NCBI GenBank assembly: GCA_044892505.1
Contig: CM097882.1
Location: 460,040,001 to 460,104,000 of the forward strand
DNA from: Schmidtea nova
Lineage: Eukaryota
DNA length: 64,000 nt
Direction: 5' to 3'
The notes below the pieces were generated by a model. The model saw nothing but the letters and a program-made list of their open reading frames with translations, did not search any database and was not told where the DNA came from. The translations under genes and the position numbers were made by a program. Shown in pieces: positions 1 through 64,000 of this stretch. Positions within the stretch are counted from its first letter, which is position 1. Each line of letters begins with the position of its first letter.

Positions 1-25720: not shown

Positions 25721-26239
25721 AAGTATAAATAGGCAATTTTTGTTTTGATTTAACAAAAAATAGTTACATATAGTCAAATTCGCACCATACGCACTCTCCT
25801 CAAATGCTATACATCAAAGGAATGGGTTAACACTTGTATTTTGTATATGATACACTGGTCAGACAAAGGGTTTAGCTAGAGTAATAAGAAGCCTCTTCAA
25901 AGACATGATTAACCAAACCTAATGACTAATTTTCACCACGTGTTGAGTATCACTGTGCTAAATAATAGTTGAAAGTAGTAAATTAGTGATATTCTTCGAC
26001 AACCACGTGATGAGCCCAATAAGTAGTGAGACTCTTATAGAAGTAAGTAAATGAAAAAAATCAAACTGTAAATATATATTCAGTCGTGTATATAGATAAA
26101 TATACTGGTATTTTTTAATCAGTTATTTCTTAATTAAGAAATTTTAGCATTTATTTTAAAATGGTCATAGAAAGCGTGCAATATAGTCATGTCATTCATT
26201 TTCTCGTTATGAAAAGCAATATATTTTCAAAACGGATGC

Positions 26240-26782
26240 GTGAATCGGCCCGGGATCTGGCCACTCAAAGACGCGACTCCTGGGATCCTCAATCAAGTAG
26301 CTAGGCAAGCGAAGGTGTGGTGCAATCAATTTAAAACAAAAGCCCCATTTGGAATATGGGCAAATGACACGGAACAATTGATTTATGAAGGAGGACCACA
26401 GTGGCCCTCCAAGCCAATGAGAACCCGAGAACCACGATGGTTCGTTGTCAAGCTAGACAAAGAAAATATCCCTAGGTAGATCATATTTTTTGGAGTGATT
26501 AAGGTGTCAGAATTCAACCGTCTAGGCTAAGTTATGTTAGAAAAGTCTAGGGACATCAAAATCGGAACAGAAATAGAATATTTCAATCTTCCCTTCAGTT
26601 TTCTAGCAGGGAAAAGGACTCGCTCTAAATGGGCCAATTTAATTCATGTACAGGAAGTGTTCCTGTATAAGTCGCACTTATGCTGGACGCCAAACTCGGA
26701 AATGTGTCACTCAACTGGTGTATTGAAGGACGAAGCCAAACAGACGCAAGATTGTTCCGCGATGGGTTTGGTGATGAGATGA
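26240..26782 (+). pseudogene. ORF1 of unclassified element A (unknown protein)
   Basis: Track ORFs 26240-26479 and 26534-26782 are in one frame. The stops at 26477 and 26528 align with W and Y in copy B. 29/72 ungapped identities over the C-terminal part. Confidence 0.8.
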
Positions 26783-27183
26783 GTTGGGACGATGATGTGA
26801 ATGTGATCTTGGAATTTTAGTCTAAAACATTGTTTAATTTTGTTCGTTTGAATTGGTAAAATATAAAATATAGTATTAATTTTGTCGCTTCACTTGTATG
26901 TGGGATGAATGTCTGAATGATTGTATAATGATTTATGGAGAGTTTGTACAGTTAGAAGATTAAGCAACGGAAGTGTATGTTGAATGATGTGAAATGATCG
27001 AGACTGAATTTCATTGCGAGCCGGAAGTCCTGGTGTAGAAAGTATGGAAATCTGATTGAGCGAATAATGAGTGAACTAAACTAAAACGAGATAGGTGCTA
27101 AATTTTATTTAAGAAAATGCGGCGACAGGGGCATAACTAACCACACCAAAACCTAAATACTTCTAAGCAAACTCTTATTCTAG

Positions 27184-27562
27184 ATAGATAGCCTTAAATT
27201 AACGATCGATAAAAGTGCCGAACAGCAACTCCAGCGGAGAAATCAAATGTTAGAAGGACAAATAAACCGATAAGCGTTGGACATGGACGAGTTAAGATGG
27301 ATCGTTGGGTGTCGAGGAGGGTGATCACAGTCGAAACCCAAACGGAGGGCTCAACATTAAGCCCACCCGTGTCGGTAGATGAAGGAATTCCATCCACTAA
27401 TTCGACGACCTTCAAACCAAAAAAAAACGAAATAGACTTGGAGCCAAGAGGCGAAGGGAGAGACACGCATTCGCAGAACGAATACATATCCAAGTGGATC
27501 TGCCGAGCGGGCTATCCGAGAGCCAACTGATAAATCTGATAGACCCCAGCGTGTTCTTGGAA
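27184..27562 (+). pseudogene. ORF2 of unclassified element A (coiled coil + basic motif)
   Basis: QLQRRNQMLEGQINR*ALDMDELR, an internal deletion, RWVSRRVITVETQTE, a frameshift in the A-run near 27420, then KKRNRLGAKRRRER...VDLPSGLSESQLINLIDPSVFLE. Confidence 0.8.
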
Positions 27563-29574
27563 TGCATAAATGTATTTCATACTCTTGAGTTTGTTATTTG
27601 ATGGATGATGAGAGTGCCTGTAATGTATGATGAAAGATAAATTTAATCAAATATTTAAAATGAGGCGACACAAGGAAAAAATCACTAAGACCTTATATCG
27701 GTCAGAATGAACCCATAGGGGCAATAGGAGAGTAGTTATTGCGAGATAGCTCACCTGCCCAACGTGACTAGCAATTAGGGGCAAATCACGGCTACTAGCG
27801 TGGGGTTATAGCTTTTTATGTTGGAGGGGTTACCCTAATCTTTACATCAAGTGAACCCCATGTTGAACATCACCACAACAAGCCAACAAAATATGTCAAG
27901 TCTAAATTTTTTAATTTTGATTTTCAAGTATTATTTTTAACGATTTGAGTGCGGTTTATAAATGAAGTCAAAATAATGTTTTTTACGTAATAAAAAAATA
28001 TATTTTGACATTTTCAAAGTAATAAATGCTCTATGTGAATCATTGAAATCATTGACATTTTCTACCGACAGTTATGCTATAGAAAGTATGTAAATAATTA
28101 GTTATCTATTATTCGTCCATACAAAACTGTCCATAATTTGTTGCCATCTCTTCCAAAATGTATATATTTAGATAAGAAAGTTTTATAAATTTGAATAAAA
28201 TATAGCTAATAATTATTCGGTGGAAACAAATAATATAAAAAATTTCTGACTACCATATCCACAGATTACTCACGATTAAAACTGAATTAAGAAATTTGTA
28301 CAAATGAATTCATAAGTTAATTAGCGTTGAACTATTTTTCATTTTATTTAAATAGCATTTAATATAATTCAACAAAATTAAATTTTATCTCCCATGTGTA
28401 AAATAAATTTTGACTGGTATACTTAAATGTGAAATAAAATTTTGAATCTATTTTTTAATGACATTATTTTGAATTTTATAAAACTTGAAACCATTGAAGT
28501 ATATGAAATTGGTTTTAATGATGGTTCTTTTCTTTAGCTATAATTTTAACGTTCATCAATTAAAGTTATATTTTTTGTTGCCAAATAGCTTCTGATCATT
28601 AAATTCTTAAGAATATTCACAAATCTCTGATACAGCGTTTATCAAGTATCAGTGCTAAACTTTTGTGGTTATAATTAATAATTTATTGCTTGATTTAAGT
28701 CTGGTACTGTGGTTCCCATCTGTTTTACTATTGCGACTTTTCGATAACATTTTCTTATTTAGTGTATGTATCCCAATTAAAGTATATATTGAGTTTTCGA
28801 TGTTTTACTCACATGATGTCCTATATAAATAATAAGACAAATAATGTTTCGAGAAAAAATTATTAATTAGCAAAATTGTATACATACAAATAAATATTTA
28901 CCATGACCAAATAATTAGATTTTTTTATATAGTTTTTCTATATTAAGTGACCCTTGATTTATATCCTTAATTGTAGTTACCTTAGCTAGATTATGTAATC
29001 TTTTTGCTCGAAATTATGCTTGCAAAGTTACTAACTTGAAGCTGTTCTTAAGCGAACATTTTATTGGGTGATTTGACTGAAAAATCAGTCAGTTTATATA
29101 CTAATTTTTAATTACTTAATCTGCCAATAACGTTTGTTATTATTCCACTTGAGTTAATTAAAAATAAAATTCTTTTCATAACAGAATTGTTTATTAACCT
29201 TGCAATTGAAAATATAATTTTATTTTACTGACCTTTGTAGGTCATAAATATAATTTATTTTAATAAAATGTAAAAATTTATTTTATTTTTATTATTATGG
29301 TTCATTTCTTCTAATTAAAATATATAAAATAAAATAATAACCATTTTCCAAATAATTTAAAAATAAAATTAATAAACATACAAATACAAAATCACAGTGT
29401 TTTTCAAATACAGTTTTTAAAAATAAGATGCAATACAAATTCAAATTACTAATAATTGGTTGGGCTTCAGCGTCATCATATATTGTCCATTTCTTTACGT
29501 TTACGTTTACTTTGTACGTGCTTGGTCCCGTATCTAACATATACATTAAAACCTTTTATACATTAAAACTATTT

Positions 29575-29712
29575 GTATTGTTCCCCGAGGTTCAGGAGTG
29601 ACTAGAAATTCCCCTCTATTGCTCCTACTACAAATTTCTGCAGACTCAGCTGACCCTTCACAAATCCTCTGGTGACCAACTCTGTGGTCGCGATCCACAG
29701 ATTAAGAATCGC
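29575..29712. mobile_element. hAT-type MITE fragment; related inverted copy at ~45030-45200
   Basis: Charlie-like end GGTCGCGATCCACAGATTAAGAATCGC. Internal CTACAAATTTCTGCAGACTCAG matches the reverse complement of CTGAGTTGCAGAAATCTGTAG near 45048. Confidence 0.5.
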
Positions 29713-31494
29713 AGATTTAGCAAAATAACCATTTTTATTTAATGATAAGAAATGAAATTAGAAATTTACCTGTTAAATTAAATTAGTTTAACTGTTTTTT
29801 TTCAATTAAAAGTCCAAGATTTAAGATATATTTTTTTAGATATGTCTTCGTTTTCAATTACTCCTATATCTTTCAACCATTTATATATTAATTATTATAT
29901 CAATCTGTAATATACTTGAATATACTAATGATAACAAAAATGCTCAGTCTTCAAAATAATTTATTTTATTTTTAAAACCCCATAGATATACAAAATAACG
30001 TTAAAATATCTAAATATAGGGTTTCTTCAATGTACTATTACATGATAATAATTCAGTTGTTTTTTTTGTGATAATCACAAGTTATGGATATATTGTCTTC
30101 TAAAATTACATTTGTAAACAATCTGGTGAAAATAATGCAAAAATTTTATTCATAACAAAATGTATGTTGATAAAAATTGTGTGGAAAATACATCAATAAG
30201 ATTCATTTATATAAACCAAAGAAATTATAGTTTCCATAATATTAATTATCATTGAAATATTTTTTACTTTAAAAATAAGTATTTTTTATCAATATGAAAT
30301 TACATTTAAATTATGGATATTTTATAAACACAGGGAACAAATAAAAAAAATATTCAAAAGAATAAAAAAACCGTAAAATCAACAAACTGTTTTTTTCATT
30401 TCATTATTTAATATAATGTTTCTATATTATTAAATGCTTGCTTTATACTCGTGCTTCTCAAAATTTTGTGATCGCGGTCAATTCAGGTCCGTTTGCGGTT
30501 TATTCAGAGACCCATTAGTCTTTTTTAACTTACTTTTAAAGATAGGTCATATTTTATTGCCAAAGATAAGAAAAAGTACCACATCCACGACCTATGACCC
30601 AACCATAAGCAGTACTTAGCATGAAGAAACTAGATTCTATATTTATTTTGAAAAATTCCGTGACTCACTTTGATAGAGGCTGCTTTATACAATTATTTTA
30701 ATTTGCTTTGTATTGATGAGTTCACATTTTTATAAAATAAACACAAAATATCGTACAAGAAAGAATAAAAAATATCCAAAATTAGATTTCATCTGTTATT
30801 TTTGTAAATATATATATTATTACCATATTAATCCATCAAGAAATTGCTGCTAAGTTATTAGGTATTTTTTAATATTATACTTATTAAAAAATATGATGCC
30901 AAAAATAAACATTCTTACTGTTATTAATATATTTATTTACAACATTTCTTTCAAAAACTATATTCAACGATACGTTTATCTCCATACAAAATTGTTGTCA
31001 GTCATTTGTTATAGTATCAAGCTCATTTTTTGTAGCTGATGAATTGTGGACTTTGTAGTGGATATTTTAACATTTTAACTGTATTTAATAAAGTCTTTTT
31101 TATTTTTCTTCTAATTATCTTTGTAATACGGGGTGTAATATTAATTACTATGGAAATTATATTTAAGAAGTTCTTTTGAGTATTTTACCACTACTACGTA
31201 TAATATACTTCATTTAATTGCTATCTCCACTAAAAAGCATTCAGTTTTTATTTCATATTGACAGTATTCTACTGCTTATGCAATATTTCTTTTCTTTTCA
31301 AATACATTTTTAAGAAAAGTTCTAACACGGAAGACAACGAATAGTACACACAGACATGCTCATCATATACTTATTATGATAAAATATGCACAAATGAAAA
31401 GACAATAAATATATTTTACATGTTTTAAAAAATTATTCGTTAAATTTATTAAAATTAAATCATTCGTTTTAATTTTAACTTTGATTTATTTAAG

Positions 31495-31592
31495 CGTCCG
31501 CATCGGAAAATACTGCTTCAAATTGTGGGAATGACGAAGACAACGTTAATGATTTATCCGACAATGCAGATATGGAAGATTTAAATACCAAG
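31495..31592 (+). CDS. onecut: onecut 98-nt exon ending at the start of the CUT domain
   Basis: TTTAAG|CG...GATTTAAATACCAAG|GTTAG encodes SASENTASNCGNDEDNVNDLSDNADMEDLNTK, which joins in phase 0 to DLAQRISAELKR (cf. vertebrate EEINTKEVAQRI). Confidence 0.9.
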
Positions 31593-31799
31593 GTTAGCAA
31601 TCTTTTGAATTGATAATAAAAACTTTACTTATTTGATTTTAAAATTTGTGACTAAAATCATTATGATAATGAAAAAATGTTCAGTGTTAAGAATTTTCAA
31701 ATCTTAAAGTTAAAAAATTTTCATTGATCAAAATTCATTGAAATACGTTTTGAACAATCATATTTATTGACAGAATACTTAAATATTATTTTTATCTTT

Positions 31800-32180
31800 T
31801 ATTTTTTTACCCTTAATCTCTTTTTTCTATTTCAGAAATTTTCATTTTTTTGTTTAACTACTACAGATCAAAATTGTTTTTATTAGCACACAAATTTTCG
31901 GTACAGCCTTTTTCAAGTGCGCCTTTCAAATACATACTTAAAAAATGCTGAGCTGGAAATTATGCGCTATAAACAATTTCGATCTACAGTTTTTATATAT
32001 AACAAAATGAAAATTTGAAATAGGATATTTAAAATTTTCAATTAAAAATGTTTTCTTGTTTCCTTTGATTTTTATTAGAAGGTATAAAAGATCTTTGTTA
32101 ATATAATTTTATTTTCCGTAAAAATTTTGATCTAGTCATTATGAGAATTATTGATAATAATAATAATAATAATAATAGTA
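31800..32180. repeat. Foldback/palindromic repeat family copy (diverged left and right arms)
   Basis: AGATCAAAATT...CGGTACAGCCTT arm at 31864, and inverted arm AAAATTTTGATCTAGTCATTATGAGAATTATTGATAAT at ~32120. Confidence 0.7.
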
Positions 32181-32305
32181 ATATTGTGTTGAAAAAGAAA
32201 CCAGACAAAATAAAAATAAACAAAATAGTCAATAATATATCAAATATGAAGAAGATAAAAGATTTCAAGGAAGTAATATAATATGCATACACGACATTTC
32301 AATTA

Positions 32306-32492
32306 CAGTAATCCCTCCAATTGCGCGGTAGATACGTTCTTTAAAACCAGCGCGCAAACCAAAGCCGTGCACTCTGAACCCCATTTGTATGAAATTATGG
32401 GGTTAAGTTCCATATATTAGACAGATGGAGGGAATACTGTATTCGAAAATTTGGGCGTTCAATTGAAAATCGCGCAGACGGAGGGGTTACTG
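32306..32492. mobile_element. Tigger-type MITE with two right termini
   Basis: TA-CAGTAATCCCTCC, with GGAGGGAATACTG-TA ending at 32439 and GGAGGGGTTACTG-TA ending at 32492. Confidence 0.75.
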
Positions 32493-35331
32493 TATTGAAA
32501 TGTTAAGATTTTTTCTAATACTGTTTTGTCAATGCAAAATAAAAATATGATAGTTACATGGTTGTTTTTTATCTGAATTTTTTTGATTAAAATTTAGATT
32601 CTATCCCATCACAAAAACTTACCGTGTGTCACATCAGAGAAATAAATTTATTGATTATGTTGATTATTTGAGCAATTTCACGATCTAATAAACAAGAAAT
32701 TTGTTGACATTATGTGCAGAATTTATTATCATGATTGGTAATAAAAATACACCAAATAAAATATAAGTTCCATGAGTAAACTTCATTTACATGTGTGAAA
32801 AATCGGCCATTTTATCTTTCGAATAATTTTGTGTTTCAAAGTCATGATAAATGATACAGCTAAATATCAAATTCAGTGAAAGTTTCTCTAATTCATTAAG
32901 TCCAATTTTTAATCAAATTTTTTTTATTCATAATTGATTTAACACAACAGACCTCAATATTGCTCTAGATACAATTTTTACCATTTTAGAATGCCTTTCT
33001 AACTTGCCTATTTACAAGATTGTTGGACTCAAAAGGCGCGTTCTGAATGACATACATATAATAATAAACATTTATATTTTTAGTATATTAGTACACATAC
33101 AGATTTACTAGGATTATTGGGAATGTGAAGTTTTATATATTGAAAATTTTGATGTATTTTAAAATTTGACATTAAGTACAATAATAATTTTAATATTCTC
33201 AACATCAATAAGTAACATTTCTATAGGATATAATGTCACAGTAATGGGACTCTTTGATTATTTTACTTTCCAATATATGGGATGCGTTAGATAATATTAG
33301 AAAGAATAAAAGACAGATTATTTTAAATCTATATTAACTCGATGAAATGTCAATACAGATAGAAACAAATCAATACCGAGCTCTTTCAGATATTTTTTTT
33401 GGGATGGGAAGCACCATAAAAAACCTTAATTTTATCATTGATTCCTCATCAAAAAAAATCCATTGATTCTTAATCATTTTCAGTTCTAGGAGTTCTAAGA
33501 CATTTAAAATATATTAATTGTTTTTTTTTCAATAACTTACGACTTAATAAAGTCTGTATCGAAATTTTTGGTATTATATTTAATTTAATTTATTGATCTA
33601 TTGTCATGGGAAATAAAAGAAATAAGCCTTCTTTTTTGCAATACAATTTGAATTACATTTCGTGTTCTCATTTTCTACAGTTACTTTGGAACTAAAGTTA
33701 TTGAATATTTATTAAGGGTTTTATCCCAAAAATATTATTTCTAAGAGATTTACCTATTATAATTTCCATTTATAAATTTTTTATTCAATATAAACTTCTC
33801 TTTTTTAAATCGCAAAATAATAAAATGAATCTCGTTTTCTTTCTTGAAATAGATGTAACATAATTTATAAAAATAAATAGCGAATGAAAATATAATAAAT
33901 TTGTTTATCAAGTAATTTTTCTATCATTTTCAAATAGATTAAATGTAATATTTTAGAGGAAAATGTGCGATTAATCAGCATTAGTTCATTCTAAAAAATT
34001 GCCTACAGTTGTCTGTAATTCGTAACGGTAACGGTAATTGTCAATACAATTATATTATTCAAACTGATATTTTATTGCATATTAAAATTTGACCTCTCAA
34101 TGTGAATATCGATTTATTGCGTGCTGAAAGGGAGATAGCGTGCAGTATCCATTATTTTTTCCATTTGATGGCTATTTAATGGATAAAGGAGATTCTTATA
34201 TAGGAGCTTAAGACTAATTAATTTCGATATCTAAACATATTATATTTCTAATTAAATGTAAATTTATCCCCTACAATTAATGTTCAATCAGCAACAAATT
34301 TATTTATTATTTAAATCATTCATTAAACCAGTGGCTCTCAAAGTGGGCGATACCGATCAAAATATTTATCAACTATTTTTCGTTTTCGATTATTTATTAA
34401 AAATATTCCATTATTTTTTTCGTTATTAATATTTTTCTATTGTTAATGTTTTTACTATACCAATAACACTGTCAAAATGACATTAACAATGACTTTAAAA
34501 TAACTTCAGCTACCGCCATTGAGCATCAGATATTCAGATGCTAATATATTTGGTTTACTTGGTATTTTTGAGTTCACAATGATTCAAATATGCTATTATT
34601 TATCTGCTTTATACTCAATCTTTCATCTGCGACTACACATTTTTGATAAATTGAAATGAAAATATTATTTATGATTTTCTCAATATGTTAAACCCACATT
34701 AAATATTGAATTTGTAATTGCATACTTGTTTTCAATGCATCATCGATGTTTTATTAACAATTTAAGTTTTCTATAAATTTATGCATTATATTAGCATTTT
34801 ATGAAATAATTTAGGCTTTTATTGTATGCATTTTCCCAGTAAAATAACCATGCTTACAATTCAAACATTTTTGAAATCCAACTTATCATCTTTGCATATC
34901 TTAACAATATTACTTTATATTTTGTATATTTTTCATTTTTACTTTAATGCTAATATGAAAAAATACAAAAATGTATTGAATATAGTCATTTTTATCAATA
35001 CAACAATCCAATCAGAGACCATACATAGACCAGATAGTCACGCCTTTCAATCTTCAATTCTAGAATATCAATCCAAATTCTTTGAAATCAATGAATCAAA
35101 CTTCTTCAATCTCTTTAAATAAATACATTTCCATACTTTCAAAAAATACAGGAACAACCAAAAGATAATAATTTTTCTCCAGTACATACAGGGTTTCTCA
35201 AAAATTTTAATCCGTTTGTCAAATGTCTTAATCCATTTTTCAAAAGTCGTCATCATTTTTTCAAAAGTCATAATATAACAAACATGGAAATGAAATATTT
35301 AAAAACATCAATCCAAAATTATATTCTACAA

Positions 35332-35401
<70 letters not shown>
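35332..35401. repeat. (AAT)n microsatellite
   Basis: About 23 perfect AAT units. Confidence 0.95.
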
Positions 35402-35594
35402 TCATAATTATCTTTTTTCACCTTTGATCTTTTTTTATTATTATTATCAATAATTCTCATAATGACTATAGATCAAAATTTTTTTTTATAAACAATAACA
35501 CAAAATTTCGGCACAGCCTTTATCAAGTGTGTATTTGATAAAGGCTGTGCCAAAATATTGTGTTATTGTTTATAAAAAAAAATTTTGATCTAGT
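35401..35594. repeat. Foldback family copy with a near-perfect 58-bp-arm palindrome
   Basis: 35469-35526 vs 35535-35592 match as inverted repeats at 56/58, with an 8-nt loop. Runs into an N gap. Confidence 0.9.
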
Positions 35595-35894
35595 NNNNNN
35601 NNNNNNNNNNNNNNNNNNNNNNNNNNNNNNNNNNNNNNNNNNNNNNNNNNNNNNNNNNNNNNNNNNNNNNNNNNNNNNNNNNNNNNNNNNNNNNNNNNNN
35701 NNNNNNNNNNNNNNNNNNNNNNNNNNNNNNNNNNNNNNNNNNNNNNNNNNNNNNNNNNNNNNNNNNNNNNNNNNNNNNNNNNNNNNNNNNNNNNNNNNNN
35801 NNNNNNNNNNNNNNNNNNNNNNNNNNNNNNNNNNNNNNNNNNNNNNNNNNNNNNNNNNNNNNNNNNNNNNNNNNNNNNNNNNNNNNNNNNNNNN

Positions 35895-36878
35895 ATACTT
35901 AAAGTTTTTATTCAATTTGAATAATGATGAATGTCTTAATATAGAATATTAAAACAAATCATTATTAAATATATAACATTCTTCCCCTCTAGGTTAAGTA
36001 TCGTGACGGTACTTTTACTTGTCTTCCAGATCGGGTAGTCGATTCGCTTCCTGCTGGTTCTGTTGACGACAAACTGTCTTCAAATGTAGTCTCGGAATAC
36101 CCTAACGTTTCTTGGGTGTCTTTCCCACTTTCAAGCTCTGTACCGGTCGTATCAGCTGAGCTATTTGAACATGGTGCAAGGTGACTCGTCGATACTGTGT
36201 CTGTCCTTCCATCTCTGTGTTGTACTCTTGCATAGTACGGCGATATTGTCTCGATCAGTTTGACTTCATCGACAAGTGGATCATTTTTATAGCGAATGTG
36301 GCGTTTTAGTAGGATGTTTTGATCAGTATTTCGTAGAAATTCTGGTAAATCACATCCAATTACGGACGCTCGATCAAATTTAAACATTCGATCGTGAGGT
36401 GTCGAATTAGTAGAGACGCACAGCAGTGATCTCATTGATGAAAGGGATTCGTCCAATACTTTTTCCCAATGCTCCTTGCTCATATTGTTTTCCTTTAGGG
36501 CTAAGTTTATCGTTTTCAATAGAATTCCGTTAATTCTTTCGCATTGACCGTTACCTTGAGGATGATAAGGCGTTGCACGTGTTTTCGCCACTCCGTGTTT
36601 AATTAAAAAGTCATTGAATTGTCTGCTTTCGAATTGTGCTCCTCTGTCGCTATGTACGGACGAAGGTGAACCAAACAAGGTAAATAAACTGAACATGTGT
36701 TTTATTACGGTGTCAGAATCGACGTTAGCACAAGGAAAGGCAAAAGGGTACCTGGAATATTCGTCGACAACGACGAGCAAGAAACGATTAGATGTTGTGC
36801 TTTGTAGAGGTCCCACAAAGTCGATTGAAATTCTATCCCAGGGTTTCATTGATGAGATTTACCAGAATTTCTACGAAA
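35895..36878 (-). mobile_element. Gypsy fragment 2: uninterrupted integrase core/C-terminus, PPT and start of 3' LTR
   Basis: ORF 35989-36849: ISIDFVGP, HSDRGAQFES, YHPQGNGQCERIN (DDE) and C-terminal TRSGRQVKVPSRY. PPT AGAGGGGAAGAA is followed by TGTTATATA (LTR start at 35978). Bounded by two gaps. Confidence 0.9.
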
Positions 36879-38929
36879 NNNNNNNNNNNNNNNNNNNNNN
36901 NNNNNNNNNNNNNNNNNNNNNNNNNNNNNNNNNNNNNNNNNNNNNNNNNNNNNNNNNNNNNNNNNNNNNNNNNNNNNNNNNNNNNNNNNNNNNNNNNNNN
37001 NNNNNNNNNNNNNNNNNNNNNNNNNNNNNNNNNNNNNNNNNNNNNNNNNNTAGAACGATATTTAAAAATTGTATTTCCTATAAAAAATTAATTGATTTGC
37101 TTTTTCAACGAAATGAATAATAAGAAATGCCATTCTAAACCCTAAATGACCTGTAAATATTCATTTGGCAAATGTTAGGTATTTGATTGGTATTTTTATT
37201 TAGCTGTTCTAAATCAACCAGACACCAGGTACACAGAAAATTGTTTTAGTTTTATTTAAATGACAGTTTTATTTGAATTTTGTTTATTTTTTCTAGACTA
37301 ATTAAAAGTTGGTTTATAAAGTCAAATTTTGTTCAAAGTTTTTATATGATGTAGATTACTGAATAAAAATGTTTTGTTAATAAAAATTAGCAACTAAGGC
37401 CTTCAATACACTTTTTATAATATTAAAATTTTACACATGATGCTATTTAAAAATTTATAATTACATTTATGATGATTAGTAATATTATTATTAACTAGCT
37501 CTATATAAAGTCCGTTTTTTGAATTTATATAAAATTAAATATAGGTGGCGACGGACCGACAGTGGCCTTTTATAAATGTATAAATAAATAAATATATTAA
37601 GTGACTGTTATAATTAATCAAACTTATTAAATAAAAATGACAATTAGCAAACTACTAACCGGGTTTCTTATTTACTGGAATTAACTCAATTATTGACTTT
37701 CAACTGAAACAATATCTTACACTCTCTTTTTTGAGAATATTCTTATAAATTACTCGATTTAAATTCTAATAATTAATCACTGTACTCACATGGGTACACT
37801 TGTTAAAGGCGTGATTTCATGTTCAATAGTATATTTCGAGAAACTCCTTAATGATAATGGAACCTATATGAATAATTGACAGATGAAGGTAAAAACTCAA
37901 TACGAAAAAATATTTCTCAGTAACGAAACGGATTTAGTTAAAGTGGAAAGCAATAATAACGAAATAACTGTTTCACGCAGCTAGTTTTCTTTTGGGCGTT
38001 AATGGGTTAAATTCGCATTTTTTGGTTTTAACATGCAGTCTTCATTAACTCTATCACCATTATGTTTGTCATTGCGATCAATTTTATCACTGATTACATA
38101 TTTACATCTTTATTTCATCTGGTTTATATTCAATTTTTATTTTAAAATAATTTGAATATTAAAACTCTAATATTTTGCATAGCTACAGTAAATTAATTTT
38201 CAAGACTTATTAAGTTTATAATTGTTGAATTTTTTTAACAGAATTAGTTAAATATTTATTTTTCTAAGCTGATAATATTTAAATTTAGAACTTTTTATGT
38301 AATTTCAACATTTGGAAAAAATCAATTTTCGAGTGTCGTTTGTTAAGAAATGTTTAATTTAATTAGTCAATTGATTGTGTTGATAATTCATAAAGTGTAA
38401 ATAAATGTAGCAATTTACTTCTTATTAAGCATATGATTCCCCGTTAGAAATATACATTGATTGAAACAAACGATATTTAATCAATAATGTCGTTCCATGT
38501 TTTATTTTATTAAAATAGACCAGAGAGGAATTTTAATTATGATTTAACTAATTAAAAACAGGCTATTTGACCTACAATGAAAGTCTAAGAACAACCCCAA
38601 TGTTATAAAAGTTTCGATTTTAAATATGTTTCTTCGTGTAACAATGAACAAATTTTAAATACAATTTTTTACATATTGCACTTTTTTTGTTACTACCACC
38701 AACCAAAGTCAGCGTTGAACGTTTATTTTCAGCTCTTCGTATAATCAACTCCACCTGTACGATATTTTGAGAGTTAAGATTTGAGGTTATTCTCTTTTTA
38801 GAACGAATTCTGCTTTATTAAATTTCATTCAATCTATTTTTAATATTATATATTTCATATCTATAATGATATTCTGTATAGTATCAAATATTGATGTACT
38901 ATGTTTGTTTTCATTTTTTTCAGAGAATA

Positions 38930-39050
38930 GATCAACAATATTTAAAAAAGGCAGTGCCGAAAATTTGTGTTGAATTGAAAAAGAAAAAAATAAATTGTGA
39001 TCTATTGTTTGAAAAAATTGAAATTAACCGAAATGGTAAAATAATAAAAA
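38930..39050. repeat. Diverged right-arm copy of the foldback family
   Basis: AAAGGCAGTGCCGAAAATTTGTGTT...GTGATCTA resembles the right arm at 35540-35592. Confidence 0.6.
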
Positions 39051-39516
39051 TGTAATCAATTTTTTATAATTTTAAAATTATTTTGTTAGATGTGTAATAC
39101 ATTTTAGTTTACTAGTTAGCATATTTATATGAAATGGTTAAAACTTAACTATTATAAAAATCTTTAGAATTAATAGAAATTTATTTTACCAGATATATTA
39201 GTGTATAACATGTATAAATTAGGTTCCAGCCCCCTCATTTTTTGTGTTCTCAAAAAATTACAGGTTCAAAAACATACATGTGCTCCTTTAAGTTAAGCGA
39301 TGTCTGTCTATCCTATTTGAATTTCTCACTAACTTCCGGGTTTCCAGATATTTTCATTGCACATGGAACATGGAAATGAAAATTAGTATAAAGTTTATTT
39401 TTAATTATTATAATTATTATTAAACATTAATAGTTATTAAACTTTATCTTAAATCTGACAATCTTAGTTTTCAAAATTTTTATAAATAACTATTTTTAAT
39501 AAAGGATTTTTTTTAG

Positions 39517-39736
39517 GATTTAGCTCAAAGAATTAGCGCTGAATTGAAACGCTATAGTATTCCACAAGCAGTCTTTGCCCAAAGAGTTTTATGTCGAAGT
39601 CAGGGAACCTTATCAGATTTATTAAGAAACCCAAAACCGTGGAGCAAATTAAAATCCGGAAGAGAAACGTTTCGTCGAATGTGTAAATGGCTAAATGAAC
39701 CGGAAGCATATCGTATGGCAAGTTTAAGGACTGCTC
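39517..39736 (+). CDS. onecut: onecut CUT-domain exon
   Basis: TTTTAG|GAT ... GCT C|GTAAGT. Encodes DLAQRISAELKRYSIPQAVFAQRVLCRSQGTLSDLLRNPKPWSKLKSGRETFRRMCKWLNEPE, near-identical to the Onecut CUT domain. Confidence 0.97.
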
Positions 39737-41101
39737 GTAAGTATTTTGTTAAATCACCACATTAATATTAAACAATTAATAAATAACAAGATAAGCCTTT
39801 GTTGCAAGTTTTATTTGGTGAGAATTTTCAATTATAATATAATCCTTATCAGTCTTTTCAAAATATTAATTTATGCAACTACCAAGAACCCATCGTTTTC
39901 TTCGTTCACAGTTAATATGTATTTATAACGTTTATTACCATATTGGTCACCGATAACCAACAGTATCAGATAATTAATTTATATAGAATTACATTATTTT
40001 ACATATTTTAAGTATTGTTATTATTATTCGAACAATTTACTCGATATATTTATAATTTCAGTATGAGTTTTATTAACAATTAAAATGCACAGCCAAAGTT
40101 TTAATATTTTATAAGAATAAATAGATCTAAGATTATCGGTTCATTTCTAAAATTGTTATTATTATCATTATTATTTTAATTATAAATTCATAAATAAACC
40201 ATTTATAACTACTGCCAGTAGTTTGTGTCATCAAAGCCAATAATATTTAAATTATTTATTAAATTAATCTTAATAAGGAATTATATCAAGTATATCCAGT
40301 ATATGCCCGCATATATTTATATAACATTTTTTCTAAAAATATTTTAAAATTCATTATTAAATTATTTTTAAGAAATTTTTGGCTATTTTTTAAGTGTCTT
40401 TGTTACTTTAATAATATATTTTTAATTAAATATTGTTTTGATTTTATATAAATTGTTAGGAAATTATATTTTTAGTCGGTAAATATTGATAAATAAATAT
40501 ACCTTTATTCAACAATATTTTTAAAAGTTAAATATAATCTTTAATTAGATTCGGTTCTATACCGCTTTCACCAATTTCCGTGATTAAGGCCCTTCACAGA
40601 CGATAAAAACTAATCGAAAAATATGCATTAAAATAAAATGCTCTTATTTATAACTTTCTGAAACAATTCTTTGACTTAAGTCGGAGAATGTTCGTGCCAC
40701 ATACTATACGAGTAATGACAAATTAGTGTTCCTACTTTTCTCCTGAATATAGTTTTTTCCAAAAACCCTTTTCATTTTTGTCAAATTGCCAAACAGGTAA
40801 AATAGGATACATAATTTATTTCAAAATTGAAAATGAATGAATTGTATCTTATCAGTCTGACAAATTTTTAATCTTAATCAATCTGTTAAGAAGTCATTTT
40901 TATGTTAATTATACAATCACATCGTAGTTTATTTTAACACTAAAACTACCAAAACGTCAAAATGACGAATTTCGCATTTTTGGGTTTATATTTATTAACA
41001 ATTTATACATATTGTTGTAAGAGTTTATGATTACTTTTAATTGTAAATTTAAGTAATTAAAAATCTATTTTTATTTTCTATTTAAGTACATTAATTAATA
41101 T

Positions 41102-44100
41102 TAGTGGGTCCTTTGGGATTTCCCGGAAATTTCTTCATTTTCGCATTTTGCTGAAATTTGCAATTTTAAATAAAACACTCAATGTTTGCGAGCATTTAGG
41201 AAAAGTTTTTTTTTAATTCTTTGTATCGAATTATTTTTATTTTGTATAATGAAAACATATTTTAAAACAAGAAAAGAACAAGAAAAGAACAAGAATTTTT
41301 GTTGTCGTAGATATAACAAGTTTTAAGTATTTTAATTATACCAAAAGAAAATTTGTTAAATAGTAATTTAAATTTATTTTGTGCAGTTTAATCGTTGCTG
41401 GTAAGCAATAAATCAGTGTACATTGATTAATTATATATTTTATTTATATTAGAGTTTTTATAAGACCATGTTAAAAAAGAATTTATAGGAAGTTTGGAAT
41501 CATTCAAAAGGATGAAAGCAGTGAAAATGCGGATTGTAAATACTGTTTAGCAAAAATCGGATTTAAAAAGGATCTTCGACCAGTGGATTAATTCGTCATC
41601 TTTCGGCTTCATCCGGAAAGCCCTTATAGTGTAAAGAAAATGAAGCCGATTTGGAACCAGCTGCAACATCTTCTAAGATTTCTAAAATTCAACCGATAAT
41701 CTTAAACTACACTAAACGTTAATATATAGCTGAAATAATCCGGTCTACAGTCAGACAGTTATTTACATATTGCAGTTTATAATGAACGCCTGCAGTGCAA
41801 ATATGAGCAGCAATGGGAAAAAGGTCACCAACATTTTCAACATGCTGCATGCACACATGTACACGAGCACTCGCACACACAGACACACAGAATATGACTA
41901 CTCACACCAGTCACACAACAGTGATAACAGTGAGTCAAAATGATGAAGGATTGTCATTTTCTTAGAATATGGCTACTCGGAGAGAGCTTACAGACTTTCA
42001 GAAAGGCATTATTTACGGATGTTATCTTTGTGGAAAAAGTCAGAGTGAAACTGCTGCATTAACTGGCCATCCAAAAGGAACTATTAACTACTTCCTGAGA
42101 AAGTTCCACCAAGAGCAGACACATGTCAACAAGCAACGTTTAGGCCGCCCTAAACTTCTGAGCATCCGTACACAACGGCAGATGAAATGACTTGTGGTGG
42201 CTCATACTCTGTTCCCACTGTCCAAGTTACTGTCCACATTCGTCGCGAATTACATTTTCATGGTTTCTATGGCAGATACTGCGCAAGGAAGCCTTTGATT
42301 ACAGAAACAATTCGTCGTCGACGCTTGAAGTGGTGTCGGGAGAGAAGGACTTGGACAGCAGAACTATGGCGCTCAGTCATTTGGAGTGATGAATCACGTA
42401 TTACTCTTTTCAAATCTGATGGACAGCAATTCTGGTGGCGTCGTTTAGGAGAACGATTTCACTCTGACTGCACTCAGCCAACTGTGAAATATGGAGGAGG
42501 CTTCATCATGTTTTGGAGTCTTTTTTAAGCTCGTGGAACTGGCCCTCTAGTGAAGTGCAGCAATCACATGACGTCAGTGATATACCCTGCCATTCTGGAA
42601 AATAAGCTTGCTCTATTTCTCCCAGAAATTGGGGGGCTCATTTTCCAACAGGATAATGCACAAATCCATACTTCACACATTATCTAAATGCTATTGAGTT
42701 TCTGTGGGACGTCCTTGGTAGACGAGTTTGCAAAAGGATTCCCATTGCTCTTAACGCCTCCGAACTGGAAACGCACCTGCATGAGAAATGGTCACAGATC
42801 TTCCCTGAGTTCCTGGCGAAAGTGGTCGATACAATGCCTAAACGAGTGCGCCTTGTTATCCAGATGAAAGGTAAAATAACGAAGTACTAACTCTCTCAGC
42901 CCTACAGACATTCAGTATTCGTGGGTGTTTGTGACATTTGTTCCCATTTCTGTTCAGTTTAAAACTGTTCATTATCAACTGCAAAATGTAAATAACTGCC
43001 TGACTGGAGACTTTTGGTAGGCCGGGGTAGTTATGTGCTTTATACGGGTTTTCAATTTCTGGTGTTTGCAAAAGTTCGTTTATAAGGGAAAGTTTGAAAT
43101 CCCATGGTTTACAATTGCTTAAGACCAACCAATGTTATGACACTTAAACACGATTACTATGAATTATTAAAATTGGAAACCTTAAAAAAAGAAATTTGTT
43201 CAAAAAAGAAAATTCATTGTTAAGATTGACACTTGATGAATGGACATGTGTAAAAATCGCCGTTATTTGAACATTAATGTACATTATTCATACGGAAGCT
43301 ACGATAACCTAGGTCTGATAAGAATTTATGGAAATTGTTAAGCTGAAATTTTAAATGATCTACTTCAATAAAAACATTCGAGTTTTTAAATCAACTTAAG
43401 TGATGTTTTAGCCGCAACAACCGACGGTGCAGGTATTATGAAAAAATTTGGGATTGAGTCATCAATAATGTTTAACCAGGGTATTTACCTAGCAATTTGT
43501 GACACTAGTTACAAAGAAATATCAAAACCCATTAAAAACGATTTTTCTTCTGCAGAATAATCTGATGAGGGTTATAACGATTATGAATCTACACGACTAG
43601 ATGAAGATCCTGCTGCTGAATTAACCACAAGTATTGATTTTATTTTGGAAAACCATGAAGATTTTAAGATAGCTTTGAACAATGTCCGCAAAATTGTGAA
43701 GTTATTTAAACAATCAACCGTAAAAACTTTGTGATTCAAAAACATATAAAAAACGAGCATGGAAAAGAACTCAAATTTAAGTTGGATTCTCGGACTAAGT
43801 GGAACAGTATTGTTTAAATTTTGGAGCGGTATTTGTTGGTTAAATCCTGTATTAAAAAGCATTGATAGACCTTAACTCCCTGGTAAAATTATACGAAAAT
43901 GAGATTATTAAGATGCAGGAATTGCTAAGTGTCTTAAAACCAGTTCAATTGACGGCTGAAGCACTGGGTAGAAGAGATTGTAATCCTGGAACTTCAGAGG
44001 GATTATAAAGTTTCTCTTCAATTCTCTTCCAGATTTAGCTGGTCCTTAAGCAAAAAAATTATTGAAAGCACTACAGAACAGGTTATCAGAAAGACATTCA

Positions 44101-44843
44101 AAAGATTTGATTTCGCTTTGTAATGTTTCTGCAAATTTTAGAAAATTTAAACCCTACTACTGACTGTGACATCCATAGTTATAAACAGTTTTTTGCAAAA
44201 TCATCGATTTCCGCGATATCTATATTAGAAAAAGACTTGGTAATCCTGTATTGTTCTGATGACATAGATAATATTTCAGATTTATGCGACATAATTGATG
44301 TAACTACAACAAGTAATACTTATTTACCATCTCCATCAACTACAAATTATTTGTAGAGGGAGTCTTTGGCAAGTGCTATAATTATATCACAGAAAACTAT
44401 GGAAGCAGTAAAACCTGACAAAACAACGTCTATACAAAAGGAGATGGAATTATGTGAGGCAACGGGAACAATGACACATACTCTTAAACGAATTTATAAT
44501 TCATTAAGGACGAATAAACCTACATCGACCGAACCAGAGCGGGTGTTTTCAATTGCCGGCACAATCGTCACTATGAGACCACTCAATTGATGTCTTGTTC
44601 TTTTTTAAAAACTTATTTAAAAACTTAGATAATGCAGCCTGAAGAACAGATTTATTAAAAATTTATTATATTTTTGTTTTAATTTTGTTTTTTCTGTTTT
44701 TCTTTTGAAAAAAAATGAATTGATAATAATGTAAAATTTTTAATATTTAAAAAAATACCCGGGTACTGGGTAATCTCGGGATTTTAATAATTTTCAATCA
44801 CGAATCTTGAGATTGAAAAAACGTCCAGGAACAGGACCCATTA
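41102..44843 (+). mobile_element. Degraded hAT transposon with BED finger, interrupted by Tc1
   Basis: TIR TAGTGGGTCCT / AGGACCCATTA and TSD ATTAATAT / ATTAATAG (7/8). Peptides DCKYC...STSGLIRHL, NRRYLNINVH, ATTDGAGIMKK, LDSRTKWNS and PTSTEPERVFSIAG. Confidence 0.85.
41748..43006 (+). mobile_element. Tc1-family transposon (pseudogenised transposase 41969-42890)
   Basis: 40-bp TIR CAGTCAG(A/G)CAGTTATTTACAT... (37/40). Left TA is intact; the right one reads GA. Motifs GRPKLLS, VIWSDESR, TVKYGGG, FQQDNA and EFLWDVL. Confidence 0.92.
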
Positions 44844-45860
44844 ATTAATAGGAATATTGATGTGGTAAAACTAGATATATAATCAATCCTGGTAGTTTTA
44901 CTGTTATTAACGAAATTAGACGGATACATTAGAACAACAAAATCAAAAGTTCTGAGTTATTTAACTTATATAGTTGATATAAAATTATGTAACTCAGAGT
45001 ATTTGGTATGCAGTTTTAACACAAAGATTCTCAATCTAAAGGTCGCCTGAGTTGCAGAAATCTGTAGGAAGAGAAACCTAATCATTTTTTTGGTTTAGAG
45101 AGTAATTTCTAGATCTTTTGGACCCCGATGGACAATCCTAAAGCCCAGGTTTTAGTGTATACTTAGTTGGGGGTCACAGCAATAAAAAGGTTGAGAACCT
45201 CTCTAATATGTTCTTTTAATTTCGTTTTTAAAATGATCTATTTATTAGTAAGTAATAAATTAATATAAATATGTTTATTAATTGATTCTTCCGTCAAAAA
45301 ATTCAGTATTAATTGTGAAATCATAGTTTAATAAAAATCTCACGTTAAAACTTTGGTTGTTTTAATATTGTTCGCTAAAATTACAGAAAACAATCGAAAT
45401 AAATGACTGCTATTTATATATTTTATTTTTTAAGCATTATATTCCATTAGAACAAACACATAACGACGTGTGACAGATTGAAATTTAAGCTTTTTACACC
45501 ATTTGTATACCACAGTTACAACCTCATTTTTTAAAAATTGCCCGTCTTTTTGTTGATGCAGAATAACAGAAAAAATACAGAAAAATCTGAACTGTACAGT
45601 TTCAAATAAACTCATTGCCTTTAGAGACATTTTCCAAAAAATATACTAAATGTCTTTTTGTAAAGCCTTTCTGTGAAGCATGCGAGCAATGAAGAGGGGA
45701 AAGCGTAAGGCTTTACGATAGCAGCTAGAAGACATTTATGACGCAATAATAGAAGAAACTCTAGCTGCTCAAATAAAATATTACGTGATAAAATTTTAGT
45801 CAGCTTGATTGTTTGATTCGATTTTTCATTTAAAGTAAATTTTATAACTAAAATAATGCA

Positions 45861-46070
45861 ATCATAATTATCTTTTGGTTTCACCTTTGATCTCTTTTTA
45901 TTTATATCAATAATTTTCATAATTGTAAACATAGATCAAATTTTTACACGTATTTTGGCACAGCCTTTATCAAGTATGTATTTATACATTTTTGATAAAG
46001 ACTGTGCCGAAATATGGTGTAAAAAATTATTCTATGGTCAAACAATTATGAAAATTATTGATATAAGGTA
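45861..46070. repeat. Foldback family copy with ~70-bp inverted arms
   Basis: 45904-45973 and 45992-46064 are imperfect inverted repeats with the same GGCACAGCCTTTATCAA core as 35469-35592. Confidence 0.85.
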
Positions 46071-46126
46071 ATGCAGTTGATGTATTTCAATAGCTTTCTT
46101 CTTTACAACATCTTCGTGATTGGATC

Positions 46127-46131
<5 letters not shown>

Positions 46132-46159
<28 letters not shown>
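46132..46159. repeat. (TA)n microsatellite
   Basis: About 14 AT units. Confidence 0.9.
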
Positions 46160-46162
<3 letters not shown>

Positions 46163-47400
46163 TTCAGATATTAACATACATATTCATGTTCATATACTTA
46201 TTTGTAAATTCATTTGCTATCCATTTAATAGTTCAAAGAAATAAAAGATTAATAAAGCCAGCAAACGATCTGTGAGCAATATTCACTTTATCCGATTTAT
46301 TGACAGTAAAATTGAACATAATTAATATACTTGTCATTTATTCTATCATTTCTACATTTTAAACCAAATTGTAATGATAAAATTATTCTTTGCCATGCTG
46401 TTTTATTGGACAAATTGTAATGGAATTTCGTGCGATTTGCATAACGTGAGATTTTTCACATAACAATTTTAATTAAAATAAACAACAATCTCATACAAAT
46501 CATTATCAATATATTTCTATCCTTCATGGAGAAAATCAATAAGATATTTAGACAAATTGGTTTTAATTTATTGATTTAGAGGTCATGGCGTAGGATTTTG
46601 AGCAATTCATAACGTTTAAATTATAATATTGAATATTTTATTAATCTTGCCAAAAATATTAAATTGAAAATTAAACATTTTATTAATTTTGATGCATTCA
46701 AATTATCATTTTGTCAAATATGAAGTTGCCGATGAATATGCTAAATGCTATTACAATAAAAGCATTAAAAAAAGTATACATTTATTCAGTCAATCTTCCA
46801 CTTGGGCAATAAGTCATTAAACCCTTTTTTGTAAAGGCAATTCTTGCGGGAAATGATGAATTCGTCAATGGTTTTTTCGATTTCACTGTGATTCCTGAAT
46901 TTTATATTAGTTCATATGTTTAAAAAAAGTGAAAATCTGTAGAAGAGATCGGATGAATATGGACTTAGTCTCAAACTTCAACTCTTTCATATTCAAAAGT
47001 GTCATTTTGCCACGTGAAGGCTTGTTATCATCAATATAATGACACCATTCTAGTCACTAAGCTTGGTAATTTCTGCTGCAGTTTAGAACGAATAATTTCA
47101 AGTTGATGAGTGCAACAATGAGCATTGTAATACCCAAAATTTTCATTTTTTTAAATATAGACTAACTCAATTTTTTTTATTTTTAAAGTATATGAAAATT
47201 TTGAAAAATTGGATCTCTATTCTCTACATGAAAAAGATGAAAATATCTGAATTATAAAAGAAAAGATCAAAAGTATATAAGAGATATTTAGGATAAAAAA
47301 GACGATAAAACAGAAATTGCTCATAATCAATAAAAAATTATTTAATTTTTTGAAATTAACTTCGAATTAAACTTATAAAATAAATTTTATTTTCAAGTAG

Positions 47401-48422
47401 CTGGAAAACGTAAAGATGATATGCCAAAAACTCCCGAAGACCTAAAACAGTCGAAAAAACCTCGATTAGTTTTTACAGACATTCAAAGGAGAACGTTACA
47501 CGCGATTTTCAAGGAGACTAAAAGGCCAAGCAAGGAAATGCAGACAACAATCGCCCAACAATTGAATCTCGATGTATCAACTGTTGCTAATTTTTTCATG
47601 AATGCTCGTCGACGATCTGTCGACAAATGGCAAGAAGACATCACAGGCGACGGAACGGATTCAATTCTTGACAATAACAATTCAGAATCAATCTATGATG
47701 TTAGTGGCAGTCCACAAACCGATCATTTATTGAGCAATTATTCTCTTTTAAACAGCAAGCATGAGTTGTTAGATTCGGTTGAGAAATCTATTTTGAATGA
47801 GAATTGTTTTTTAAATTCCCCTGGAAACTTTTATGATCAGAAATCTCATCAAGATCTCAGTACGAATGAATCCATAAAATCAGTAAATAAACGTCAGAAA
47901 ATCAAAGGTACAGACAACACTTTATTATTGTCAGCGGTAAATGAAACAAAGTCTATCGTGGATTCTATAATATCAGATGCATTGTCAGATTCCGTCACCA
48001 ATTCGTCTATGATAAACACTTTGCCTTTTAGCAGTAATAACAGTAGCAATTCAACCAGCCAATCAGATGTTAATCACAATAACAATCATCTTTATCATCA
48101 TTATCAACAGAAATCTCCTAATTCTCATTTATCAGACGACGTCGATGACGACGAAGAAGGGGAGGAAGAAGAGGATGTCAATGCAGAAATCAGAGACGAT
48201 AATGATGGAAATGATTCACTTCAACCTGTTGATGAGATGCTCACAGATCTGACAACAAATTCAGTGACGGAATTTTTCGATTCCACTAATCAACGAACAC
48301 CATCATTTGATGATGATGATGATGATGTCTATGAAGATGTCGACGAAACGGAATTAGATGTATCGACAGCGCATTTTTCTAAATCTTGTAACAACATCAT
48401 CAATAACAACAACAAACTTTAG
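47401..48422 (+). CDS. onecut: onecut last exon: homeodomain plus long Ser/Asn/acidic tail
   Basis: TAG|CT GGA AAA CGT AAA completes the phase-1 codon. KKPRLVFTDIQRRTLHAIFKETKRPSKEMQTTIAQQLNLDVSTVANFFMNARRRS has the Onecut-diagnostic F48/M50. Stop at 48420-48422, with AATAAA near 48932. Confidence 0.96.
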
Positions 48423-51055
48423 GAATTTTATCATTTCTTTGGTATTTTTTAAGAAAAAACATCTATGTGCCTCAAATTTGTTTATGTTGCCGAATTTTAT
48501 GTACAGAGAAAAAAGTATTGAATTGTTGATTGTCTGTACCCGAATGTCATCGTTTTTTAATTTTAAGCTGTGTGTAAATTATTATTTAAAAATGGTGCTG
48601 TGCTTTATTGTTATTTGAACGACTAGTGTTGCATGACAAATATTTATACACAACTAGATGAGAAAAAACATCAACATTTAGTTGACAATTTTATTGTACT
48701 GCTTAAATTTTTCAATAATTTTTTTTGTAATGAATCAGAAATATTTGCAGATTTTATTAAAGAATAATTATACAATTTCGGACTTCAATTACTAAGGTTC
48801 TTTATTGTGTCACGCTTATTATCCACTCACTCGCTCTACCTATCTCTGTTTCCAATGCTTTTCATTTGTTGGTTTTAGTTTTAATTTTATTTTTTTTAAA
48901 TACAAACTGTTTTTTTGTTATTGCTTTGAAAATAAACATTGAATTATTATATATGCAAATGAAATAAATTTTATCAGTTCGTATTAAATATTGTGATATA
49001 TATATTTGTGGTTTGTATTGGAATTGTCGAAGATCTCATTGTTTCGAGCGCATGCGGGTTATATAATCATCGCGGTTAGATGATAATTTATGTATATTGT
49101 TCAGACTTTGATATGAATATTTAAATACAATGTTATTTACTGTGACTTTGGAGTTTTTTATTTATTTTTGATTCAGCTATTTAGTAGGGATTAGGCAAAT
49201 CAGAGTTTGTCAAATTATGTATCGAATTTCTGTCAATTTTTTCTGGAAAGTTAAATATTTTTTAATTATTTCTCAAATTCCTAATTTAATTTTTGTGAAG
49301 CAGTTAAAGCATTAAATTTTTAAAAATAAATTTAACAAAAATATTTTAAATGTTATGAATTTCTTAAATTAGGTTTAGCCAAACATTTTTTCTTTGAGGT
49401 CACTTTGATTTATAAAAATCCATTGACACCCAGTGTAATTTTTAATATTAAATATTTTTAAAATATATTTTACAAAAGATTTTTAAATAGTAATAAATAA
49501 AAGGTATAATAAAAATTGTTTTTTTATAAAAGGATTTATTAAGAAACATGGTGTTTTCATATTGAAGTAAATTTATTTCTAGTTGGCAAAATAAACTTCA
49601 TGTTTCTTTACTAGACGTTGATATTCTGCTAATAATTCATAAGCTTTAATCTTAAGTTTCCCTTTTCTTTCATGCTTAACATATTTTCTGCTTAATCATG
49701 ACTCATGAGTGCATTAGTATAATTAAATTCTGCTTTAACAATATATGAAGTGGAAAACCACAATATAAAAAGTAATGCTATTCCACAATTTTTGGAATAT
49801 CTAGCTATTATTTATTTCACTTTCAAAATAATTCGACAGCCTTATTTATTAACAATACTTTCGTTGAAAACCAACGGTTATAATTATGGGCTAGTCAAAA
49901 ATTCCTTGGTTTTCTGCATTGTTCTGTTTCAAGTCACATTGAAAAGGATATACAATCCATTAGGGAACTAGCATGCTCTGCGACACTGCAAATTTATTTT
50001 TATAATCACAAAGCTTATTTAAATTGTTAAAATCTATCTAAATCATAATCAGTTATACTTAATTCTCTCAATTGATCTATAAATCTACAAGTCTTAAAAA
50101 CACTTGTCTTCTGACTTCAGTGAGCAGCGGTAGTTGATTTCCTATTTCATCATTTAATGAATATTTTTCAATTTTTAATGTATTATATTTATTACTTTAT
50201 TATTTTGATACATGTTTTAAGAGCTGTATGTAATCTGGGCTAACGAGTTTTGCCTTTAGGTATTATCTATGAATCACTCAATGAATAGTGCGTAAATATT
50301 TTTTTTGTTTTAGAAGCATCGCAAATTCATGATACCGACTTGCTATGACGAGTGCTTATCAATGACATCAACATAAATATCCTTCATTAGAATATTATTT
50401 TTCTTCATATTTCTTTCGAATGGCTGAAATCTTTGAAAGTAACTTAATAATTAAACTAATTGATTGATTGATGTTTGAATGTGTGTATTTTTGCATTGTG
50501 GTAATATTTGATGAATCAAATCTCTATTTCATAATGTTGGGTTATTTTCAAATAGTCGGTTGGTATCTGACTCATGTGTTCTTTCTTTGACAATAATGAA
50601 TTAAATCCAACACAATAATATTTATTTTCAAATTAAACAAACACAATTTCGATTACACCAAGTTACAAAATGTCCTCTGCACTCTTCTAACGTTAGGGTA
50701 GGTAACCCAATGGGAAATCTCCCTTTCTGATACGCAAAAAATTGGTTAAATCAGCACTCTAACTTTTAGTTCTCTTTTAAGTTTTCTTTCTGTCGCTTCT
50801 GATTTATCACTTCTAATTACAAACTCATATATAGTAACACTGAGTTTATATAGTAACTTCGTCACTTCAGCTTCTCGCTTTAATTTCATTTTTGATAATT
50901 GCATTTTAGTTTCTTTAAATAAAATAATCAAATTGTCCTATTGCTGCGGTTTGCCACCGGGTTTAATTTGTTTTGGACAAATTGGGTTTTCAGCTTTTCC
51001 CGTGGCATCCTTTCATCATCCAATTCTCTTGAATAATCTAATAATTTTGTTGATG

Positions 51056-51125
51056 CCCTGGGTTTCCCATATCGCTCGGGTCTCTCATTAGATCGGGTTT
51101 CCTATTAGCTCGGGTTTTCTACTTA
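51056..51125. repeat. Imperfect 17-18-bp tandem repeat (TCGGGTTTCCTATTAGC-like x4)
   Basis: CTGGGTTTCCCATATCGC / TCGGGTCTCTCATTAGA / TCGGGTTTCCTATTAGC / TCGGGTTTTCTACTTAA. Confidence 0.7.
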
Positions 51126-54100
51126 ACTAATAAATTATTTATTAATTTTATTTTGTGAATATCTTTTGATGGTAACCCATTTTTAATTTTATATAACCAT
51201 ATTTGAATTCGACTCATCATTTGACATCCTCCCATACCAGTTCCCCCCGCTAAATATTTATTTTTATTTTTTCCAAATTTTTAATTAATTTTTTTACTTT
51301 AGTTATCATTTTTAGATTTTGTTTTTTTTTCATTGATTTGCACATAAATTTGTGTTTTTTTTATTTTAATTTAATGCCCGTTCAAGCAACCCCAACAATA
51401 AAAAAGATTACATAATATTCTCTTATATCCTAGATATAAATACTGATTTGTGATGTAATGAAATCGGATTTTATAGCTTAGTTTTATTTCTTATAACACT
51501 TACATATGAAGCATATGAGGTAAATGTTGACTGGTCATTCACGTTTTATTATTATGTATCCTACATTCTTGTTTACTTTTGGACCATGTACTAATAATTG
51601 TTACTTAAGTCATGGGATCATGTCTCGGTTTGGCAACATATTATTCATTTTTGATTCCTTTTTATTTAATTATAACTTTTTCAGACAATATTTTTAATTT
51701 CTAAATGATCATGATTGTTTCTGACAACTAAAATTACCATAGATAAAAGATAATAAACTTCTATACATACTACCTTACAGGCTTATTGAACGCCAATACA
51801 TCGGCGTGAAATAGCTCTGTCTCTCATGAGAAGAGAGTAATGTGAGCAGTGGAATGCCAGTGAATGACCTATTTGATCAACTGGGAAATTTCATGCTTAT
51901 CAGCTAAGAGCACATGGGATGCGAATGTCATGCCTTGAGAAGGTTTAAAATCATTAAAAAACCACCTAAGAGATTATCTTTTAAATATTGTCTGAGCTGA
52001 GTTCAAAACTTACATACGAATTAAATCTATTTAAGGGTGAGATGGGGAAAACGGAGTGCTTATCATTATTATTTAATGAAAGACAAGTCAAAGTTCGACT
52101 AATAGAAGTCATTTTGTATCTATATTAAATTTGATGAGATTTCTGAAGAGAAGCTGACCCAGTAATGATTCTTAATCACTTTTAATCAATATGTCTAACC
52201 CCTCCCACCATAAAAGACACGATTACAAGACAAACAATAAAAAAATATTCGGTGATGGAACTGTAATTCAGTTCGTAAAAGCATCCTTTCATAACTTAAT
52301 TTTCACCGTTAGTTCACGCAAAATCGTTTTCAATTCAAATACAGAAAAATTCAGATTTATTATTATTGGATGTTAATCAGTGAAACATTTGTTAAGCTTG
52401 TTCTATTCGACAAAAATAGATAAAATGGATATCAAGATTTCGCAAACACTAAATTCAAGAAAAATCTGGTTTAAAAATTTAATTTTCTAAAATACATTCG
52501 TTAAAAATCGAAAATTTATAATAAAGTTGCTACTTACTGAAAAGACAAAAAATTAATTTTATATTATGAATCATTATTTTACATTTATTAGTATACGAAT
52601 GGAATTATAATATATAAAATTTTTATCTCAATGTCCCTTATTTGTGGAAATAAATGAAAAAAAGTCAAATTTTCAAACTTTTATCTTACAAAATATCTGT
52701 AATTAATTTTTGAATTTAGCTTCTTGGAACGCATCTGGACTCGTCGCAGTAGCCACAGGTAGATTATGGCCGATAAAAGCTATAGCAAAAATCAATAAAT
52801 CTTGCCATAAAATCATCATAGGTAAACCAAATCATTAATTTATAAATTAAATTGTCATCTTTTACGCGAAAACCCCATACTATATAGATTTATTTTAATC
52901 AACCCCATTACGCTTATTATAATTAATATTTTTGCCCATCGGATAATTGAGGTTCACTACTCACTCCACCAATAATACTTAGTTAGAAGGCATAATTAAT
53001 AGAAATATAATATTTTATAAAATTAACTGCAATCCAGCAGATACTGGCATACTAGGATAAATACGATATTTTAACGAAAGTTTTATGCATTTTCTCGTAT
53101 TTTGTGTCGAAATGATAGATTCTTTTAAAGGATTAAAAGTCGCAGACATCTTAAATTTATTTTACTCAATCCCTATATAGAGATCCAACCGTTTTGTCTG
53201 ATAAATATAAAAAAATTTGAAAAATTAAATTAAACTGAAATTAAATTTAATTGTTCTCAAATTTGAGGAGTCTATTGAAAAAAGTATCATGTAATCCTAC
53301 TTAAATGTTTATATTGGTATAATTGAATGTATTGATGAGAACACTCTAGTCAGAAAGTAAAAGTAAGAGAGCTTTTATGGGTCACTTGAAAGCTAAGAGA
53401 GTATTTAGATTAGCCATTGTGGCAATGTATCTCACCTTTTCTTGAACTCTAAACTCTAGTGACGGATATTATTTGGAGGGAATAAGTCATTCTGTTTATT
53501 GTAGTATTAACAGCAAGGTAGGAATTTTCTAGATCAGTTTTTCAGTACTTCATTAGTTTTATCAATTTAAGAATTCAGAAACAGTCTAAAAGTTGATCTT
53601 AATTAAATTTTCTATTGCTTTCTGTTTTCAAAATTTTAGGTTATGAATTCATTTTTTGTAATTCAATATTGTTGGACAAAAACTAAATTCAATTAATTTG
53701 GAAGCGAACTAAGACATAGCATGTAGAGATCCCGCAAGAAGTATACTTAACTATCTGAGTGAACACCAAATAAACAAAAGTTATTAGAAACACATGGGAA
53801 AAATTTATTAAAACAAAAGTAAATTTTAAATTGAACAAGAGCAATAAATAACCACCAAAAAATACTAACAAAACAAATTTTAAAAAAGTCATTAAAGAAT
53901 TAGGTAAATATAAAAATTCAAAGAATTTTTTAATGATTTATTTTAATTTTGATAGCTTAAATATGAAAAATGTAAAAAAAAATTTAAAAAAAAATTAAAG
54001 TAGTTAAAATTTATGTGAAATATATAACTTTGATAAAAGTAAAATTTAAAAAAGTAATGAATAAAATTTTATGTAAACTAATATTTCTTTTTTAAATTAA

Positions 54101-55173
54101 ATTAAATGGAAAAAGCGACTAGAAGCTTTTGTTTTACTGCATTATTTTAATTAAATGTTGTGAAAATGGTATAAATAGAGGTGCCATTTTCATTAATTTT
54201 AAATCTCCTTTGAGAATTGGAGAAATTTTCAAAAAGAATCAAGGTTCTTTCTGAAAATTTTGAAGATATTGTTAACAAAAGATCAACACCTTTCGTCAAT
54301 TGAGAAGAAAAAAATATTCAGAGGCTCATTGCTGGTCAAATCTTTGTAGAGACGTTATTCTATGTCACGTCTCATTTTTATTTTTGTATAATTTTCTGTG
54401 ATCTTCGATTAAAAAATAAAAATCTAGATATATAATTATTAAAATCTTTATCGCTTTATTCTGTTCTAGAGCGTGATTTCGATACTCACGTTTTATTACT
54501 ATTGTTATTTCACGATACTCACTTGATGTATTAATTTATTTATCTGATTTCCACGACCTTCTTGTACGATTTTTATCTATTCGAATGATGGAGACGCTAC
54601 TTAAAATCTATATCTAATCAACTGTTCCCGGTAAAATATTTTATTTTCTATCGGGCTGAAAATCGAATTTTGAATAAACAATGGAAAGCTAAAGCGTTTT
54701 TGTGAAAGACAGGGGCTGAAAATCAAAATGAGCACAAATTTTCTATCAATAGCTTTTGAACTCATAGAAATTACTCGATCAATTTTAATTCTGGTAACAG
54801 CGCTCACTTTTTGCGAGTATTTCGCCCAATAGTTACATTACGAACGTTGTTTGCGATGGGTAACTACTGGTTAAACAATGGTTATATTGTTACCATAGAA
54901 TTAAATCCTGCTGTGGTACCAACAATATGTTTACTACGTAACTTACTCATATAATATGTACCAATATTTATTTCCCACAATATTAAAATTTCCCCTCCTT
55001 TATAAACAAATAAACTTACTCAAATAAACGAACAAAAAGGCCATAAAATAAAAAAAATAGAAAAACCTTGATAATTATTAATAGTTATTATTAATTATTT
55101 AATAATAATTCATGCGGCTACCAAGAAATTACAATTTTAGAATTTATTATTATTTAAGAATTGACCAGCTGTA

Positions 55174-55252
55174 GAAATTAATGCTTGGAAATTAATGCTT
55201 GGAAATTAATGTTTGGAAATTAATGCTTGGAAATTAATGCTTGGAAATTAAT
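55174..55252. repeat. 14-bp tandem repeat (GAAATTAATGCTTG)x5.5
   Basis: Five full units (one with a C>T change) plus a partial unit. Confidence 0.95.
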
Positions 55253-55361
55253 TTGAAAATTTTTTATTCTTAAATAAGATGATTATTATTGAATAATCTG
55301 CTTGAATATTTCTTATTTTCCATTAGTCAGAAGAAGACTGATTTTCAATCGAAATATATTA

Positions 55362-55446
55362 CCGTCTTTTTCCGAAAACAAGACACTGTCTTATTTTCTT
55401 TTTTAGTCCAAAAATACGCGCTAGGTCTTATTTTCGGGGGAAAGAC
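55362..55446. mobile_element. Small Tc1/pogo-type MITE or pogo terminal structure
   Basis: TA-CCGTCTTTTTCCGAAAACAAGAC ... GTCTTATTTTCGGGGGAAAGAC inverted repeats. Confidence 0.6.
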
Positions 55447-55762
55447 AAAATATAAGTATATTTACAATTTTTTATTTTATATCATTTTACATTAAACAAA
55501 GAAATACAAATTTATTTAAATACAGTCATGTCATCTTCTGGAACATCGTCAAAAATAAAATTCTGAATTATATTCTGATTTTCTTCCAAATCTAATTTCT
55601 GTTGAATCATAGGTCCAAATCTCTCATGTCTTGAAATATAGCTATCGTTGAATGAATACTTCTTGTCTAAGTAACCTGTTCGTATTGCATTTGAAACTTC
55701 ACTATCAGTTATTTTGTTCCATGAATTTTTTACCCAATTCACAATTTCTTGTAAACCTGGTG

Positions 55763-56416
55763 TAGTGGTCTAGAAAGCCGATATCGAAGATTCTCTCAAA
55801 GTATTAAAGGAACATTGTCTGCCTCAAACTTTCACTTTATTCAGTGATATTAGATTTTCAACAAGTCATTTTAATGACGAGTTAACTCCAAAAACAATCT
55901 TAGCTTAAAATAATATAAAATTTTAAACTGTTATTAATATCCTGGTACATAAACATTTTGTTTAACTATATTATATAAATATTTTGAGTTCAAATATATA
56001 ATTTTTGAGAATTGTTCCTGAATTTGTGCTTTTATGTTTCCTAAACATATTTTCATTTTGATGTTATTTTTGCACTATTTTTCGTAATATTTTTCGTACT
56101 AATTGATGACCTAAAAATGATATTAAAATATCGTGGAATTAAATACAAAAGTTTAATTAAAGAAAAGGAATTTTTGGACCTTATTAAAGAAATAGGGAAA
56201 TGTAATTTGACTAAAGACGGCAAGGACAGCGCTTGGATATTGATGACAAAATTGCCTAAGTCATCTATTTCGTATTCAGAAGAAAAAAATGGAAAATTGG
56301 AGAATGCTTGGTGTCATATCCAATCGATTTATGGACAATATGGGATTAACATGGCTGTACTAGATTGTGGACGCCTTTATAGTTTATGCAACATGCTTTG
56401 GCCGAGAAGCCCACTA
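55763..56416. mobile_element. Non-autonomous hAT-like insertion in pogo
   Basis: Termini TAGTGG...CCACTA, with AACCTGGT duplicated at 55754-55761 and 56417-56424 (one extra G at 55762). Confidence 0.7.
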
Positions 56417-56613
56417 AACCTGGTTTTACAAAATTACCTCGATTATTTCTCACTATTCTTTTTTCAATATATTCATTGATTTTTTCCCGCAAAGAATCCT
56501 TGAATGGCTTGTTTATTGCAATGTTAAGTATCTGGAAATAACCAGTCATTCCTGCCGGGATCATTATTTGATCAATCTTCCTCTCTGCAAGAAAGTTTTT
56601 CATGTCTTTAGCA

Positions 56614-56776
56614 CAGCGGTCGGGAACCTTTTTTAAGTAAAGAGTCAAATCAACAAAAATTTTCAAAAAAATGAAATTTAAGAGCCGCAGTCACAGACAT
56701 ATTCGAGCTATATTGAAGCTATATATTGAAGCTAAGAGCCGCATGCGGCTCCAGAGCCGCCGTTTCCCGACCGATG
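56614..56776. mobile_element. Charlie-type hAT MITE inserted in pogo
   Basis: TIR CAGCGGTCGGGAA / TTCCCGACCGATG (12/13), TSD CTTTAGCA / CTTTAGCT (7/8) and AGAGCCGC subterminal repeats. Confidence 0.88.
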
Positions 56777-57689
56777 CTTTAGCTCGATGAGTACTGGCTG
56801 AATCTCAAAATAATAACCCTCTATTCTGGCCTCTTAACAGTGGTGGCAGCACAAAATCAACCCATTTTCTAATGACTGCTTGGGTGCACCAGGCTTTTTC
56901 ACTTTCAATTATATAAATTCCAGAAACTCGTTGAATTTGGTCTTTTTTGCCTTTAGTGATTAAAAATGGCGATACTTTCTTGCCATCTAAACGAATCGCC
57001 AAAATACAGGTAACACGTGCACTATCGTAACCAGTAGAAGGAACATAAATTGACGAAGAAGCCTTGTGGTGGATAGTAGTTTGAGCTCCTTGGCCTAGGA
57101 ATACAGCAGTTTCATCCATAGCAATCATGTTGGAAAGTTGGTATTTCGAAAAATCGATTCCATCAACAAAAAGCTTAAACGAAAGTGCACGATTAACAAC
57201 TTCATTGTCTTCTAGCTTATACAATGTAGTCGATCTCCTTAGAGACAGCTCATATAGATCAAGAAAGTTGTTCAACCAGTGTGATGACGCCTTAAAGTTT
57301 TCTGTGGATATATCGAATTCGACAGCTGTTTTAAGCGCAAATTTTTGAATGTCAGCTCTACGTACAACCAAAGCCATGGCTCTCCTGGCTGCGATCCATT
57401 CCCAGATGCAATCTTCCAACTCAGAAAATAACGGCTGGTGACCAGATCCAACTCTGCGTTTTTTCTCATTTTCTTGGTCCACCAGTTGACACAAGTAATT
57501 GTAGTCTGCACGCCATTTACGAACCATACGAAGATCCAGTATCTTCCCTTTACAGAATGCTACAAGATTTTTACCTTGTGAGTCTTCCACAATTTCTTTT
57601 TTGTACTCGATAGAATAGCCTTTTCGTTTTGTACTCATTTTAATTGGGATTAAAAATTATTTGCTAAAGTAAATAAAATCGATATGAGG

Positions 57690-58380
57690 AATTAATCAGA
57701 ATTGCAGAGCCAAAATTAATAAAAATAGTATGCCTCATTTTGTATGTTATATGTGTGTGTAATGTCTGGTAATTCTTTAATATTTTGAATACCTTCTTTA
57801 TAAATTTCTTTTTCAAGGTGAAATCAATTTTTTCAATTAGATTCTTGTCGAGACTTAGAGCTGGCCATGTAATCACTTCTATTAAATTACTTTTAAACAA
57901 TTCTTTGGTATTTTTAGCATTATTCATAAGAACTGAATGGATATTAACATTCTTAGTAGATGTAAGATTATCATTAATAATTTAAAAATCATCAACAGAT
58001 CCAGGCCATAACGAACTTATCATATTTCATAGTCTATTTCATATTTTTTGATAAGTGGCATCTTCCAAGTCCAACACATTCCATCACTAACGTGCAAGTA
58101 TATTTTTGTTTAATTTGACCATATTACCGTTTTCGTCTAATTTAGATATTTTTTGGAAAAATGTAATCTTGTTTTATTGTCTTTTTTGAACAAGTGGTTT
58201 TTTAACCAATGATCTGTCAAATACAGTGATCATTTAATCTTTTTTGAACTGTTCTTGGTGAAATATCTGCTAGATTCATCTTTGTTAACTGTTTTAAAAT
58301 ATTTTTGGCACTTAGAGAATTTGGTGTCAATTCTTTAGTTGTCAAACGAGTCTTAACTGGTTAATGCTTGTAGGATAATT
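57690..58380 (-). pseudogene. Highly degraded Tc1 transposase remnant
   Basis: ITWPALSLDKNLIE (cf. WPAQSPDLNPIE), with upstream VMAWIC. Confidence 0.6.
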
Positions 58381-59506
58381 GGAAACCCTAGTTTGAACAT
58401 TAATAATAATATATTATTTATTGTTTTAAATATACAAATAAAGAAAAAATATAATCAAGAAATTAAAATATTCAAGTAACTATTAATAATCCTTTAAAAA
58501 AATAGAATTTTGGTCATAAAATAATTTTTAAATTAAGAGTATGGTTAAAACATGGGAGTGTATCAAGAAAATATCTAAAAATAAGTGTATAGATGAAAAA
58601 AATATTACATTTTTAATTGAAATAAAACGGACTTTTTTCATTCTAAATATTTTATTCTGTTAAATATAGATACACTCTATAAATAATTTTTTTAATTTTA
58701 TTAAATGTATTTATTTAAACTTTCAATATCCTTGTATAATCTCTGATGATACATCTAAAATAAACTGAATGAAAAAATAAGATGAATGATGCACATTCGC
58801 TTAGTCACCAATTCCCATGTTCTTTGAATTTTTGGATATATCGCAAGCACTTCGGATGAATTGCACACTGATTTATTTGTGCAAAATTATCGATCAAAGT
58901 GGATTTTCCATAAATTTATTCATTTTACTAATTTCCTTTTTCAAAATACATATTAGAACATTAGTTAATAGTGCATATTTTTTAAATTTTAACTTCCATT
59001 TTAACTAGTTAAAGAGTAGAATTTAAATATTCAAGATTTTTTTTATATTTATTAAGAAAATCAACTATCTAATGGCAGTTGGAACTATTCATAAATAAAA
59101 GAACATTTATTTCTAAAACACATTTTTTGAATTTATTTTGACAGCTCAACTGTCATAATCAGACACTAGTAAAATTCAATAAAAGTGCTTTTCTTTTATT
59201 TGCAGCTTCAAAACACTGACTAAATCATTTTTCAAAAAAACACAAAACACTTGTAAAAGACAGTGACAAGAATTTATGTTCAATAGAAAACTTGGATCTA
59301 TTTTCTAAGTAAATCAAGATATATGAAATTGAAAAACAATCCAAGGTGATGAAAATTAAAGATTTTTAGACAGGCTAAATTGTTTTTTGAATAGAAATGA
59401 TATTATCATTAGAAGATAATCTACAATGTATAAAATATTGGATAACAATATTTATTCTAGAACTCTGAATTATAAAAATTTCGTTGAATTGACAAGCAAA
59501 ATCTGA

Positions 59507-59857
59507 AAATTCAGGTTCGAGCGCGTTCCTTGGTTTATCGAGATCCAGGATGAAAATGGAATGCCCCGGTGGTTAATCCATTTCCGGAAGGTTGATTTAA
59601 AAAAGATAGGCGAATTTGGCTACATCCTATTAGCCCCACCTCGCAACATCGTTACGGGAGAGGAGATCAGTTATCCAAATTTAGCACATAGATTTCTAGG
59701 AGAATGGGGATCGAGATCCTCTTGGGTCACCACTATCAGATGGCATGAGATATTTCTAAATCAGCAACGTTTATGTTGGCAGCCAAACTCGATATTCTAT
59801 CAAGCGGATGGCATACGCCGGGAGGAGAGCCATTATACCCAAGATTGGGTTGATTAG
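59507..59857 (+). CDS. ORF1 of unclassified element B (open frame, 5' end missing, unknown protein)
   Basis: PWFIEIQDENGMPRWLIHF...GEEISYPNL...RSSW...EIFL...LCWQPNS...TQD aligns without gaps to copy A. Confidence 0.7.
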   Translation, partial: KFRFERVPWFIEIQDENGMPRWLIHFRKVDLKKIGEFGYILLAPPRNIVTGEEISYPNLAHRFLGEWGSRSSWVTTIRWHEIFLNQQRLCWQPNSIFYQADGIRREESHYTQDWVD

Positions 59858-60122
59858 TGAAATACGTATGTGAACTAGCTACGTTATCCATGTGATTTCT
59901 GTGGTTGTGGGCTGTGTAATAAAATAAATTATTCTTCGTGAGTTTTGTTTGTCGATGTCTGTCTGGATGAGTACTTGATATTTGAATGTATGAAAGAGTG
60001 CAGACCAAAAGGGTTCATAAAGGGGAAATTCCACTCACAACAGAGCAGCCAAGTAGCAGCAATGATGCAATAATTAATTAAACGTCATAATTGATAACTT
60101 CTTAGTAAAATATAAATTATAA

Positions 60123-60694
60123 ATGGAAAAACTAAATCAATATGTGAACACCGATGACAAGAAGCAGTTACATCGACGCATTCATCTGCTGGAAGGAAAG
60201 ATAAACGTCAATCGTTGGAAATTGATGACTTGAAAACTACTTGGTTCAGTTCAGCAAAAATGAAGGAGATATGCAAAAGTCGTGATAGAGCGGCGCGAGC
60301 ACTAGAAGAGCAGGCTAAAGAGACGGCGGCCGTGAAGCTTGAATTGAATCGTTGTTTACGTGTATTAACAAACGAATTCTTCGAACAACACCTAAAACAA
60401 CAAATACGAGAGAATACCTTTAATCGATGGGTCCTGTCGAGTAATGTGAATACAGAGACACAGATGGAGGACGTTGTATTTCCACCCCGGGCGAAGAATG
60501 TTCAAACTCCACAGACAACAAATGCGGTGCCAATAGAATCTAGATCTAAAAAACGAAATAGACTAGGGTTCAAAAGACGACGCGAAAGGAGAGTTTATAC
60601 AGAACAACTGAGTATAGAGGTAGATCTGCTGAGTGGGTTGACTGAGCGTCAGCTTATAAATGTGATTAATACAAATGTATTCCTTGAAAAATAA
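60123..60694 (+). pseudogene. ORF2 of unclassified element B (~190 aa; one 1-nt deletion near 60205)
   Basis: ATG at 60123 gives MEKLNQYVNTDDKKQLHRRIHLLEGKI, which shifts into track ORF 60215-60694. Coiled-coil-like N-half and basic C-terminal motif conserved with copy A. Confidence 0.78.
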
Positions 60695-60702
60695 ATGTAT
60701 AA

Positions 60703-63321
60703 CACTGGTCTGAGTCATTTCTGAGGTCTGATGTTTCTCAGCTGTTTCCTACTCAATTTTGCAAACTGAATTTGAATATTATAATCGTTTTACTTGATTG
60801 GCTCTAGAAATCAATCTATACACATATTTACATACAAAGGCTAATACATATTATACAAACATGACTTATATTCAATTTACGATAAAAAATGACACGAGCA
60901 TATGACACAAGAGTATCAAGCAAATCCAATTGTAATAGTATTTGATGCTTTACATAATACCATAAATCCTCAAGAGACGAAATAACAATAGTCTTTCATA
61001 AAATGCATAGAAATTTGCAATATTAATTTTGACAAGAGATTATGACTTACATTTTTTTAAAGTTACTTACAACCCTCTTAAAGCAATATGTTTAATCTCA
61101 GATTGAGATAATTAATAATTGTTCGTTATGAATAAATTTTTTATAATCATCTTTGTTTAAAATCGTTATTTGCATATCGTCACTTTCAAATAGCATTGTT
61201 TCAACATAAGTATAACACATCACGGTGATAACAACTTTTGCTTGATTTGATAGTTAAGGTACGTTATTATTTATTTTATTTTTTGCATTTTGCTAGAATT
61301 ATTTTTTTCAATTAATATTTTTAGAATGCACCGAGCGTATAAAAATCACCTTGATCGATTCTGTTATATTTGCGGTCAAGTAATTTTACCAGGTCGTAAG
61401 TCAAATATCACAGATTTTGTGAAACAAAGTTATTACGCTTATTTTGGATTAAAGCTTGGAGATCAGGAGAAATCATTTGCCCCTCATGTTTGTGGTAAAA
61501 CATGTGTAGAAGGTCTTCGTCGCTGGAGGAACAAAAAACAGAATTCCTTACCTTTTGAAGTCCCTATGGTATGGAGAGAAGGCAAAGACCACTGTACTGA
61601 CTGTTATTTTTGTATGACAAATTTATAAGATAAAATACCATGAGCATGTTTAGTGAGATATAAATTGTAAATGAATCTGTTCGATTTTAGGTGTGACCAA
61701 GAAAAAGAAACCTCGTGTGATTTATGCCGACGTACCTTCTGCAATTAAACCTCTCCCTCATGGTCCGAAAATTCCTATTCTGAAGCCACCTGATTTTACC
61801 TTTTCATCATCGTCCTCAAGTACAGATGACTCTGACACCGTCGCATCTACAACATCGTTTATGAATGAAAATCAGCCCATGCCTTTGACTCAAGCTGAGT
61901 TGAATGACTTGACAAGGGATTTGTGTTTGTCTAAAGAGTTTTCTCAGTTGTTAGGTTTTCGCCTACGTGAGAAACATTTATTGGCTCCGGAAACAACTTT
62001 TTATTGGTATCGTGAGCGAGAAAAAGAATTTCGACAGTATTTTACAAAGAATGTCGAAGTCTCGCTGGTATATTGTAACAATATCAATGACCTAATTGCA
62101 GCTTTGGGGGTTGATTATGATCCTGAGCAGTGGAGACTTTTCATAGATTCCTCCTGTTGCAGTCTCAAAGCAGTTCTACTTCACAATGGCAATCGAGTAG
62201 CGTCTGTTCCTGTTGGGCATTCGGTACAGATGTCGGAAAATTACAACAATATGGAGGTTCTTCTTCGTTCATTGAATTATTCGCAACACAATTGGTTGAT
62301 TTGTGGAGACCTTAAGGTAAGTAGCACGCTTCAATTACTTACAGAAATTCTATAACTTTTGTACTCAATTGAATTTCAGGTTGTGGCGTTGGTTTTGGGT
62401 CTACAAGGTGGTTATACCAAATATCCATGTTTTTTATGCATGTGGGACAGTCGGGCAGACGAACAGCACTACATCAAATGCGACTGGCTAGAAAGACAGG
62501 CATTACAACCTGGATCCTACAACGTACTTTCGCAACCTCTGCTAAATCCTCAAAAAATCTTCCTACTACCTCTCCACATCAAGCTTGGCATTATGCGGCT
62601 TTTTATCAAAGCGCTTAGGGAAGATAGTTGAGCAATCACTTTCCTGAAACGCAAATTTCCAACTATCAGGGAATCTAAGCTTAGCAACGGAATATTTGAT
62701 GGCCCGCAGATTAGAGAACTTATGAAGGACAACAATTTCGATTCGTCACTCAATCGCAAAGAGAAGACAGCGTGGCAAGCCTTCAAGACAATAGTTAACA
62801 ATTTCTTAGGTAATCATCGGAGTCCCCAGTATCAACACGAGTTTAAGAATCTTCTTCAGAGCTTCAAACTACTTGGTGCGTGAATGTCATTGAAATTGCA
62901 CTTCCTCAGTTCTCATTTGGACTACTTTCCAGATAACTGTGGCGATTATAGTGAAGAACAAGGGGAACATTTTCACCAAGATATACGAGTGATGGAGGAA
63001 CGATATCAAGGTAGATGGGATATAAATATGGTCGCTGACTATTGCTGGTGTTTGAAAAGAGATACTCCGGTTGTGACACATGCGCGAAAGGCCCTAAAAC
63101 AATCATTTCTGTCTGAATGAATCTCTTTGGTAACATTGTTTTTCCATTTTGTATTTATTCAGTGACCACATATGTTAAAAATAAAATATTAGTCTGTAGA
63201 ACAAAAACTAGAGCCAAACAAGTAAAATGAGTGGCAATTTCGAAATCAGCATACCAAAATTATACTAACAAAGCTTCAAAACCCTTGACCTCAAAAAATA
63301 ATTTTTAAACGCAGACCAGTG
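60703..63321 (+). mobile_element. Full-length CMC-superfamily transposon, most like Chapaev3
   Basis: TIR CACTGGTCTG / CAGACCAGTG and 3-bp TSD TAA (60700-60702, 63322-63324). CAC...GTG termini with a TWA duplication are as described for Chapaev3. The subfamily assignment is from recall. Confidence 0.85.
61326..63120 (+). pseudogene. Chapaev-type transposase with introns, inactivated
   Basis: FCYICG...KLGDQEKSFAPHVC...PMVWREGKDHCTDCYFC zinc-binding N-terminus, RLFIDSS, WLICGDLKV, LPLHIKLG and EEQGEHFHQDI...YQGRW. Introns ~61628-61690 (donor mutated) and 62318-62380. In-frame TGA at 62629 and 62881. Confidence 0.88.
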
Positions 63322-64000
63322 TAATTACTGTAGTTTGATTTTATCTGCATGTGAATGAATGGAATGAATCTGCAGGATAAAAAAGAATAAGTAATGGTAT
63401 TTCTAGAGCACGAGGACCGAAAAAAATCCACATCAGACCTTCTAGTGGTAGTGGTGGACCCGTAGCATCAATAAGGGAATAGTAACCACCTTGGTTGCTC
63501 ACCTGCCTTATTAATCTACACCGCTAAGTATATTACCAATATGAGGCGCAATTATGGGCAAATCATGGGTAATAGCGGGGGTAACGTTTTTATGTTGCCG
63601 GGGGACCCTAATCAGTCCATCCCAGTACACCCGTGTTTTAACATCAACCAACACACCAGCACTAATAATAGTATTCCTGAGTTTCAATAGGTTAAATTTT
63701 ATTTACTTGTTAATTCGATAAAGTGAATTACTACTTTAAATGACTTTTGCACAGATAACGATGTGAACTCTGTAATATTTATTTAGGTTCTTCTACTAGA
63801 TTTCGTTAAAATTCTCCTGGGCATTTTGTTAGACATTTTTATGATATTTTATTCATGTTGATCTACCCTAAGCATTGATATTACTAGCCAACTATCTGGG
63901 GATCCTAAATGCGACGGCCATGCCGGAAAAATCCATCGCTACTGCAAATTTCTGGTCACAATTATCATTTATTTAAATTTATCACTCTCGTTCTCTCGAA

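Follow-up and report, generated by a model that had tools for sequence, protein, structure and literature searches.

Two collinear sequences in the window (the whole 64-kb stretch of DNA analysed here) are remnants of LTRs homologous to Burro-type LTRs, left by LTR recombination or deletion and since decayed, and it is almost certain that they belong to the LTRs of a Burro-type giant Gypsy element. The parent family is already known, and no new class of mobile element is involved. On balance, we lean towards reading these remnants as decayed Burro-type LTRs with two selected genes, likely expressed from spliced RNAs, of which the second (ORF2) likely encodes a Rev/Rex-like regulator acting in trans.

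The two copies, A (26213-27888) and B (59507-63661), share the same order of parts and, like each of their parts described below, lie on the plus strand. Translated comparison (tblastx) aligns their ORF1 products at 35% identity over 105 aa and the C-termini of their ORF2 products at 66% over 47 aa (combined E 9e-37), and blastn aligns their termini (74% over 119 nt, E 2e-11) and the ends of ORF2 (67% over 154 nt). The collinearity proposed in an earlier sequence-only reading is thereby confirmed, with the start of copy A moved from 26230 to about 26213, where homology begins. Copy A is the 3' half of a decayed Burro-type LTR of an older subfamily, as its terminus aligns with the family end and its relatives are 67-86% identical; it lacks U3, the TATA box and the splice donor, and the flank that follows it is AATA, with no PBS. 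The ORF1 remnant (26213-26782), recognised when unbroken natural copies of ORF1 served as tblastn queries (E 1e-13 to 2e-32), has lost its N-terminus and carries in-frame stops at 26477 and 26528. A predicted splice acceptor-like sequence, TTATTCTAG (27175-27183), directly precedes the ORF2 remnant, in the layout found in 35/37 unbroken ORF2 copies. That remnant (27184-27562; identified by blastn, tblastn and its relatives) has no start codon and has suffered stops, a deletion of ~150 bp at 27301 and a frameshift near 27422, and it retains the TQTE motif and the arginine-rich tract. The conserved terminus (27750-27888) comprises a CTCACCTGCC box, TTTTATGTTG, a short stem with compensatory changes and the CCAACA end, and is supported by family alignment and by a pattern count across the genome (2,534 matches, many ends being counted twice, vs 50 in a reversed control).

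Copy B, as delineated by translated and genome searches, begins with the C-terminal 116 codons of a 5'-truncated ORF1 (59507-59857), followed by an ORF2 (60123-60694) with a frameshift near 60209 and a stop codon overlapped by AATAAA (60690-60695). Directly downstream, a 2.6-kb insertion (60703-63321) has CAC...GTG ends, a duplicated TAA and decayed transposase-like frames, which, set against hallmarks given in sections of PMC4079192, suggest a later insertion of a Chapaev3-like DNA transposon, separate from the LTR; no Pfam family was found for its frames. The remaining LTR 3' end (63325-63661), placed by family-end alignment, ends in CCAGCA with no PBS after it. As the transposon splits copy B, most of its long spacer is foreign to the LTR family. 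The 5' half of the unit is absent from both copies and was not found elsewhere within the window, where matches to the internal region were limited to two weak pol-like hits, both in remnants of other Gypsy elements. Both the truncation and the decay asserted in the sequence-only reading are borne out.

Across the 1.25 Gb of genome searched, a first look returned 3,188 candidates for ORF1 and 9,349 for ORF2, and 150/150 of those scored matched for each ORF; given these thousands of loci, copies A and B are no segmental duplicate. When hits were extended, as the earlier reading had suggested, the unit proved to have defined ends (TGTTGG...CCARCA) and a 4-bp TSD. The flanks of 60 loci show a sharp 3' end (CCAACA or CCAGCA), and longer stretches of LTR loci show a fixed 5' start, TGTTGG, followed by CCAAT, TATA and an initiator-like TCAGT. 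A non-LTR retroelement with 5' truncation, which would have a poly(A) or tandem tail and a variable 5' end, was discarded as a candidate in view of the fixed TGTTGG start and CCARCA end. The LTR measures ~3.3 kb (3,228-3,309 bp in full elements). An exact TSD flanks 12 of 20 units, five of the remainder having common upstream sequence and three being left unresolved; at older-family loci the TSD is exact in 5/20, the others being truncated, mismatched or unparsed. A junction of LTR end and PBS has 674 genome matches, spread over several families, vs 0 in the control. The PBS begins 6 nt beyond the LTR end, and PBS/PPT patterns with an offset of 0-3 nt, tried as candidates, gave no common flank. 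The PBS is putatively of tRNA-Pro type. A G-rich tract upstream of the 3' LTR is common to the elements. Among 30 PBS loci, the last 1.5 kb contains ORF1 or ORF2 homology in 18 and none in 12. Rfam returned no match inside the LTRs at E 0.1.

Five of the first 20 units share 5.7 kb of upstream flank (94-95% identical) and are the 3' LTRs of full elements of 29,399-29,543 bp, with internal regions of 22.8-23.0 kb, TSDs in 5/5, and LTR pairs that are 99.78-99.88% identical within every element. The suggested check of linkage to gag-pol came out positive for these homologous elements. The first identity offered in the sequence-only reading, a giant LTR with ORFs from a Gypsy element like Burro, was right, and its label of an unclassified family is not supported; the replication enzymes it could not see sit in the 23-kb internal region that copies A and B have lost. 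A gag-env-pol-ankyrin frame of ~5,100 codons is unbroken in one copy (5,090 codons) and broken in the other four. Its Pfam domains run in the order zf-CCHC, Monjiviricetes fusion (PF24664, E 7e-71, preceding the protease), protease, RT, RNase H, integrase and ankyrins, and downstream lie a RING/zf-TRAF/MATH ORF and a coiled-coil ORF. The 23-kb internal region, the LTR pairs and the domain order together lead to the Burro-type Gypsy assignment, which is made against the published description rather than against Burro1-4/GYPSM1 sequences. From this assignment we also take the host to be a planarian.

In the portions of PMC6431247 consulted, Burro/GYPSM1 elements of planarians exceed 30 kb, with internal regions of up to 25 kb and multi-kb LTRs. 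The elements described here resemble them in their size of ~30 kb (at 29.4-29.5 kb, slightly below the '>30 kb' given there), in their multi-kb LTRs and single Gag-Env-Pol polyprotein of ~5,000 aa, in the mononegavirus-like fusion protein between Gag and protease, and in their CCHC knuckles and their ankyrin, MATH/TRAF and Smc-like coiled-coil cargo. In contrast, TRAF is here a separate downstream ORF, whereas the same portions place it in frame in S. mediterranea and upstream in D. tigrina, and Pfam finds no BIR, BCL2 or dUTPase, nor a SUMO-like domain, in the parents at E 0.01, some of these being known from HHpred reports.

The LTR families extend beyond these five elements. At six loci of more distant families, Gag is 54-59% identical, and in a tree of 51 natural ORF2 frames (midpoint root, several weak forks), copy B and the relatives of copy A branch between two groups with linked gag, the young clade on one side and the distant families on the other, in keeping with the proposal that A and B represent different subfamilies. 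No match to the polyprotein turned up in the 30 kb that follow the nearest PBS-bearing older relative. A gag-pol region beside one distant LTR relative was rejected as a parent, being a separate 5-kb Gypsy with its own LTRs of ~300 bp, at which the apparent PBS was a TSD; of four loci with close ORF hits, three proved to be tandem or segmental duplications and one had no matching LTR pair.

Both LTR ORFs are under purifying selection, as the sequence-only reading had held. Pairwise Nei-Gojobori dN/dS for unbroken natural frames, with saturated or near-identical pairs dropped, has a median of 0.09-0.23 in 7/7 copy sets: 0.19 (36/36 pairs), 0.23 (10/15) and 0.20 (23/28) for ORF1, and 0.12 (32/45), 0.11 (2/10), 0.09 (10/10) and 0.17 (19/45) for ORF2, figures that are approximate because dS is near 1. 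Within the same elements, dS is 1.13 for ORF1 (10 pairs) and 1.28 for ORF2 (6 pairs), vs 0.24 for the internal coiled-coil ORF (10 pairs) and 0.20 for TRAF (3 pairs), so that the synonymous divergence of the LTR cassette is about five-fold above that of the internal ORFs. The cassette is also mosaic: the LTR ends and leader average 92-97% identity, the middle scores anything from 36 to 100% depending on the pair, cassette identity drops to 45-65% in many pairs, and the closest partner changes along the LTR in 6/6 LTRs, as is expected under recombination. A short-LTR lineage of three elements, with LTRs of 1.56-1.58 kb, is missing both ORFs; as its members have Gag 97-98% identical, and as 12/30 PBS loci have no ORF homology in the last 1.5 kb, the ORFs are dispensable in cis.

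The divergence of the cassette between conserved LTR ends and leader, and its excess of dS over the internal ORFs, would also suit an explanation that we judge unlikely, namely that both LTR genes serve counter-defence, be it against piRNA or innate responses, that an arms race with the host keeps the cassette diverse, and that the basic tract of ORF2 is a nuclear localisation signal. The TRAF-like and ankyrin cargo of the parent points the same way, as does the repression of Burro1 by PIWI described in parts of PMC8532177. However, dN/dS is low throughout, and non-coding and synonymous sites vary most, which suits RNA-level escape or old recombining alleles over protein-level conflict.

The reading that we prefer, of ORF2 as a Rev/Rex-like regulator, relates to the predicted anatomy of the LTR proteins. 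ORF1 (~190-210 aa) has a basic N-terminus, seen in 12/18 long rows, then a helix and beta-rich domain (pLDDT 80, pTM 0.72), and is predicted to be a folded basic protein, likely acting as a nuclear or anti-host accessory factor. ORF2 (~185-200 aa) is a predicted coiled coil, with long predicted helices, a disordered linker starting TQTE/D, then a helix rich in arginine and a leucine-rich end. At least eight R/K residues fall within 17 aa in 32/32 ORF2 rows, and a leucine-rich export-signal pattern of class 1c occurs in 23/32 C-termini vs 0/32 in a control region, as scored on related rows with a loose consensus. An LC8-type core ([TVI]Q[TV][DE]) stands at one ORF2 column in 31/51 rows, with no match in 7,816 ORF1 residues; residues 114-138 of ORF2, beside the coiled coil, have pLDDT under 50. 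In most of the rows shown, T, M, I or S stands in place of the K/R at position -3 of the motif, and modelling of an LC8-ORF2 complex gave no verdict (0.59 vs 0.43 for a control). The position of the TQT core, in a disordered linker that directly follows a coiled coil, fits a described LC8 ligand context (PMC3078936, in part), and could also mean that ORF2 is a trafficking or particle adaptor which, like viral phosphoproteins, ties the RNP to dynein or LC8, with ORF1 as a Tat/Tas-like transactivator, for which its basic N-terminus might speak. We consider this less likely than counter-defence. LC8 is often a mere dimerising clamp (same parts of PMC3078936), such that the motif does not imply transport, and nothing ties ORF1 to transcription.

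The earlier remark that neither protein could be recognised also stands, as no named relative emerged from any sequence or fold search made. Pfam returned no match for ORF1 or ORF2, and neither Pfam nor the other sets searched, which may contain few planarian TE proteins, matched the LTR ORFs to an annotated TE ORF with known domains. A set of 5.8 billion proteins yielded no homolog to a single ORF2 or to both alignments among proteins of near length; the ORF1 profile drew one hit only from representative proteins (E 8.5e-4 over 23 positions); the ESM Atlas returned nothing at 0.9, and PDB sequences no homolog of the LTR proteins. At E 0.001, Foldseek matched the ORF1 fold to nothing in PDB or BFVD (the best was VIA, Z 3.3), and the ORF2 fold had no match in BFVD. 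An absent match does not establish a new fold for ORF1.

Signals in the LTR suggest how both genes could be expressed. A YAG lies within 9 nt upstream of a candidate ATG in 26/29 ORF1 and 35/37 ORF2 copies vs 182/800 control ATGs, where the presence of ~2 candidate ATGs per ORF puts the chance level at ~35-45% rather than 23%, and the copies are related and their counts non-independent. With a pyrimidine-tract filter, the acceptor-ATG layout is found in 18/29, 17/37 and 22/800, respectively; it also occurs in 4/4 internal accessory ORFs, and was not found at Gag. In 28/37 ORF2 copies an AATAAA lies on or after the stop codon, vs 1/29 for ORF1 and 106/1,305 control windows. A poly(A)-type hexamer adjoins a donor-like GT, ~80-125 nt past the TATA, in 29/39 promoter contexts, of which at least two are apparently non-family, and two leader hairpins past the donor show compensatory change in 8/19 pairs (16 sequences, no shuffle control). 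It is quite probable that the LTR yields two spliced accessory mRNAs, as these signals predict.

MMTV sag and HIV nef are likewise LTR-encoded; they occupy U3, ahead of the start site, and are read from the 3' LTR. As in those genes, the coding sequence here is duplicated in both LTRs; unlike them, both ORFs lie past the TATA box and are served by predicted acceptors and a poly(A) signal of their own. The proximity of splice donor and poly(A) signal in the LTR recalls foamy viruses, in whose R region U1 binding at the major donor can suppress 5' polyadenylation (PMC3694450, in part). There the donor precedes the signal, whereas here the hexamer directly precedes the donor; these elements may use a similar mechanism.

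In the scheme that we favour, transcription would start ~420 nt into the LTR, a donor ~90 nt further on would be joined to the acceptor directly before ORF1 or ORF2, and the RNA would terminate at the AATAAA on the ORF2 stop; this whole transcript structure derives from DNA signals. With start, splice sites and AATAAA all within the LTR, a solo LTR, if intact, would contain all that a two-gene unit needs. Judging by its anatomy, ORF2 might oligomerise through the coiled coil, possibly clamped by LC8, bind structured leader RNA through the arginine-rich tract, and favour export or read-through of unspliced genomic RNA; it would act in trans, with ORF-less variants riding along. That ORF2 is an RNA-binding regulator is a prediction to which we give somewhat less than an even chance. 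It shares with Rev, Rex, Rec and Rem its small size, predicted spliced RNA, coiled coil, arginine-rich tract and leucine-rich C-terminus, and the structured RNA in the LTR has a counterpart in those systems (PMC5568270 and PMC2661877, each in part). In contrast to those proteins, ORF2 has no sequence or fold similarity to them, lies wholly inside the LTR and not over env, carries an LC8-type motif and is accompanied by ORF-less LTR variants, and its Rev-like activity is a proposal. That the unit is instead an independent non-autonomous cargo element or an endogenous virus segment, or that its ORFs are non-functional, is highly improbable: most copies are seen solo, and no element of the subfamilies of A or B was seen joined to gag-pol, but homologous units form 99.8% identical pairs with PBS and TSD around full retrotransposons, which makes the virus and cargo options of the sequence-only reading superfluous, and dN/dS is at most 0.23.

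More broadly, and with appreciable doubt, Burro-type elements might be regarded as invertebrate complex retroviruses, the LTR of which would be a self-contained two-gene unit, coding for a Rev/Rex-like RNA regulator that evolved independently and for a protein whose fold is undescribed. Such a unit would be a hypervariable module exchanged between elements, would complement in trans those variants that have no ORFs, and could be expressed from the solo LTRs dispersed in the host genome. We found no description in print of two protein genes in a Burro LTR past the TATA box, and the portions of the PMC6431247 text consulted make no mention of genes inside the LTR, although Grohme 2018 and its supplements, Repbase or Fig. 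2A of PMC6431247 may show LTR ORFs. ORF1 adds a domain that is modelled with confidence and whose fold matched nothing in the libraries searched. Genes past the promoter, each with a predicted acceptor, would give solo LTRs the potential to code for protein, and would imply reverse transcription through a first segment of ~2.85 kb. If ORF2 is Rev-like, then regulated export of unspliced RNA arose independently in an invertebrate Gypsy lineage. The five-fold synonymous excess in the cassette, in turn, makes it possible to test for the exchange of LTR modules under pressure from PIWI, in animals whose stem cells are somatic.

Both remnants of the Burro-type LTR in the window, copies A and B, lie within about 21 kb of an exon (47379-48422, plus strand) that encodes a homeodomain (PF00046, E 2e-11 in Pfam) and presumably belongs to a gene resembling Onecut/HNF6. 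Other mobile elements share the window, among them a Chapaev3-like DNA transposon (60703-63321) that is bounded by CAC...GTG and has duplicated the TAA of an ATAAT site; a further locus, L062, contains a related transposase-like frame. Additional decayed elements, at 1744-4370, 6952-8359, 35989-36858 and 56805-57656, comprise a hAT-like element (DUF4371), two Gypsy integrase remnants and a pogo/Tc5-like transposase.

Elsewhere in the genome, a young 5-kb Gypsy family (L139-L158) carries LTRs of approximately 300 bp, which are 100% identical within seven of the ten loci examined, and many of its Gag copies are identical. A separate Gypsy (L095-L097), whose gag and pol are separated by an env-like frame, gave no match to the Burro-type LTR. 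An LTR remnant together with a 505-aa RING-like ORF is borne by a tandemly repeated 5.5-kb unit (L084-L093, L100, L143), next to Polinton-like genes; genes of this type also have TRAF-like RING frames in their vicinity. About 20 intronless copies of the dynein light chain LC8 are clustered on a single contig (L312-L323), several with equal scores.

At LTR position ~690-710 (in L200, for example), downstream of the predicted leader hairpins, a conserved purine run is followed by TGCACATAG, and short LTRs have both as well. Short LTRs of 1.4-1.7 kb that lack the ORFs occur in two families, represented by L292/L293/L295/L308 and L298/L301/L302; in two of the three loci of the latter, a second LTR end lies ~24.2-24.4 kb distant, a spacing consistent with full-length elements.
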